DNA of 64,000 nucleotides, from positions 64,001 through 128,000 of the forward strand of contig JBHLRZ010000003.1 of NCBI GenBank assembly GCA_048882045.1, written 5' to 3'. The notes beneath the pieces are model-generated. The model was given only the letters and a program-made list of their open reading frames with translations, was not told the origin of the DNA and ran no database searches. The translations under genes and the position numbers were made by a program. The stretch's first letter is position 1. The number at the start of each line of letters is the position of its first letter. The stretch is from Candidatus Thorarchaeota archaeon. GTDB taxonomy: Archaea > Asgardarchaeota > Thorarchaeia > Thorarchaeales > Thorarchaeaceae. This document shows, in pieces, positions 1 through 64,000 of the stretch.

Positions 1-224
1 TTTGACAGCTCGCTAAGAATTGCTGTGAGATTGTCTGATACATTCTTTCGATTTGCCTTACTTTTTATGTTATCAGCACCAGCAAGTTCAGTCCTCACAA
101 AGCTGATGACATCAGTGAGGTTCTTTGATGGAGGCACGTAGAGTGTGGTGAACGAACTGTGGCGTCCTTGGTAGGCCTTGAGCTGCTCAACTTTTCGCTT
201 GAGCTTGTGTCTCTCCACAGACAT
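1..224 (-). CDS. prf1: Peptide chain release factor aRF1/eRF1, N-terminal part (runs off window edge)
   Basis: Manual minus-strand translation, not in ORF track: MSVERHKLKRKVEQLKAYQGRHSSFTTLYVPPSKNLTDVISFVRTELAGADNIKSKANRKNV. Contains the class-1 release factor NIKS motif and LYVPP. An in-frame GTG at 233 is an alternative start. Confidence 0.9.
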   Translation of the reverse strand, partial: MSVERHKLKRKVEQLKAYQGRHSSFTTLYVPPSKNLTDVISFVRTELAGADNIKSKANRKNVSDNLTAILSELS

Positions 225-527
225 GTTCTTCACCTTCGATTCTTTGTGATTCACTGATTTCTTCAAAATCAGAGGCAGAGGGTTCCTGCCAGTTGGGTCA
301 CCTGAGTGAGCGTATTTTAACATTGTCGTCTGGTTATATATCGAGAGTTGCAATCTGGGACTTCTGGCGACAGATTAAAAAGGTGAACTCATTGTTGCAG
401 GTAATAGGATTGATTTGGATGGATTGCTGCCAATTTCCACATTGATACATTGGTTGTATCGAATCAGAGGGTATGCGGCATGTCTTTCCCAAGCGATTCC
501 GAATAGTCAAGGAGTTTTGAACATATA

Positions 528-2030
528 ATGAGCGAACAGTTGACAGAAGGAGAGAGAATCGTACTAGAAGAACTACTCAATCTGAATCAACGTGTCCCCA
601 CATCAGATCTCGCCAGTCACCTAAACCAAGGAGAGGAACGAGTGATCTCAATTCTCAACTCTCTTGCCAGTCGGGGACTGGTCGAGATTCACACAAAAGA
701 GAGAGTTACATATTCGCTAACTGATGAGGGTGCAGAATACGTGGATTCGGGACTTCCTGAGGTCCGACTCTTCACTGGAGTAAAGGAGCTCGGTGGGAAG
801 GCAACCTTCGATGATGCTGTCGCTAAGGCGGGGTTGGATCCCAAGGAGAAGGGATTCGCTATGAATTGGGCTAGGAAGACCGGATGGCTTCAAATTTCGA
901 AAGAAGAAGGAGTCACCGTCCTAAAGGCATTGGTACAGAATCCAGAGTCTGAAGTCACGGATGTGATCAATCAGATCTCTCAGGGTAGAGAAACCCTTCA
1001 GGATTCAGAATCTTTGAATCAGGCACTTGAGAGGAAGCTTGTCGTCGAGAAAGTGACCAAGTCCTATGAAACCGAAATCATAGGTGCAAAAACCAGTGAA
1101 ATTGAGAAGTTTCTATCAGCTGGAATCACTGGTATTGGCAACATCACACCAGAGATACTTACGAGTGGTGCGTGGAAGGACAAGTCGTTCAGACCATACA
1201 ATGTTGAAATTCAGCCCGTTTATAGCAACTATGGAAAGAAGCATCCATATGCTGAATTCAACGACTGGTTGAGAGAGATCATGATAGGTCTCGGTTTCGC
1301 GGAGTGGTTCGGTCCGTACGTTGAAACTGAGTTCTGGGGACACGACACATTATTCGTGCCTCAGGACCATGTTGCTCGAGAGGTTCAGGACCAGTTCAGA
1401 GTTGCTTCACCATACGACCACGGACAAATCGTGGATAGAAAGTACTACAAAGCTGTCAAGGCGGTACATGAAGACGGTGGGAACACAGGTTCAAAAGGTT
1501 GGGACTGGCCCTACAGCGAAGAAGTTGCCACACGACTTTGTTTGAGACCGCATACTACTCCGGTTTCAATGAGGTACCTCTATGAGCACCGAGAGAGTCC
1601 GCAAAAGATGTTCATTATTGATAGGAACTTCAGATCAGAAACCCTGAGTGCAACGCATGCACAAGAGTTCAATCAGTGTGAGGGTATTATCATGGACAAG
1701 GGATTGACTCTGCGAGATCTTCTAGGATATTTAACTTCAATTTGTAAAGGGGTTGGAATTGAGAAGCTCAAATTCAAACCAGGACAGTTCCCGTTCACCG
1801 AACCTAGTGTAGAAACCTTCGGAAAGCATGAGAAACTAGGATGGATTGAGCTTGGTGGCTCAGGCATTTTCAGACCGGAGGTCACACGTCCATTAGGTAT
1901 CACCGATACTGTGCTGGCATGGGGTCTTGGTTCAGGAAGATTGTACATGGCCGCTATGGGAATCAACGACATCAGAAACCTCTACTCAAGAGATCTGAAT
2001 TGGCTTAGGAGGAGCCACTTTGTGAGGTGA
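528..2030 (+). CDS. pheS: Phenylalanyl-tRNA synthetase alpha subunit (archaeal/eukaryotic type, N-terminal winged-helix extension)
   Basis: Motifs LRPHTT, FRSE..ATHAQEFNQCEG, FPFTEPS, WIELGGSGIFRPE; overlaps pheT. Confidence 0.97.
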   Translation: MSEQLTEGERIVLEELLNLNQRVPTSDLASHLNQGEERVISILNSLASRGLVEIHTKERVTYSLTDEGAEYVDSGLPEVRLFTGVKELGGKATFDDAVAKAGLDPKEKGFAMNWARKTGWLQISKEEGVTVLKALVQNPESEVTDVINQISQGRETLQDSESLNQALERKLVVEKVTKSYETEIIGAKTSEIEKFLSAGITGIGNITPEILTSGAWKDKSFRPYNVEIQPVYSNYGKKHPYAEFNDWLREIMIGLGFAEWFGPYVETEFWGHDTLFVPQDHVAREVQDQFRVASPYDHGQIVDRKYYKAVKAVHEDGGNTGSKGWDWPYSEEVATRLCLRPHTTPVSMRYLYEHRESPQKMFIIDRNFRSETLSATHAQEFNQCEGIIMDKGLTLRDLLGYLTSICKGVGIEKLKFKPGQFPFTEPSVETFGKHEKLGWIELGGSGIFRPEVTRPLGITDTVLAWGLGSGRLYMAAMGINDIRNLYSRDLNWLRRSHFVR

Positions 2031-3697
2031 TTACTATGATTGTAGAATGCAGAATAGATGATCTACTATCACTGATTGGGAAGAAACTCACCCTTGAGAA
2101 ATTAGAAGACACACTCTTTCTCATCAAGGCGGAAGTCGAGAAAGTCGATGGTAACATCATTGAGATTGAGGTAAATCCAGATCGACAGGACCAGCTTTCA
2201 ACGGAGGGAATAGCTCGATCAGTGAGGTCATTCCTCCAACTGGACACTGGGTTGAAGAAATATCCAGTGAAGAAATCTGGAAATCAAATCATCGTCAAGC
2301 CAGGTCTATCAAAGGTAAGACCGTTCATCTGTGGTTCAATCCTTAAGGGCGTGAAAGCAGATGACGATCTGATCAAAGAATACATGCACCTTCAGGACGC
2401 ACTTACCTCGACACATGGAAGAAACAGAAGCAAGGCAAGCATTGGACTCTATGTCTATGATGAGATTGAGTTCCCAATCATCTACGGACCGAAGAAACCG
2501 GAATCAATCCGTTTCAAACCTCTCGGGTATGAATATGAGATGGACGGACCAACCATCATGACTGATCATGAGAAGGGAGTAGAGTTTGGATATATCATCA
2601 AATCCCATAAGAAATGGCCACTATTATATGACTCCAATGATGAGGTACTCAGTCTACCTCCCATCATCAACAGCAATGACCTAGGGAGGATGACCACTGA
2701 TACAAAGAACCTCTTTGTTGAAGTCACTGGAACTCATCTTCCAACTGTTCATCAAGCATTGAACATCATCACAGCATCTTTAGCGGAGCGTGATGGCAGT
2801 ATAGAGTCGGTCACCGTTGTATACCCTGATGATACCAAAGATGAAACCCCCGATTTTTCACCTGAGAAGATGACGATATCGGTTGAAGAGATCAATAAAA
2901 TTACAGGACTGGACATGAGTGGTCCTAATATTGTAAAGGCGTTAGAGAGGATGGGATTTGGTGCAACAGCAAAGGCGAAGGTTGTGGATGTGCTTGTTCC
3001 TGCATACAGAATGGACATCCTTCATGCAGTGGACGTAATAGAGGACATAGCTATCGGATATGGATTCAACAATCTGACACCTGCGTTTCCCCAGACCATG
3101 ACTATGGGCAAACTGACCCCAGCTACTAGGTTGAAGAAGAAGGTTAGAGACCTCATGGTGGGACTGGGCTATCAAGAGATCATGAACTACATCATGACCT
3201 CACCAGAAATATTGAATGATAAAATGCTCCGAGACGAGTCCATCGTCACGACCGAGAATCCGAAGAGCCGCAACTATTCAGTTCTGAGAAACTCGCTCCT
3301 CCCTGTTCTTCTAGACTTTGCGTCGCAGAATCAGCATGCTGACTATCCGCAGAAGATCTTCGAGGTAGGAGACATCATAATTCCTTCAGAAGAAATGGAA
3401 ACAAGAATAAAACAGATTCCGTCTGTGAGCTGCTTGATGTCAGATGTTAAGGTGAACATTACAACAATGATGACTGAGATTGGGTTCCTACTAAGGAATC
3501 TTGGTCTGGATAAGAAGTTCAAGTTCATTTCAATAGACAATCCAGCGTTCATAGAAGGACGCGCTGCTCATATCTCAGTGAACAACATACAAGTCGGATA
3601 TCTAGGAGAAATTTCCCCTCAAGTTCTTACCAACTTCGGAATTGGGTATCCTGTGGTAGCATTTGAGATACATTTACCCAGAGGTCTTGAATGGTAG
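2027..3697 (+). CDS. pheT: Phenylalanyl-tRNA synthetase beta subunit
   Basis: NPDRQDQLSTEGIAR, SLPPIINS, RMDILHAVDVIEDIAIGYG, LRNSLLP; coupled to pheS. Confidence 0.97.
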   Translation: MITMIVECRIDDLLSLIGKKLTLEKLEDTLFLIKAEVEKVDGNIIEIEVNPDRQDQLSTEGIARSVRSFLQLDTGLKKYPVKKSGNQIIVKPGLSKVRPFICGSILKGVKADDDLIKEYMHLQDALTSTHGRNRSKASIGLYVYDEIEFPIIYGPKKPESIRFKPLGYEYEMDGPTIMTDHEKGVEFGYIIKSHKKWPLLYDSNDEVLSLPPIINSNDLGRMTTDTKNLFVEVTGTHLPTVHQALNIITASLAERDGSIESVTVVYPDDTKDETPDFSPEKMTISVEEINKITGLDMSGPNIVKALERMGFGATAKAKVVDVLVPAYRMDILHAVDVIEDIAIGYGFNNLTPAFPQTMTMGKLTPATRLKKKVRDLMVGLGYQEIMNYIMTSPEILNDKMLRDESIVTTENPKSRNYSVLRNSLLPVLLDFASQNQHADYPQKIFEVGDIIIPSEEMETRIKQIPSVSCLMSDVKVNITTMMTEIGFLLRNLGLDKKFKFISIDNPAFIEGRAAHISVNNIQVGYLGEISPQVLTNFGIGYPVVAFEIHLPRGLEW

Positions 3698-3769
3698 TAC
3701 AATCCGCAGAAAAGATATAAGATAAAGTCCAGGAGCATTCAGAGAAGGTTCCACTCGGGGTGCTCTCAA

Positions 3770-4366
3770 GTGACTGAAAGAAACGAAACTGCAGATACCT
3801 CAACAGACGATGGATTTGAGGGATACAAGTTTCGCATAGTTTTGCTTGGGGAAGCAGCCGTAGGAAAGACATCTTTGTTACGTCGGTACACTGAGAACCT
3901 CTTCGACGAGGAGTATAAACAGACCATTGGCACAACATTTGCCACCAAAGACGTAGATGTTAAAGATTCAGAAGGAGAGGTCCGCCGAGTCAGGCTAAAT
4001 GTATGGGACATGGGCGGACAGTCCACATACCGAGAATTGAGACGTCAGTTCATGAAAGGGGCGTCTGCAGCAATCATCGTATATGATGTTACTCGCCCAG
4101 AAACCTTCATGGCAATGAACAACTGGTTTGAGTCATTCAAAGAGGTGTGCCCTGATTCACCTGTTCTGATCAGCGCAAATAAAATCGACCTCACAGACCA
4201 GCGAATGGTGCCTCAAGAACCAGGGAGAATGTTGAGAGACTGGTTCCAGGCAGAGTATTTCGAAACTTCAGCAAAGACTGGTGATGAAGTTACCAATGTA
4301 TTTTCACGTACGGCCGCGGTCGTACTAGACAAAGCACTGTCAGAGAGCAAAAGCCCTCTGATGTGA
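3770..4366 (+). CDS. Rab-like small GTPase (Ras superfamily)
   Basis: G1 GEAAVGKTS, G2 TIG, G3 WDMGGQ, G4 NKID, G5 ETSAK; no C-terminal Cys. Confidence 0.93.
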   Translation: MTERNETADTSTDDGFEGYKFRIVLLGEAAVGKTSLLRRYTENLFDEEYKQTIGTTFATKDVDVKDSEGEVRRVRLNVWDMGGQSTYRELRRQFMKGASAAIIVYDVTRPETFMAMNNWFESFKEVCPDSPVLISANKIDLTDQRMVPQEPGRMLRDWFQAEYFETSAKTGDEVTNVFSRTAAVVLDKALSESKSPLM

Positions 4367-4379
4367 ATTACTTAACAAG

Positions 4380-4802
4380 GTGAGCATAGGTTTGAAAGTA
4401 CGAGACTTCATGACTGCTTTAATTATCACTGCAGAGGCTGATACTTCCGTAAAGGAAGCAGCTAGACTCATGGCTGCGGAGGACGTTGGAAGTCTTCTCG
4501 TCACCAAGGGAGATGTACTAGTGGGAATGGTCACTCGCCGCGAAATGATAGGTGCACATTTACTTTCTGAAGAGTCATATCAATCTCTTACTGTTGAGGA
4601 CATAATGACCACTCCTGTGATTACAATAGGTCCGGAAGCAGACCTAGGACAGACAATTACCTTGATGAATCAAACCGGAAGCAGACGAATCCCTGTCATC
4701 GAAGGTACTGATATCATTGGTCTAGTATGTTCTAGCGATGTAATTAGAGTTTTAGCAACTATGAAAATGATAGCTGACGGAGGACCACTAACAGAGGATT
4801 AA
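4380..4802 (+). CDS. Stand-alone CBS-domain pair protein
   Basis: Two CBS repeats (VRDFMT..., VEDIMTTPVITIGP..., IPVIE...IIGLV). Confidence 0.9.
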   Translation: MSIGLKVRDFMTALIITAEADTSVKEAARLMAAEDVGSLLVTKGDVLVGMVTRREMIGAHLLSEESYQSLTVEDIMTTPVITIGPEADLGQTITLMNQTGSRRIPVIEGTDIIGLVCSSDVIRVLATMKMIADGGPLTED

Positions 4803-5578
4803 GCCGGTTTATACTTTGGAATTTCAGCCTTGATTTCTTTCTTCAGTTTCAAGATGTCTCGAGCTTGAAGCTCTTTCCGTTTCTCATATCCACCGACGAC
4901 ACCCAACCACTTATCGATGTGAACCATGATTGGATCACTTGGGACTATCTTCATTATTGACTCCTTCGCCTCTCCCATTGTTTCCATGACATCCCCAGCC
5001 TTGCATCCCATCTTCAATGATTTTACAATTGAGTTTAGTTGACTAGCAATCGCCATAGCTCTGTCAGCAGGCAACGAAGCAGCCATAGCTGCTGCAGCTG
5101 GTTCTGGCGTTGGTGCTGGTGCTGGTGCGGGTGTTGGTTCTGGTGTTGGCGCTGCCGTTGGTGCTGGTGCCTCAGCTTTTGCAAGTTTTGGTTCGGGGAC
5201 TGGTTTAGGTGCAGGGGGAGGAGCAGCAGCTGGAGCTGTTGTGGATATGTTAGCGATGGCTTTTGTTATTTCATCGCGATGATTTGCAATGAGCTGCATC
5301 ATCTCATTCCTAAGGTTTTCGATTGACTCTTGAACGAACACACGAATGGCTCCAACCTCTTGAACGACCATTGATGCTAGTGCTTCAGAGTTATCAGCTG
5401 CAGGAGCAGCCGCGGGTTGGTTTGCAAGGGCTGCGATAACCTCTTCTTTGGACACTCTAACCTCAGACTTGATCTCAGTTACTGTTCCAAGTATGGTGAT
5501 CATTCGCTTGAGGGTTTCACCCAGTTGGTTGATACTCTCCTCAATCTTGGTTAGTTTACTCAGGAATTGTTCTGCCAT
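4799..5578 (-). CDS. Coiled-coil / Pro-Ala-rich linker / putative Vps28 C-terminal-like helical domain protein
   Basis: N-terminal heptad-like helices, PAPAPTPEP linker, and C-terminal ~88 aa with LKM..AGD..E...SI..D....KWLGVVGGYEKRKEL, resembling the Vps28 C-terminal domain as I recall it. Confidence 0.55.
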   Translation of the reverse strand: MAEQFLSKLTKIEESINQLGETLKRMITILGTVTEIKSEVRVSKEEVIAALANQPAAAPAADNSEALASMVVQEVGAIRVFVQESIENLRNEMMQLIANHRDEITKAIANISTTAPAAAPPPAPKPVPEPKLAKAEAPAPTAAPTPEPTPAPAPAPTPEPAAAAMAASLPADRAMAIASQLNSIVKSLKMGCKAGDVMETMGEAKESIMKIVPSDPIMVHIDKWLGVVGGYEKRKELQARDILKLKKEIKAEIPKYKPA

Positions 5579-5763
5579 GGTCCATCACCTGGTCTGAATT
5601 TCACGCGAATATGGAAAATGTAGGGTATAAGGGTTATTTGTCCAGACCCACCTTCGATATTTCAGAGTAGAAGAAATTTGCCTTGTGCGGATGATATCGT
5701 CACTTATTTTATATTTAGAGAGTTCGGCAGAATACTTGGTAGTGAAACTTAGGACGTCCAACA

Positions 5764-6366
5764 ATGGCTGTACCACATGATGTATCGCACATGTTCAAAC
5801 TTGTGGCTCTTGGAGACGGAGCTGTAGGAAAGACAAGTTGCATTAAGAGATACACAGAGGACAGTTTTAGTGAACGCTACATAGCTACCATAGGAACTAC
5901 TTTTGCACTGAAGACACTGGACGTTGTCCTGCCCAGTGGGAGCACTGTAAAAGCCCGCGTTGTGCTTTGGGATCTTGCAGGTCAACCGACCTATAATGAA
6001 CTTAGGCGCAGGTATATGGCGGGAGCATCTATGGCAATCATAGTCTATGATGTGACCAGACCACAGACGTTCTTGGACATTGGCGAGTGGTACACTAAAT
6101 TCATAACTGTCTGTCCAAATGCTGTCGTTGCAGTGGTGGCAAACAAAATAGATCGTGAGGATCGATTAGTACCACCAGAAGCAGCCAAGATGGTAACGGA
6201 ATGGTTGGATGTGATTCACTGGGAAACATCAGCCAAGACCGGGGAGAACGTGACACCTCTGTTTACAGACCTAGTCACAAAGGCGATATTGAAGCAACAA
6301 GAATTTGGTCCCCTCGACCAAACATCGGGAACACAACCTCCAAAACCATTCAAACTTGGTGTATAG
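5764..6366 (+). CDS. Rab-like small GTPase (second paralogue)
   Basis: GDGAVGKTS, TIGTTF, WDLAGQ, NKID, ETSAK. Confidence 0.93.
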   Translation: MAVPHDVSHMFKLVALGDGAVGKTSCIKRYTEDSFSERYIATIGTTFALKTLDVVLPSGSTVKARVVLWDLAGQPTYNELRRRYMAGASMAIIVYDVTRPQTFLDIGEWYTKFITVCPNAVVAVVANKIDREDRLVPPEAAKMVTEWLDVIHWETSAKTGENVTPLFTDLVTKAILKQQEFGPLDQTSGTQPPKPFKLGV

Positions 6367-6389
6367 CAGAACCACAGGAACGGAATCGA

Positions 6390-6929
6390 ATGGTATCAAG
6401 CTGGAGTTATGTGAAGGGACTGATTGGACATGGGATTCTTTTCTTTGTAAACTTCTCAGTACTTGTGGGAATCATAGAGAGCCTTCAGCTTTTTACTAAT
6501 CCCGATCTACCGTTTCTGAACGTATTGCTACTGGGATATATGGTAATTCATACCTTCGTCTTTCTGAGTATTCAACTTGGAGTTCAAATACTGGAAGTGA
6601 TCAAACTTCGTTTTCCGACCTTCTTACCTCTCTATTATTTCCAAGTTAGTGACCAAGAAACAATACCTGTTCCACTCTTTGACCCGACAGAAAGTCGTTT
6701 GGCTGTTATCATACTTCTATTGGTAATTTCGGGAGGTCCAATCCTCTATCCAATCTTCTTGATATATGGAGGTCTCTTAGTCTGGGGACATTTGACAATA
6801 ATCGCCCTGGATCCTTCCACAATCCTAAGATACTTCCAGATATTTCTGAATTACGTACCCCCACTCATGATACTCATAGCAGGACTCATCATTCTATCTA
6901 TCATGATGATTGAGCGGAGACACGCTTAG
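6390..6929 (+). CDS. Hypothetical multi-pass membrane protein
   Basis: About 4-5 hydrophobic segments. ATG at 6390 chosen over the track start at 6201, which overlaps the GTPase gene. Confidence 0.75.
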   Translation: MVSSWSYVKGLIGHGILFFVNFSVLVGIIESLQLFTNPDLPFLNVLLLGYMVIHTFVFLSIQLGVQILEVIKLRFPTFLPLYYFQVSDQETIPVPLFDPTESRLAVIILLLVISGGPILYPIFLIYGGLLVWGHLTIIALDPSTILRYFQIFLNYVPPLMILIAGLIILSIMMIERRHA

Positions 6930-7000
6930 TCCCAATACAATGGGCGTAGTAATCATGCAGGGATTTAAATCACCCATCTTCATTAGAACCTCGATAGACT

Positions 7001-8350
7001 TTGAAGAAGCTAGACGTTATTGTTGTCGGAGCAGGCTCAGCTGGTTGTGTAACTGCAAGAAGGTGTACAGAGCTTGGTCTGAAGACACTTCTAGTGGATA
7101 GAAAAAGAAAGGAACTGGTGGGAAAGAAAGTCTGTGGAGATGAAGTAAGCAAGATTCATTTCGACGATACAGGTATTGAATATCCAATGGGAGATGAGAT
7201 CTCCACCGTGATTCAGGGGGCGGATGTGTATCCTCCAAATATGCGTAATGAACTGAAAGTGAGAGGATGGGCAGAGTTTGATGGTTGGACCGTGGACAGA
7301 CTCAGTTTTGGTCAACGATTGCTACAAGAAGCAATCGATGCAGGAGTGCATTTTCAACCTGAAACTCATGTAGGAGGACCAACAGTCAGAGGAGACCAAG
7401 TTACAGGGATAGAGGTCAAGGACAAAGATGGAGAAGAGAAGGTCTATTATGGCAGCGTCGTCGTTGATGCAAGTGGATTTGCAGCAACCATTCGGAACAA
7501 GATCGATAGCGAGCTTATAGAGAACAATATTGACAAGGGAGACATCGCACTATGCTATCGAGAGATACTGAAATTGAAGATGCCCCTTGCGGAGCCGGAG
7601 GTTGCACGGGTGTTTCTCGGAGGAAATGTAGCACCCCAGGGATATGCGTGGATCTTCCCAAAGGGAGTACAGGAAATCAATGCAGGTGTAGGAATAACTG
7701 GCGGAAAAGGCAAAGGGTCTCCAAAGTCACACTTTGAGAAGTTCAAGAAGACCTACCCTCTCCTGTTTAAGAGTTCAGTAATTGATGGGCAAGGTGGAGC
7801 TGTGCCTGTTAGGAGACCTCTCAAGAGTCTTGTTGGAAATGGAGTTGCTTTTGTTGGTGATGCAGCACTTCAGGTGAACCCGATTCATGGAGGAGGTATA
7901 GGGGCTGGAATGCGAGCAGGCATCATACTTGGAGAGGTTATCAAAGGTGCTATTGCACGCAGAAATTTAGAAGCCACTGGGCTTTGGCCTTACAACACAC
8001 GGTATCTCTCAAGCTTTGGGAGTAGATTGGCGTCTCTAGAGATATTCCGTCGTCTACTCCAATCGGTTTCTGATGATGATATGAATTACGGTTTTGAGAG
8101 ACGACTTCTTGAGGCTGAGGACCTCATGGCTGCAAATCGTGGTGATGGAATATCACTGAGTACAATGGAAAAGATGAAACGGATTCGACGTGGAGCAGGG
8201 AGGATATCATTACTTCTCAAGCTTCAGAAGGCCTCAGGTCTTATGAAGAAGATCAGCAAGCTCTATCATGACTATCCTAGAGATCCGAGTGAGCTTGATG
8301 TGTGGGAAAAATCAGTACTAAACATAATCATGTCTGCTAACTTTGAATAA
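7001..8350 (+). CDS. Geranylgeranyl reductase family protein (digeranylgeranylglycerophospholipid reductase-like)
   Basis: GAGSAG FAD motif, KVCGD, GYAWIFPKG, GDAA..VNPIHGGGI. Confidence 0.88.
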   Translation: MKKLDVIVVGAGSAGCVTARRCTELGLKTLLVDRKRKELVGKKVCGDEVSKIHFDDTGIEYPMGDEISTVIQGADVYPPNMRNELKVRGWAEFDGWTVDRLSFGQRLLQEAIDAGVHFQPETHVGGPTVRGDQVTGIEVKDKDGEEKVYYGSVVVDASGFAATIRNKIDSELIENNIDKGDIALCYREILKLKMPLAEPEVARVFLGGNVAPQGYAWIFPKGVQEINAGVGITGGKGKGSPKSHFEKFKKTYPLLFKSSVIDGQGGAVPVRRPLKSLVGNGVAFVGDAALQVNPIHGGGIGAGMRAGIILGEVIKGAIARRNLEATGLWPYNTRYLSSFGSRLASLEIFRRLLQSVSDDDMNYGFERRLLEAEDLMAANRGDGISLSTMEKMKRIRRGAGRISLLLKLQKASGLMKKISKLYHDYPRDPSELDVWEKSVLNIIMSANFE

Positions 8351-8354
8351 TAGA

Positions 8355-8379
8355 GAAGATGGCCAATCAGACCATCTTC
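8355..8379 (-). terminator. Hairpin between convergent GGR and radA genes
   Basis: GAAGATGG...CCATCTTC inverted repeat, extending with G-U pairs on the minus strand and followed by TCTATTATT. Confidence 0.5.
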
Positions 8380-8391
8380 AGTATCACTCAT

Positions 8392-9444
8392 CTATGCAAC
8401 GTCACGTATACCTTCCTTCAAGACAGTGAAGACTGCTTCACCTTCGGGGAGGTTAGGTGAGTCGACAAGACGACAGATTCGTCGTTCTCCCTTTGACTTT
8501 CGCAGATAGCATCGAGTCTGAGGTACGTGTGCCAAGACATGTCCACCAACTGGAGCCGTTGGATCTCCGAAGAATGCGTCGGGTCTAGACATTACCTGGT
8601 TTGTGATGTACACAGCTAGATTGTTTATCTCAGCACCTCTCTGCAGATGGTGAAGATGCTTGTTGAGCTTCTGCTGTCTGGCAGCTAGAGTACCTCTGCC
8701 AGTATACTCTGCCCTAAAGTGACTCGTTACTGAGTCCACGATGAGAAGCTTGGCATTGGCTTCAGTAGCCATCTCCATTGCTTGATCACACAGAAGGATT
8801 TGGTGATCGGAGTTGTATGCACGTGCCCAGACTACATTCTTTAGGACCTTGGATGTGTCCATACCAAGTGCTTCAGCCATGTCCACTAGACGTTCGGGTC
8901 TAAATGTTCCTTCGGTATCAACATAGATAGCGGTTGCATTCAAGCCACCCTCCTCAGGTGGTCTTTGTACATTGACAGCTAGTTGATGAGCCATCTGAGT
9001 CTTTCCAGACCTGAATGACCCGTACATCTCAGTAATGCTCTGAGTTTCGAGTCCACCACCGAACATCTCGTCTAGTGCCTTTGATCCTGTAGAGATCCGA
9101 CCGGCTGTCTTTCGTCGTTCGAGAAGAATGTCAGCGGTTTCGAAACCAATTTCCAACATTTCACGAGCAGCCTTGATGATTTTCGTGGCGGTGGTTTCAC
9201 CAATAGAACCTGCAGCGGCAAGCTCACCAGGTGTTGCAACAGCGATTGCCTCTACACTCTTGTAACCATTCTCAGCCAGCCGTTTTCCAATTGCTGGTCC
9301 GACGCCTGGAAGATCAGTGACCTCTAGTCCTGAGATTCCTTCATCGCCACTATAATCGTCTAAGGATGCTGATTCTTCCGAATCCCCTTCGAAATCTTCG
9401 TAATCCAATTCCTCGTCTGCTTCATCTGCTTTTTTCTTTGACAT
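8392..9444 (-). CDS. radA: DNA repair and recombination protein RadA (acidic N-terminal extension)
   Basis: HhH N-domain LPGVG, GFETA polymerisation motif, Walker [27 protein letters not shown]. Confidence 0.97.
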
Positions 9445-9592
9445 CCAGAAGACCTCCCAATATCACTCAATCCTGCGATCACATGGATTGAGTGTGGATG
9501 TAGACATCATAGAATCGATTGACTCAGTATAAAAATGGCACTAGTGAACAAACCGAGTGATGTGGATATATCGTGCGAGAACGAGTCTTCAG

Positions 9593-9901
9593 CTAGCTTC
9601 GTGTCAGAGTTACTAGAATGAACTCTTCTTGGGGTGCAATTCGGATGCCGCCCATGTTTGTCTGAATCTGAATGAAGGCTAGTTCGCCGCCTTCCTTTAC
9701 GCCCTTGACGATTTCCCAAGTCTTACCAATCAAAGCGCTGAGAAGAGCAGAGATCTCTTCGGCTCGTTCCAGGGTGACTCCCCAAGTATTGATTGGAAAC
9801 CCTTCTGGACTGATGAAGAGAGCGGCATAAACATCAGGAAACTTGCTGGTAATATTCTGAATGATTCGCTCGAAAATCTCACGCTTTGGCATCGCTGTCA
9901 T
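9593..9901 (-). CDS. Roadblock/LC7 domain protein
   Basis: ~100 aa; ALFISPEGFPI...ISALLSAL...IQIQTNMGGIRIAP..EFILVTLT pattern. Confidence 0.8.
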   Translation of the reverse strand: MTAMPKREIFERIIQNITSKFPDVYAALFISPEGFPINTWGVTLERAEEISALLSALIGKTWEIVKGVKEGGELAFIQIQTNMGGIRIAPQEEFILVTLTRS

Positions 9902-10153
9902 GTGTTTAGTACACTCCGTAGCAGTTTCGCGGTGTTCTAGTATCTCAAAGATGTTAAATGGACAAAGAAAAAGCTTGTTGTCATAAACTTGAATCTTTCC
10001 TCAAGTGGTCGGATGTACTGGAGAGGATACAATTGGATGATGCGCTCACGTTTCAACTTGTCTTCGTGGTTCTTTTTTGATGTTTCATATTATTCTGAGG
10101 ATTTCCGTCCTGGGGTTAGAAGAAACACTGAATAAAGTGTGTAGAAGCTCTGA

Positions 10154-10795
10154 TTGCAAACGGTGAATCAAGTGAAATACCATGATGAAAGTCTTGACTT
10201 GACAGGAAGGAGTGTAACAGCTTCTCGCATCATCTCCAGACTAACTCCAGCTCCTTTGATCAATCTCTATGTTGGGATCATCCTTTCTCTTTTCTCTCCT
10301 ATCGGATTAGGACCAGTCCTAGATCCCCCCTCATCCATACTGATTTGTTTGGCAATCATGGTCATTCTCCCGATTGTACCAATTGTCTATGAAGCATGGA
10401 AAGGGAACGTGGATCTAGACGTATCAAAGCGTGAGAGCAGAACAAGATTCTTCATTTTCTCTATGATGTGCGATGTCCTCGCATATTCGGTGTATTCGAT
10501 ACTAGGTTGTCTTATCATGAGTACACTAGCAGCTGCTTATTTTTCTGTAACCTTAGGAATCACTATTGTAAGTCAAAGATGGAAAATCTCTGTCCATGCT
10601 GCGGGAGTTGGAGGACCTGGCACAGCCCTGATCTATGTATATGGACCAACTGCGCTACTTGTGATTCTAGTTTGGGCTGCTGTAGTTTGGTCAAGAGTGA
10701 CTCTCAAACAACACAATACCGAACAGACTCTAGCTGGAGTTATTCTCTCAACTGCAATCACAGTTGTCACTTATTTGGTACTATATCACCCATGA
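10154..10795 (+). CDS. PAP2-superfamily-like membrane protein
   Basis: Six hydrophobic segments; WKISVHAAG and WSRVTLKQH motifs. Confidence 0.75.
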   Translation: MQTVNQVKYHDESLDLTGRSVTASRIISRLTPAPLINLYVGIILSLFSPIGLGPVLDPPSSILICLAIMVILPIVPIVYEAWKGNVDLDVSKRESRTRFFIFSMMCDVLAYSVYSILGCLIMSTLAAAYFSVTLGITIVSQRWKISVHAAGVGGPGTALIYVYGPTALLVILVWAAVVWSRVTLKQHNTEQTLAGVILSTAITVVTYLVLYHP

Positions 10796-10901
10796 TATCT
10801 CGAATGCGCAATTACTGATTTTGTACCAAGTTTCTTCATATGTATAGCATCTGAGTTTAAAATGCAGGTCAAACTGTAAATTATGGAAACGCGGTTTCAA
10901 A

Positions 10902-12158
10902 ATGCAAGACCAGATACTATGCCCAGAGTGTGGAAAACGGATTAGAAGAGGTTCCACATTTTGTATTGGCTGCGGGAAGAAGATTCCTGAGAACACGCCA
11001 CTTGCACCCCCAGAACCGGATCTTGGAGAAACCACTATGAACGAACCTAGTGAATCAAATGATGAACTCCCGAGCCTGGAAGAATCAGGCCTTGAGGCTA
11101 TTGAAGAAGAGGCCGCTCATACTACAACTGATAGTCTATCAGCTGATGATGAGTTGACTTGGGAAGAACCACCTGCTTCTCCAGCTCCAGAACCCGCAAC
11201 GGAAGACCTGAGTTGGGACGATAATACGCTACCAGTCACTGAAGATACTCCAGCTGAGGACTTGTCTCTAATTGAAGCAAGTGAACCTGAGATTGAAGCA
11301 AAAGCTGAAGACTCTGGAGGTCGAAGTACTGATCTTGTTTGGGAGGATGATGAGATTAAAGTGGGCATGCCCTTCAAAGAAGTAGCTCCACCAAGGATCT
11401 ATGATGAGGAGGTCTCGATAACTACAGAAGAAGCGCTTGAACACCTCTTTCCAGATGGTGTGCCTACAGAAGTTCGTGAGGAAACAAAGGAAGCTGTAGA
11501 ACACCTATTTCCCGAGGGAAGAGGTAGCACAACTACAACCTTCATTGATGTTGTAGTTGGAAAGCCTTCAAAGATTGGTCCTTCGTCAATGAAGGAACTT
11601 CAGATACCTGCATGCCCAAACTGTGGAATAGATCTCACTTCTGATGATTTTGAATACCCAGACTATGTCTTTGATGCGATGGGAAGAGCCAGACTTGAAC
11701 ATGGAGAACATCACCTCAAGGAGAACGAACATGAAAAAGCCATTGAATCATTTGAGATGGCGAAGATGCTCTTTGAGAAGGCTGGAAATGAGAAGGGAGT
11801 CCAGGAAAGTGTGAAGCGAGTGGATCTTGGCTACGATGCTATGGCTCGATTCCACTTTGACCAAGGCGAGAACCATCTAAAGGTCCAGGAATATGAATGG
11901 GCAATTGTCCAATTCAGGAAGGCAAGGGAACTCTATATGTTCAGCACTGATGCTAAGAAAAGAGCCCGATGTACAGAGAAGGTCCGAGAATCATATATCG
12001 AGTGGGGTAAGACACTTGAATCTGATGGCGATGGACTATCAAAGGATGGTCATTCAAGAGATGCACTGTCTAAGTACCAAGAAGCAGCTGACAAGTATCG
12101 TCATGGCGAGGATAAAAAACGCCTCCGAGGTCTCGAGAAGAAAATTCGCAAAGCCTAG
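10902..12158 (+). CDS. Zinc-ribbon / acidic disordered linker / TPR (SNAP-like) protein
   Basis: CPECG..CIGCG at the N-terminus, an acidic Pro-rich region, CPNCG, then helical repeats (KAIESFEMAK, WAIVQFRKAR, DALSKYQEAA). Confidence 0.75.
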   Translation: MQDQILCPECGKRIRRGSTFCIGCGKKIPENTPLAPPEPDLGETTMNEPSESNDELPSLEESGLEAIEEEAAHTTTDSLSADDELTWEEPPASPAPEPATEDLSWDDNTLPVTEDTPAEDLSLIEASEPEIEAKAEDSGGRSTDLVWEDDEIKVGMPFKEVAPPRIYDEEVSITTEEALEHLFPDGVPTEVREETKEAVEHLFPEGRGSTTTTFIDVVVGKPSKIGPSSMKELQIPACPNCGIDLTSDDFEYPDYVFDAMGRARLEHGEHHLKENEHEKAIESFEMAKMLFEKAGNEKGVQESVKRVDLGYDAMARFHFDQGENHLKVQEYEWAIVQFRKARELYMFSTDAKKRARCTEKVRESYIEWGKTLESDGDGLSKDGHSRDALSKYQEAADKYRHGEDKKRLRGLEKKIRKA

Positions 12159-12160
12159 AT

Positions 12161-13084
12161 TCATAATGTAGTTCTTGGTTTGAACCCAGTAAGTCTGAGT
12201 ATATTGTCTTTGAATATTAGATCGATGTCCTCTTGTGTATAATCAAATTTGGGCAAGAGTGATTTCACAGCATTGTATTGTTCCTCAAGAATGTTGTATC
12301 TGAAACCTCTTGGGAAAAATGAAGAGTCCGTCCCGAACACCACTCTGCAAGAAGCACCTGCTGTGAGTGCTCTATCAAAGATTTTAGTGATATCAAGATC
12401 GACATCAAGATAATTCCTCCAGTTGTTTGATCCACTAGTATCCATGACAACGTTGTGCGTCTGATACATCAACATCAATACTTCACGGAAGAATCCAGCC
12501 CCGAAGTGAGCAATCATGAAGTTCAACTCTGGATAATCTTGTGCAGGCTTCTGAATATCGAGAGGATTTCCATACCGTAGGTTCGCTTGTGTTCCAATTG
12601 TGATTCCAAAGTGGAGAATCACGAGTAGGTTTTGGTTCTTCGCCTCTTCATAGATTGGATAGACTCGCTCATCATAGACATGAAAATCCCATGAACTTGG
12701 ATATAGCTTGATACCCTGGAATCCGTCTCTACCTGCGCGTTTCACCATGTCCACAGCATTATCTTCTGCAGGATTGATATTTGCATATCCTAGAAATCGT
12801 CCAGGGAATCTCTTCCTTGTTTCATTGAATTCATCCCAGACCTCTTCTCCAATCATCATCCCTATTGCTGTGATACCGTACTTGTCTAACTCATCAGCCC
12901 ACATCTGTCCTGCATCCCAATTCTCATCAGGTATGGTCAATTGGGGCATGTCTGTCTGAAAGGAAACACGATTCTGCATCCGCTCCATAGATGCTCCGCT
13001 TTCAAGCCATCGCTTTATCGTGTCGTAAGTGAAGAAATGAGCGTGGCTGTCTATGACCTCTGTTCCAACCTTTGAAACTATCAT
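12161..13084 (-). CDS. Amidohydrolase-2 family metal-dependent hydrolase
   Basis: IDSHAH, GIKLYP, ILHFG, IAHFG, DTS, FGTDS. Confidence 0.9.
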   Translation of the reverse strand: MIVSKVGTEVIDSHAHFFTYDTIKRWLESGASMERMQNRVSFQTDMPQLTIPDENWDAGQMWADELDKYGITAIGMMIGEEVWDEFNETRKRFPGRFLGYANINPAEDNAVDMVKRAGRDGFQGIKLYPSSWDFHVYDERVYPIYEEAKNQNLLVILHFGITIGTQANLRYGNPLDIQKPAQDYPELNFMIAHFGAGFFREVLMLMYQTHNVVMDTSGSNNWRNYLDVDLDITKIFDRALTAGASCRVVFGTDSSFFPRGFRYNILEEQYNAVKSLLPKFDYTQEDIDLIFKDNILRLTGFKPRTTL

Positions 13085-13172
13085 CTATATCCCACACAAA
13101 ATTGTCTATTGTTATCCTGATTGTCACTCTATCAGTAATAAGAGCTCTCTTGTGGCATAGAAAGGATGTCTC

Positions 13173-15344
13173 TTAGATCCAGTCGCCAGTTTCAAGTTTG
13201 CGTGGAAGATATACATCCGTCAGATACTCAAAGCTGTGACTGGCAAATGCCTGGATCTCAGCTTTCTCCTTGAGTTGTAACATAAGACGGAGATCCTTGA
13301 CCCACTCTTTGTTTTGTTGGACGAATGGCTCTTTCAGCATATCCTTCACTCGTTTCATGTCGGTCGGTTGCATGGGGATTCTGACTGATTTTGGAATATT
13401 ATATTCATCTAGATCTCGGCTTAATACTCCCAAGAGTTTGAGTTCAGGAGTTGCGATGAATGGTGACTCATAGCTAAGACGTTTACTACCTCTCAAGAAT
13501 ACAGAGTAGATATAGTGCCCATATGGATCAGAGTCGACCAAAGCAAAAGCGGGAATTTCTAGCTCCTTTACTAGCATCTTCAAAAATGCTCGCGTGGCAA
13601 TATCTCCAGAACCTTTTCCTGTCAGTACAATGCAGGGCTGACGATTCCAATACTTAGCCTCTGCAAGCCGCATCACTGCAGCATCTTTCTCTGAGAGGAT
13701 GATAAACTCAGCATCGCTTTCGACAATCTCGAGTTGATCCAGGAAGGGGGTCACAGCCCAACCGCCTGTACCCATTTTGGTAAGGTCGATGAGGTCCCCA
13801 CCATCTCTAATTGTGACTCGGCCCATTGCTGATCCTCGAGCTGATGCAACGACATGGATACTATCTCGAGTAGTCTGGATCATGGATGCGACATCTTCGA
13901 TTATTTTGTCACTGTATTTTTGCTCTCGAAAGAGATTGACATCACTATAGTAGACCTCTCGTTTCGTAGCATGAAGTTTAGACTTGAGCAAGTTGAATAC
14001 GATTTCCATGACCCTGGCCGTACGGGTCGCATCTACAACGGATGCAAGTGAATGGTACGGTCTAGAAATTGTCTTCATTCCTAATAGCAAAAGATCACGA
14101 ATCTCATCCCAAACGATATTGTCACCACTTCTGCTCGGGATATCAAAGGCAGGTCTGCCTGTCATCATTGTTTCATTCAGGATATCGAGTGCAGTATCAA
14201 CGATTCTTTCGGTAGTGTCATCAGCTGTGAGATTTACAACCTCGACTGTTTCGAGAAGGGGTGTAGCATCTTCAGGTAGTGGCGATTTCACTTTCTCCTC
14301 AGCAGTTGCCCATTTCTCCTTCATTTCCACAGCGAACTCAGCCACAGCTTTTGGAACGGGTAAACCTGATTCCTTCTTGATAGGTTTAGCCTTCTTTCTC
14401 TTAGGGGTAGGTTTTGCTTTCTTCACTGGTTTCTTTGGCGTAGGTGCCTTCTTCGGAGCTGCTTTCTTCTTTGACTTTTTGGCCGCAGGTTCCATAGGAA
14501 TCTCTTCCTCAACTGGTTGTTCCTTCTCTGGTGCTTCAACAGTCTTGGCAGATGCAACAACTTTGAGTGTTTCAGGTTCTCCAGTAATTCGTGCAACTTC
14601 CTGAGAATGAATTAGTTCCTTAGCTGCAACAACTATCTGCTCAGCTTTTGTAGAACTCAAACCGTCCACCTTATTTGCGATATTACTTGGACTTGCCCTA
14701 GCGATTCTTGCTACAGAATCATATCCTGCCCTCTCCATAGAGAGAGCGAGCTTTGAACCCAACCCAGGAACATCAGTAAGTGCAATCTTAGGAGGCAAAA
14801 CTTCTTCAGCTTCTTCAGAACCCTCCACTGGTGGTTCAGCTGTGGGGAGAGCCTTACTCTTATTCACCAAGTCCTTCGCAGCATCCACAAGGTTCTTTGC
14901 CCCTGTCGCGCTGAGACCCTCAACCTTCTTAGCGATTGAGGAAGACCTAGCACGGGATATCTTCTCCACCGTTTCGTATTTAGCTTTGATTAGCCTCTCC
15001 TCTAGCTTCGACCCTACGCCAGGGAGCTGCTTGAGACTGAATTCACTCTCTGGAACAGGAGGTTGTGCAATTTTCTTTTTAGCTTGTTTCTTCTTTGCTG
15101 GGGCTTTTTTCTGCGTGGCTGGCTTTTTCTTCTTGGGAGGTTCTTTCTTTTCTGGAGTCTTCTTGGTTGTCTTCTTCTTTGGTTTTGCTGAGGACTTCTT
15201 CTTGCTCGAATCTTTCTTCGGTGTTTTTTTAGCAGTCTTCTTGGTTGTCTTCTTGGTTGTCTTCTTCTTTTTGTCCTCGCCAAGTACCTCTCCAAGTGTT
15301 GCCTGAACAGTTTCAGGCTTCTTCTTCGACTTCTTGCGGCTCAT
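13173..15344 (-). CDS. top6A: DNA topoisomerase VI subunit A (Spo11 family) with long Lys-rich, HhH-containing N-terminal extension
   Basis: Core TKREVYY (catalytic Tyr), EKDA, LTGKG, DSDPYG, KAEIQA; about 370 extra N-terminal residues. Confidence 0.95.
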   Translation of the reverse strand: MSRKKSKKKPETVQATLGEVLGEDKKKKTTKKTTKKTAKKTPKKDSSKKKSSAKPKKKTTKKTPEKKEPPKKKKPATQKKAPAKKKQAKKKIAQPPVPESEFSLKQLPGVGSKLEERLIKAKYETVEKISRARSSSIAKKVEGLSATGAKNLVDAAKDLVNKSKALPTAEPPVEGSEEAEEVLPPKIALTDVPGLGSKLALSMERAGYDSVARIARASPSNIANKVDGLSSTKAEQIVVAAKELIHSQEVARITGEPETLKVVASAKTVEAPEKEQPVEEEIPMEPAAKKSKKKAAPKKAPTPKKPVKKAKPTPKRKKAKPIKKESGLPVPKAVAEFAVEMKEKWATAEEKVKSPLPEDATPLLETVEVVNLTADDTTERIVDTALDILNETMMTGRPAFDIPSRSGDNIVWDEIRDLLLLGMKTISRPYHSLASVVDATRTARVMEIVFNLLKSKLHATKREVYYSDVNLFREQKYSDKIIEDVASMIQTTRDSIHVVASARGSAMGRVTIRDGGDLIDLTKMGTGGWAVTPFLDQLEIVESDAEFIILSEKDAAVMRLAEAKYWNRQPCIVLTGKGSGDIATRAFLKMLVKELEIPAFALVDSDPYGHYIYSVFLRGSKRLSYESPFIATPELKLLGVLSRDLDEYNIPKSVRIPMQPTDMKRVKDMLKEPFVQQNKEWVKDLRLMLQLKEKAEIQAFASHSFEYLTDVYLPRKLETGDWI

Positions 15345-17365
15345 TCGCTCTCGCCTCCTTCTGCTGCAACTTCTTCTTCATCATCAAGGGAGATATCAGC
15401 CACAAGATCAGAACCGACTGTATCTCTCTCAGTTTCTTCTTGGTCTGCTTGAGTTTCAAACCCAGTTATCGAATCTCTCAGTCTGCTAGCGATTGTTTCA
15501 GCATCGAACTTGGGTTTTTTATGACCATCATTGACAATCGCAACAAGACTCTGAGCGAATTGATCTGCGTACATGGCGAGAATTCCTGCTCGTTTTGCCT
15601 TTCTCTGAGCAGTTTCACGTCTTGTGATGAATCGTCTGAATCGTCTTCCAGCATCTTCAAGTGCTAGTTTGATTTCACGGAGTAAGACTTCGTCTTCAGC
15701 AAGGGCTTGCTTACTCTGTCCTTTGAACATGACGTGGACATAGGCTCCTGCAACATGAATGAAGACCATTATTGGTCCACGTGGAATTCCATTGTCGAAA
15801 GTTGCTACCTTGTAGTTTTTCCAGTTGACAGATGCAGTTGCTTTCCAAGTTGCACAGTCACTGTTATCTCTCAATTTTGGTACACGATTAACAAAACGCC
15901 AGAGAACCATTGGAGCAGAGCTTGCAGGTTTGATCTCTCCTCCATAAGCGATACAGACCTCGACTGCAAACGAGAGACCCTTTCCTGATGTTGGTTTTCG
16001 AGTCACAGCTGTTGCAAAGTCGGGTTTGTAAGCCATTTTGATTGTCTGCTCGAAGACCTCCTCACCAACAGGGACCACTGTGTCTGTAGGTGGAGCGATA
16101 TAGTCCTCATTTGAGAATGAGCGATATAACAGTTCGACTTCTGTCTTGGAAAGTGAATCAGTCGGTGTACTCATTTTTAGATCATCGAGATGACGTCTTC
16201 TGAGATCTTTGCTAGCATTCGAAACAATTGTCTTTGCCTTATTAGAACTCAATCTGCAGAATGCCTTTGTAAGGAATCCTCTCAGATCAGACTCTCGAGT
16301 TTCACGAAGCAAGTCTTGGAACTCACCAATTCTGATGCTTGCAGGATGAGGTTGCGCGTACTTTGGTTCCTCAGGGAACTGATTCACCTTTCTTGGGAAG
16401 ATGTTGACTTGTCCATATGGATCGATGAATATGATGGTGACATGGGAATTTAGAAGGGAGGCCATCTCACAATAGATATCAGCATACCCCCTTCTGTATT
16501 GAATATTGAGATAATAGAGCTTAATGAATGTACCATGATGGAACGGGAGATCCATGTCAACTGGACCACCAACATGGTCCTTTGTGTTTGCTGTGGTTGT
16601 GTAGAAGTTAGTAACAGTAGCCGCGTCTGAGTTGAATCGTTTTGAAATAGTGAATATCGGTTTACCAGTTGTGTTCTGAGCGTCGCTGAATGCAGATGGC
16701 GCTCCAAATCCCTGGCTACCTCTAGTTTGTCGAAGTTTCTCGGATTTACTTGAGGCGAGATAAATCCCAAATTTCTCTAGGTCTCTGGCAATCATTCCAA
16801 CTCCAGTATCGAAGCATGAGAACTCATACACCTTGAAGCCTTCTTCATCATCTATCGGGACTAGGTCCGGCATCTGGACCTCCTTCAGTTCAATGACCAC
16901 TAAGGGTTCACGCTTGGTCAATAGAGGACGAAGCGGAGCAACAAACTTCCGGAACTCAGTTATTCCGTCATCTATCGTTTCTTTGCGTCGTGGAGGAATT
17001 TCAACCTCTTTACCAGCCTTGACATCCCGTTCTAGTTGCTTACTTAGTGCTATAGTATCGATCTGACCCTCTTGGAGTTTTGCGCGTACTTCTTCGACGA
17101 CTGCAGGATCAAGTTGGTCCTGTAGACGAGGTCGTCTGCTAGCCTTCCACCACCAGCTCTCCAAGGCATCAATAGCATTGTCAAGAAACTCGATTGCATA
17201 TTGCGTATGTTTATTCAGTCCAGTTTCAAAACCCACTAGTTGAGTTCTCTTTCTCATGAATTTGGCTATCGTACCCTGCTTGATGTCTCCTGTATCTGTT
17301 CTAGTGGGAGTCGGTGCAGGTTGCGCCTTCTTGGGTGGTTTCTTCGATTTCTTCTTTGAGCTCAA
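15341..17365 (-). CDS. top6B: DNA topoisomerase VI subunit B
   Basis: GHKL motifs EFLDNAIDA, DTGVGM, RGSQGFG; PHP, RFVNRVP, QSK; TTG start; 4-nt overlap with top6A. Confidence 0.93.
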   Translation of the reverse strand: MSSKKKSKKPPKKAQPAPTPTRTDTGDIKQGTIAKFMRKRTQLVGFETGLNKHTQYAIEFLDNAIDALESWWWKASRRPRLQDQLDPAVVEEVRAKLQEGQIDTIALSKQLERDVKAGKEVEIPPRRKETIDDGITEFRKFVAPLRPLLTKREPLVVIELKEVQMPDLVPIDDEEGFKVYEFSCFDTGVGMIARDLEKFGIYLASSKSEKLRQTRGSQGFGAPSAFSDAQNTTGKPIFTISKRFNSDAATVTNFYTTTANTKDHVGGPVDMDLPFHHGTFIKLYYLNIQYRRGYADIYCEMASLLNSHVTIIFIDPYGQVNIFPRKVNQFPEEPKYAQPHPASIRIGEFQDLLRETRESDLRGFLTKAFCRLSSNKAKTIVSNASKDLRRRHLDDLKMSTPTDSLSKTEVELLYRSFSNEDYIAPPTDTVVPVGEEVFEQTIKMAYKPDFATAVTRKPTSGKGLSFAVEVCIAYGGEIKPASSAPMVLWRFVNRVPKLRDNSDCATWKATASVNWKNYKVATFDNGIPRGPIMVFIHVAGAYVHVMFKGQSKQALAEDEVLLREIKLALEDAGRRFRRFITRRETAQRKAKRAGILAMYADQFAQSLVAIVNDGHKKPKFDAETIASRLRDSITGFETQADQEETERDTVGSDLVADISLDDEEEVAAEGGESE

Positions 17366-17659
17366 TATTGATCTCTCCAGTGGGTGTTAACGTCAAGAGG
17401 TCGTTTCCTGGTAGACAATGTATAACTCTGGCTCTAGGGACTTTAACAGTCGCATGTAATCTCAGTGATATATTAGCCTTTTCCGTGACTAGCCTCTCAA
17501 AATGCTGGTTTCTGCTATTTTGTACCATCTGGACCGCTTTTAGGCTTATATGGCACAAATGAAACAGAAGTTGAGGTTGTTTTTAGAAGGTGTGTTTGAG
17601 AATAATTTAAGATAAACACCTTTTTTGGGTGATGAAAACTAGCCAGTATGTGAATCACC

Positions 17660-18400
17660 TTGAAACCAGGACCAGTGGAAGCATTTGCAGTTGAATATAT
17701 CCCATTGGTTCAGGAAGGACACGACATTGCAAGCATGATCCTTGATAGGACGAGTCTATCGGAGGGAGATATCATCGTCGTTGCATCCAAGATTGTATCC
17801 AAGTCTGAAGGAAGAATAGCAAAGGCAAAGGATGTCATTGTATCAGAAAAAGCCCAAGAAATAGCAGACATGAATGGTTTCAACCCTGTACATGTCGAAC
17901 TAGCTCTTCGAGAGGCTGTGGGAATAATTAGAAATCGGGGAGTTCTCATTACTCAAACTAAAACAGGACTGGTCTGTAACTTCAGCGGAGTTGACAAATC
18001 TAATGCGCCAGATGAAGAATATGTATTACTACCCGAAGATCCTGATGCTTCCGCTGCAAGAATCAGAAAAAGAATGGTCGAAATGACTGGATCAAAAATT
18101 GCAGTAATCGTTTCAGATACTCATGGCCGTCCCTGGAGGAGAGGTTCAATCAATATTGCAATCGGGTGTTCAGGAATCAATGCTTTCAAGTTCAACGTCG
18201 GAAAGAGAGACCTTTACGGAAGAATCCTGAAGAGATCAACAGTTTGCCAAATTGATGAGATTGCTGCATATGTGGAACCTCTTATGGGACAGGCCAATGA
18301 AGGAGTTCCAGTTGTGATAGTACGAGGATATGACTATACAACGGGAAATGAAAAAGCATCAGATATCAACAGGTCTAGAGAAGAAGATTTGTTTCGTTGA
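17660..18400 (+). CDS. cofE: Coenzyme F420-0:L-glutamate ligase
   Basis: ASKIVSKSEG, SGVDKSN, LLPEDPDASA, DTHGRPWRRG, DLYGR, EGVPVVIVRG. Confidence 0.92.
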   Translation: MKPGPVEAFAVEYIPLVQEGHDIASMILDRTSLSEGDIIVVASKIVSKSEGRIAKAKDVIVSEKAQEIADMNGFNPVHVELALREAVGIIRNRGVLITQTKTGLVCNFSGVDKSNAPDEEYVLLPEDPDASAARIRKRMVEMTGSKIAVIVSDTHGRPWRRGSINIAIGCSGINAFKFNVGKRDLYGRILKRSTVCQIDEIAAYVEPLMGQANEGVPVVIVRGYDYTTGNEKASDINRSREEDLFR

Positions 18401-18419
18401 TTCTAGAAAAGAAGAAGGC

Positions 18420-18440
18420 GGGCTTCGAACAATGAAGCCC
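18420..18440 (-). terminator. Hairpin plus pyrimidine tract between convergent genes
   Basis: GGGCTTC/GAAGCCC stem; on the minus strand followed by GCCTTCTTCTTTT. Confidence 0.55.
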
Positions 18441-18452
18441 AACTAGTTGAGA

Positions 18453-19139
18453 TTATCCTACAGGTTGTCCACAGCCACCACAGAATCGAGCTCCAGCTGG
18501 GTAAGCCTTGCCGCAATTATGACAATAGCCTGCGGCATTCGATGGTCCCCGATCAGAAACGTGAATGGTCATGGAATCACCACCACTTGGTGCTGCCTCG
18601 CCAGAACCACCCTCAATAACCCCGCCACAGTTGGGGCAGGATGGTACGTTTCCAGCATTCGCTCCGCAGTAGGGACATTTTCCCGCCTCTTGAGCGGAAG
18701 TTAGATTGGCAATTACCGAGGGGATGACCTTCTTTTGTTTGAAATCGAATTGCATGTCACCGCCTGACTTTAGTGAAATTATCAGTCTGTTGCCACTCTG
18801 GGTCGCTTGGCTGATTGCGATTACCGGAATAGCAAGGCTCTCGGTGTTGCCTTTATCATCCTTGTTGAAATAAGAATCTCGACTCCAAGACGAGATTGCA
18901 GTACCAACTGCAGCGTAGGTTATTCCTCTAGCAAGACCGCGTGTGATACTTCGACCCAGTCCACCCATCTGTCTTCCTGCACCTTCGAGTAATGCAGCTC
19001 CTGCAACTGCTCCTGCGATGGCCCCCCACTTCTTTGCACCACCCCATTTGCTTGGATTCTTGTACCAGACAATTCGAACATCCGTTACTTCTACTGATCC
19101 ATCTTCACCGTCAAACTTGACATCCTTCTCCCTCACCAT
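18453..19139 (-). CDS. Zinc-ribbon protein with Gly-zipper hydrophobic segment and possible split PH-like domain
   Basis: Four CxxC knuckles at the C-terminus; GAIAGAVAGAALL segment; start chosen at the ATG downstream of GAGG. Confidence 0.7.
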   Translation of the reverse strand: MVREKDVKFDGEDGSVEVTDVRIVWYKNPSKWGGAKKWGAIAGAVAGAALLEGAGRQMGGLGRSITRGLARGITYAAVGTAISSWSRDSYFNKDDKGNTESLAIPVIAISQATQSGNRLIISLKSGGDMQFDFKQKKVIPSVIANLTSAQEAGKCPYCGANAGNVPSCPNCGGVIEGGSGEAAPSGGDSMTIHVSDRGPSNAAGYCHNCGKAYPAGARFCGGCGQPVG

Positions 19140-19311
19140 TTTCCTCTCATGCTTCATAGTGTCTAATCCAGAACCAGAATAGGAAACGGTAAGAAACTGT
19201 GGTCTATCACTCAATTGTAAGCACCGAAGCTCAATCAACGAAAGTGAGTATTAACTTTGTGCTGGCAGACAAAATGGAGAATGGCTGTCCCAAGGTACAG
19301 CCATCACTAGA

Positions 19312-20793
19312 TTACTCTTCAATAGCTACCTCTTCAGCAATCTCAGGAGATGCTTGTGATGCAGCTCCATTGCCCCAGGTTTCCTCTTCAAGGACAGGAC
19401 GCTCTTGGTGGAGACCGTTCCTTATCAGAAAAACTCCACCCAATGATACTAGACCACATAGGGCAAGGGTCAGGGGAAAGCCGATGACAGGGATAGCTAC
19501 AATCCAACCGAATAGTGCAATCTGAGGAATTGCGAACAAGGTGGCAATTGTTGGAGATAGTGAATACATCGAATTCCTGATACGATTCGGAATGACATCG
19601 AGTAACACACGCTGCGTCAAAATCTCTGCGAACCCTCCAAAGAAACTCGTTGCCACAAAGGTGGAGAAGATGATAATTATCGGGAGTAAGTTCTCAATAG
19701 GTAGTGTCAGAATAGCAATTTCTGTGAAGGGCCAATAGACCACAAGGGTGTTTCCATCAGGGGGTGCCGGTGGAAGAATCCACATTATCAGTGCAAAGAC
19801 CCAGAAGAACACAAATCCACAGGTCTGAAGCAAGCGAAACCGTGGAATCCACTTCTTTGGCTCAAATCGACGACTCCACACTCCAGATCGTTCCTGTGCT
19901 ATAACTCCGGGCAGAAATAGTGTTGTTCTGAAACTTGCTACTGCAACATCTGTTATTAGGTAGAGGAAATACATTGGGAACAGAATTAGATTGCCCCAGA
20001 CCAAGATGCTGCTTGTGGCGAGCATTCCACCGACAACGATATTCCTTACAAATCTGTGCTTGAATAGGAAACTCACTCCACCCTTCAATATGGATACGTA
20101 CTCACTCATCTCAGGACGCCCGGTACGCTGCTCCTCGACTTCTGGAAAGTCCCTGACTAACCTGAATACGAGTATTGCAAGAAACAGTGCGAGAATGGCC
20201 TGCAATTGAAACACCCATGGTCTTGAGAATACCACTGCTAAGATCCCGCCAGGAATCAGACTGGCTGTCGCAAAGATCTGCATCATCATTCCCATTCGAC
20301 CCCAGAAGACACCATACTGCTTGCGGTCAGTGTCGCCCGGCATAGCAACGCGATAATTGTTGTCGAACCATGCTCCCCAGGCTCCACTCTGCTGAGACTG
20401 CGCAAAGCCCTGAATGGCATAGACAGCCATGAGATAGAAGAATGGAGTTTCTGTTGTGACAAAAGAAACCATGAAGAAAGAAATGGCATAGGAAACAGAG
20501 GCAGATGCCACGATGTATCTCTGTCCAATCCAATCACCGACTGCCCCTGTCGGATAGTCCAAAAGAATCTGGACCACCATCTGGACCACGACAAGGGTGC
20601 CTACAAGACCCATCCCTTGAAGGTACATTCCTGGTCCACCTCCCAATGCCTCAGCAACAAAGATGACATAGAAAGTGGTCGATAGCACAAAGGTAACATT
20701 AGCCAGCGGTCCGAGCATCGCCATTATAGTTGCCAGACGGAGAACCTTTTCATTGGCGTCTGGCAGACCAAGAAAGGCTTTCATTCTACTCAT
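19312..20793 (-). CDS. MFS transporter
   Basis: About 12 TM segments, DYPTGAVGDWIGQR (MFS motif A variant), IPNRIRNS. Confidence 0.88.
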   Translation of the reverse strand: MSRMKAFLGLPDANEKVLRLATIMAMLGPLANVTFVLSTTFYVIFVAEALGGGPGMYLQGMGLVGTLVVVQMVVQILLDYPTGAVGDWIGQRYIVASASVSYAISFFMVSFVTTETPFFYLMAVYAIQGFAQSQQSGAWGAWFDNNYRVAMPGDTDRKQYGVFWGRMGMMMQIFATASLIPGGILAVVFSRPWVFQLQAILALFLAILVFRLVRDFPEVEEQRTGRPEMSEYVSILKGGVSFLFKHRFVRNIVVGGMLATSSILVWGNLILFPMYFLYLITDVAVASFRTTLFLPGVIAQERSGVWSRRFEPKKWIPRFRLLQTCGFVFFWVFALIMWILPPAPPDGNTLVVYWPFTEIAILTLPIENLLPIIIIFSTFVATSFFGGFAEILTQRVLLDVIPNRIRNSMYSLSPTIATLFAIPQIALFGWIVAIPVIGFPLTLALCGLVSLGGVFLIRNGLHQERPVLEEETWGNGAASQASPEIAEEVAIEE

Positions 20794-20841
20794 TTGCGTT
20801 TCCTCACTTTATTGGGGCGTGAAGCGTTTTGGGAATTGATT

Positions 20842-20877
20842 GCAGTGACCCCCGGATCACACATCGAGGGCCACTGC
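20842..20877 (-). promoter_or_regulatory. 13-bp RNA hairpin upstream of the MFS gene
   Basis: Minus strand GCAGTGGCCCTCG-ATGTGTGATC-CGGGGGTCACTGC, including two G-U pairs. Confidence 0.55.
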
Positions 20878-20926
20878 GGAGATAGGAGATTTGTCCGGTT
20901 AACTTTGATATGAAAGCATCAATGTT

Positions 20927-21046
20927 CTATCGTGGCAATGTGGTCCCTGCGTTGCAGAGCGCTCCGAATGACTGGACCATTACAGACCTGTTCTCAACTG
21001 TCAAGCAGGGCTTGTTCGTTGCAGGTGTTGATAAAGCAGTCATCAT
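20927..21046 (-). CDS. Micro-ORF C, 39 aa (MMTALSTPATNKPCLTVENRSVMVQSFGALCNAGTTLPR)
   Basis: Manual translation; preceded by GGTGAAACA like micro-ORFs A and B; ALS near the N-terminus and S..AL..A near the C-terminus. Confidence 0.5.
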   Translation of the reverse strand: MMTALSTPATNKPCLTVENRSVMVQSFGALCNAGTTLPR

Positions 21047-21199
21047 TGTTTCACCACACTTCCATTTTTTGGTTTGTAGAACACACCATTATATCATTTT
21101 GGTTTCATATAAACATTTACAACAGCGTAATAATTTGTCGAATGTACTATTTTGCTTGTAATTCGGACCAATTACATTGCCCAAGTACATTGAACAAGA

Positions 21200-21304
21200 T
21201 TACCTCCTGTAGATGTATGCATGAGTCAGCGCATCTGTACGCGGGAAGTCGTGGATACGCTTGATTCTTAGAGCAGACCAGTTGTTGTTCTTTGATAGAG
21301 CCAT
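21200..21304 (-). CDS. Micro-ORF B, 34 aa (MALSKNNNWSALRIKRIHDFPRTDALTHAYIYRR)
   Basis: Manual translation; paralogous to micro-ORF A; upstream TTGTGAAACAT. Confidence 0.8.
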   Translation of the reverse strand: MALSKNNNWSALRIKRIHDFPRTDALTHAYIYRR

Positions 21305-21328
21305 AATGTTTCACAACCTTCTATAGGT

Positions 21329-21389
21329 TGGTCACATGATATGCTGTTTCTGAGACAAACTGACCATTTCTGTGACCACTTGGTGACCA
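21329..21389. repeat. TGACCA direct repeats (x3) plus one inverted copy
   Basis: TGACCA at 21361, 21373 and 21384; TGGTCA at 21329. Confidence 0.5.
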
Positions 21390-21454
21390 GTCCTCGATCA
21401 CTCCAGGAGTGGCAGAGAGCCAGTTTATCAGTCGTTCAGTCTTATGCATTCTAT

Positions 21455-21556
21455 TCACCTACGGTACTGATAGGCATATGTGAGGGCTTCAGTCGAGACC
21501 TTAACCTTCTCGTTCTTCAGTACAGATGTGTTTCGTGAGTTCTTACTTAGAGCCAT
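21455..21556 (-). CDS. Micro-ORF A, 33 aa (MALSKNSRNTSVLKNEKVKVSTEALTYAYQYRR)
   Basis: Manual translation; paralogous to micro-ORF B; upstream TTGTGAAACAT and a TATATATA box at about 21589-21596. Confidence 0.8.
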   Translation of the reverse strand: MALSKNSRNTSVLKNEKVKVSTEALTYAYQYRR

Positions 21557-21706
21557 GATGTTTCACAAGAAATACTGTCCATTTTTACTATATATAGCGG
21601 AGCCACTTGTCAGGGTCACAGAAGGGAGTCACATATTGTTACTACTCCATGTCGACATAGACAAGCATATCAAGGGTAGGCAGGGTGCCAAAAAGCGTGA
21701 TTAGAC

Positions 21707-22333
21707 ATGTCTGATGGCGATTCCACTCAGCAACTGATAGAACACTTTTCAGCTTTTACAGAGCAGGAACTAGTGAGGAAGTTTGGTGAGAGAGGGATGC
21801 CCATGTTCAGGCTGTTTCAACGACAGTTCAAGATTCACTACAACAACTATGAGCATATGCTACCAAACCAACTAGCAAAGAAACACGGGATGAACTCGTT
21901 GTTTGTTATGGCCATGGACGATGTCATGTGTGAGGTAAGGGCCTCCTTCTCAGAGCTCAAGGAAACAGTCGTATCGATCTATATAGCAATGATGAGGGAC
22001 TATTTCTCAACAGAATCGGAAAAACTCAAACAGAGTGAGGACCCGTGGACGGCTTTCGTTGACTGGGCTCGGAAAGGAAACGAAGCCAACTACATTAATG
22101 ACTACTTTCAACTCAAGGAAGTAGACCAAGAAACTGGATGTTATGGATTTGACATTAACAGATGTCTATATTTTGACATTCTGAAGGAGGCTGGGAAACC
22201 TGAGTTAGGACCTATCCTCTGTGAATACGATCAAATCTTCATGGACTACGTAGGGGACTGGATTAATTTTACTCGTCGTGAAACCATCGCCACAGGTGAC
22301 TCTCGGTGCAATTTTAGGTATTGTAAGGTTTAG
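21707..22333 (+). CDS. L-2-amino-thiazoline-4-carboxylic acid hydrolase-like family protein
   Basis: FDINRCLY..G.PELGPILCEYD...RRETIATGDSRCNFRY Cys pattern typical of this family. Confidence 0.75.
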   Translation: MSDGDSTQQLIEHFSAFTEQELVRKFGERGMPMFRLFQRQFKIHYNNYEHMLPNQLAKKHGMNSLFVMAMDDVMCEVRASFSELKETVVSIYIAMMRDYFSTESEKLKQSEDPWTAFVDWARKGNEANYINDYFQLKEVDQETGCYGFDINRCLYFDILKEAGKPELGPILCEYDQIFMDYVGDWINFTRRETIATGDSRCNFRYCKV

Positions 22334-22340
22334 AGACCAA

Positions 22341-23996
22341 TTACCTTCTTCGTTTCAACATAAAGGCTGCGAGTACCACAAACAATATTGTGACAGGTAT
22401 TCCAACCACGATCAATGTTGGGTCGAAAGTTGCTGAAGTTGTGGGAGTAGGGGGAGGACCAGTACCTGACAATGTCTGTACGAAGACATTCATCTCTGCT
22501 GTATCCATGGTTGCTCGATACCCTGCATCTACCAGGACTTGTCTAGACCTATTCAGATAGTTATGGAATGATTCATCCATTGGAGTTGCTCCAAAGAACT
22601 GGTCACTCAATGGAGCATAATCAGGATCTAGCGAGGAACACTCATCGTATCCTAAATATTCTGCAGTCGGAACGAGGATGTTCTTTGATGCCCAATAGTC
22701 CAAAGCTACTGGATCTTGACTCATTCCTATTATGTCTGTAAAACTTGCTGTGGTGTAGTAAGACCAAGGACCGCGTGTTGATGAGCTTTCCAGCGGATTA
22801 GCATTGACCCAAATCATGTCAAGGATGTTGACTATGGGCATTCGCGTTTCGACCATGAGAGTTGCCATACCTCCCAAGGCAATGGAGAAGTGTTCGTGAG
22901 GAATAAAACGATCGACAGACGGGACAATGTAGCCCTGCGGCACACCCATGTAATGTTTGATGCAGCCTGATACACCATAGCGGAAATGGGTCTTTAGCAC
23001 AGGCATGTTGATGACTTTGAGTCGGTTGGAATCAAATCCTGATTCATTAGTCCAGATTCCGTTCTTGAAGCTCACATAGAGACCTGAATCGGTCACGAAT
23101 TTGGCGTAGGAAGGATAGATCTCTGTGTCACTGTCCCACACACTGCTTCTTACATATCCTTCATTGAAATCGCCTGAATCATAGTCTTCGACAGTAGAGG
23201 AACGATAGTCGTCCCAGAGGATAGTTGACACTGTATGACCTGGGAACATCTGAGCGACATCCTCCATTGCTTGACTGGTATTGAATGCATTTGACTCGGA
23301 TCTATCCAGGCTCCCTAGATCCTGTCCATTGTCTGCAATTATTATCTCGCCAGTGAACCCTTCGGGATGGGATGTTATGATTTCTATGACCGCTTTTAAT
23401 AGGTCAGTATTTGTGCCACCCCTGTAAGCCCATTGACCATTGACTTTGAGAAGAACTACATCATCAGCCTCTATAAGACCATCAGGAGTCGATGTAGTAT
23501 TGTAGAAATACAACTCTTCACTTTCCATCATATCGAGGAGTGTGGAGATAGCAAGAGAAACATTACCTTCTGCTCCAGTGACATTCTGAACCAGGAAGAT
23601 GTCTGATGCTTCTTCGCTTGTTGCAACATTCTCTTCCAAATCAATGGGGATCCAGTCATAGTCTACATTGTCTTGTGCTAGTGTGAAACCGAGTGCCTGC
23701 ATTCCTGTGTCGCTAGTGACGAAAACAGAACCCACGAAAAGAACTGCAAGGATGCCTACCGGTTTTAATGGACTTAATGTTGAACGTATAGAGGCGAGGG
23801 AAGGAACTGACGCTAGAAATGCAATTTTAAAGACCTCAATATTGGTCAAAGCGGCCTGCTGACAAGGATAGTAGATCCTCGATGGTTTCTTACCAGTTCG
23901 GAAGAGGAACCAGATTGCACTTCCAATAGCCAAAAGACCAAGCACCCAGAGTCGTCTCTTTGATTTGCAAGATTTTGTGGATCCATTATGAGGCAT
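22341..23996 (-). CDS. DUF362-domain membrane-anchored protein
   Basis: N-terminal TM plus KPSRIYYPCQQAA; VLLKVN, INMPVLKTH..GVSGCIKHYMG, DPVALD; C-terminal Pro/Thr linker plus TM. Confidence 0.8.
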   Translation of the reverse strand: MPHNGSTKSCKSKRRLWVLGLLAIGSAIWFLFRTGKKPSRIYYPCQQAALTNIEVFKIAFLASVPSLASIRSTLSPLKPVGILAVLFVGSVFVTSDTGMQALGFTLAQDNVDYDWIPIDLEENVATSEEASDIFLVQNVTGAEGNVSLAISTLLDMMESEELYFYNTTSTPDGLIEADDVVLLKVNGQWAYRGGTNTDLLKAVIEIITSHPEGFTGEIIIADNGQDLGSLDRSESNAFNTSQAMEDVAQMFPGHTVSTILWDDYRSSTVEDYDSGDFNEGYVRSSVWDSDTEIYPSYAKFVTDSGLYVSFKNGIWTNESGFDSNRLKVINMPVLKTHFRYGVSGCIKHYMGVPQGYIVPSVDRFIPHEHFSIALGGMATLMVETRMPIVNILDMIWVNANPLESSSTRGPWSYYTTASFTDIIGMSQDPVALDYWASKNILVPTAEYLGYDECSSLDPDYAPLSDQFFGATPMDESFHNYLNRSRQVLVDAGYRATMDTAEMNVFVQTLSGTGPPPTPTTSATFDPTLIVVGIPVTILFVVLAAFMLKRRR

Positions 23997-24129
23997 TGAT
24001 TTGCAACTCCACAGCGCGCCAGAAGTACAAAATGTAACTAATAATAATGATGCTCTCAGCACAAGATTGGACAGTCAGACATATTTAGTAGCTAACAAGA
24101 GCCCAGGGTAGATTAAATCAAATCAGAGG

Positions 24130-25020
24130 ATGTATACAATGGAGATCAAGAAAATTGCAGTATTAGGTGCAGGTCTCATGGGAAATGGGATCGCCCATGT
24201 CTGTGCACAAGCTGGATATGACGTGATGATGCGTGACATTGACCAGAAGTTCATTGACAACGGGATGGCAACCATCAAGAAGAACCTTGAACGCAGCGTC
24301 AAGAAAGAGAGGATAAATCAGGATGAAATGGACGCTATTGTTGGCCGAATCACCGGTGTCCTTGACCTGAAGGAAGCTGTAAAGGATGCCGACCTTGTCA
24401 TCGAAGCTATCCCAGAGATTGTTTCGCTCAAACTGGATACTTGGAAAGAGGTTGACAATTTGGCTCCTGAACACACAATCCTGGCATCAAACACCTCAAG
24501 CATCAGCATAACTCAGATGGCGGCTGTGACCAAAAGACCAGAGAAGTTCATAGGTATGCACTTCTTCAACCCAGTGCCAGTGATGGGTCTGGTTGAGATT
24601 ATCAGAGGGCAAGCCACTGATGAAGAAACAGTTAAAGTCATTGTGGAAGTATCGAATAAAGTTGGAAAGGAAACTGTGCTGGTAAATGAGGCTCCAGGTT
24701 TTGCTGTGAATCGCATTCTTGTTCCAGCCTTGCTAGAGGCCGTGTTCGCAATTCAGGAAGGAGTGGCTACAGTGGAGGATATGGATACGTCGATTCGACT
24801 CGGATTGAATTGGCCAATGGGTCCTCTGACACTCCTAGATTTCGTGGGGCTTGATACAGCTCTACACATATCGGATTATTTCGTTGATGAGTTCAAAGAC
24901 AGCAAGTATAGAGCACCTACGCTGCTGAGGAAGATGGTTCGTGCAGGTTGGCTTGGAAGAAAATCTGGTATGGGATTCTACGACTACTCAGGTGAGAAAC
25001 CAAAACCAAACAGGTTCTGA
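24130..25020 (+). CDS. hbd: 3-hydroxybutyryl/3-hydroxyacyl-CoA dehydrogenase
   Basis: GAGLMGNGIA, ASNTSS, GMHFFNPVP, PMGPL..LDFVGLD, LGRKSG.GFY. Confidence 0.93.
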   Translation: MYTMEIKKIAVLGAGLMGNGIAHVCAQAGYDVMMRDIDQKFIDNGMATIKKNLERSVKKERINQDEMDAIVGRITGVLDLKEAVKDADLVIEAIPEIVSLKLDTWKEVDNLAPEHTILASNTSSISITQMAAVTKRPEKFIGMHFFNPVPVMGLVEIIRGQATDEETVKVIVEVSNKVGKETVLVNEAPGFAVNRILVPALLEAVFAIQEGVATVEDMDTSIRLGLNWPMGPLTLLDFVGLDTALHISDYFVDEFKDSKYRAPTLLRKMVRAGWLGRKSGMGFYDYSGEKPKPNRF

Positions 25021-25105
25021 TTCTAATGTATGACTGGCCTAAACAGGTCAGGCATCCACATGTTTTCACACGAAGATAAATAGCGGTAGGGTATGAAGCC
25101 ATGTT

Positions 25106-25957
25106 GTGGTCCTGTTGAAGTATGAAGAAAGTAAGTACATAGGTTTTGATGGTACGCGGATGTTCATGGCTGTCTATCGTCCTGATGATGACAAACCACG
25201 GGCACTCATGATCCTACTTCATGGACTTGGTAGTCACGCTGGAGATTTCGCAGAAATGGGAGAATTCCTAGCAGAGAGAGGAATTGCAGCATTCATTCCG
25301 GATCAACGGGGATTCGGACATTATTCCGGATTGAAAGGACATGTGATGAGTTTTGACGAATACATTGAAGACATTGAAAATCTTGTGATGCAGGTCAAGG
25401 ACCGATATCTGAACAAGATAACCTACCTGTTTGGATCGTCAATGGGTGCGATCAACGCGATTCGATATGTTATCAGATATCCTAGGACAGTAGATGGTCT
25501 GTTGCTCCAATGTCCAGGTGTCAGTCATAAGCAACAAGTCAGAATTGGCTTACTCACAGCTGCGAGATTCCTATCAATCTTGAATGTGAAGCGATACTTC
25601 GAGCTGAACCCAGACTATTCTGAAATGAGTCGCAATCCAGAAGCAATAGAACGTCATGAAAAGGACCCACTGAGATTTGAGAGAGTAACAGCTCGGTTTA
25701 GCAGCGAAGTGCTCTCAGCCTCAAAGGACGCTTTTTACTCTGCTTCACGAATTATACTTCCAGTACTCATACAACAGTCTGGTGAGGACAAAGCTGTGAG
25801 TTCAGAGAAGAACAAGGAGTTCTTTGAGAACATAGCATCAGCTGACAAAACTTGGAAACTCTATGATGGACTCTATCATGAGATTCACGAGGAACCAGAG
25901 AGAGAACGTGTCCTTTCAGACCTCTATGATTGGGTCAATAAACGACTTCCTTCCTAG
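25106..25957 (+). CDS. Alpha/beta hydrolase (lysophospholipase / monoglyceride lipase-like)
   Basis: HGLGSH, DQRGFG, GSSMG nucleophile elbow, YHEIH.E. Confidence 0.88.
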   Translation: MVLLKYEESKYIGFDGTRMFMAVYRPDDDKPRALMILLHGLGSHAGDFAEMGEFLAERGIAAFIPDQRGFGHYSGLKGHVMSFDEYIEDIENLVMQVKDRYLNKITYLFGSSMGAINAIRYVIRYPRTVDGLLLQCPGVSHKQQVRIGLLTAARFLSILNVKRYFELNPDYSEMSRNPEAIERHEKDPLRFERVTARFSSEVLSASKDAFYSASRIILPVLIQQSGEDKAVSSEKNKEFFENIASADKTWKLYDGLYHEIHEEPERERVLSDLYDWVNKRLPS

Positions 25958-28775
25958 CATCCGCTTCATTCTGTTCCTTTCGATGATGACCGAAGATTAT
26001 ATGCGGCGGAATGAGCAGAGCCGGGATACAAGTAAGGAGAATCACAACCCAGTCGAGTGCATTAAGGGGCATAGTCTCAAACAGAGTCATTATTGGCGGG
26101 AAGTAAATCGTCAGTAGAGTGAGAGCAATAGAGAGCACAACAGCACCCATCAAGACCTTTGAGCCTCGGACCTCGGTCTTCCAGACTGGATGATATTCAT
26201 CCCTGCAGTTCCATACGAACAACAGTTCGAAACAGACAACACTGGCAAAGACTGCTGTCCTACCATGAGCCAGAACATTTTGCCAGCTCCAGCTGGTGAC
26301 CGGGGAAATGTCAGTTTGCCAATCAACAAGAGGTCCATTAATACCAGGAATCCATCCTCCATAAACCTGCAGGGACCACATGAACATGATTAGTGATGAC
26401 AGGAATGCAATGAATCCAGCAATAATGATGAATGTCGCCATTCCACGGTCCATCATTTTAGCACCTGGTTTACGAGGTGGTCTGTCCATCACTCCTGTTT
26501 CAGGTGGGTCGACACCCAGCGCTAAAGCTGGGAATCCGTCAGTTGCTAGGTTAAGCCAGAGAATCTGTATAGCTGTGATTGGGAGTGGGAGTCCAAGCAT
26601 GATTACTGTGAAGATGAGAAACACCTCATCGAAGTTCGCTGCAAGCAGAAATCGAACGAACTTTCTGATGTTCGAATAGATCTCTCTACCCTTCTCCACT
26701 GCTGACACAATCGTCGCAAAGTTATCATCCGTGAGTATGACGTCAGAGGCTTCCTTCGTGACATCTGCTCCCCTGATACCCATCGAGATACCTACATCAG
26801 CCGTTTTTATCGCAGGAGCATCGTTCACACCGTCACCAGTCATGGCCAGTACTTCGTTGTTAGCCCTAAGAGCAGTGACAATCTGGAGTTTGTGTTCTGG
26901 TGCAACACGAGCGAATACATTACATCGCATTACTGCTTCATTGTACTCTTCAGGAGAGAGATTGTCCAGGTCTGCGCCACTAAGCACCTCTCCCTCTGTG
27001 TCGATGAGACCAACATCAACAGCGACAGCTCGTGCGGTCAGCTGGTGGTCTCCAGTGATCATGATGGGGCGAATCCCAGCCATCCTGCAAATACGCATTG
27101 CATCGCGAACTTCGTCTCTTGGAGGATCAATCATTCCCACCAGACCCACAAAAATTAGATTCTTCTCAACTTGCTCAGGTTCCCAACCGGGTATTTCTCC
27201 ATCAAGAGGACGATAGGCAAAAGCGAGAACTCTGAGTGCATTCTCTGCAAAACCTGCATTTATTTCAACAATGGATTCTCGCTCCTTATCCGAAAGTACC
27301 CGGACTTCTTTCCCTTCATAGATATGGGTACAGAGTGGCAAGAGCACCTCAGGAGCCCCCTTTGAACAAGCAGTCAATTCGCCCGATTTGTCCTGAACAA
27401 TTGAAGTCATCCGTTTTCTTGCTGAATCAAACGAGATTTCTGTTACTTCGTGAAACTTGTCCAGAGTTGCATCATGCGACTTGCAGGCTTTCTCTGCAAG
27501 GACAAGTATAGCCCCCTCTGTCGGGTCCCCTACAACACTGAAGTCAGCTTTTCCAGAAACATCCGGTTGTAGGACTGAATTGCTACACAGCTGACCAATC
27601 TCAAGGAGTTTGTCAACATGAGGGTCTGTCAGTGGATCTAACGCCTCACTTGCACGCGTGAACCGACCAGCTCTATTGTAACCAACACCCCCAACCGAAA
27701 CCGTCATTCCATTGACAAACATGGTTGTAGCGGTCATCTCATTTTTCGTAATTGTTCCAGTTTTATCTGAGCAGATTATTGTAGTTGAGCCAAGTGTTTC
27801 AACAGAAGGAAGTCTTCTCACAATGGCATTACGTTGGACCATTCGTTGAACACCAATTGCTAAGGTGATTGTGACGACTGCTGGAAGACCTTCAGGGATT
27901 GCTGAAACTGCTAAAGCAATTGCAGCTAAAAGGGCTTCCATTGTACTTGGGGCAGCGTTCTCTATAACTTCAGCGGCAAAAACGATTATACAGAGTGCGA
28001 TAATGAGTAATCCCAATTTCTTACCGAGATCATCTAAGTCCAGTTGAAGCGGAGTCATGGCCTTCTCACTTTCTTGGACCAGTTCAGCAATTCGACCAAA
28101 CTGAGTCTTCATTCCAGTGGAGGTCACTATAGCATTCCCTTTTCCTGCAGTGACAGTGGTTCCTTGGAAGATCATGTTCTTCATGTCACCAACAACAGGA
28201 TTTGGAAGATGAATTGGATCAGTCATCTTACGAACAGCTATCGATTCGCCAGTAAGAGGAGATTCATCGACTGAGAACCCGACTGAATAGATAACTCGAC
28301 CATCCGCAGCGATCCTATCCCCTGTTTCAAAACCAATGAGATCTCCAGGAACAATGTTCTTAGATTCAATAACGGTCCAGAGACCATCCCTCATTACTCT
28401 GGCTTTGGGAGCGGCCATGTCTTTGAGTGCTTCAAGAGCCTGCTCTGACTTGTACTCCTGAACAAAACCAAATATTGCATTAAAGATGACAATTGCGAAA
28501 ATGACAATCGCATCAATGATGCCACTCTCTCCATGAATGGGATCTAGGGCTGCTGTCGCCAATGAGATACCAATGGCTATGATAAGTATGATGACCATTG
28601 GATCTGTGAATTCGCTGAGAAACATTCGTAATGGGCTAATTCCTCCTGTTTCTACAAGCTCATTGGGGCCGTATTTTGAAAGCCTGATTTCAGCCTCGGT
28701 GCTGGAGAGACCCTCCATAGATGACTCTAGCTGTGTCAAGACGTGCTCAGTGTCGTTACTATACCACTCACTCAT
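25935..28775 (-). CDS. P-type II (Ca2+-type) cation-transporting ATPase
   Basis: TGES, PEGLP, DKTGT, KGAPE, DPPR, TGDGVNDAP, LWLNLATDG. Confidence 0.94.
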   Translation of the reverse strand: MSEWYSNDTEHVLTQLESSMEGLSSTEAEIRLSKYGPNELVETGGISPLRMFLSEFTDPMVIILIIAIGISLATAALDPIHGESGIIDAIVIFAIVIFNAIFGFVQEYKSEQALEALKDMAAPKARVMRDGLWTVIESKNIVPGDLIGFETGDRIAADGRVIYSVGFSVDESPLTGESIAVRKMTDPIHLPNPVVGDMKNMIFQGTTVTAGKGNAIVTSTGMKTQFGRIAELVQESEKAMTPLQLDLDDLGKKLGLLIIALCIIVFAAEVIENAAPSTMEALLAAIALAVSAIPEGLPAVVTITLAIGVQRMVQRNAIVRRLPSVETLGSTTIICSDKTGTITKNEMTATTMFVNGMTVSVGGVGYNRAGRFTRASEALDPLTDPHVDKLLEIGQLCSNSVLQPDVSGKADFSVVGDPTEGAILVLAEKACKSHDATLDKFHEVTEISFDSARKRMTSIVQDKSGELTACSKGAPEVLLPLCTHIYEGKEVRVLSDKERESIVEINAGFAENALRVLAFAYRPLDGEIPGWEPEQVEKNLIFVGLVGMIDPPRDEVRDAMRICRMAGIRPIMITGDHQLTARAVAVDVGLIDTEGEVLSGADLDNLSPEEYNEAVMRCNVFARVAPEHKLQIVTALRANNEVLAMTGDGVNDAPAIKTADVGISMGIRGADVTKEASDVILTDDNFATIVSAVEKGREIYSNIRKFVRFLLAANFDEVFLIFTVIMLGLPLPITAIQILWLNLATDGFPALALGVDPPETGVMDRPPRKPGAKMMDRGMATFIIIAGFIAFLSSLIMFMWSLQVYGGWIPGINGPLVDWQTDISPVTSWSWQNVLAHGRTAVFASVVCFELLFVWNCRDEYHPVWKTEVRGSKVLMGAVVLSIALTLLTIYFPPIMTLFETMPLNALDWVVILLTCIPALLIPPHIIFGHHRKEQNEADARKEVVY

Positions 28776-28935
28776 TTTGAATGCTCCGAGTGCTAACAAA
28801 AGCCTACTCCGGAGAGTTGATTATTTCCAATTGGGACTGAATAAAAACCTGACGTCATAGGTATTTTCGTAGTTTCGAAAACGTTAAAGAGTGGTCGAAT
28901 TAGAAAACCGCCGAGTCACATCCTAAGGTGAAGAC

Positions 28936-29562
28936 ATGACAGAAACGGAGAAGACGAAGTATAGTTTCAAGTGTTTGGAGAGCAAGTGCGATACAAAAAC
29001 ATGTCACATCAGGCCAAATATCAATGTCACACACGGAGATATCGCACGGTGGACAAAGCAGGGGTATCTCATGAATATTCTACCCGGTCTTATACTTAGG
29101 CTACCTCAGTCAGATCAGGACCTCATCAGTATAGAGATGTTGCGGAAGTCCCTTGAGAACGATTCTGAAACAACAGCTTGTATCTTCTACAACGAGAGTG
29201 CAAACGCATGCGAGATCAGATACTCTCGACCAATCTCATGTAGATCATTTCCTCTGGAATACAACGGAGAGAAATATGTCCTAAGTTCTAAGGACTGCCC
29301 AGGTGTCGGGCAAGGAGAGGTCAGTAAGGAGGCACTTCAAGAGGCTCGAGCACTGGCTGAGCAAGAATTCAATGAGAGAATAGAAACCATTTCATCACTA
29401 CCTGTAGTCTATACAATCATAATGAATCAAATGCTGCGACAGTCAGCTGAAGCAATGCAGAACCTCTCTGAAGAAGACAGAAAGAAGATGGATGAGATTC
29501 TGGGACGTTCTTCAGAACAAGAAGAAACTTCAGATGACGAATCTACAGATCCATCTGAATGA
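28936..29562 (+). CDS. YkgJ / CxxCxxCC-family cysteine-cluster protein
   Basis: FKC..KC...TC; CIFY...CEIRYSRPISCRSFP; CPGVG. Confidence 0.8.
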   Translation: MTETEKTKYSFKCLESKCDTKTCHIRPNINVTHGDIARWTKQGYLMNILPGLILRLPQSDQDLISIEMLRKSLENDSETTACIFYNESANACEIRYSRPISCRSFPLEYNGEKYVLSSKDCPGVGQGEVSKEALQEARALAEQEFNERIETISSLPVVYTIIMNQMLRQSAEAMQNLSEEDRKKMDEILGRSSEQEETSDDESTDPSE

Positions 29563-30643
29563 GATCCCGAATTGTGAATGTGAGTAGCTCTGGACCATCC
29601 TCCCGTATACAGACTAGGTCTTCAATTCGGACTCCGAACTTACCTTCCAAGTAGACACCGGGTTCAACACTGTGACACATTCCAGACTTCAGAATCTCAG
29701 AACTTCCTCTGACCACGTAGGGAGATTCATGGACTTCAAGCCCAACTCCATGCCCAAGTCGATGAGTGAAGAAATCGCCATATCCTGCATCGTCGATGAC
29801 ACGTCGAGCTACACCATCGGCAGCTCCGCATGCCATGCCAGCTTTGATCTTATCCATGGCAGTTTCCAGAGCCTGTAATACTGTGGAATGGACAGCCTGA
29901 ATCTCCTCAGTTGGATCACCGACCACTCCAACACGAGTCATGTCGGTATTATATCCGTCAATTGAACACCCACAGTCCATCAACACCACATCACCTTTCT
30001 TCAGCTCTCTTGATCCAGGGGATGCATGGGGAAGAGCGCTGTGCTCACCAAACTGGACTATAGCGAATGTAGCGACAGCTCCCTGTCGTCTAATTTCCTT
30101 CTGCACGATATCTTGTACATCAATCTCAGTCATTCCAAGCTGTGCTTCAGCAAATGCTTTCGATACCGCATCGTCAATGACAAGGCCAGCCTTCTTCATC
30201 AGCTCAATCTCGGTTTCCGACTTTGATATTCGCATCTTGTCAATCACTGGAGTAACAGATGCGGTGTCCTTGAACCCTCCCATCTCTCTCTCTAGCGACC
30301 AAAAAACACCAAGTGGTATTGATTCATCAAAGAGAACCACTTTGTTCCTACCGATTATCTCCACGACTTTTCTATACGGATTTTCATCCTCAGCCCAAGA
30401 TGTGAATTCCTTTATCCAGGTGTGCGATTGATGATCAGACATCTCAAAAGCAGGTGAGATGATAATCGGATCTCCCTCCTTTCTGACAATGAGGGCGAGT
30501 AGACGTTCATGCATTTGATACGCGAAACCAACCAAGTATTGGAAGCTGGGTGAAGGAGTCAGAAATGCTACATCAGCACCTGAGCTCTCAATGTGTTTTT
30601 GAACACGAACCATTCTTTCCCTGTAAACAGATTCATCGAGCAA
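29543..30643 (-). CDS. Xaa-Pro dipeptidase/aminopeptidase (M24)
   Basis: PHA, DCG...GYNTDMTR, HRLGHGVGLEVHE, EPGVY..GVRIED. Confidence 0.93.
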   Translation of the reverse strand: MLDESVYRERMVRVQKHIESSGADVAFLTPSPSFQYLVGFAYQMHERLLALIVRKEGDPIIISPAFEMSDHQSHTWIKEFTSWAEDENPYRKVVEIIGRNKVVLFDESIPLGVFWSLEREMGGFKDTASVTPVIDKMRISKSETEIELMKKAGLVIDDAVSKAFAEAQLGMTEIDVQDIVQKEIRRQGAVATFAIVQFGEHSALPHASPGSRELKKGDVVLMDCGCSIDGYNTDMTRVGVVGDPTEEIQAVHSTVLQALETAMDKIKAGMACGAADGVARRVIDDAGYGDFFTHRLGHGVGLEVHESPYVVRGSSEILKSGMCHSVEPGVYLEGKFGVRIEDLVCIREDGPELLTFTIRDLIQMDL

Positions 30644-30755
30644 TTCCAGCTCTCACAACCAACGGTTGTATACGATGCTTTGCAATTAACCATGACGGTT
30701 CTCACATTAGGGAAGAATTACAGTTAATAGGAGGTCCGAGAGCCGCTGTCAAAGA

Positions 30756-32138
30756 ATGGTCGATACTGTGGAAGAAGTCAAGGGAGTGAAATATGAGCTG
30801 CAAAAGCTCCCTCCCAGTGCATATCTTGTAGGTGCATTGACTCAGTTTGCAGTGGGCCTTCATTCACCTTTCCTGTCTGCTTACCTGATTGATATGCAAG
30901 AGCACCTCTATGGAGCTCAAAACTTCATTGAGCAGGGAGCTTTTAGAAGTGTGGGCAATATAGGAAACACGTTGCTACAACCTCTATGGGGAGGTGCTTC
31001 AGACAGGGTTGGGCATACCAAGGCATTCGTGGCATTTGGAACGCTTACTGGACTACTAATTGTCTATATGTTCCTCTTCGCGTCCACACCAGTCGAGTTG
31101 ATCTTTCTATATACTATTCAATCAGTATTGTTCAGTATCCAGATTCCTACATGGCTTTCACTCATTGGAGGATTGATGGACGAAGAAAACCGAGGAACTG
31201 AGCTTGGAAAATTAGGACTTGTGACGAATATTGCTTCCCTTTCAGCCACACTGATCTCTGGATTCATCGCAGTCTTGCCCAGTCTGGTTCTATTACTCCG
31301 CAATTTTCTTGGTGAAGTACTGATTCCAATCCAGACACCAGCTGAATTATGGCGAGAAGCATATTACGGTGCATTCTTTTTTACAGCTTCTGTGGGGATA
31401 GTTTCCTCAATACTTACAATAAGGATACAGGAGAAACCAAAGAAGGATGACGGTCCACGAAAATTCCCGCCAATGCTTCGTCTTCTCTCCCAACCTGGTG
31501 ATTTTCGAAGGTTCTGTTTCGTGGCAGTCTTCTTCTCATTTGCTATGTCAATGGCGTGGCCATACTTCATTGTGGTCCAAAAAGTCTGGCTCAACAATTC
31601 AAATCTCGAGATCGCAATAGCTTCAGCAGTAATGACGTTGGCAATTGTACTGTTCACAGTCCCCTTTGGGAAACTGAGTGACCGCGTTGGGAGGCGACCG
31701 TTGATTCTTCTCGGAAGAGGTCTCCTGTTCCTAGTTCCACTCATGTACGCATTTGCCACTCATGTTTTCATGGTATACGCGGCAAACATTCTTGCAGGCT
31801 TTTGTGTTGCATCGGGGATGAACGCAATTACTGCTTACATATACGACATCTCCCCGGAAGAAGAGAGGGGTTCACATCTGGCAGTATTCAACACATTTAC
31901 AGGGATAGTCTACCTCTTTGGTTCATTGCTAGCAGGGTTTTTCGGAGAGGTGATTAGATTGTCACTTGGGAGTGAGTATTTGTCAGTCTTCATAATGCTC
32001 ATTGCCAGTGGTTGCTTGAGGTTCGTTGCTTCATTCTTCTATCTGCTCATCCGTGAGCCTCGAGAGTATTCTTCCACTCTTTGGCTAGAGTTGAGGGCAC
32101 TCCGTCCAAGTAGGCGTCATGATGCAGACCTCGTCTAG
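30756..32138 (+). CDS. MFS transporter
   Basis: WGGASDRVG and GKLSDRVGRR motif-A repeats; about 12 TMs. Confidence 0.9.
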   Translation: MVDTVEEVKGVKYELQKLPPSAYLVGALTQFAVGLHSPFLSAYLIDMQEHLYGAQNFIEQGAFRSVGNIGNTLLQPLWGGASDRVGHTKAFVAFGTLTGLLIVYMFLFASTPVELIFLYTIQSVLFSIQIPTWLSLIGGLMDEENRGTELGKLGLVTNIASLSATLISGFIAVLPSLVLLLRNFLGEVLIPIQTPAELWREAYYGAFFFTASVGIVSSILTIRIQEKPKKDDGPRKFPPMLRLLSQPGDFRRFCFVAVFFSFAMSMAWPYFIVVQKVWLNNSNLEIAIASAVMTLAIVLFTVPFGKLSDRVGRRPLILLGRGLLFLVPLMYAFATHVFMVYAANILAGFCVASGMNAITAYIYDISPEEERGSHLAVFNTFTGIVYLFGSLLAGFFGEVIRLSLGSEYLSVFIMLIASGCLRFVASFFYLLIREPREYSSTLWLELRALRPSRRHDADLV

Positions 32139-32194
32139 AATAGACATACTTAAGGAGATGTACACAAAAAGTAGGCTCCGAACCAAAGAGAGGA

Positions 32195-32554
32195 TTGTGT
32201 CAGTTGGAAAAGGGACCAAGTTTTGAAGAATCCTGGAAGATTGAAATCAGGAGAGGGATTCTTCAGTATGCGGTTCTTGCAATAGTGAAATTACATGAGG
32301 AAGGAATTCATGGATATGGAATAGCTCGAGAACTTGAAGAGAGAACAGATGGACTTCTTCAGGTCAAAGAGGGGACACTCTATCCAATCCTACATCGACT
32401 ACGAAAAGAACGACTTCTGAATGTACACACAGAGAAATCCGACTCTGGACCCAGCCGCAAGGTCTACGTTCTTACTGGTGAGGGAGATCGTGTGTATCGA
32501 CAGCTGACTGTCATTGTTGATGATATCTTTGAGAAGTTGGAGGCACTCAAATGA
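32195..32554 (+). CDS. PadR family transcriptional regulator
   Basis: HGYGIA..GTLYPILHRL..RKVYVLTGEG. Confidence 0.92.
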   Translation: MCQLEKGPSFEESWKIEIRRGILQYAVLAIVKLHEEGIHGYGIARELEERTDGLLQVKEGTLYPILHRLRKERLLNVHTEKSDSGPSRKVYVLTGEGDRVYRQLTVIVDDIFEKLEALK

Positions 32555-32994
32555 AAGATGAAGTTGATAAGATTATTAGAGGATATATCAAGAAGACAGG
32601 TAGTCTACTACCGGATGGTTTTGAAACTGAGGATCTGTTAGAGGATCTTAAGACTCATATTGAGCAATCGTATTCAGACAAGCTTTCAAAGAGATTGGGG
32701 GAAGATCCTAAACTGCTCATACGAGAAGTTCTTGATGAATTGGGAACACCGGAAGAAATTGCAGAGGAGTACGGGAAGGAGCAGATGCAGGAACCAGATG
32801 AAAAGAAAAAGACTGACAAATGGGTTCGCTATGCAATGAGATTGACAGCAACCATTCTAGTGGTCGTTCTTGCATCTTGGGCAGCTTCAACCCTCACTGA
32901 GGGAGTTATAGACTTCAATCTAGCAGTCATCACCCTTCTTGCATTGGCTGTTCTTGAATTCTATGTAAGGGCACAACAAACGAAGGATGCATAA
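32551..32994 (+). CDS. HAAS-domain (DUF1700-like) two-TM membrane protein, likely PadR partner
   Basis: EDLKTHI...LDELGTPEEIAEEY followed by two TMs; overlaps the PadR stop. Confidence 0.78.
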   Translation: MKDEVDKIIRGYIKKTGSLLPDGFETEDLLEDLKTHIEQSYSDKLSKRLGEDPKLLIREVLDELGTPEEIAEEYGKEQMQEPDEKKKTDKWVRYAMRLTATILVVVLASWAASTLTEGVIDFNLAVITLLALAVLEFYVRAQQTKDA

Positions 32995-32997
32995 ATA

Positions 32998-33561
32998 ATG
33001 AAGACAGTCTACTTCGAAAAGGCGTCTCGCGAACATACATCAGAAGTACTTTCTCTGGTTAGGGAGTATCTAAATAACAATCCAGATGTTGGGGATGTTG
33101 TCGTTGCAACGACTGAAGGATCTACAGGAATAGTGGCCGCCAAGGAATTTTCAGATATGAATGTAGTCGTTGTTTCACACCAGTCAGGATTTGCTAGGGA
33201 AAATGAGAATGAGCTTAGTGAAAAGAATCGTGCAGAGATTGTGAAGACTGGTGCGAAAGTGCTGACTGCAACTCACGCTTTTGCAGGTGTTGCAAGGAGC
33301 TTTCGAAAAGAGCTTGGAACGTGGATGCCAACAGAGATTGCAGCTGTTGCTTTGAAGACATTCGGTCAAGGGACAAAAGTATGTGCAGAGATAGCCATGA
33401 TGGCTGCAGATGCTGGTCTTATCTCAGTTGATAAGAACGTTGTATGTATTGGAGGTACTGGTCGAGGTGCAGACACTGCCTGGGTGGTCCGCCCTGCAAA
33501 CTCTCATGCATTTCCAAAACTTCGGATGAGAGCATGTATCTGCAAACCATTCGAGTTCTAG
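32998..33561 (+). CDS. Pyruvate-kinase C-terminal-like alpha/beta protein (DUF1867-like)
   Basis: [51 protein letters not shown]. Confidence 0.8.
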
Positions 33562-34592
33562 TCAAAGACTTCATCGAATTTCTTCAAAAATTCTTTCTGT
33601 TCTTTGTTGAGCTTCCGTGGAATTTTGATGTTCACTCGTACCAATTGATCACCACTCCGGCCATCTTCTGTGTGAACACCCTTACCCTTCATACGGAACA
33701 GAGTTCCGCTTTCAGTCCCACTCTTCACCTTAACCTTACTATTTCCCCACATTGTGGGTACCTCAACCTCGCCACCCAGAACAGCAATTGAGAATGGGAC
33801 ATCTGTTTCCATATACACATGTAAACCTCTTCTAACAAAGAATTCATGGGGTTTGACTGAAAACATCAAGATGAGGTCTCCATGTGGACCACCCCTCTCA
33901 CCAGCATTCCCTCCACCCTGAATCCGGATTCCCTGTCCGTCTTCGACTCCAGGAGGTATTGGAACCTTTGTTTCCTTTCTTTCGTCAACAATTCCTGACC
34001 CACGACACTCAGGACACGGGGTATCAATTGACTCACCAAGTCCTCTACATGTTGGACAGGTTTGGGCAACACTCATGAACCCACCCATCGATCTGACCAC
34101 TTGTCCTTGCCCTCCACAAGTTCTGCAGCGAACTGGTTGTGTACCTGGTTTCGCACCGCTTCCATTGCAGTTGGAACACTGGACCTTCCTTCGAAAAGCA
34201 ATCTCTTTCTCAGTACCAGAGAACGCCTCCTCAAAGGTCAGATTGATGGTCATACGCAGAGTCTGGCCAGAAGGAGGCCCAGCTCGACCTCTCTGACCAA
34301 AACCTCCAAACCCTCCAAATCCTCTGAAGATAGAACTGAATATGTCTCCGAACCCATCCATGTTTATACCCTGAAAATCTGCAGTCCCATAGCGATCGTA
34401 ATTGGCTCTTTTTTCAGGATCGCCAAGGACATCATAAGCCTCATTCACTCTTTTTAGTTTCTCTTGGGCGCTTGGATCGGGATTACGATCTGGGTGATAC
34501 TCCTTTGCCAATCTTCGATAAGCCTTCTTAATATCGTCCTGCGTAGCGCTGCGACCTACACCGAGTAGTTCATAGTAGTCGTCTTCAGCCAC
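33558..34592 (-). CDS. dnaJ: Chaperone DnaJ
   Basis: J-domain HPD, G/F-rich region, four CxxCxGxG repeats. Confidence 0.97.
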
Positions 34593-34612
34593 AGAGTATC
34601 ACCCATCGTTGA

Positions 34613-36496
34613 TTATTCTAGATCTTCGAAATCTACGTCAACGACATCTTCTTCGTCTTCTCCAGAAGATGCTGAAGTTTGACCGGTAGGACCAGCTCCC
34701 ATCTGACTAGTATCAAAACCAGCTGCACCGGGTCCAGCTGTCCCAGGTCCAGCCGCACCATAGACCTTCTCTGAAATCTTGTATATGATTTGCTGAAGTT
34801 CTTCTGTACCAGATTTCATCTTCTCATAGTCTTCATTCTCTACGGCCTTGGTCAGTTCTTGGGCCTTCGAGGTGAATTCGGTCCTCAGATCAGCTGGCAC
34901 TTTGTCACCAAGATCCTTCAGTAGTTTCTCACCTTGATGGATCATTTGGTCAGCCATATTTTTAGTTTCTACTTGGTCTTTCCACTTTGCATCCTCTTCA
35001 GCATATTTTTCTGCATCTTTGACCATTCTATTTATGTCATCGTCAGAGAGATTCGTACTTGCAGTAATTGTGATTGATTGTTCATTACCAGTGGCTAGAT
35101 CCTTGGCTTTTACATTGACAATGCCATTTGCATCGATATCGAATGTGACCTCAATCTGTGGTGTACCCCTCGGTGCGGGAGGAATTCCGATGAGCTGAAA
35201 CTTCCCCAGCGTCATATTCTGGGAGGCCATTGGCCGTTCTCCCTGAACAACATGAATATCAACAGCTGTCTGACCATCAGCAGCAGTTGAGAAAATCTTG
35301 CTCTTTCTGGTCGGGACTGTTGTATTCCTTTCAATCAGTGGAGTTGATACTCCACCTAAAGTTTCAATACCAAGTGTCAGAGGTGTGACATCTAGAAGCA
35401 GGATGTCCTTCACATCTCCAGAAAGTACACCAGCCTGAGCTGCAGCTCCAAGTGCAACACATTCATCTGGATTGATGCTCTTGTCTCCCTCTTTTCCGAA
35501 CAGGTCACGAATGATTTGTTGGATCATTGGCATCCGAGTAGCCCCTCCAACGAGCAGGATCTTGTTAATCTGCTCAGGTTCCAACTTGGCATCACTCAAT
35601 GCCTGTCGAATAGGTCCGACTGTTGCATCAACCAGATCATCAGTCATCTTTTCAAATGTCGAACGGTTCAGGTCGATGTTGAGATGCTTTGGACCACTCT
35701 GGTCAGCTGTGACATAGGGCAGGTTAATGTTTGTCTGCATGACTGTGGAGAGCTCGATCTTTGCCTGTTCTGCAGCATCTCGAACTCGTTGCATAGCAGA
35801 AAGGTCCGTTTTCAAATCCACTCCAGTTTGATTCTTAAACTCCTCAACCATCCAGTCAATGACTCGGTTGTCCCAATCGTCACCGCCGAGCTGTGTGTTT
35901 CCACTCGTTGAGAGGACTTCATAAACGGTCTCATTATCGACTGCCCCAATGTCTAAGATAGATACATCAAAAGTCCCTCCACCCAAGTCATATACCAGAA
36001 CTTTCACTTCCTTGCCCTTGTCCAATCCATACGCAAGTGCGGAGGCGGTGGGTTCGTTCACAATTCGTTCAACTTCAAATCCAGCTATTCTTCCAGCATC
36101 ACGGGTAGCTTGCCTCTGACTGTCATTGAAGTAAGCGGGTACTGTAATAACCGCCTTTTCAATAGATTCACCCAAGAATGCTTCTGCATCCTTCTTCATC
36201 TTTGTCAGGATCATTGCAGAGATCTCCTGAGGCGTGTATTCTTTTTCACCTATCTTGACCTTGTAGTCCTGCCCCATCTTTCTCTTAATTGATCGGACTG
36301 TACGCTCAGGCATCGATACTGCTTGACGTTTTGCAAGCTCACCCACGACTATCTCACCCTTCGGTGTGATTCCAACGACTGAAGGAGTCAGACGCTTCCC
36401 TTCAGCGTTTGTAATAATGGTGGGTTTCCCGCCTTCCATATAGGCGATACCGCTGTTTGTTGTACCCAAATCAATTCCAACTATCTTACTTGTCAT
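34613..36496 (-). CDS. dnaK: Chaperone DnaK (Hsp70)
   Basis: [33 protein letters not shown]. Confidence 0.99.
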
Positions 36497-36498
36497 CG

Positions 36499-37113
36499 TT
36501 AATCACCATTGGTTTCCGAATTGTTATCATCGTCATCACTACTCTTTTCGACAGGGACTTCTATTCGGTTCACACAGACCATTGCAGGTCGCAGAACTTT
36601 CTCTTTGAGCATGTAGCCCCTCTGATACTCTTCAAGAATTAATCCGTCAGGCTTGTCCGGGTCGTTTGTCTTTTGAACCGCATGTTGATAGTAGGGATCA
36701 AATTGTTGACCTAGCGACTCGATTGGACGCACACCTTCTTTGGAAAGAATTGTATCTAGTTGTTTTTGAATCGCCGCAACTCCAGCTTTGGCTTCATTTG
36801 GATCCTTCTTGAAGTCCACTTGGAGTGCACGATGAATGTTATCATAAACATCCAAAACCTTCAGGATGATGTCCTCACTTGCGAATTGTGCAGCTTCTGA
36901 GAATCTGTACTCCATCCGTTTTCTATAGTTATCAAACTCAGCCTGCAATCGTTGAAGTCTATCAAACAAGTCCTTGGACTTCTCGCTCTCATCTTTGACC
37001 TGTTCAAGGAGAGGGTCTTCAGGTACTATCTCGAAGACTTCCTCAGGTTCATTGAGACCTTCATCTGACAGGTCTAACTCGAAATCCTGATCTTTTTCGC
37101 CTTCATCGTGCAT
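36499..37113 (-). CDS. grpE: Nucleotide exchange factor GrpE
   Basis: [35 protein letters not shown]. Confidence 0.96.
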
Positions 37114-37313
37114 TTCAAGTCCACGCTGCCTAATCGTAGTAGACACTGACTGACAATCTGTACAGAAAGGGGTCGTATATTGGGTTGCTGATTAATCCAC
37201 AGCTGCCCTCGGTGACTCGGGCCAATCCTTTGTTAAACAAATAAAACCTTTTCGACATAGGTCCTTTTGAAGACCGAAAACAAAATCAAGGGCAATGAAG
37301 GTGTTGAGTTGAA

Positions 37314-38057
37314 ATGTCGAACAAGGATGAGATTGAAAGAGCCAGAAAATTGGTTGCCAGGAGTAACAAGATTATAGCTCTTACAGGAGCGGGAATTAGT
37401 GTTGATTCCGGGATTCCAGATTTCCGATCCGAAGGAGGTCTCTGGCAGCGCTACGATCCCCACGAGTATGCAACAATAGAGAGCTTCAACAAGAATCCAA
37501 CTAAATTTTGGACCATGGGTCGAGAGTTGGCTGAAACAATTCTTCAGGCAAAACCAAACAGTGCTCACAATGGACTCACAAAACTTGAAACTGCTAAGAA
37601 GCTTATTGGCATCATCACCCAGAACATCGATAACCTACATCAGACAGCAGGTAGTAAGAGGATAGTTGAGTTACGTGGGAACTACCTCCGTGCTCACTGT
37701 ACTCAGTGTGGGAAGGAATATGTTGGAGAAGAAGTACATCAACGTGTAGTCAATGGAGAGATACCACCAAAGTGTGACGCATGTCATGGAATCTTGAAAT
37801 CCGAGGCAGTACTTTTTGGAGAACCTCTACCTGAAAAGGCGATGGAAGAAGCAATTGCCCTTTGCCGCGAAGCTGACCTCATGTTGGTAATCGGTTCCAG
37901 TCTGACGATCTATCCAGCTGCATTTCTTCCTCAATTGGCAAAGAATGCGGGAGCCAAGATTATTCTCATTAATCTTGAAGGGATAAACAGAAACAATGTT
38001 GCAGACATAGTCATCAAGGGTCGTGCTACCGAGGTTATTCCTAAAATAGTGGATTAA
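37314..38057 (+). CDS. cobB: Sir2/CobB-family NAD-dependent deacylase (Arg at the catalytic His position)
   Basis: GAGISVDSGIPDFR, TQNIDNLH, two CxxC pairs, VLFGE, GSSL; ELRG instead of ELHG. Confidence 0.9.
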   Translation: MSNKDEIERARKLVARSNKIIALTGAGISVDSGIPDFRSEGGLWQRYDPHEYATIESFNKNPTKFWTMGRELAETILQAKPNSAHNGLTKLETAKKLIGIITQNIDNLHQTAGSKRIVELRGNYLRAHCTQCGKEYVGEEVHQRVVNGEIPPKCDACHGILKSEAVLFGEPLPEKAMEEAIALCREADLMLVIGSSLTIYPAAFLPQLAKNAGAKIILINLEGINRNNVADIVIKGRATEVIPKIVD

Positions 38058-38386
38058 GTGACAAGGGGAAAGGCAAACCAGGAATAGACAGCCAGCCCTC
38101 CTGGAATGAGAATGACTGATATCAATATTGTGATGACTCCCAACAGGTACAAATTGTTATCCATCATCCATAGACCAAGATAGGAGAAGGAGTAAGATAC
38201 AACACAGGCTGTGAAACCCAAGACAATCACAGGTGCAAGAGGGAATGCTATGGAGAGGAATCCTCCTGCCTGGGTCCAAAGAAGCCCAATGTTTAGGACC
38301 ACAAAGAATCCTCTAACAGCTAAATATACAATGATGGATATGAAGATTCCAATCTGTGAGAATGTCAAGCGTGCTGATAGACTCAT
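38054..38386 (-). CDS. Small hypothetical membrane protein
   Basis: Three hydrophobic segments; fills the gap between neighbouring genes. Confidence 0.65.
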   Translation of the reverse strand: MSLSARLTFSQIGIFISIIVYLAVRGFFVVLNIGLLWTQAGGFLSIAFPLAPVIVLGFTACVVSYSFSYLGLWMMDNNLYLLGVITILISVILIPGGLAVYSWFAFPLVT

Positions 38387-38481
38387 ATCTAATTCGTCAG
38401 ATTTTAGGTGTGAGGGGCTTTTTACGCTTTCTGAGCTGACTACTGCAAATGTCTTAAGTAGGTTGTACTCCGGGGGGAATC

Positions 38482-39447
38482 GTGAAGGACATCACCTGGA
38501 CACTCTCCAGCATTGGTCAGCTATCCATTTTACTTGAGGCAAGTTCGCCAAAACCAGGGAATGTAAACAGACAGATGGGATTCTCAGACACAGACTATCG
38601 ACACTTTCTCGCTAGTGCCTCACTCATGGCGAGGAGCTTGCATCTCAGTGCAGAAAGAGGAATCGCGTTAGTGAAAGGAGAGATTCAGCCTTCTGAAGTC
38701 TGTCTGGGTGAATTGATCCTCCAGAGTGCCCAGGACACCTTCACTGGGATAAACAAACGCAATACAATTCTTGGGACAATTCTACTATATGTTCCTCTCG
38801 TGGTTGCATGTGCAGCAGCAATCAAACAGGATGGCTCATTTACGAGCCAACGAGTTGCTGAGTGGTTGAAAGTAATTGTTCAGAACACCACAGTGGAAGA
38901 CACTATCAATCTGTATAGAGCATTTCATCTGGCAAGGTCAACGAGTCCAAGGCATAACGAATCGACTAGTTGGACAGATGCGCACAGTCGGTATGACATT
39001 GACAACGAGAATATCTTCGAGAATATCAAGAGTGACTCACTGACACTCCAAGCACTCTTCGAGATGTCCTCGGAAGTGGATGAGATAAGCAATGAATGGG
39101 CACATCAGTTCAGTCTAACATTGACGAAGGTCTTCCCCTACCTTGATAGCGTCACTGAGAACCTTGAAGACTTGGAGGAAGGAATTGTCCAAACCTTCAT
39201 CTGGCTTTTGTCACTGAGGCCTGATGGCCTCATAACCAAAAAGGCTGGCGAACAACGTGCAGAGGAGGTCAGGGCACTCGCTGAGAAGATTATGAGTGCG
39301 TGGAATCATTCATCTGGCCCTGTGGAAGTGATGTTCCAATTGGATATTGAACTTCGAAGAGAAGGGAATCTTTTGAATCCTGGAACAACCGCTGATCTCG
39401 TGTCAACAGCCATTCTTTGTAAGCTAGTGGCTCTAGAGTTTCCGTAG
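38482..39447 (+). CDS. CitG/MdcB-like triphosphoribosyl-dephospho-CoA synthase family protein (archaeal type)
   Basis: LEASSPKPGNV, NTILG.ILL, PDGLITKKAG, NPGTTADL. Confidence 0.85.
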   Translation: MKDITWTLSSIGQLSILLEASSPKPGNVNRQMGFSDTDYRHFLASASLMARSLHLSAERGIALVKGEIQPSEVCLGELILQSAQDTFTGINKRNTILGTILLYVPLVVACAAAIKQDGSFTSQRVAEWLKVIVQNTTVEDTINLYRAFHLARSTSPRHNESTSWTDAHSRYDIDNENIFENIKSDSLTLQALFEMSSEVDEISNEWAHQFSLTLTKVFPYLDSVTENLEDLEEGIVQTFIWLLSLRPDGLITKKAGEQRAEEVRALAEKIMSAWNHSSGPVEVMFQLDIELRREGNLLNPGTTADLVSTAILCKLVALEFP

Positions 39448-39448
39448 T

Positions 39449-39634
39449 TCAACCAATTATCCCACTGTAGACAATGATTGCCAGTATAAAGAGAAGGGCT
39501 GCTGAAGGAACAAGCATCACCTTTCCTTCTTTTCGCTTCACGAGCCGGACCTCCTTATTGGGACCCAGATAATACCCGAGAAGTAATAACACACCTAGAA
39601 CAACCATGAACAGAGCAAGTCCTTCGTGCGCCAT
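39449..39634 (-). CDS. Small two-TM hypothetical protein
   Basis: MAHEGLALFMVVLG...; two hydrophobic stretches separated by a basic loop. Confidence 0.6.
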   Translation of the reverse strand: MAHEGLALFMVVLGVLLLLGYYLGPNKEVRLVKRKEGKVMLVPSAALLFILAIIVYSGIIG

Positions 39635-39763
39635 CTTCCTTCTCTTAGAATTGAAAATTAATCTTGTTATTAACATAATCCTCTTGCACTATAAGCATCA
39701 TCAAAAATAGGAGGAGGCGCTCAGAACCACACAGTGGCTACGAGCTTGGGTGACACCTGTGGA

Positions 39764-40045
39764 TTATACGAGAACCTGTCTGAAGACGTGTTCGAATTTT
39801 ACACGAAGCTCCTTCGCACGTTCCATATCAGCAGCGTATAGTGGTTGTCGCATATCAGTGAGATTAGGAATTTTCTTGCACAACTTTTGACCCATTAGTT
39901 TCCGCAGAGCGAAGCTGACAGTTCGAGGTGCTAGGTCCACTCTACTGCTGATTGCTTTGGGCGTCATTGGACCTTCAGAAGTTAAGCGGTCCAGAACGAT
40001 TATTGCACTACGCGGTAGTTCTATGGACATGTTGTTCTCTACCAT
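39764..40045 (-). CDS. Winged helix-turn-helix protein (paralogue 1)
   Basis: EGPMTPK..DLAPRTVSFALRKL..PNLTDMRQPLY. Confidence 0.82.
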   Translation of the reverse strand: MVENNMSIELPRSAIIVLDRLTSEGPMTPKAISSRVDLAPRTVSFALRKLMGQKLCKKIPNLTDMRQPLYAADMERAKELRVKFEHVFRQVLV

Positions 40046-40161
40046 CCCATAAATGGTCGGGTCTTTCTGTTCCCGTTTTTTAATACTCTTATTCCAATAT
40101 AAGAGATAAGGTCACAGCAGTTCAATACATTTTCGAGTATTTACTTAAAAATGAGGAGCAT

Positions 40162-40464
40162 TTAACGATTGAACGAACTCGAAGGTTGACGCGCAGAAGG
40201 ATCGAAGAATGATGACTGCCCTTTGTTGAAAAGCATCCGAAGCTCCCTAACCTTATCCATATTGACATGGTAGATTGGTTGACGCATGTCAGCAAAGTTT
40301 GGAGTCTTCGTAATGATCTGCTCTCTGACAAGAGTCCTGAGCGCAAAGGAAATGGTTCGAGGTGCTAGATCGACTTTTTCAATCAGGGTCTTTGGAGTCA
40401 TTGGCCCCTCAGAGGTGAGACTGTTAAGTATTATCAATGCACTGTTTGGCAGTTCAATCGTCAT
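40162..40464 (-). CDS. Winged helix-turn-helix protein (paralogue 2)
   Basis: EGPMTPK..DLAPRTISFALRTL..PNFADMRQPIY; tandem paralogue. Confidence 0.82.
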   Translation of the reverse strand: MTIELPNSALIILNSLTSEGPMTPKTLIEKVDLAPRTISFALRTLVREQIITKTPNFADMRQPIYHVNMDKVRELRMLFNKGQSSFFDPSARQPSSSFNR

Positions 40465-40557
40465 CCTAGCACACAATCCGCATACCGAATATCATTTCTT
40501 CAATATAAGGTGTGGTTTCAAAGCATAAATAACTCTGGACATGGATTCAAGATGATT

Positions 40558-41532
40558 ATGGCCAACCGAGTATTCGTCACAAGGAAAATCCCAGAAGAGG
40601 GACTTGATTTAATCTCAAAGATGTATGAGGTTGATGTGTGGACAAATGAAATTCCTCCGACGACTGATGAAATCGCTTCACGTGCATCAGACTGTGTAGG
40701 GGTCATTTCATTGCTTTCAGACAGAATTGATACTGATCTTCTGGCCAGACTACCAAACCTAAAGGTCATAGCACAATATGCGGTTGGATATGATAACATC
40801 AATGTCAAGGAAGCCACACAACGTGGGATTGTTGTTACAAACACTCCTGGTGTACTCACGGAAACAACTGCAGATTTGACTTGGGCATTGATTATGGCCG
40901 CCTCACGTAGACTAGTGGAGGCTGACAAATTTGTGAGAGAAAAGAAGTGGGATGTTGCTTGGGGACCTCAATTCCTCCTTGGATCTGATGTTTATGGTGC
41001 GACATTAGGCATTATAGGACTCGGGAGAATTGGTGAGGCAGTTGCACGACGTGCTTTGGGTTTCAACATGAGAATCCTTTACTTCTCTAGGAAGAGGAAC
41101 GAAGGTCTCGAGAGCGAGTTAGGAGCAATGTATGTAGATCTCCAGACCCTTCTTAGAGAATCAAACATCGTAACACTTCATGTTCCTCTAACAACTGAAA
41201 CGACACACCTGATAGGAGAGGAAGAGTTTAAGCTCATGAAGGAAGATTCTGTCCTAGTGAATACATCGAGAGGGAACGTGGTGGATGAGGATGCCCTCTA
41301 CGATGCACTCAGTACTGGCAAGATTGGAAGTGCTGGACTTGACGTGTTTAGAGAGGAACCAATTCCAAAGGATAGTCCACTGCTCAGATTGGACAACGTT
41401 GTCATTTTACCGCATATTGGTAGTGCAAGTATCAGGACTCGAGTAACAATGTCACGGATGTGCGCAGAGAACCTAATTGCCGCATTGGAGGGGGACCGAC
41501 CGCCCAACATCATTAATCCGGGGGTATTATGA
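40558..41532 (+). CDS. gyaR: Glyoxylate reductase / D-2-hydroxyacid dehydrogenase
   Basis: AVGYDNI, TNTPGVLTETTAD, GLGRIG, NTSRG, LDVF..EP, PHIGSA. Confidence 0.88.
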   Translation: MANRVFVTRKIPEEGLDLISKMYEVDVWTNEIPPTTDEIASRASDCVGVISLLSDRIDTDLLARLPNLKVIAQYAVGYDNINVKEATQRGIVVTNTPGVLTETTADLTWALIMAASRRLVEADKFVREKKWDVAWGPQFLLGSDVYGATLGIIGLGRIGEAVARRALGFNMRILYFSRKRNEGLESELGAMYVDLQTLLRESNIVTLHVPLTTETTHLIGEEEFKLMKEDSVLVNTSRGNVVDEDALYDALSTGKIGSAGLDVFREEPIPKDSPLLRLDNVVILPHIGSASIRTRVTMSRMCAENLIAALEGDRPPNIINPGVL

Positions 41533-42066
41533 TTGAACAGAGAATGTATTGATAGAATAATTTCAAGACAGTCGATAAGAAAATTCACACGTGAACCAAT
41601 TCCTAAATCCACAATCGATGACATTGCAAACATAGGGAGGACAGCTCCTAGTGGAGGAAACCGTCAGCCTTGGAGACTTGTCATTGTGACGAGAAACGAC
41701 CTGAAGAACCAACTGGCTACTGCAGCACTAAATCAGAAGTTTATTGCTGCTGCACCGGTTGTGTATGTAATATGCGCTGTTCCAGAGGAATCTGCTGAGA
41801 GATATGGAAAGAGAGGACGCAAGCTTTACACTCTTCAAGACACAGCTGCAATGACATTGAACATTCTCTATGGTGCGCATCTTCATGGCTATGGTGCATG
41901 TTGGGTTGGAGCCTTTGAAGAGGAGGAAGTTACGCAGGTCCTCAATATCCCCTCAGACATGCGTCCTGTAGCAATGGTTCCAGTGGGTAGAATCGACGGA
42001 AATCTCCCAACTTTAAGGGGTCGTAAAAGCCTCTCCGAAATCGTCGTGAGGGAACGGTTCGAATAA
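41533..42066 (+). CDS. Nitroreductase family protein
   Basis: RQSIRKF, APSGGNRQPW, GYGACWVG. Confidence 0.92.
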   Translation: MNRECIDRIISRQSIRKFTREPIPKSTIDDIANIGRTAPSGGNRQPWRLVIVTRNDLKNQLATAALNQKFIAAAPVVYVICAVPEESAERYGKRGRKLYTLQDTAAMTLNILYGAHLHGYGACWVGAFEEEEVTQVLNIPSDMRPVAMVPVGRIDGNLPTLRGRKSLSEIVVRERFE

Positions 42067-42163
42067 GTCAAAGATTCATTCCAGATTATGCTTCACATTA
42101 TAAAACGCGGAATAAAGGTGCCCAGATTGCACTAGAGTTCCTATATTTCAAAAATAGGAAGGG

Positions 42164-42183
42164 ATGGAGGCCGAAGCCTCCAT
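42164..42183 (-). terminator. C(UUCG)G tetraloop hairpin terminator downstream of the giant S8 gene
   Basis: Minus strand ATGGAGGC-TTCG-GCCTCCAT followed by CCCTTCCTATTTTT. Confidence 0.7.
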
Positions 42184-42216
42184 TTTCCGTTAAACTATAG
42201 CAACAACTCTATTGCT

Positions 42217-45200
42217 CTACCGCTTCCTGATTAGGAAGAGTATGAGTAGAATCACTACTCCGACGCCAATACCGCCAAGGAGTCCGATCAACAGTGGATC
42301 GATTCCTACAGTTGTTGGTCCAGTCGGTGTTGTAGTGGTAACAGGTGGAGTCGTTGTTGTGGTCGGTGTCGGTGGCAGGACATTTCCAGCCTCGAACGTG
42401 CCGCTCATATCGTCAGCAAACAAACCAGGCCAGTAGGACAATGGTGGAGCAATGGCTCCATCCACACCTGCTGGATAGGTATGGTCGTTGTCATAGACAC
42501 GAACCATGTAGATGTAGTCTTCAATGAGCCAGCCATCCGAGTCCCAGACAAAGAACGTTTCCGTTATGTTCTGTATGACCAGCTGGAACGTATTACCTCC
42601 GTCAGAACTCACCCACACGCTGAAGTACAACGTGTCAGCAGCGTTGCCATCGTCAGCCGTCCATGTGAAGTTGAAGGTATCACCACCCAAATCAATCGCG
42701 TCATTGACGGTGATTGTTGGAGTGTAGAAGTTTTCAAACCTCAACATGCCGACCTCCAATGTCCAAGCGACATCGGTGTCAGTCCAGATATACAGGAACA
42801 CAGTGAAATTGACGTTCCTCTCGAACTGGTAGGTGTCGTATGTGGTGTATGCTGTATCAGCGACTTCGTTGTTGATGTCGATTGACACTCTGGAGTCGAC
42901 TGTCAGTGAATATGGAGCTCCTGCGCCAGGATAGGCCCAGTCCCAACAGAACACTCTGATAGCGATGCTACCTGAGGCAGGTGCGGTGAACACACCAGAC
43001 TCAACTGCACCACCACCACCGTTGTCAACTGACAGTAATGCACCACTTGTTAACTCAGTTGCGTAGTCCACGAGACCATCTGCATTAAGGTCATCCCACA
43101 TGTAGACATCAAATGATGGGTCTGCACCATTTTGAGCGTCGAGTGTGACAGTTGTGATGTCATCAATAGCAACGCCGTTTACGGTTTCCCAAACATAGAG
43201 ATCAGTAGCACTAAGTGGGATGGGCCATGCATCTGTACCCTGTGGGTCAGCGTAGGTACCAGTGTCGACCTCATACAGACCGCTCAGGAATGACACTCGT
43301 GAGGCTGCGATTGAGGAGTACTCAGGCAAGCCTGCTACGGGTGCAATATCCCATGTGCTGTTTAGCACGATATGATCTCCCGTCAGGATCTGACCACCAG
43401 AGATGGCAGTCGGAGTCGGGTTATCAATAGCAGTCCATGTGAAGGAATCAACTGCATCAGCTAGAGCAGTTGGTCCATACAACTGGAACTCAATTCGGAT
43501 GTCTTCGGGTACATCTGCACCATCAAACACGTGAATATTGTACTCGAACCAGTAGGTTCCATTGATCAGATGTCCAGGATCCCAGATAATGGTGTTTTTC
43601 AGGGGTTCAGTTGGATTCGGATCGAATGGACGACCACCGTCATCAGTAGTTGGCATTCCAGTGGTTGAACCAGTCTCTGTTCTCAGAGCAAAGTCTACGA
43701 CTGTACCTGGGTTCTGCCACGAAGCCCTCATGACGAGGACTGATGCGTTCAGTGCTTTGACGTATGGAATGTTGACGTGGAATGTTGTGAAACCACCGCC
43801 ATCCTGAGTACTGGTTGTACCAGGAGTGAAGCAGGTTACCGCAGTGTTCGTATCGTATGGAGTTGTCTCAGGATCAGTAGCGCCATCGACGAGGACCATT
43901 ACCTCACCTTCGGCACCGGTCATATCAAACTCGACAGTGTATGAGTATGGAATCTCGTGAGTCCATGCTCCATCAGCGAATGTGATTGAACCCTGGTGTA
44001 CTCCATATTCCGCATTGACAGGAACAGTCAGTGTTGCATTGATCACACCTGCAGAAAAGTCTGCAAGGTTGATTTCAGATGTTGTCGACTTCTGCCAGAC
44101 TTGGATTGTCACATCAACAGTGACACCAGTTGCACCAAACAGCACAAGTGTTGGACTACCAGTGAAGTAGGTTCCCATTGTTAGTGGACTAGCAACCCTC
44201 ATGGTTCGAAGGTTGGGTCTATCACTTCTCTGGACATAAATGAGAGTGTCTCCGTGAGTTCCATTCCACCAGTTCAGTTCAGGACCAGTCTGTAGATCCA
44301 CGTAGTCGTCAGTCCAGTCGAACAGACGTGCAGATCCGACTGATTCGGAGGCATCATATGCAATCTGAATTGTTACATATTCTGCAAGATCGAAACCAGT
44401 CTGTTGTGGACCAGTCATGTTGTTGTATAGGTTGAAGAAACCATTTGTCGTTGCATTGTTCAACGTGTCGTTGTAGGTGTAACCTGTCAACGAGAACGTG
44501 AACTTGTCAGCCTCGGTGTAGTACCATGGCTGAGGTGCGGCACTGAAGGAGCCAAGAGTAGCACCAGTACCTGCAAAGTCCTCAATGTTCATTGTGACTT
44601 CCTTGACTTCTCCACGAGTCACAGTACCATAGAAGAGACTGCTTGATTCAAGACCGCCCGGTGTGAGCAGTGTTGGATCATGACCGTAGTAGATGTCGTC
44701 GAATGGTGCCCAATCAGCAACCCAGTATGCCCATGAGTCGGCAATCTGGTCGCCATAGTTCTCGAAGCTTTCTGTTTCGAAGATGTATTCTCCGGTAGCA
44801 CTAGCCGCGACAGCTGCACAGGCTGCTTCAGCGTTGACAAAGCCATGACCTTGTACTAGTGGGTCGTAACCCATGTCTGTAGCAGTGGACAGAAGTATGT
44901 CTTTTGTCCTCTGTGGATCAAAGTTGTTGCCTGCGTCCATGATGAGAGCAGCAACACCTGCAGCAATGGGACAAGACAAGCTTGTTCCAGACCACCATAG
45001 GTATGTGTCACCAGCTTCAAGCCAATCATTCTCAGAGGGTTCTGGACTGTATCCGAACATACCAGGAGCCATTACATCTGGCTTGACGAAGCCAGCGTAA
45101 GCAGGTCCTGTAGCCGTGAAGAGTGCTTGCTGATGATGTGGCTGATACGGGCCGTAAGAGTCTACATACAATTGGTTGGACATTGTTGCACCGACTGAAA

Positions 45201-47070
45201 CTACTGAGTAGGTTCCACCAGGTGTACCCATTGAGCCATAGTCAATGCCTTCATTTCCAGCCGAGAAGAACATGAGTACTCCAGGATAGCCAGTTGCCAA
45301 TACATCAGGTATTGATGCAAGGTCATAGACCATTGAGTAGATTCTCAGTTGTAGATACATACCACCTGGACCCCAACCCCAAGAGTTGGAAACCATGTGT
45401 GCTCTGTGGAATGGACCATCTCCAATGTACTCCCAATAGCCAGAGGTCTCATTCAGTGTGAAGCCCATACACCACACTTGTGATCCAAGGTCTCCAGCTG
45501 ATGTGATTCCTTTAGATGCGATTATCTTCGCACCCGGAGCTATACCCTTCAGGTAATAGAGAGTACCATTTTCATAGACGTCATGACCGAAAGTACCGGC
45601 AGATGCAATTGCTGCAGCAGTCCAGTGACCGTGGTCAGTGTCGGTTGTGAACATTGCGTTCCAGACCATACCATCATCGGTGATACCGAAGAAGAGGCCA
45701 GGATCTTCAGCCAAGTAACCGTCACCGTCGTATGCCCAGCTCAGTGAACCAAGGGATACATCGATTTCAGGATCTGCATCTACATTAGCCATCAGGATGT
45801 TGTTGTCCTTATTGAAGATGTAGCCATCGTTATAGTCATCGACGAAGCTCCAGTCCATCATTCCAGTGATCAGGTTTCTGTCAGCAGTTGTGTTAAGATC
45901 GATCTCCCAAGCCGCATAGGATGCAGAAACTTGTGAGCGGATAGCCCAATTCCACATTCTGGTCCATGCGAGTGTACCGTTCCAGTCAATGACTAGATCT
46001 CCATCATAGATCATTGAAGGAGCGAATACCTTGGCATATCCATCGATCTTCTGCTGGAATGCCCAACCAAATGTGTAGTTGGTTCCAGGAGCAGGAGCAG
46101 GAATTTCCCAGTCCTTCCACATCTCATGGTAGACGAACTCGGAAACGTTGTTTCCACCCCAAGCCCATTCATAGAGACCGATGAACCCGATGTTGTTACC
46201 GTATGGATATCCGTCACCATATGGAGGTGCAAGACCCATGAGGCTCCTGTGACTGCCTTCGTTGTTACAGACTGGATCCCAACCAGTTGTATTTAGGTAG
46301 TATTTTCCACCCATCTCATAGGTTAGTAGATGACCTGCTTCAAGCCATGCAGTTGCATTGTTATCGGGAACAACTGTATAGTTTGCGATTACCATCTCTG
46401 TTAAGCCCATGCTTGATGGATCGTAAGACATCGGATAACTACCATTATAGTATTCTGCGTTCCTCATGTCTTCTTGGCTGAAGTCGACACCAGAGTCGAC
46501 TACACCCGCGATAACACCAGTTCCATCATAACCAGAAGCAATAGTTCCAGTAGCACCTACGAGATCTCTAATGTAGAACATATCTGGCTGAGTTATTTCA
46601 GCCAAGTTCATACTTGGTTCAGGTTCTAGGAAATAGTCCGCCTGGATGTACTGAATGTCATCCATAGCGACAAGCTGTTTCATTGCTGCTATTGAACTAA
46701 CAGAAATTGATGCGACCTTCACAAGTTTGAAGTCCACCTTCCACATGACATTTGCTACACTATCGAGTGCAGCATCATCGAAAGATGGTGGAAGATACAC
46801 CAACAGCTTTGTGGAACCATCTCTAGTGGTGTCCACACTAGAATCCAATATACCTGTTTCAATATAGGATGTGATTACTGGATCTACTTTCTCCAACACC
46901 GGTTCGTCTAAAATGCGCTGAGCCCATTTCTCGACGAAATCCTGTTCATAATTTGTTGGAGCTGCTACCTGGGAATTAACGGAGGCGAATGGTGTGATTG
47001 GTACAAACAGCGCGCTTGTAATGAACACACCAATTAAGAGCATAACCGCAGTTTTTCTCAGGTTATTCAT
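42217..47070 (-). CDS. Very large secreted, C-terminally anchored S8 (subtilisin-like) serine protease
   Basis: Signal peptide; VVDSG (Asp), DHGHWTA (His), AGNEG (Asn), SGTSLSCP (Ser); Thr/Pro linker plus TM plus RKR. Confidence 0.88.
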   Translation of the reverse strand: MNNLRKTAVMLLIGVFITSALFVPITPFASVNSQVAAPTNYEQDFVEKWAQRILDEPVLEKVDPVITSYIETGILDSSVDTTRDGSTKLLVYLPPSFDDAALDSVANVMWKVDFKLVKVASISVSSIAAMKQLVAMDDIQYIQADYFLEPEPSMNLAEITQPDMFYIRDLVGATGTIASGYDGTGVIAGVVDSGVDFSQEDMRNAEYYNGSYPMSYDPSSMGLTEMVIANYTVVPDNNATAWLEAGHLLTYEMGGKYYLNTTGWDPVCNNEGSHRSLMGLAPPYGDGYPYGNNIGFIGLYEWAWGGNNVSEFVYHEMWKDWEIPAPAPGTNYTFGWAFQQKIDGYAKVFAPSMIYDGDLVIDWNGTLAWTRMWNWAIRSQVSASYAAWEIDLNTTADRNLITGMMDWSFVDDYNDGYIFNKDNNILMANVDADPEIDVSLGSLSWAYDGDGYLAEDPGLFFGITDDGMVWNAMFTTDTDHGHWTAAAIASAGTFGHDVYENGTLYYLKGIAPGAKIIASKGITSAGDLGSQVWCMGFTLNETSGYWEYIGDGPFHRAHMVSNSWGWGPGGMYLQLRIYSMVYDLASIPDVLATGYPGVLMFFSAGNEGIDYGSMGTPGGTYSVVSVGATMSNQLYVDSYGPYQPHHQQALFTATGPAYAGFVKPDVMAPGMFGYSPEPSENDWLEAGDTYLWWSGTSLSCPIAAGVAALIMDAGNNFDPQRTKDILLSTATDMGYDPLVQGHGFVNAEAACAAVAASATGEYIFETESFENYGDQIADSWAYWVADWAPFDDIYYGHDPTLLTPGGLESSSLFYGTVTRGEVKEVTMNIEDFAGTGATLGSFSAAPQPWYYTEADKFTFSLTGYTYNDTLNNATTNGFFNLYNNMTGPQQTGFDLAEYVTIQIAYDASESVGSARLFDWTDDYVDLQTGPELNWWNGTHGDTLIYVQRSDRPNLRTMRVASPLTMGTYFTGSPTLVLFGATGVTVDVTIQVWQKSTTSEINLADFSAGVINATLTVPVNAEYGVHQGSITFADGAWTHEIPYSYTVEFDMTGAEGEVMVLVDGATDPETTPYDTNTAVTCFTPGTTSTQDGGGFTTFHVNIPYVKALNASVLVMRASWQNPGTVVDFALRTETGSTTGMPTTDDGGRPFDPNPTEPLKNTIIWDPGHLINGTYWFEYNIHVFDGADVPEDIRIEFQLYGPTALADAVDSFTWTAIDNPTPTAISGGQILTGDHIVLNSTWDIAPVAGLPEYSSIAASRVSFLSGLYEVDTGTYADPQGTDAWPIPLSATDLYVWETVNGVAIDDITTVTLDAQNGADPSFDVYMWDDLNADGLVDYATELTSGALLSVDNGGGGAVESGVFTAPASGSIAIRVFCWDWAYPGAGAPYSLTVDSRVSIDINNEVADTAYTTYDTYQFERNVNFTVFLYIWTDTDVAWTLEVGMLRFENFYTPTITVNDAIDLGGDTFNFTWTADDGNAADTLYFSVWVSSDGGNTFQLVIQNITETFFVWDSDGWLIEDYIYMVRVYDNDHTYPAGVDGAIAPPLSYWPGLFADDMSGTFEAGNVLPPTPTTTTTPPVTTTTPTGPTTVGIDPLLIGLLGGIGVGVVILLILFLIRKR

Positions 47071-47122
47071 TTTTCGTTTTTCTCCTCACATTTTCAATGG
47101 AGAACAACAAGTCTAGAGAGCT

Positions 47123-47155
47123 TCAATCCGCATTGATGGCATCTACTAGACGCAT
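47123..47155 (-). promoter_or_regulatory. Putative uORF (MRLVDAINAD) within a structured leader of the S8 gene
   Basis: GGAGG five nt upstream of the ATG; overlaps a long hairpin. Confidence 0.45.
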
Positions 47156-47504
47156 AAAAACCTCCAAAAACTGACCAAGTGTTGATCAGTTGTGTCTCCT
47201 CTAAGCGTTCTCCACGGGTTGTGATTAACAATCGCGAGAGAAGCTGTCTCTATTAAGGATTGTGCAAGAAATGTACTAGAACAGACCGTTCATTTTCCTT
47301 CGTAACCCGATATGCAGGACTGGACACTTCAGAAGGAGTAAAAAGGTTCTCATAACCGTTTTTTCCGCTCAAATAGAGATATATCTCCTCAAAAGCGCTC
47401 TATGTGTACCCAAATACACCACATGCTTGATTATTTATCAAATTGATGGAAATCTCAACTGTTTTTGAAAGTTTGATATGAGGAGCTTATGAGATTCAGA
47501 TATT

Positions 47505-48590
47505 CTATGGCTCACGAACTGTCTTCTTTATTGTATCAACGATCTCATTCACCATGATGATGGCACCAATCATCTCGATCTTAGGTTCCTCACCATGAGT
47601 GTCACCCACCTCTCTTGATACTCTAGTCATTGATCGTCCCAGACTCTCAATCAGCGTGACGAGTGCTTTCTTAGCTCCCTCATCCTTGCTACTTGATTCA
47701 ACCTGTGAAATCAACTCAACAAGATCAGATATCACACTGTCAGAAACTTCTGTGGCGGCCTCGGCTCTTCTTCCAAGATCCTCCCAGCGTGTCTGGGCTT
47801 CCTTCAACTTACTGGACAGCTCAGGGACAATACCATGGTCTGCTGCTGAAGGTGGTATTCCTGCTGCTGCAATGCGAAGGTCTGAAATCTCAGACTCCAG
47901 TGATGCAATGAGATGGTCCTTCATCTTCAACTGCTCAGCCATCCCTTCATCTGTGGCAGCCACAGGTGCACCCTTTGATTTCAACTGCTCTTCCATAAGA
48001 GCAATCGATTTCTCACGTTCAGCGACTTCAGCCTTGATAGTATCGAGCTCGCTTGACAAGGAGGTCAGTCTATCTTCTTTCTCTGTAACAAACTCATTGA
48101 GCCGTTTATTTTCAACCTCTAGTTTCTTGATGTCGCCCTTTACAGTCTTCGACTCCTGTTGCGCTTCCTTGAGCTCTTCCTTGAGCCTGGTCAAGTCTGG
48201 ATCGGGTGGAGAAATGACGAAGTATGCCATGAGGCTTAAAATCGCAGTGAATGCAATGACATACACAAGAGAGTAGAGAATTGACCCGAAGAAGAAATCG
48301 GTCAGTAGTTGTAGTCCGTTAATGAATGTAGTCCATGATCCAAAACCAAGCATACCACCCAGGCTGGCATAGATGACCGCTATGACTGCAATAGCAAAAC
48401 TTAGAGTACCTATGAGTATCATCAGATTTCGCTTCATGCTCGTCCGGACGAGGTGTCTTTGATAGAAAAGTAGCAAAACTCCAAGTGTGATCATCGGGAG
48501 CACATAAGGTAGAGAGGCAACAATGTCATCCATAGGGAGTTCGAAAGTTACCAGCATCTCAAGCTGGGCTGGTGTGATGGGACTTGTCAT
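47505..48590 (-). CDS. Membrane protein with three N-terminal TMs and a long coiled coil
   Basis: Hydrophobic N-terminal third, then E/K-rich heptads. Confidence 0.75.
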   Translation of the reverse strand: MTSPITPAQLEMLVTFELPMDDIVASLPYVLPMITLGVLLLFYQRHLVRTSMKRNLMILIGTLSFAIAVIAVIYASLGGMLGFGSWTTFINGLQLLTDFFFGSILYSLVYVIAFTAILSLMAYFVISPPDPDLTRLKEELKEAQQESKTVKGDIKKLEVENKRLNEFVTEKEDRLTSLSSELDTIKAEVAEREKSIALMEEQLKSKGAPVAATDEGMAEQLKMKDHLIASLESEISDLRIAAAGIPPSAADHGIVPELSSKLKEAQTRWEDLGRRAEAATEVSDSVISDLVELISQVESSSKDEGAKKALVTLIESLGRSMTRVSREVGDTHGEEPKIEMIGAIIMVNEIVDTIKKTVREP

Positions 48591-48674
48591 GTGGAATCCT
48601 CCTTGTGACGCAAAAACCAATGACAACTTGAAGGATAAAACTATTCTCTGTGTGTAACAAGAAAGAGAATGAGG

Positions 48675-48702
48675 ACTGTCCGAAACAAATCAGGCGGACA
48701 GT
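48675..48702 (-). terminator. Inverted repeat downstream of the 48718-49005 gene
   Basis: ACTGTCCG...CGGACAGT, followed on the minus strand by CCTCATTCTCTTTC. Confidence 0.5.
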
Positions 48703-48717
48703 TTCCTACTGTCTTTA

Positions 48718-49005
48718 CTACTCTCTCCACATTGCGGCTTTCTCAGCCTCGTGATCTGTCACGATGATGTCCAACGCCTTGACAAGTCGCGCAGCTTCTT
48801 CTATCGAGAGAAGGAAGGATCCTTTGATGTCGCGATCTTCACCAATTGAGAGTCGAACCTTACCATCGTTTACCCAACCTTCCTCTGCCTTTTCAGGAAG
48901 CTTGAATTGGAGCTCTAACCAGGTCCTTCTGGTTTCTTTAGACTCGCGATCTTCGAAGAAGTGTTTCAACTGAAGGCGTCGCTCGTAAGCGTATTTGGCA
49001 CCCAT
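48718..49005 (-). CDS. Small hypothetical soluble protein
   Basis: 95-aa ORF with protein-like composition and a downstream hairpin. Confidence 0.7.
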   Translation of the reverse strand: MGAKYAYERRLQLKHFFEDRESKETRRTWLELQFKLPEKAEEGWVNDGKVRLSIGEDRDIKGSFLLSIEEAARLVKALDIIVTDHEAEKAAMWRE

Positions 49006-49193
49006 TTTCTTAATTCACTCCGTTCTTGGGCAGACTATATGTCCTGCCCTCACCATACTATCATCGCGAACCGATTTACGCCCGTCTCTCGGAGTTTCCG
49101 AGCTAGATGGCTCAGCTCATGCAGTGCATGATAGCACTCAAGAAAAGCCTTATCTTAACTCCAGAGGTCGTTGGCGAGGAAGGACTTCGCACA

Positions 49194-52103
49194 ATGCCAG
49201 CAATCCCCACATCTTTTACTAAACAACTTGCAGTGCTCTTTATTCTTGGATTACTTTGTACACCGATGATTATGTTTGTGAGTGGTGCCTCTGGTACCAT
49301 AGACCATCAATCTAAGATTGCTCCGAGTCTTGCTGAGAAGATTCTGAGTTCTGAGAGTGATGAGGTCATTCCAGTTGTAGCTCAGTTTCCTGATGGCATG
49401 ACCCCCAACGAGATGATTGAAGAAATCCAGGGATTGAATCTAGAGAGTGTTGTAATCAGACACGCATTTCAATTGATACCCATGGTTTCGTTATACATTG
49501 GCAGTGGAGACATTTCAAAACTTGCTGAGAGGACACTAACAAATGGTATCATCCTCGATCGCAAACATCAGATTGTGACTGAAGTTCCAGTTGATAACTA
49601 TGTACTAGCAGAGAACGGAAATGGGTATGTTCATTTCGACACGATTACCAGTGCTGATTTGATGTGGAGCGAGGGATTCAACGGTACTGGAATTACTGTA
49701 GCAATACTTGACAGTGGTGTTGATGGAGACCATCCAGACTTAGTCAACAATATGATAGGTTTCAAGGATTATATCAATAATCAGGACGACATGAATCCGA
49801 GTGATGGGATAGAAGCCTATGATGACAACGGACATGGCACAGCTTGTGCATGGAACGTAGCTGGTGATGGTACAGCCAGTAATGGTCTCCTGAAAGGGAC
49901 AGCTCCTGGAGCAAGCATCCTTGGAATCAAAGTCCTGGATAATAACGGAGCTGGAGAAGATTCTGTAATAGCGAAGGGAATTGAGTTTGCTGTTCTACAG
50001 GGTGTGGAAGTGATAAGCATCAGTCTTGGAGGAGAATGGAGTGATAACACATATGTCGTGGAACCTTCCGTCCAAGAGATTGAGAATGCCATTACACACG
50101 GTGTGTCAGTGGTCATTGCTGCGGGTAATTCTGGTCCAGCCGCTATGACAATCAATTCACCAGGGATAGTCGAGGAAGCCATTACTGTTGGTTCTTCACA
50201 TGGAAACTCCGGAGTTGTTGCATTCAGTAGTGTTGGCCCAGTATTGAGGACAGTTTCAAATCCAATTGGATATGTCGCAAAGCCAGACCTAGTTGCACCC
50301 GGCAACCAAGTTGTATCAGGAAGGGGGAGTCAGGCAACCTCTCTTGAGTACCTCCCCTACAACCAGACGCAGTTTGGTACAAATTATACAAGATGGTCAG
50401 GAACATCAGCTTCGGCACCAATTGTTGCCGGTCTTGTAGCACTGATGCATCAGAAACACTCGCAGCTGACTCCTATTCAAGCAAAGGTAGCACTGATGAG
50501 TACTGCGACAGACTTGGGTGCAGATTCTATGAGTCAGGGATGGGGACTTGCGAATGTTTCACGAGCTTCGGAGCTTCTGACTAGTTCGACTGGAGATATT
50601 ACATTAATGACGCCACGGTTTTACCCCACCCTACCGTGGAGCTCACAGGTGACAATAGTAGGTGATGATCGACCGCCTCAGAATGTGACAATCATATCTT
50701 CACATCAAGTCGGTCTAGTCAACATCTCTGTTTCAGGAAATGTAAGTCAGTTCATTTCAACGAATCGTGACCAGATTATTGTTCCAGAAGGATACTCTCA
50801 CTTTGGAATCGCACTCGAGGTTCCTGAGGATATGCCTCTATCTGTAGCTGGTTTCTATTCAGGTTCTTTGAACTTGACGCAAAGTAGTGACATAATAGCC
50901 ACCGTTGAGATAGCGTTCACCATCACTTTATTTGGAGGACGGATGATGGTGGACATGGAACATCACTCGACAGGTGTTAATGCAGACATTGACGATCCTT
51001 CATACTATGGTTACTTTACAGAGTATCTTCGAGAGAGTGGCATGATTGTTACAGAGTTCGGAGACCCGGAAGACCTCAGAAGAAGCTACATCGACCTGAG
51101 TACCATTTCGGGCGCCGATGTATTCACCATAATGGATACAGAGACGTCGTACACGGATAACGAGGTTTCTGCACTTCATTCATTTGTGGAGAATGGTGGG
51201 ACACTTCTAGTCTTGTCAGAGTCGTTCAATCCGGATACTGGTGAGCCAACCTTTGCTATCGATTCCTATAATGAAATTCTTGAACCCTTTGGAATACAAT
51301 GCGAAGTCAGACCAATTGGGTTTGGACTCCCAAATTACGGACTGCTCTACGGAGCCAACTACAGCGGCTATGTAGAGGATGACCCACTGATGGACGGTGT
51401 GAGCGACATCTATGTTCTTCAGGGAAGTACATTACATATTGACCCATTGGTCTCGAATGCTAGAGGCCTCCTTTGGGAGGACTCAGAGAAGACACATGCG
51501 ATTGTTGCTAGAGCGGAATATGGTTCTGGTCAAGTATTCGTGATATCAGATGGATCAACTCTCTATGATGATGTCCTGTTCGATGCGATCAACTTCGGAG
51601 CTGACAATCTTCGGCTCCTAAGAAATCTAGCAAAAGCTATCACACCTGATTCGCCTCGAATCTTTGACGTTAATCTTGAGATTGCTGAAGTAGGAGAACA
51701 GGCGAATGTAACAGCTTATGTATTTGATGATGATCTTAATACTGTGTCAATGAGTGTGATTGGACCTACTGGTGCAAATCTCACTGGAATTGTTACTATG
51801 GAGCTAGGGTACAAATTCTCTACTGGTTTCACTTTCACAAGTGGGGGATTCTATTCTGTTCGCATTATCGCCACAGACTTTGCCGGGCACACGAGAATCT
51901 TCGAGAAGATCATCTTGGTTCCAGTGGATGCAGCTGATGACGTAGTTGTCCTTACACTCATCTACTCTCTACTTGGGGTCGTTTTGGTTGGAATCGTATA
52001 TGTCCTAATCATGCGAAGGCGTGGTCAACCAAAACCACGTAGAAAATATGTTGAAGAACCAAGAGAAGAAGAGTGGGAACTCCCTCCACCTGCTATCGAA
52101 TAG
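49194..52103 (+). CDS. Membrane-anchored S8 serine protease with Site-1-protease-like C-terminal domains
   Basis: ILDSG, GHGT, AAGNSG, SGTSASAP; C-terminal TM plus basic tail. Confidence 0.9.
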   Translation: MPAIPTSFTKQLAVLFILGLLCTPMIMFVSGASGTIDHQSKIAPSLAEKILSSESDEVIPVVAQFPDGMTPNEMIEEIQGLNLESVVIRHAFQLIPMVSLYIGSGDISKLAERTLTNGIILDRKHQIVTEVPVDNYVLAENGNGYVHFDTITSADLMWSEGFNGTGITVAILDSGVDGDHPDLVNNMIGFKDYINNQDDMNPSDGIEAYDDNGHGTACAWNVAGDGTASNGLLKGTAPGASILGIKVLDNNGAGEDSVIAKGIEFAVLQGVEVISISLGGEWSDNTYVVEPSVQEIENAITHGVSVVIAAGNSGPAAMTINSPGIVEEAITVGSSHGNSGVVAFSSVGPVLRTVSNPIGYVAKPDLVAPGNQVVSGRGSQATSLEYLPYNQTQFGTNYTRWSGTSASAPIVAGLVALMHQKHSQLTPIQAKVALMSTATDLGADSMSQGWGLANVSRASELLTSSTGDITLMTPRFYPTLPWSSQVTIVGDDRPPQNVTIISSHQVGLVNISVSGNVSQFISTNRDQIIVPEGYSHFGIALEVPEDMPLSVAGFYSGSLNLTQSSDIIATVEIAFTITLFGGRMMVDMEHHSTGVNADIDDPSYYGYFTEYLRESGMIVTEFGDPEDLRRSYIDLSTISGADVFTIMDTETSYTDNEVSALHSFVENGGTLLVLSESFNPDTGEPTFAIDSYNEILEPFGIQCEVRPIGFGLPNYGLLYGANYSGYVEDDPLMDGVSDIYVLQGSTLHIDPLVSNARGLLWEDSEKTHAIVARAEYGSGQVFVISDGSTLYDDVLFDAINFGADNLRLLRNLAKAITPDSPRIFDVNLEIAEVGEQANVTAYVFDDDLNTVSMSVIGPTGANLTGIVTMELGYKFSTGFTFTSGGFYSVRIIATDFAGHTRIFEKIILVPVDAADDVVVLTLIYSLLGVVLVGIVYVLIMRRRGQPKPRRKYVEEPREEEWELPPPAIE

Positions 52104-53364
52104 GACCATACGTTGTTTCGATAAACTCCCTGAGGCGTTCATGTCTGGGTCTCAGGAGAGGTTTATCATTAAGATTCGCACCAGATTCGACTCGTTCCAG
52201 TATTTCGTATCCGAGTCTTGCACCCATTCTAGAAGAGATGACCTGTCCTCCAATCAACTGTCCCTTCTCAGTCGAAACTAAGGCGACCTTCGCGAATTCA
52301 GTTGAGTCCTCCCAATACTCCACCTTTGTCTTAATTCCTAATGCATTTGCACTTACCGTTGAGTGACCAACCACAATGATATCAGTCTTGAAGAGATGAT
52401 CGTACTGAAGTCTCCGAATAGTATTGTCATAAATCTTGGACCCACCCGCTGCAATGACTCCAGCCTGACGACCAGCTCGTGCTGCTACACTCGCTATTGG
52501 TAAAAGGAACGGGTTTTTTGCAAATGGGTCTTTCAATTCGACACAGTCTCCTACTGCAAACACGTCTTCAACTGATGTCATCATCTTCTCATCGATAACA
52601 ATCCCACCCAACTTGCCTAATTTCAAACCGAGTACCTCCGCCAGTTTTGTGTTTGGCCGGACTCCTGTCATAAATAGGACTGCATCAGTTTCGTAGGGGA
52701 TACCATCGAGAAGTAACCTCTCAACCTTCTTTTCACCCTCAACTGCTGTTGGTGACACTCCAAGGTGGACTTTCAACCTATCTGAGAGTCGAGAAAGAAG
52801 CTCCTTACTCATCGATTCTTCAAGCTGCTTTCGCATCAGTCTTGATCGAACAACAAGATGAACCTCTTTGCCAAGTGCCAGCAGTCTTTCAGCTGTTTCG
52901 AGACCGCTAAAGCCAGCACCAACAACCATGATGCATCTCATGTCAGAGAGCTTGTTTCCAATTTTGCTAGTGTCGGCCATGGTCTGAATTGTGTGTACTC
53001 CTTTCAAATCAGTTCCAGGAATCGAAGGAACAGCAGGGATTCCTCCAGTAGCGAGAATAAGTTTGTCATATTCCAAAGTCTTGAATCCATCCAATTCTAG
53101 TGTCTTCTTCTTGGAATCTCCCCCTGTTACTATTGTGCCTGAGAGGATCTCGATTCGATTCTTCTTCAGTGCTTTAAATGACCAGTCCTCAATTTTCAGA
53201 TCATCTGTGTCAGGATATTCTAAAGCCATTGCAGCACCAGGTTTTCGATGAGCCTCGATTGTTTCCTCAGTAATTATCTTGATGTCAGCCTCTGAGTTAA
53301 ACATCCTAGCAGTGAGTGCTGCAGCGGCACCCCCAGGCCCATATCCAACAATAACAATTTTCAT
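52093..53364 (-). CDS. FAD-dependent pyridine nucleotide oxidoreductase (NADH oxidase / CoA-disulfide reductase-like)
   Basis: GYGPGG, LILATG, GAGFSGLE, GVRPN, FAVGDC. Confidence 0.87.
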   Translation of the reverse strand: MKIVIVGYGPGGAAAALTARMFNSEADIKIITEETIEAHRKPGAAMALEYPDTDDLKIEDWSFKALKKNRIEILSGTIVTGGDSKKKTLELDGFKTLEYDKLILATGGIPAVPSIPGTDLKGVHTIQTMADTSKIGNKLSDMRCIMVVGAGFSGLETAERLLALGKEVHLVVRSRLMRKQLEESMSKELLSRLSDRLKVHLGVSPTAVEGEKKVERLLLDGIPYETDAVLFMTGVRPNTKLAEVLGLKLGKLGGIVIDEKMMTSVEDVFAVGDCVELKDPFAKNPFLLPIASVAARAGRQAGVIAAGGSKIYDNTIRRLQYDHLFKTDIIVVGHSTVSANALGIKTKVEYWEDSTEFAKVALVSTEKGQLIGGQVISSRMGARLGYEILERVESGANLNDKPLLRPRHERLREFIETTYGPIR

Positions 53365-56300
53365 TCTACTTTGCCTCTTCGACGTTGTATTATTACGTAT
53401 GCACACACACCTACAACCAATGCGACGGCACCTAATGTCACTATCGTATAATCCTGAACTATTGTAAGAGTTGCAAAAAGTAGTTCAGTACCAGGAAGAT
53501 CTAGCCCTAAGGCAACTGCATAGACCTCATGTGAACCAAGTTGGAAGTAGCTGGAAGGGTAATCAAAGTTGTACACGCCAGTACCACTACTTAGACTGAG
53601 ATTGAGCCAAGAACCAGTTTCTGATTCAAACGCTATATACACGAGAGTAGCCAAAACAAATCCTTCAAGAATCAGCTCTCCTGAAACACGGTCGCTCATG
53701 AAAAGTCCTACCCTCACAATTTCATGGTCAAGACTAGCACTAGTGAAGATCAAATTAGGTCCGATCTGAGTAGAAAGTATTAGAGGCGGAAGGACAACGT
53801 TAAGCGCTTCGGATGTTATGTTGAACAGAAGACTGTTGACATATTCTGACCCGACTAACTCTGGAGGGACAGTTACAGTTAATGCACTCGCTCCAGTCCG
53901 AGAAGAAGAGTTCAAGACATTTAATGGACCATCAACAATATTCCAAAAGGTCGTGACGAGTCCGATTGGTGTGTCTCTGTCTGTCAATTCAACACCAACT
54001 ATGAATGACCCATCTGTAAATTCAATGGTCATGGTACTCATCATTGGACGGAGAAAGTCTACTAGCGTTCCAGGTCCAGCCTGGTCAGCATTTGCGAGAG
54101 TAGTATTATGTGTCGACGCTGAGATATCACCTCGAGTTCCGGTGGGGACACCATCAATCCTCACGATGACTACAGTTTCATTCACCCACCATGATGCAGT
54201 AAGGGATGAGGGATAGTATGAACTTCCTCCCCACTCGAATACCTCAGAAACACCTCCGGTGATATTGACCAGGTAATCAGCTCCGTTTTGTCCAGTTCCA
54301 GGATTTGAGTCTGAATCCCAGCCAATACTGAGAACATTAGATCCAGAGTAATTTGGGATTCCTCTTGAAACCACAGCAAGACCAACTGTGTTTCCGTCGA
54401 TGAATGCCTGGGCAGATGTTATGTCAAGACCTCCCTCTAATGAGAGGTCATCAGGATCTGTAAACAGGTCTGGAATGCCAACCCAGTTTGAGGAGGGTGA
54501 AGCATCAGCTGCTGGAGACTCTAGAACATGTCTGACCGAATGGAGCGCATCCACAAGTCCGTAACCCCAACTACTGGATGCAGAATCATAGTGTATCATG
54601 CTTGCCCCCGCTCCATCGACAAGTGCGGAGTAGTCTTGCCAAGCAGACGATTCACCAGATGCCTGTCGAATCAACGCCATAGCACCAGAAACATGGGGTG
54701 TGGCCATACTGGTCCCATCCTTTCGCACCCATAGAGTTGGCATGATAGAGGACGATGCAGCACGTATGTTATATCCTGGAGCCGCAATAGTCGGTTTCGG
54801 AACACCATCAACCCTTGGACCTTTGCTTGAAGACGAGAGTATGCTAGAGCTAGATTCGCTAAAGGCTGCTACCGTGATTGCCAAATCAGCAGTACCAGGA
54901 GAGCTTATCGTCCGACCTGAGTCAATATTACTGGAAACTCTCATGTTGGTTGTATCCCATTGTCCATCCCACGTATACGCGTCTATCCAAACTGACTCGC
55001 CAGATGGATTGTCGACGGTCATAGTCCATGAACCATCAGCCCAAGTGTGGTCCTGAGCTGAGACCTGGATAATTAGGTTGTTGAGTCCCTTTGCACTTAT
55101 GTCAGTGAAGGCATATGCTTTGAGTTCATTCTCTACGAGTTCCCAAGATCTGTGTGGATTGAGGGAGAACTGTCCGAGGTCGATGTCAACTCCCGTTGGA
55201 GTTGTGAGTATTATCCGTTCATCTCTGTCTGATGAATGCCAGAGTAGATTTAGGAATGAATAATCTGGTGCATTGTTGACATTGAAAGTTGCAGATCCAT
55301 TGTTTCCTGAGGGGGATAGAAACCGAGCATGTTTATTCTTGTCACCTAAATTCCCAGCAGCTGTAACTGAAACCACACCATGTCTGAGGAAAGCCTCACT
55401 TACAGCAAGGTCCTCGATGTCAGTCCCATCAAGAAATCCGAGATACGAAGAAAATGACATATTAATGATGTCAGCATCATTCTCCACAGCAAAGCTGATT
55501 CCATCCAGAATGTCTGCAGACTGGAGGTCGCTTTTGATTACTATGAGATCTGCACCAGGCGCAACGCCCACATAAGAAGTGAATCCAATCTGACCTCCTG
55601 CTACTACAGATGCTACATGAGTTCCATGACCATGAGGATCGATAATCGAAGCACCCAATGTAAGGTTTACACCCCGAACATAGACTCGTGATTCTGGTTG
55701 GTCATAGAGAATTACTACTTTGCTCACATCAAGTAGAACCACATCCTCTACTCCTAGCGTGATCACACTATCATCATTCGCGTCTATTCCGCCTAGCCAA
55801 CGATCTCCAGACATGAAGCTAAAGCCAGAAATGCCATCGACGTTCATATACATATAGTCAGCAGAGTATGCCACAGTTGCACCTACAAGACCGTTAACTG
55901 ACTCAATTGGTCCTTCATTGGCATCTGCAATTGAGTCATCGTCAAGATCGACATAGTAGTTCCCACTATCCTCGATAGTATGATATTGACCAGCAGACTG
56001 TCTCCAAAAGCTCGGATGCATCCATGATATACCGGTATCAAGTATTGCTACTTTAACTCCTGTGCCATCAACTGAAGTTCCATCCAACTTGATGTTGTTC
56101 CAGACATCATCAGCATTCATGGTAGGAACTGATGATGTGATTGATGGTACAAACTGCTTGGTGCCAGATGTTGCTCTAACAAGACCCAAGTCTTCGAGTG
56201 CATAAAGATCACTAATCTGAGATACTTTGGCAGAGTAGATTCTACCAACATTGACAATCGTTGAACCTCTTCTTGTAAATGATACACCAAGAGCCTCAAC

Positions 56301-56510
56301 ATGCTTAATCTGGGATGAAGTGAGTTCCTCCCTAAATTCAAGTAGCGCAGTTGATTCCGTTCCAGAGTTTTGCATTTCTATCCTTAAGCGTGGTTCGATT
56401 AGAGGAGTCGACTCGCCAACTGGATTAATAACAATCTTGGTGGCTATTGTGGTTGGAACAACAAATCCTGGTATTAATAGGACCAGTAGAATCAGATAGC
56501 GTCTATACAT
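53361..56510 (-). CDS. Membrane-anchored S8 serine protease with inserted domains
   Basis: ILDTG, GHGTHVA, AAGN, GTSMATPHVSG; signal peptide and C-terminal TM plus RRR. Confidence 0.9.
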   Translation of the reverse strand: MYRRYLILLVLLIPGFVVPTTIATKIVINPVGESTPLIEPRLRIEMQNSGTESTALLEFREELTSSQIKHVEALGVSFTRRGSTIVNVGRIYSAKVSQISDLYALEDLGLVRATSGTKQFVPSITSSVPTMNADDVWNNIKLDGTSVDGTGVKVAILDTGISWMHPSFWRQSAGQYHTIEDSGNYYVDLDDDSIADANEGPIESVNGLVGATVAYSADYMYMNVDGISGFSFMSGDRWLGGIDANDDSVITLGVEDVVLLDVSKVVILYDQPESRVYVRGVNLTLGASIIDPHGHGTHVASVVAGGQIGFTSYVGVAPGADLIVIKSDLQSADILDGISFAVENDADIINMSFSSYLGFLDGTDIEDLAVSEAFLRHGVVSVTAAGNLGDKNKHARFLSPSGNNGSATFNVNNAPDYSFLNLLWHSSDRDERIILTTPTGVDIDLGQFSLNPHRSWELVENELKAYAFTDISAKGLNNLIIQVSAQDHTWADGSWTMTVDNPSGESVWIDAYTWDGQWDTTNMRVSSNIDSGRTISSPGTADLAITVAAFSESSSSILSSSSKGPRVDGVPKPTIAAPGYNIRAASSSIMPTLWVRKDGTSMATPHVSGAMALIRQASGESSAWQDYSALVDGAGASMIHYDSASSSWGYGLVDALHSVRHVLESPAADASPSSNWVGIPDLFTDPDDLSLEGGLDITSAQAFIDGNTVGLAVVSRGIPNYSGSNVLSIGWDSDSNPGTGQNGADYLVNITGGVSEVFEWGGSSYYPSSLTASWWVNETVVIVRIDGVPTGTRGDISASTHNTTLANADQAGPGTLVDFLRPMMSTMTIEFTDGSFIVGVELTDRDTPIGLVTTFWNIVDGPLNVLNSSSRTGASALTVTVPPELVGSEYVNSLLFNITSEALNVVLPPLILSTQIGPNLIFTSASLDHEIVRVGLFMSDRVSGELILEGFVLATLVYIAFESETGSWLNLSLSSGTGVYNFDYPSSYFQLGSHEVYAVALGLDLPGTELLFATLTIVQDYTIVTLGAVALVVGVCAYVIIQRRRGKVE

Positions 56511-56627
56511 TAGAGTCCCTCTGGAATGTGGCTATGTCGTCCTATATGTTGAACTGATATGCATTTCTGTTAAGTACTCGATATAACCGGAACAGCCAAT
56601 ACCGTTCGAAACCTGCAGTCGGTAAGC

Positions 56628-58667
56628 GTGGAGATTTTGAGTAGGAAAAGTGTGCCCCCTGAATTTACTAGCCTTCTTGAGGACGAGGAGATACCTTGGG
56701 ACGAGATTATTGAAACGACAAGAATACGTTACAAGAAGAAGGTCAAACTCATCGAGGCTTTCACAGACACTGTTGTTGAACTTGCTACTAGAGAGAGTAT
56801 GAAGTCAAATCCACGGTTAGGAGTGCTAGTTCTTGGTCTTCATGCATGTCTTGTCAGAGGTCGATTAGCTGAGGCGCTTTTCCTTTCGAACGATTCTGAA
56901 GATATTAGAGTGCAAAGCCTTCGAGCGATTGTCCTGTTTGTACTAGCTGAAGCTGAGACCCTAAGGAAACTTGTGACAGATATGGAATCAAGAGTAGAAG
57001 AATCCTCTGCGCCTGCAGACCGGGTGAGACTAAGTACAGCTAAGGTTCTTGCCTCAGCTGCTGAAAGAGACACAAGTGTTGTTGTAAGCATCATAGAGTT
57101 TGACAACCTCCTCGAGCAGAATCCGGAACAGATAGAAGAGCCCCTCATTGAAACTATGTTCACACTTTATGTTGTTGGAACTCTCCTGAGAGAGATTGGT
57201 CAGAGTCTTAGAGCAGCTAGAATAGCTGATACACTGGAGGACATGATCAAGCCTACGAAGCATAGGATGTTTCAGGCTCTTGTAGAGAACCTCAGAGGAC
57301 ATATCGCCAATCTACAAGGAGACTTCAGAAAGGCCGAAGAACACTATCTTGAATTACACAAGATAAGTGAAGAGCTGTCGTTCGAGCTTGGTATCGCGAT
57401 GGCTCTGAATAATCTGGGAACTCTGAGAATTAACTCGTTGAAATTTGAGGAAGCATTGGAATACTTCAAGAGCTCACTAGAATTGATGCAGGTAGAGTCT
57501 GGCAAGATAGTTAGCTTGGCAAACCTTGGGGAGATATCAACTATTCTGAGTCGGCAAAAAGAAGCTGAGGATTATCTCAAAGAGGGTATTCGGCTTGATA
57601 AGAAACTCCAAAGAGGAACGATTGAGGTCTACTCTTGGTACTGTGTTCTACTCTCTAGAACAGGTCGCATAAAGGAATCCAATAAACAGCTTGAAATTGC
57701 AGAAGAGATTTGGAAAACTACAGAGAGACCATTACAGAAGGGAGCCTACCTTTTTGCGAAAGGGATTCATGAGTCATCAAACAACAATCTTGACCTAGCG
57801 ATTGACACTTTCGAGGAACTACTAGTGCTTGCAAAGGACAATGCATTATTCGAGTTTCTAGTGCGTGCCGAGCTTGAGCTGGCATCCACGTATGTCAAAG
57901 CCTATATGCAGTCCGAAGCTCCAGAGCACATCTCGAGAGCTGCCTACCATCTGAACGACCTTATCCACATATCAAACGAGCAAGGTCTTCAAACTCTCTA
58001 TGCAGAAGCCCTCCTGATCAGGAGTGATATGTATGCACTTGCTAGCCAGAGATTAGAAGCAAAGACCGATCTTGAGAAGGTAATCAGTCTATCCTCAACC
58101 TTAGATGACACACGATTAGAGAAAAAGGCACGTTCAAAACTCAAGATTGTCAGTTCAGAGGATATAGCACCACTCAAACTGGAACGCTCAGAACTTACAA
58201 AGTCATTAGATCGATTGACCGGTTTCAAACCAGCTGCTGGAAGACTGAAGGAGATACCAACTCCAAATCTGCATTCATTGATTGTTATTGATCGAGGATC
58301 AGGGCTTCCCATCTATGTATACCATTTCGACTCAACACTGGAGATGGATAGTTCCATGATTGGGGGTTTCATTTCAGCAATCACTGCTTTCTCCGACGAA
58401 CTACTGGGTGACAAAGCCTTGCTGAGATCAATAAACCACGAAGGATTTACTGTGATGATGGAGTATTCACCTGAAAGGGTAGTGACACTCATTGCTGATC
58501 AAGAAACTTTCGATGTCAGGTACATGCTCAGGACGTTTGGACAAAAATTCAACATTACGTATCCAATGGAGATAACAACTCGAGGTGTCGATCCGACTGA
58601 ATTCAAAGATGCTGAAATATTGGTCAAGAAGGTATTCTCCGAAACTGGACTTTCCCAAGATTGGTGA
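56628..58667 (+). CDS. TPR-repeat protein with C-terminal longin-like domain
   Basis: TPR motifs (ALNNLG, SLANLG); C-terminus LIVIDRGSGLPIY...MIGGFISAITAFSDEL. Confidence 0.8.
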   Translation: MEILSRKSVPPEFTSLLEDEEIPWDEIIETTRIRYKKKVKLIEAFTDTVVELATRESMKSNPRLGVLVLGLHACLVRGRLAEALFLSNDSEDIRVQSLRAIVLFVLAEAETLRKLVTDMESRVEESSAPADRVRLSTAKVLASAAERDTSVVVSIIEFDNLLEQNPEQIEEPLIETMFTLYVVGTLLREIGQSLRAARIADTLEDMIKPTKHRMFQALVENLRGHIANLQGDFRKAEEHYLELHKISEELSFELGIAMALNNLGTLRINSLKFEEALEYFKSSLELMQVESGKIVSLANLGEISTILSRQKEAEDYLKEGIRLDKKLQRGTIEVYSWYCVLLSRTGRIKESNKQLEIAEEIWKTTERPLQKGAYLFAKGIHESSNNNLDLAIDTFEELLVLAKDNALFEFLVRAELELASTYVKAYMQSEAPEHISRAAYHLNDLIHISNEQGLQTLYAEALLIRSDMYALASQRLEAKTDLEKVISLSSTLDDTRLEKKARSKLKIVSSEDIAPLKLERSELTKSLDRLTGFKPAAGRLKEIPTPNLHSLIVIDRGSGLPIYVYHFDSTLEMDSSMIGGFISAITAFSDELLGDKALLRSINHEGFTVMMEYSPERVVTLIADQETFDVRYMLRTFGQKFNITYPMEITTRGVDPTEFKDAEILVKKVFSETGLSQDW

Positions 58668-58707
58668 TAGGCCTTATAACTACTAAAATGGAACAGGACC
58701 CAATATC

Positions 58708-60372
58708 ATGACAACTCCTGAAGAGATTCTCAATATCCTGAACATAGGCGAGAATCGTAACACTGAATTCAAGCGGAAACTCACAAGAGCTGACCTGAAG
58801 ACTGACAGGAAACAGAAGCTAGTCACTCGCATTCGCTACATGACCTGTGAGAATCCATTCGAGGGAGTTTTTCTTATTGGAATCGAAGATATCGGAGGTA
58901 AAGAGTGGAAGATACATGGAATCTCAGAGAATTCGCTGAAGACCTCGGTGCGTATTCTGACAGAGTTGTGTGAAGAGGCGTCTGTAGAGATTGTCGAGGA
59001 AGAACAAGTCGAAACACCTCAGGGAATGGTGGGCATCTATCTACTCAAACGACTAGCAACGGAGGAGGTAAAGGAAACATGTTCTATCAACGTGGCGGGA
59101 AGGGTAAACTCGGGAAAGTCAAGCCTCATTGGTGCACTTGTGACAGGAAAACCCGACAATGGGAGCGGAAGTGCTAGGTCGTTTCTTCTCACTCATCCAC
59201 AAGAAATCACGCGTGGTCAGACAGCTGACATCCATCTCGCCTTCATGGGATTTGATGCTGAAGGAGGGACAATCTACCCAGACAATCCTCTCAGTAAGGA
59301 AGAGTCAGCAAGAGTCCTTGACCAGTCTGTAAAGGTGATTACATTCTTCGACGCACCAGGTCACAAGGAATACAGCAAGACAATGATCCGTTCAATCTTA
59401 GGAGCTGATGCGCAATATGGTCTTGTACTTATTCCTGGACCGGAGGAAGCGAATCTGATTCGTCAAGAAGAAAAGAACTTCGGCATACCACGCTTGGATG
59501 AAATCACTCGTGAACATATCATCCTGATGTCAAGCCAGAACGCACCATTCATAGTAGTGATATCGAAGATTGACAAGACAAGTCCGGATGACCTGGAACT
59601 TGTGAAAAATGTAGTGAGGAAGAGTCTGAAGGATGTAGGACGAATCCCGGTTTCTGTCCGCGGTGAAGAGGAAATTCCTCCTGTTGTGAGGGAACTAGGC
59701 AATCAGGTCATTGTGCCAATACTTCAGACATCTGCGCTTGAGCCATCATCATTGGAACTCCTCACGTACCTCCTAAGGAGTCTACCATCCAATTCAAAAC
59801 ACTCAGCCTTAGAGGAACCAGCTCGCGCCTATATCGATAAGGTGTACAGAGGAATCAAAGGCACAAATGTCGTTGTGACTGGAACCGTCAAGGCGGGGGT
59901 TTTCAAGAAGGGACAGACCCTAAGGGTTGGACCTGACACAGGAAACAACTTCTTTGATGGCCGTTTGTTCAGTATTGAGATGTTCAAGAAAAGGATCAAC
60001 ACCGTCAGAGCTGGAGACTTGTTTGGATTTGACATTAAAGACGTAGACAAGCATCTCATTCGGAGAGGGCAAATGATCACAGATCCCGATGAAGAATTCA
60101 ACGGATGTAAGACTTTCGAGGCAAACATCGTAGTAACACGACACCCAACCAAGATTGCAGTTGGCTATTCACCAGTCCTTCAATGTCACACTGTCCAGCA
60201 AACGGTTGTTTTGAAGAAGATCTATGATGCAGACTATTTGAGTGTCGGAGATTTTGCTAGGGTTCGACTTGAGTTCATGATGACACCCGAGGCTGTTGCA
60301 GAGGGTGATAAGATTGTGTTACGAGAAGCAAACACAAGGGCAATAGGAACCATTGTAGAAATCCTCAGATAG
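58708..60372 (+). CDS. Translational GTPase of the GTPBP1/aGTPBP family with N-terminal AlbA/Schlafen-like domain
   Basis: GENRNTEFK; GRVNSGKS, HPQEITRGQT, DAPGH, SKID; EF-Tu-like domains II and III. Confidence 0.85.
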   Translation: MTTPEEILNILNIGENRNTEFKRKLTRADLKTDRKQKLVTRIRYMTCENPFEGVFLIGIEDIGGKEWKIHGISENSLKTSVRILTELCEEASVEIVEEEQVETPQGMVGIYLLKRLATEEVKETCSINVAGRVNSGKSSLIGALVTGKPDNGSGSARSFLLTHPQEITRGQTADIHLAFMGFDAEGGTIYPDNPLSKEESARVLDQSVKVITFFDAPGHKEYSKTMIRSILGADAQYGLVLIPGPEEANLIRQEEKNFGIPRLDEITREHIILMSSQNAPFIVVISKIDKTSPDDLELVKNVVRKSLKDVGRIPVSVRGEEEIPPVVRELGNQVIVPILQTSALEPSSLELLTYLLRSLPSNSKHSALEEPARAYIDKVYRGIKGTNVVVTGTVKAGVFKKGQTLRVGPDTGNNFFDGRLFSIEMFKKRINTVRAGDLFGFDIKDVDKHLIRRGQMITDPDEEFNGCKTFEANIVVTRHPTKIAVGYSPVLQCHTVQQTVVLKKIYDADYLSVGDFARVRLEFMMTPEAVAEGDKIVLREANTRAIGTIVEILR

Positions 60373-62059
60373 CACCCTCACTCCAAGTGAAAACCGTTTC
60401 ATCATATGAGAAGGATTGTTCATCACGCAGTATATTTCTAGGAGAACTGATTGATCGAACTAGCCAGAGTGATGGACCATTCTCATTCATTGTTTGAATA
60501 AGGGTGTTCTTCCAACTATTTGGAGCAGACACAACTGCTGTGGCTTCAGAATCTGTAGAAATGACTGTTCCTTCAAGACAGCAGGACCTTACAATGTCCA
60601 TGATAGCATTGTGCTCTCCTTGGAGTAAGAAGTCGGGATTCACACCGATGTGATTGAAGCTGGGCCACAGCGCGATCTGCCCTTTCTTCAGTAGACTATC
60701 AATTACTTGTGGAGAACCAACCAGCGTGTTTGCTAGCACCTCAAGGCTTCCGGAAGCCAATCGCTCCAAGACTGCGAGTTCTGCAGAGTTCAACTGTCTG
60801 TCTGTGAATTCGATTCGACCCACAAATGTCGATGGAGAAATGGTCGAAACTCCCAATTGAGATAATGCTGTTCTGATGATGTCCTTTCCATGAGGTATGA
60901 GACCACCAGCAGATGGGTACACATCCTCAAGATTCAGCCAGTAGTCAATTGAATTGATAGCATCTCCGTTTACATCAGCCACAGAAAACCTCTGGATTTT
61001 TTGATCTTGAATATACTCTATTTCGAGCCAAGATTTCTCATCCGATTCAGTACAAGATAGGGTCAAAGTAGTACCAAGTGGAGTGGGGTCACAAATGACT
61101 CGCGGAGCAAGATGAATCGATTCCATGACATGGCGGCGATTCTCTAGTTTTCGGGGTTTAAGCAATGTTCCACAGAATCCTCTAATCGTATGATAATCCT
61201 CAGTTCCTAGAGTGATGTGAGTCCCATGATGAATGACATCAATTGCTCGAATCCATTCTTGATTAGAAAAGTTCTGAGAAGATTCTCGAAGAAGAGATAG
61301 GATTCTGCTGAACCCGGAGCTTGAGTAACTCTGAGCATGTGTAATAATGTGGTTCATAATAGGGATAGATTCACTGTTTGTGCTCTTCTTTCTCCACTGT
61401 TCGAGGAAAGGTTTCCTATCGGATTCTTTCAACAGGAATAATGCCATTCCATTCCCGACTATATTTGCCATCTCAAAGTTGGCTGTCTTATCTTCTAGAA
61501 GTGTCAAGAATGCAGCACGCGAGATGATGCCTTGAGCTGACTTATCTCCCATAGCAGATTCTTCAAACAGTAGTTCGCTGTTTTCTCCTAGCTGAACGCC
61601 AAACGAGTGACTCGAACTAATTTGTCGAGTACGTGTGATGAAGATATCTGGAAAAGGTGGTTCACCTGTTGCTAGAGCTCTAGAAATTCGTCGTATTGCC
61701 TTTGCCAACGAATCACGAAGATCCTGAGTGGCTTCAATACGCAACTCCTCAGGAGTCAGTTCTCTTGGTTTTTCAAATTTGGCTATGAGCTTTGAATCCC
61801 GTCGAATCTTACTGTAGATTTTGGTGTCTACATTCTCGCCTACAAGAATAGTACCTGCAGCATTGAAGAAATAGACACGAATTCTGTCTAGAGATACTAC
61901 TGCGACCAAGAATGTGATACCCTTGAGTTTCTTGAAGTGCTTACGCATTACAGATGTTTTCACCCTAAGAACTTCAACCATGGCAGCACCGGTTTCCTTG
62001 AACTGGCGCTCTCCAAAGGCAGCAATCTCTTTCGGGATCTCCCTGCTACTTTTCGCCAT
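60365..62059 (-). CDS. Hypothetical protein (564 aa)
   Basis: Long ORF; no motif recognised. Confidence 0.7.
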   Translation of the reverse strand: MAKSSREIPKEIAAFGERQFKETGAAMVEVLRVKTSVMRKHFKKLKGITFLVAVVSLDRIRVYFFNAAGTILVGENVDTKIYSKIRRDSKLIAKFEKPRELTPEELRIEATQDLRDSLAKAIRRISRALATGEPPFPDIFITRTRQISSSHSFGVQLGENSELLFEESAMGDKSAQGIISRAAFLTLLEDKTANFEMANIVGNGMALFLLKESDRKPFLEQWRKKSTNSESIPIMNHIITHAQSYSSSGFSRILSLLRESSQNFSNQEWIRAIDVIHHGTHITLGTEDYHTIRGFCGTLLKPRKLENRRHVMESIHLAPRVICDPTPLGTTLTLSCTESDEKSWLEIEYIQDQKIQRFSVADVNGDAINSIDYWLNLEDVYPSAGGLIPHGKDIIRTALSQLGVSTISPSTFVGRIEFTDRQLNSAELAVLERLASGSLEVLANTLVGSPQVIDSLLKKGQIALWPSFNHIGVNPDFLLQGEHNAIMDIVRSCCLEGTVISTDSEATAVVSAPNSWKNTLIQTMNENGPSLWLVRSISSPRNILRDEQSFSYDETVFTWSEGAI

Positions 62060-62158
62060 TGCAGTATCCCCACATCTTTCTGTGAAACCCTACTGATAAA
62101 CAACATGCCATATGCGACAGCCTTAACTCCTTTCATAATTCAATCTGAATGACAAAAC

Positions 62159-62314
62159 ATGCAATTCGATATGACAATGCTGATCATTTGGTGGGTCGTC
62201 CCAATTTTCCTACTTGTAGGTAGAGCGGCTCTGGCTGGTTACAGGGCTAAGAAGAAACGTGATGAACTAAGACGACTAGAGGAAAGCTCTACACCATTTA
62301 CAAGAAGAATCTAA
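62159..62314 (+). CDS. Small single-TM protein, 51 aa (MQFDMTMLIIWWVVPIFLLVGRAALAGYRAKKKRDELRRLEESSTPFTRRI)
   Basis: Manual translation; hydrophobic N-terminus followed by a basic stop-transfer; fills the intergenic gap. Confidence 0.6.
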   Translation: MQFDMTMLIIWWVVPIFLLVGRAALAGYRAKKKRDELRRLEESSTPFTRRI

Positions 62315-62317
62315 TTA

Positions 62318-62800
62318 CTATGTTTCAACAGTTACTTCATCAGATTCATACATGGGCATGAGAATGTCTCGGGTTGGTGTTGTATTCATTACTACATCAA
62401 GTGTTTCGTCATTCCTCATCAGAATGCATCCCAAGAATTCGTACTCAAATTTGTCTAGCCGGATATTGACACCTCTCCTGGGAACCTGAGTCAGGAGAAG
62501 AATGATTGAGAAGTTACCTCGAGGAAGTTGATTCAAGATACCACGCTTCATGTCAGGTTCCAACTCACCTTCGAGCTGTTTGGTCATGACTCCCCTCTCA
62601 ATGAAGTTGTATCTGATTCTCTCGAAATCGCCACTCGAGCTCTTCTTTGGTCGGATGAAAGAGATGGAGTAGCCAAGTCGCTTCAGTGAGTTATATCCGA
62701 TTAATGTTCGAAATAGTGGTGGACTCAATCCTTCGAGTTCGACTTTTCTCAACTCCACAATTTCGCCATTTCGTCGTACCTTCAGGTTCATCTCAGTCAC
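62318..62800 (-). CDS. Hypothetical protein
   Basis: 160-aa ORF co-oriented with ogt. Confidence 0.65.
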   Translation of the reverse strand: MTEMNLKVRRNGEIVELRKVELEGLSPPLFRTLIGYNSLKRLGYSISFIRPKKSSSGDFERIRYNFIERGVMTKQLEGELEPDMKRGILNQLPRGNFSIILLLTQVPRRGVNIRLDKFEYEFLGCILMRNDETLDVVMNTTPTRDILMPMYESDEVTVET

Positions 62801-62835
62801 CGATCTAAACGGATCCCAATAGTAATACTAGCGTA

Positions 62836-63375
62836 TCATATGTCTATGTAAGGATTTCTGGAAAAACTCTCCGTGAATACTCCTTCGCGCGAAAGAAGAT
62901 CGATCTTTTTGTCTATTCCACCAGTGTATCCACCGAGACCAGTGGCTGAAACCACACGATGGCAAGGAATGATTGGTCCCAGCCGATTAATTCTCATAAC
63001 ATTTCCGACAAATCTTGCAGCACCAGGGAAACCAGCCTTTCTTGCCACCTCCCCATATGCCATGGTTGAACCATAAGGAATCTGCATTACGACCTTGAGA
63101 ACTGCAATCTGTTTCTCAGTGAACCCAGAGAAATCGAGTTTGACATCCTTGATTGCTGCATCTTGTTTGCCTTCATGGACATCAAAAACTGCGACGAGGG
63201 ACTCCAGTGAAGTTTCGTCATTAACAATCCGGAGACCTTTGCCATTTATCTCGCTGATTGCCTCCTTCTTTGTCTTTCGTGGGAGAGAAGAGGTATAGAG
63301 ACCTAGGGGTGTGAACACACCTGCCAAATAGGAACCATCCTTCTTTAGGATTGACAAGGTCTTCTCACTCAACAT
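62836..63375 (-). CDS. ogt: Methylated-DNA-protein-cysteine methyltransferase
   Basis: IPYG...YGEVA...ARFVG...IPCHRVV...LGGY. Confidence 0.94.
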   Translation of the reverse strand: MLSEKTLSILKKDGSYLAGVFTPLGLYTSSLPRKTKKEAISEINGKGLRIVNDETSLESLVAVFDVHEGKQDAAIKDVKLDFSGFTEKQIAVLKVVMQIPYGSTMAYGEVARKAGFPGAARFVGNVMRINRLGPIIPCHRVVSATGLGGYTGGIDKKIDLLSREGVFTESFSRNPYIDI

Positions 63376-63384
63376 TGAACACCT

Positions 63385-64000
63385 CTAAGTGGCTATTCTA
63401 CTGAGTTTTTTGACGACAAAGGCAAGAATCGAACTTAGTTCGGGATCACTCTTCTTTGAACCCAATGGAGACCAACCACCATCTTCATTCTGAGACTGGA
63501 TGATTAGCTCAATACCTGACTGAATAACCTCATTCTCAAGGTCAGTTTCAGGAGAGCCTGCTGATACTAGGTCAGCCATGTCAAATGTGGACTTCATTTC
63601 GATGGCGTCTTTCAGATGCTGATAAAGCGCTGCGCGACCATCGACATACACCTCATTCTCAGAGTTCACTCCAGCTGCTCTGAGTCCACTAAGGATGTTT
63701 CCGGTTGCGAGTGGATCGGATGTGTCTTGGTCTTTGAAATCAGGCCAGTTACCATCTTCATACTGGCTATAGAGCAGATAATCACGAGCTCGACGTATTC
63801 TCTCTTCATCTTTGTAGTCGACCAGACATAATGCCTCCAATGCTTTGCCTGTCAACCATGTCACACTCTTTGCTACTGGGTAGTGGTCACGACCAAACTC
63901 TCCCCACTTATCTTCGATATATGGGTCTATCTTGAGAGATTCTCCAAATCCACCATCTTGCTTCTGTCGAGAAACTAGAAACTCGACCAACCTCTCAATT
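63385..64000 (-). CDS. Prenyltransferase / squalene-cyclase (QW-like) repeat protein, 5' part outside the window
   Basis: Repeats QKQDGGF, QYEDGNW, QNEDGGW. Confidence 0.8.
   Translation of the reverse strand, partial: IERLVEFLVSRQKQDGGFGESLKIDPYIEDKWGEFGRDHYPVAKSVTWLTGKALEALCLVDYKDEERIRRARDYLLYSQYEDGNWPDFKDQDTSDPLATGNILSGLRAAGVNSENEVYVDGRAALYQHLKDAIEMKSTFDMADLVSAGSPETDLENEVIQSGIELIIQSQNEDGGWSPLGSKKSDPELSSILAFVVKKLSRIAT

Follow-up and report, generated by a model that had tools for sequence, protein, structure and literature searches.

Top6A is the ancestor of Spo11, and both eukaryotic topo VI and Spo11 depend on accessory factors. In archaea, the Top6A chains of S. shibatae (2ZBK), M. jannaschii (1D3Y) and M. 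mazei (2Q2E/9O0G) are 301-389 aa long, combine a 5Y-CAP with a Toprim domain, share the Tyr/Glu/DxD residues and are encoded next to top6B. An extra alpha-1 helix has been described in Asgard and eukaryotic Top6A/Spo11 (Brinkmeier et al., 10.1101/2022.05.08.491100), three Top6A copies have been reported for Thorarchaeia, and an Asgard clade has been reported as sister to eukaryotic Top6A/Spo11 (PMC12680538); the term 'HhH' is absent from the main text of both papers. Tandem (HhH)2 domains joined to a topoisomerase core have been found in topoisomerase V of Methanopyrus kandleri (type IC), whose 12 copies constitute a processivity factor (PMC9489208). In plants, topo VI depends on two separate proteins that bind DNA, RHL1 and BIN4 (PMC11302465).

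The locus described here lies in a window of 64,000 nucleotides from a genome of the Thorarchaeaceae. Its Top6A shares with the archaeal chains the two-domain core, the Tyr/Glu/DxD residues and the adjacent top6B, and with Asgard/eukaryote-type Top6A the extra helix before the Top6B-binding helix. Unlike the former, it carries an N-terminal arm of ~370 aa composed of a Q-x-T-L tip, two Lys-rich disordered tracts and two (HhH)2 domains. While the core and its alpha-1 helix are already known, no description of an HhH arm on Top6A, or of the giant Top6B proteins discussed below, was found in the literature searched, outside which most subscription journals lie.

The top6A gene and its N-terminal arm

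The original prediction of a 723-aa Top6A with an intact catalytic core was borne out, and the open reading frame was confirmed (Table 1). Its ATG shares a 4-bp ATGA overlap with the top6B stop (15341-15344), which makes the start call credible. Pfam places TP6A_N (PF04406) at aa 440-498 and Toprim (PF21180, 182 bits) at aa 547-717, and Y466, E552, D604 and D606 are all invariant in a 46-row alignment of Asgard Top6A. Loss of the catalytic Tyr in relatives was considered and ruled out, since what varies (Y to F) is the residue before it, and the catalytic Tyr itself never changes. In the full-length AlphaFold2 model the core is normal and matches archaeal Top6A structures (E 2.5e-22). The additional helix N-terminal to the Top6B-binding helix appears in the model as aa 332-353, an assignment made by position. 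At the sequence level, the core matches archaeal Top6A (2ZBK_A) with an E of 2e-57 versus 3.5e-6 for yeast Spo11, and its likely place is in the Asgard clade described as the sister of Top6A/Spo11 (PMC12680538). The source genome contains three top6A paralogues, the other two being in top6B-top6A pairs without arms.

Table 1. Coordinates of the top6A-top6B locus, of the parts of the Top6A arm and of radA within the window
Feature	Position	Strand	Basis or remark
top6A, 723 aa, Asgard/eukaryote-type topoisomerase VI A subunit with N-terminal arm	13173..15344	-	
Q14-x-T16-L17 tip motif, aa 14-21; PIP-box-like, without the two aromatic residues	15282..15305	-	
Lys-rich disordered tract 1, aa 25-95, 49% K, net charge +32	15060..15272	-	composition, pLDDT
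(HhH)2 domain 1, aa 102-163, net charge +6	14856..15041	-	Pfam, AlphaFold
(HhH)2 domain 2, aa 187-248	14601..14786	-	Pfam, AlphaFold
Lys/Ala/Pro-rich disordered tract 2, aa 286-325, 45% K, net charge +18	14370..14489	-	composition, model
Helix aa 332-353 (alpha-1 by position)	14286..14351	-	AlphaFold2 model, conserved segment in alignment
Top6A core (5Y-CAP + Toprim), ~aa 371-723	13176..14237	-	Pfam, NCBIfam, alignment
Catalytic Y466 codon	13947-13949	-	also E552, D604-x-D606 in core
top6B, 674 aa, partner ATPase subunit	15341..17365	-	4-bp overlap with top6A
radA, 350 aa, syntenic neighbour for comparison	8392..9444	-	

The partner subunit is a canonical one. The top6B product matches NF003218 with 341 bits (cut-off 274) and PF09239 with 145 bits, and has both the GHKL and the transducer parts; the degenerate TopoVIB-like partner of meiotic Spo11 is therefore not what is encoded here. 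A Top6B that is intact and overlaps top6A points to an ordinary topoisomerase. The Pfam/NCBIfam domain search found no HhH domain on this Top6B. A PIP-looking Q-x-x-I-x-x-F-M near its start was discarded as a candidate, as it aligns by eye with the ordinary N-strap of other Asgard Top6B.

In the arm, HHH_5 was matched twice (65 bits, cut-off 27). AlphaFold2 models both units as four-helix domains (pLDDT ~95) with disordered flanks, and disorder extends over aa 1-98 (pLDDT <50), 166-183 and 256-312. Each domain superposes on the RadA N-terminal domain (RadA-NTD) with an rmsd of 0.8-1.3 A over 54-59 residues, at ~33% identity. Thus, the proposal of a RadA/Rad51-NTD-type fold was upheld by the double Pfam match, by the modelled double hairpin with G-h-G and by the close superposition; the two repeats and the RadA segment quoted with it were found letter for letter. 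When modelled alone, the tandem reached a pTM of 0.43, and therefore the two domains are probably not packed against each other. In a Foldseek search, the tandem had NusA as top match (E 6.5e-4) with SAM tandems close behind, and topoisomerase V was also matched. Among 138 Top6A repeats, the G-h-G of the first hairpin and the Lys that follows are nearly invariant (G10 in 135, K12 in 123); the second hairpin is mostly G-L-S and not G-h-G. The mean charge of the Top6A repeats is +4.7, versus -3.8 in Rpo6 and -1.6 in RadA.

The Lys-rich low-complexity blocks said to flank the repeats are there (Table 1), and tract 1, with 21 K per 40 residues, ranks second among the 3,187 ORFs of the genome. The description of these blocks as histone-H1-like stood as regards their Lys/Ala/Pro composition and failed as regards kinship, since no H1 or HC2 Pfam match was obtained in Top6A at E 0.1 and similar tails occur on unrelated proteins.

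The arm is real and family-wide. It is present in 56 of the 59 loci that are uncut at the 5' end, namely in all 56 complete Thorarchaeaceae copies, whose frames span 658-954 aa across the genera of the family. The three loci without it are a gene broken by an N-run, a sister-family genome and a woesearchaeote. The number of HhH domains per arm is two (47 loci), three (1), four (6), five (1) or seven (1), and never fewer than two. In the single sister-family genome Top6A has 420 aa and no arm; in other Asgard families the Top6A matches listed, beyond which lie 83 weaker ones, have frames of 395-453 aa, equally without an arm, and five genomes of such families examined separately contain no HhH on Top6A. 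These other Asgard Top6A have just 40-100 residues upstream of the core. Consequently, a survey of the architecture across Asgard archaea finds it throughout the Thorarchaeaceae and nowhere outside the family in the genomes searched. An assembly chimera or frame artefact, which absence of the extension from close relatives would have indicated, was ruled out: the exact 723-aa protein occurs on 5 contigs, the 56 complete relatives have the same layout and nearly all of the best 120 long homologues carry PF14520. Close homologues are already automatically annotated as 'helix-hairpin-helix domain-containing protein'.

The arm as a candidate DNA/PCNA tether

It is proposed, with slightly better than even chances, that the arm is a flexible DNA/PCNA tether that raises the residence time of topo VI. 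A conserved eukaryote-type topo VI, an A2B2 enzyme with adjacent Top6B, would have gained on its A subunit an arm built from a mobile, family-specific module, namely an (HhH)2 domain plus a Lys-rich linker, giving two arms per holoenzyme. The basic tracts and the HhH hairpins would bind the DNA backbone with no sequence specificity, and so stop the enzyme from leaving DNA between one catalytic cycle and the next, or aid the capture of a second duplex. Processivity and salt tolerance would rise, as they do through the (HhH)2 domains of topoisomerase V. The tip might, in addition, dock on PCNA and bring the enzyme near forks for decatenation. In this way, the arm would do in cis roughly what RHL1 and BIN4 may do for the plant enzyme; these two are stand-alone proteins restricted to eukaryotes, and no homology or other relationship is implied. 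Of the chromatin-tethered or condensate-forming enzyme put forward in the original prediction, the tethering to DNA is, judging from sequence, plausible. The presence of 2-7 domains, and never fewer than two in 56 complete genes, fits an avidity element.

Topoisomerase V offers a parallel. A profile of the tandem searched against PDB sequences matches it best (E 2e-16), ahead of RadA (2e-12). However, its catalytic domain is unrelated, and its array is C-terminal, tightly packed and endowed with AP-lyase sites, in contrast to the 2-7 domains on long disordered basic linkers of the thorarchaeal Top6A.

The Q-x-T-L tip is kept in 54 of the 56 complete family proteins, the two misses being frames broken at the 5' end, against a background of 96 among 3187 ORF starts in the genome (3%). 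Its Q, T and L are invariant within a fast-evolving tail. It has the Gln at position 1 and the hydrophobic residue at position 4 of a PIP box, within a disordered terminus (aa 1-98), and agrees with the archaeal PIP consensus QxxhxxAA over the first half of the latter (PMC4929162). The aromatic pair at positions 7-8 is absent, with mostly L/V/I instead, while the C-terminal PIP-like boxes found elsewhere in the genome do have it. Co-folding of the tip with the single PCNA of the genome gave 0.59 versus 0.00 for the best control, with runs that agree in at least 96% of contacts and a partner pLDDT of at least 60, and weakly suggests docking. The mark applied is reached by 58 of 80 solved pairs and 2 of 110 mismatched pairs, yet those that reach it with a score of 0.60 or less are only 7 of the 80 solved pairs and both of the passing mismatches. 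Since PCNA-PIP complexes have already been solved, the pass may reflect those structures.

On the balance sheet of the tether, the points counted against it were the occurrence of the module on membrane, surface and ribosomal proteins, the arm-less state of most Asgard Top6A (the sister family's included), the tip without its aromatic pair and a second hairpin that is usually G-L-S. Counted in its favour, besides the domain number, the topoisomerase V match and the tip, were the two independent domains on flexible linkers, the nearly invariant first hairpin, the basic charge of the repeats and the Heimdallarchaeia Top6B with HhH arrays and basic tails, some of them with Q-x-T-L.

Source of the module and rival explanations

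HHH_5 is matched at 16 places in the source genome, where the HhH subtype of Top6A is also fused to L32e, to Rpo6 and, as a C-terminal tail, to an MFS-like membrane protein. In L32e the HhH domain is followed by a Lys/Ala/Pro linker, which is the unit found in Top6A. The L32e and Rpo6 fusions occur across the Thorarchaeaceae, and inspection of the sister family and of other Asgard copies yielded none; L32e carries two domains in some genera in which Top6A has at least four. In a relative (G092), the module is found as well on S25e, on HEAT proteins and at the C-termini of surface proteins of ~2,200-2,450 aa, with 17 module matches versus 3 in the sister family. Lys-rich tails are carried by ~12 unrelated proteins, including L32e, S25e, uL18, Rpo1C, FKBP and HdrA-MvhD. 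The Rpo6 extension of Thorarchaeota has been noted merely as a helical N-terminal fragment (PMC13257274). Haloarchaeal L32e matches the repeat profile too (E 6e-8). Haloarchaeal and Thorarchaeaceae eL32 and the Rpo6 extension resemble the Top6A arm in having this type of module followed by a Lys-rich linker, and differ from it in being attached to ribosome or RNA-polymerase subunits.

By sequence comparison, the HhH domains are nearer to the L32e module of the family than to RadA-NTD, and the tie to RadA in the original prediction is not supported. A profile made only from Top6A repeats scores L32e at 63.7-71 bits, Rpo6 at 63.5-64 and the MFS-like protein at 56.7, versus 47.3-50 for RadA-NTD. 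L32e is the nearest class for 112 of the 138 repeats and RadA for 3, a comparison that somewhat favours the other classes given the lower diversity of the RadA rows. The mean best identity is 47% to L32e versus 37% to RadA. The spacing before the second hairpin is one residue longer in 135 of 138 Top6A repeats, as in L32e and Rpo6, and in none of 31 RadA; RadA-NTD is also slightly acidic in this lineage. Two trees on 62 columns, built to look for a RadA origin, single out neither grouping, and three AU tests reject neither (p-AU 0.58 for Top6A+L32e, 0.40 for Top6A+RadA), so that RadA could still be a remote ancestor. The HhH parts of the arm are best described, on this comparison, as a mobile family-specific module with a RadA-NTD-like fold, and not as something shown to be a piece of RadA or as a linker histone.

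The neighbourhood of the gene bears on a rival explanation in which the domains come from RadA-NTD and link this relative of Spo11 to the recombinase or to intermediates of recombination, as a forerunner of Spo11-Rad51/Dmc1 coupling. radA had been placed ~4 kb away, and its start indeed lies 3.7 kb from the end of top6A, in a syntenic block formed by top6A, an amidohydrolase gene, a Zn-ribbon/TPR gene, a small membrane-protein gene, a roadblock gene and radA. The distance is 2.5-7.5 kb in most family members, and this conserved proximity, together with the fold, the AU value for Top6A+RadA and the probable position of the core in the clade reported as sister to Top6A/Spo11, speaks for such a coupling. 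However, radA lies just 1.8 kb from top6A in the arm-less sister-family genome, and therefore its proximity is independent of the arm; in 18 regions from other Asgard families, some of them short, no radA was found near Top6A. A top6A-radA operon was dismissed because two genes on the opposite strand intervene and the spacing is unrelated to the arm. The closer affinity of the repeats to L32e and Rpo6, the longer hairpin spacing, the intact overlapping Top6B of an ordinary topoisomerase and the restriction of the arm to one family, which is not the sister group of eukaryotes, all weigh against this explanation, which is very improbable. The suggestion that the arrangement bears on the origin of Spo11-recombinase coupling was accordingly abandoned, given that the module sits on ribosomal and RNA-polymerase proteins, radA is near without the arm and the arm belongs to a single family. 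The arm is no evidence for a Spo11-recombinase link.

The wide distribution of the module raises two further alternatives. It need not bind DNA, since it is also found on MFS-like, surface and ribosomal proteins. The (HhH)2 plus Lys-rich unit could be a tag used throughout the lineage, recognised by one shared protein or RNA or associating with itself as NusA-AR and SAM domains do; it would then bring ribosomes, RNA polymerase, topo VI and membrane proteins together, with no aid to topo VI catalysis. The range of hosts (L32e, Rpo6, S25e, MFS-like, HEAT and surface proteins), the Foldseek matches to NusA and SAM tandems and the acidic Rpo6 copies agree with such a tag, but in Top6A the copies have a clearly basic charge and have retained the first G-h-G-x-K hairpin, and the different surface charge of the hosts disfavours one common partner; the idea is considered unlikely. 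Alternatively, HhH domains and Lys tails may have accreted in a near-neutral manner on housekeeping proteins, the arm having little effect beyond solubility or weak electrostatics. One of the ~12 tailed proteins is a metabolic enzyme, the linkers are free in length and sequence, and the abundance of module matches in G092 compared with the sister family is in line with accretion. Against it, none of the 56 complete genes across genera lacks the arm, in which the tip motif is invariant and residues of the domains are conserved; this makes the explanation quite unlikely. The tether remains the preferred reading, with the reservation that the arm partly reflects the tendency of the whole family to attach the module to many proteins and is to that extent less surprising. 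A natural single chain with a deletable arm would permit a direct test of what DNA/PCNA tethering does to processivity, decatenation and cleavage in a eukaryote-type topo VI.

HhH arrays on Top6B in other Asgard lineages

In Heimdallarchaeia (the class of genome G028), a giant Top6B is paired with a Top6A of the type found in the window. The longest frames are ~4,140-4,300 aa in family f5 (two single-contig genomes included), ~3,500 aa in f14 and f25, ~2,310-2,350 aa in f22 and ~1,110-1,155 aa in f26; shorter frames also present in this class are probably cut by contig ends. The Top6B of Borrarchaeum has ~2,290 aa. In the extensions, matches to RAD51D_N, HHH_5 and alpha-CTD profiles were obtained, and an iterated profile seeded with the thorarchaeal module detects from at least 6 to at least 20 repeats per giant Top6B. 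Some of these proteins end in a basic C-terminal tail with Q-x-T-L.

The C-terminus of Top6B binds the N-terminal region of Top6A (Brinkmeier et al., 10.1101/2022.05.08.491100), so that arms on Top6A and on Top6B would exit the enzyme at approximately the same place. The Top6B cores of the two lineages are 21-26% identical and several other Asgard families have neither array, which makes separate origins the more likely course from the sequences compared. A single origin was considered and is disfavoured on these grounds, and also because the giant-array profile scores the thorarchaeal repeats at 17 bits or less. The parallel arrays suggest a recurring pressure on topo VI in Asgard archaea. 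A broader possibility, which is rather doubtful, is that tethers arose within Asgard topo VI itself more than once, made of HhH arrays, basic tails and a tip that docks on PCNA. They would have been fixed where the A and B subunits meet, at the N-terminus of Top6A in Thorarchaeaceae and at the C-terminus of Top6B (up to ~4,300 aa) in Heimdallarchaeia. If so, the topo VI of lineages around the origin of eukaryotes would have been a decatenase coupled to the clamp and tethered to the chromosome, and eukaryotic topo VI and Spo11 would have met the same need later through accessory factors that are separate proteins. In several of the lineages with giant Top6B, Top6A itself begins with a ubiquitin-like domain (Borrarchaeum: Pfam ubiquitin, 31 bits).

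Other proteins carrying the (HhH)2 module or Lys-rich tails

The same (HhH)2 module that is found in the N-terminal arm of Top6A is present throughout the Thorarchaeaceae on the ribosomal protein L32e, in one or two copies, on Rpo6 and on an MFS-like protein, and in the relative G092 it is also fused to S25e. In the sister family, represented by one genome whose Top6A lacks the arm, the MFS-like protein and RadA-type proteins were the only carriers of the module found. G092 additionally encodes three proteins of 2,200-2,450 aa with the HhH module close to the C-terminus, which look secreted or surface-anchored. In the genome under study (G000), the N-domain encoded by a second RadA-like gene is a divergent HhH, and a 761-aa MutS_V protein has HhH at its N-terminus. 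Lys/Ala/Pro-rich tails occur in this genome on S25e, HdrA-MvhD, uL18, Rpo1C, an FKBP and two HEAT proteins.

Genes of the top6-radA block and PCNA

The top6-radA block includes a roadblock/LC7 gene located just upstream of radA and a gene encoding a Zn-ribbon, an acidic linker and TPR, both of which are kept in the block across Thorarchaeaceae. Elsewhere in G000, two additional top6B-top6A pairs were identified, both without arms; in the Top6A of one of them (L119), D-x-S appears, by eye, to replace the Toprim DxD. Regarding PCNA, some Thorarchaeaceae genomes carry two PCNA genes in tandem, the second copy being about 63-65% identical to the PCNA of G000, in which a single PCNA gene was found.

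Extensions of Top6A and Top6B in other Asgard lineages

Borrarchaeum Top6A begins with a domain resembling ubiquitin and SUMO (Pfam: ubiquitin 31 bits, Rad60-SLD 33 bits), and an N-terminal domain of about 80 aa and similar look is observed on Top6A in three Heimdall-group families. Family f9 possesses a Top6B of about 1,080-1,150 aa with long insertions, whose C-terminal region gives a weak SAP/Rho_N/HeH-like match, below cut-off, followed by a conserved terminal domain, and could possibly represent a DNA-binding addition of a third type. Heimdallarchaeia and Borrarchaeum encode giant Top6B proteins of about 1,100-4,300 aa that end in arrays of HhH-type repeats, often plus a basic tail. Directly upstream of one giant top6B, in genome G139, lie gyrA and a probable gyrB, and in genome G105 two top6B-top6A pairs stand side by side with a HEAT-repeat gene between them.

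Loci of the features described (L, locus; G, genome; C, contig)
Feature	Location	Remark
(HhH)2 on L32e; Rpo6; MFS-like	L102; L103; L104	further host loci L257-L266, L269
2,200-2,450-aa proteins, G092	L267:11960-18784(-); L267:3056-10390(-); L268:1269-7907(+)	
Second RadA-like gene	L117 (G000:C26:36283-37359)	
MutS_V protein	L120 (G000:C22:24564-26846)	
S25e, HdrA-MvhD, uL18, Rpo1C, FKBP, two HEAT	L105, L110, L111, L112, L113, L107, L109	Lys/Ala/Pro-rich tails
Roadblock/LC7 and Zn-ribbon genes	window 9593-12158	
Arm-less top6B-top6A pairs, G000	L118:3193-5755(+); L119:3533-6195(+)	
Tandem PCNA genes	L241:1048-2741(-); L244:1060-2705(-)	
Ubiquitin/SUMO-like domain, Borrarchaeum	L192:5454-5753(-)	Pfam
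Similar-looking domain, Heimdall group	L189:14357-14656(+); L190:3893-4192(+); L191:7788-8087(-)	weak or no Pfam match
f9 Top6B C-terminal region	L194:7326-7985(-); L205:9428-10207(-)	weak profile match, below cut-off
Giant Top6B	L189:1794-14354(+); L191:8097-15029(-); L192:5938-12804(-); L193:7577-10915(-); L207-L226	
gyrA and probable gyrB, G139	L191:15046-19513(-)	
Paired top6B-top6A, G105	L192:4365-18606(-)

Follow-up and report, generated by a model that had tools for sequence, protein, structure and literature searches.

The two small minus-strand ORFs A (33 aa) and B (34 aa) belong to an undescribed family of about 30-residue basic proteins that almost every Thorarchaeota (Asgard archaea) genome searched keeps in several copies, under promoters shared with efflux pumps and acetyltransferases. 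The most likely reading, held tentatively and inferred from sequence alone, is that they are stress-response effectors. The ORFs lie in a 64,000-nucleotide stretch (the window) of a Candidatus Thorarchaeota archaeon genome (GCA_048882045.1, contig JBHLRZ010000003.1, positions 64,001 to 128,000). The initial annotation had described them as paralogous micro-peptide genes with shared ends around a variable middle, many synonymous differences among the conserved codons and a common upstream sequence, and this observation was confirmed. Its interpretation as small signalling, regulatory or precursor peptides, possibly exported by or regulating a co-oriented MFS transporter, was only partly borne out.

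To determine whether the likeness of A and B could arise by chance, the two were aligned globally. The score was 66, compared with a maximum of 35 in 20,000 shuffles. Among 21,486 small ATG-ORFs of the genome, the nine best scores against A (40 or more) were those of the nine family members, and the next ORF scored 29. An iterated HMM search over 60,247 small ORFs converged on nine copies at six loci with E <= 3e-14 and gave 1.5 for the next hit. Several additions and corrections emerged. A 42-aa ORF, here termed X, had been missed between A and B. A 33-aa remnant ORF and the 39-aa ORF C are also present in the gap of about 900 bp, but C is not a paralogue of A and B. In the window, the array has two paralogues, whereas most orthologous loci have a third after B. 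The 11-mer preceding both A and B is read as a promoter initiator 29-30 nt behind a TATA box. The features are compiled in Table 1.

Table 1. Features of the locus and of related loci. Positions are those of the window unless a locus fetched for comparison (L plus number) or a genome and contig (G000, C plus number) is named.
Position (strand)	Feature	Evidence
21588-21643 (-)	Promoter P1: 17-bp palindrome (21627-21643), two further GTGAC-type half-sites at 13-bp spacing, TATA box (21588-21597)	Near-invariant in 41 distinct loci; 8 copies in this genome against about 0 in shuffles; exact pattern at 117 or more places in GTDB genomes, nearly all named ones Thorarchaeota
21558-21568 (-)	Initiator and 10-nt 5' leader of A (shared 11-mer)	GTGA exactly 30 nt after the TATA start and 10 nt before ATG in 79 of 84 P1 promoters; start site inferred
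21455-21556 (-)	Micro-protein A, 33 aa, first-position class; last codons and stop form the SD of ORF X	Core dN/dS 0.10 in 10 orthologues; predicted helix 22-32
21321-21449 (-)	ORF X, 42 aa, coupled to A; weakly constrained filler ORF overlapping P2	Present in orthologous loci; dN/dS 0.65 with low pS in the 3' half; frame switched in L012, L025, L033
21329-21389 (-)	Element P2: three direct GGTCA half-sites, BRE-like purine run, weak TATA, one inverted half-site; probable internal promoter for B	Occurs without peptides in the leader of a GNAT gene (G000 C7:23412-23492) and before MFS and GNAT genes in other genera; initiator 28-29 nt behind the weak TATA in 18 of 22
21306-21316 (-)	Initiator and short leader of B (shared 11-mer)	
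21200-21304 (-)	Micro-protein B, 34 aa; ends in a full SD	Core dN/dS 0.16 in 10 orthologues
21089-21190 (-)	Remnant filler ORF, 33 aa	Third paralogue found here in relatives is deleted
21072-21114 (-)	Promoter P3-like: TATA (21106-21114) followed by a GTTTG-N5-CAAAC-type operator (21072-21086)	One mismatch in the operator; perfect in L024 and L037; operator travels with the PH1932-like regulator gene
20927-21046 (-)	ORF C, 39 aa, unrelated small ORF	Kept in 5 of 10 orthologous loci; dN/dS 0.12 on only 3 sequences
20842-20888 (-)	13-bp RNA hairpin with a conserved loop (20842-20877), preceded by an anti-SD-like pyrimidine run, in the MFS leader	128 of 130 cells paired in 10 orthologues, with G-U and double-sided changes
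19312-20793 (-)	MFS transporter (MFS_1), 493 aa	Pfam PF07690, E 7e-13; downstream in the complete orthologues of this locus type
18453-19238 (-)	Double zinc-ribbon protein directly behind the MFS	Kept in synteny in orthologous loci
13173-15344 (-)	Apparent topoisomerase VI subunit A with a long Lys-rich N-terminal extension and two helix-hairpin-helix-like repeats	Read by eye from the translation only
21707-22333 (+)	ATC-hydrolase-like gene, divergent from P1	Conserved at this locus type only; probably not part of the system
G000 C12:59225-59341 (L015:2726-2842)	LEAT micro-protein, present at many loci	Second undescribed family, 34-40 aa, ending in E-V-L-x-x-E-A-T; dN/dS 0.27; stop in a terminator-like hairpin
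L014:2388-2495 (G000 C52); also L027, L061, L079	Third small-ORF type with a S-L-Y-[LM]-[DE] motif, ahead of family members	Under a fourth promoter class with a TGTAATAC-type palindrome after the TATA box
L087:1501-2250 (G000 C12:57944-58738)	PH1932-like regulator	Wing with a conserved T-T-D-Y-Y-R-R stretch
L239:1483-1713 (G000 C3)	Histone	Thorarchaeota histones examined end in an A-Y motif in the same register as the peptide core
L051:1142-1354	Public gene call fusing the second peptide to LEAT	TAG read as Gln; the 6-nt gap keeps the two in frame

The distribution of the family was examined next. A single-sequence search recovered it from 24 of 24 genomes of the genus. A profile search recovered it from 78 of 85 other genomes of the family Thorarchaeota, over 16 genera and with up to 14 matches per genome, and from none of about 315 genomes of the other families of the phylum. 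No stop was seen inside any match listed in the single-sequence search. Together with the separate SDs and stops, this ruled out that the motifs are fragments of one decayed larger gene, a possibility that had been named in advance as one that would disprove the family. The exact P1 pattern retrieved records named Thorarchaeota almost exclusively and had no exact match in viral contigs. One record labelled Hermodarchaeota by its submitter (L140) carries a full P1 operon and is possibly a mislabelled Thorarchaeota bin. A search of 1.84 billion proteins returned short family members, a few miscalled fusions, and long multi-repeat hits. The latter were rejected as translated CRISPR arrays, judged by their repeat-spacer layout, that share a few letters by chance. 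Fused products of 70 aa were gene calls with TAG read as Gln in the one case checked. ARAGORN printed no Pyl or Sec tRNA, and readthrough was rejected as unsupported. Apparent minimal forms of 18 aa were due to start codon choice, the true ORFs being 35 aa. No hit was obtained in Pfam, in NCBIfam above noise, in PDB sequences, with Foldseek against the PDB, in Rfam for the region, or in the ESM Atlas for A and for LEAT, and literature searches found no description of the family.

Selection was assessed by pairwise counts (not tree-based) in orthologue sets. The ST-x-A-[ILV]-x-x-A-Y core had a dN/dS of 0.05-0.16, showing purifying selection, whereas the middle had values of 0.4-1.0. The invariant Ala uses all four codons. 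It lies 9-12 residues from the C terminus in all 191 peptides scored, although length runs from 22 to 38 aa. Genes directly before a cargo ORF have exactly 9 residues from this Ala to the end (75 of 78: 59 of 62 before LEAT and 16 of 16 before a large gene, with two different tails), while the others have 10 or 11, and among orthologues of A the register toggles between 10 and 11. In second-position genes, Ala2-Leu3 is kept with many synonymous codons (pN/pS 0.24) at a variable distance from the stop. Last peptides followed only by a terminator also stay under selection (core pN/pS 0.37, residues 2-5 0.20). Mean net charge is +5.6, Tyr content 7%, and mean GRAVY -0.62 (SD 0.34, n = 312). AlphaFold predicted a confident helix only over the core (pLDDT about 89).

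Part of the fixed C terminus was found to be imposed by the RNA. RR-stop is usually AGG-AGG-stop or CGG-AGG-stop. In 133 of 153 genes the last codons and the stop form the Shine-Dalgarno (SD) site of the next ORF, with a start codon following 2-9 nt later, and SD motifs are the top upstream 5-mers in this genome. The end is also a peptide feature: where the SD allows Arg, Gly, or Trp, Arg is used in 56 of 58 cases, and RR persists in several genes without an SD (e.g. L014 and L061). Coupling by such short gaps is documented in archaea (PMC12548453). The common operon consists of a first peptide, a second peptide, and then a cargo, which is either LEAT or an MFS. Of 59 P1-led operons, 23 end in LEAT and 19 carry an MFS gene; the two cargos were never seen together. 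Last ORFs often have their stop inside the 5' arm of a U-tailed hairpin. About 100-250 nt after the operon, a tRNA-like sequence on the opposite strand, seen by eye, follows two locus types (L003, L008, L046, and L047).

Four promoter classes were distinguished. P1, near-invariant across genera, precedes three peptide operons in this genome (two with an MFS), another MFS, a 1106-aa GNAT protein, a bactofilin-domain protein, and two membrane proteins. The 3' half of ORF X is constrained as DNA, changes frame in some relatives, and recurs without peptides before the GNAT gene. We infer that it is a second promoter, which explains why A and B share the 11-mer; A and B thus probably each have a promoter. 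The third class has the operator GTTTG-N5-CAAAC and drives the ancestral operon, which faces a wHTH regulator at essentially all primary loci examined in 12 or more genera. The regulator (wHTH plus helical domain) is predicted to fold like PH1932 of Pyrococcus horikoshii (PDB 1ULY, 2CWE; Foldseek E 3.6e-8, TM 0.59/0.74, 21% identity), for which no peptide operon is described in the papers found. It has nearly the same distribution as the peptides (41 of 43 in the family), plus two genomes of another family in which it has the operator but no peptides. Two profilin-like genes lie right behind the regulator, and a convergent methyltransferase closes the ancestral operon in most genera. In the window this operator precedes ORF C and the MFS and is followed by the covarying RNA hairpin. 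A fourth class drives two more loci in this genome. The window locus therefore reads P1-A-X, P2-B, P3-C-hairpin-MFS, with X and the remnant ORF probably serving as fillers that would keep ribosomes on the leader; polarity in archaea is attributed to FttA. The predicted transcription start sites lie near 21566, 21314, and 21083.

As demonstrated above, the claims of a real peptide family under peptide-level selection, with intact homologues across Thorarchaeota, an MFS gene downstream in the complete orthologues of this locus type, and no described match, were supported. The proposed precursor design with fixed termini and a variable core was weakened, because the middle is close to neutral and the conserved part is the C-terminal core, the reverse of a leader/core arrangement. 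The link to the MFS is optional, as it is seen at only 2 of 6 loci in this genome and in about a third of the P1-led operons. Neither a signal peptide, a hydrophobic segment, a Cys core, nor a co-transcribed modifying enzyme was found. Export as a signal is neither shown nor excluded.

We favor, although with less than even confidence, the idea that A and B are free cytoplasmic micro-proteins forming the output module of a Thorarchaeota stress program, probably set off by xenobiotic or envelope stress; this inducing signal is only guessed from the members of the regulon. What sequence comparison demonstrates is the protein-coding family, the selection on its C-terminal core, the anatomy of operons and promoters, and the promoter shared with two MFS pumps, a large GNAT protein, a bactofilin-domain protein, and two membrane proteins. 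Expression and everything concerning function are deduced. In this view, transcription factors, none of which was identified for the P1/P2 half-sites, would turn on several copies at once. Near-leaderless starts and SD sites built into each stop codon would chain the translation of two to three paralogues, giving a fast, high dose. Each peptide would be a disordered basic arm plus an 11-12-residue helix whose Ala-x-x-x-Ala-Tyr face and terminal Arg dock on one conserved target. The target, which is the weakest step, would most likely be a nucleic-acid-rich complex present in every cell, the ribosome first, because no partner gene travels with all copies and at least four promoter classes drive the family. 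The MFS would be a co-regulated passenger rather than a required partner. This reading is supported by the common occurrence of selected copies without any large downstream gene, the retention of Ala2-Leu3, the number of copies and promoter classes, the predicted helix, the terminal RR kept also in the absence of an SD, and a composition that fits a nucleic-acid binder and not a membrane or secreted peptide. Small stress-induced ribosome-associated proteins (SRA, RMF, eL41/bS22-type) are likewise short, basic, and cytoplasmic, without a dedicated partner gene. The present family differs in its multicopy operons with paralogues and in being less basic, and no sequence match was found in the PDB. 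However, no partner emerged from the analysis, and the reading does not explain, except by ancestry, the fixed register of 9 in genes before a cargo. No fused or longer form was seen (22-38 aa), which is also what peptides acting in the exit tunnel would show.

The main rival, which we consider less likely, is that the peptides are termination-arrest peptides working like SpeFL (34 aa), TnaC, and PepNL of Escherichia coli (10.1101/604074; PMC11890864). The C-terminal motif would act in the exit tunnel and hold the ribosome at the stop codon, where it covers the SD of the next ORF or the 5' arm of a terminator hairpin, gating the cargo (MFS, GNAT, or LEAT) or, in many copies, braking translation as a whole. 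In accordance with this, the motif is anchored to the stop, the pre-cargo class has its fixed register, the stop almost always overlaps an SD or a hairpin arm, and efflux pumps and acetyltransferases are typical cargo. The length, the aromatic residues near the stop, the use of all three stop codons, and the presence of a transporter downstream at some loci match SpeFL and its relatives (10.1101/604074), although no sequence likeness was found and the present family is archaeal, has many copies per genome in series, and varies in register from 9 to 11. On the other hand, many operons have nothing conserved to regulate, as they end in LEAT or in a terminator with a convergent or variable next gene, whereas peptides of the SpeFL/TnaC type would be expected always to precede a co-transcribed regulated gene. 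The register toggles among orthologues of A, two or three sensors in series behind strong promoters are unusual, and B in the window is about 400 nt and one further promoter away from the MFS. An extension of this idea, unlikely but not excluded, is a lineage-wide translation brake or sensor of Asgard archaea. The C-terminal helix and terminal Arg would act in the tunnel at termination, as nascent chain or just after release; the same cassette would gate efflux and acetyltransferase genes where a cargo follows and would slow translation globally through copy number where none does. No report of an archaeal arrest-peptide family was found in the papers searched.

A role as peptide signal or co-regulator, as in SHP/Rgg or ComS/ComR, appears doubtful. 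The C-terminal part would bind the PH1932-like regulator, possibly after export and re-import through the MFS proteins. The divergent regulator at the ancestral locus, its similar distribution, and its operator before the MFS of the window speak for this possibility, and a basic N terminus with a conserved C terminus is the layout of such precursors. However, the regulator is a PH1932-like wHTH protein and not a TPR (RRNPP) receptor, it occurs without peptides in another family and as second paralogues, and the adjacency is confined to the ancestral locus. Most copies use other operators, no hydrophobic export segment was seen, and specificity groups such as signalling peptides show were absent. 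The T-T-D-Y-Y-R-R stretch in the wing of the regulator recalls the peptide end, but a profile comparison showed nothing. Complex prediction of the regulator dimer with a second-position peptide gave a score of 0.01 and is not used as evidence.

Leaderless multi-peptide antimicrobials or RiPP precursors, exported by the MFS with the GNAT and membrane proteins giving immunity, are improbable. Length, charge, and tandem layout without a leader resemble aureocin A70 (30-31 aa, +4 to +5; PMC6131525), and tandem paralogous cationic peptides of 30-35 aa are also found in garvicin KS and the cereucins. However, the mean GRAVY contrasts with +0.5 to +0.7 for aureocin A70 and cereucins (about +0.4 to +0.7 for such bacteriocins in general), conservation is lineage-wide instead of diversifying, and neighbor clustering of the fetched loci revealed no dedicated ABC exporter, immunity gene, or co-oriented modifying enzyme common to them. 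Cys occurs in 9 of 312 peptides, and the only enzymes nearby (a methyltransferase and a radical-SAM-like ORF) are convergent and locus-specific. Accessory subunits tuning the MFS directly, like AcrZ or SgrT, are equally improbable: although 16 cases of direct translational coupling to an MFS_3 gene were seen in one locus type, the peptides lack a transmembrane segment, two thirds of the operons lack an MFS, and the ancestral locus has none. Least likely is mimicry of the histone L2-alpha3 segment to interfere with histone stacking: the C terminus of the genome's histone matches I, S/T, I, A, Y in register and ranks 37-100 of 1.7 million windows and 2nd-4th of 115,000 C-terminal windows in a post hoc test, but the profile comparison was not significant (hhalign probability 0.4%, E 0.16), the pattern is a generic helix N-cap, and the histone's invariant Asp of alpha3 is Ala in the peptides. 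The peptides do not fit proteasome HbYX activators, as only 26 of 312, and neither A nor B, end in hydrophobic-Tyr-X, nor the hydrophobic transmembrane toxins of type I toxin-antitoxin systems, as the mean best 9-residue hydropathy is 0.85 and no Rfam match was found in the region.

Thus, the family failed a defining criterion of every family considered, although its most likely way of working, as a multicopy small-protein stress effector, is of a kind already known. The peptides are short enough to be synthesized, which makes the ribosome, regulator, and histone hypotheses accessible in vitro without culturing the organism. Few regulons are known to have been mapped in Asgard archaea. Here, an almost wholly unannotated gene family with up to 14 matches per genome marks one Asgard lineage and comes with a clean regulatory map, comprising four promoter classes, a candidate regulator with its operator, and a small regulon of efflux, acetylation, and bactofilin-domain genes.
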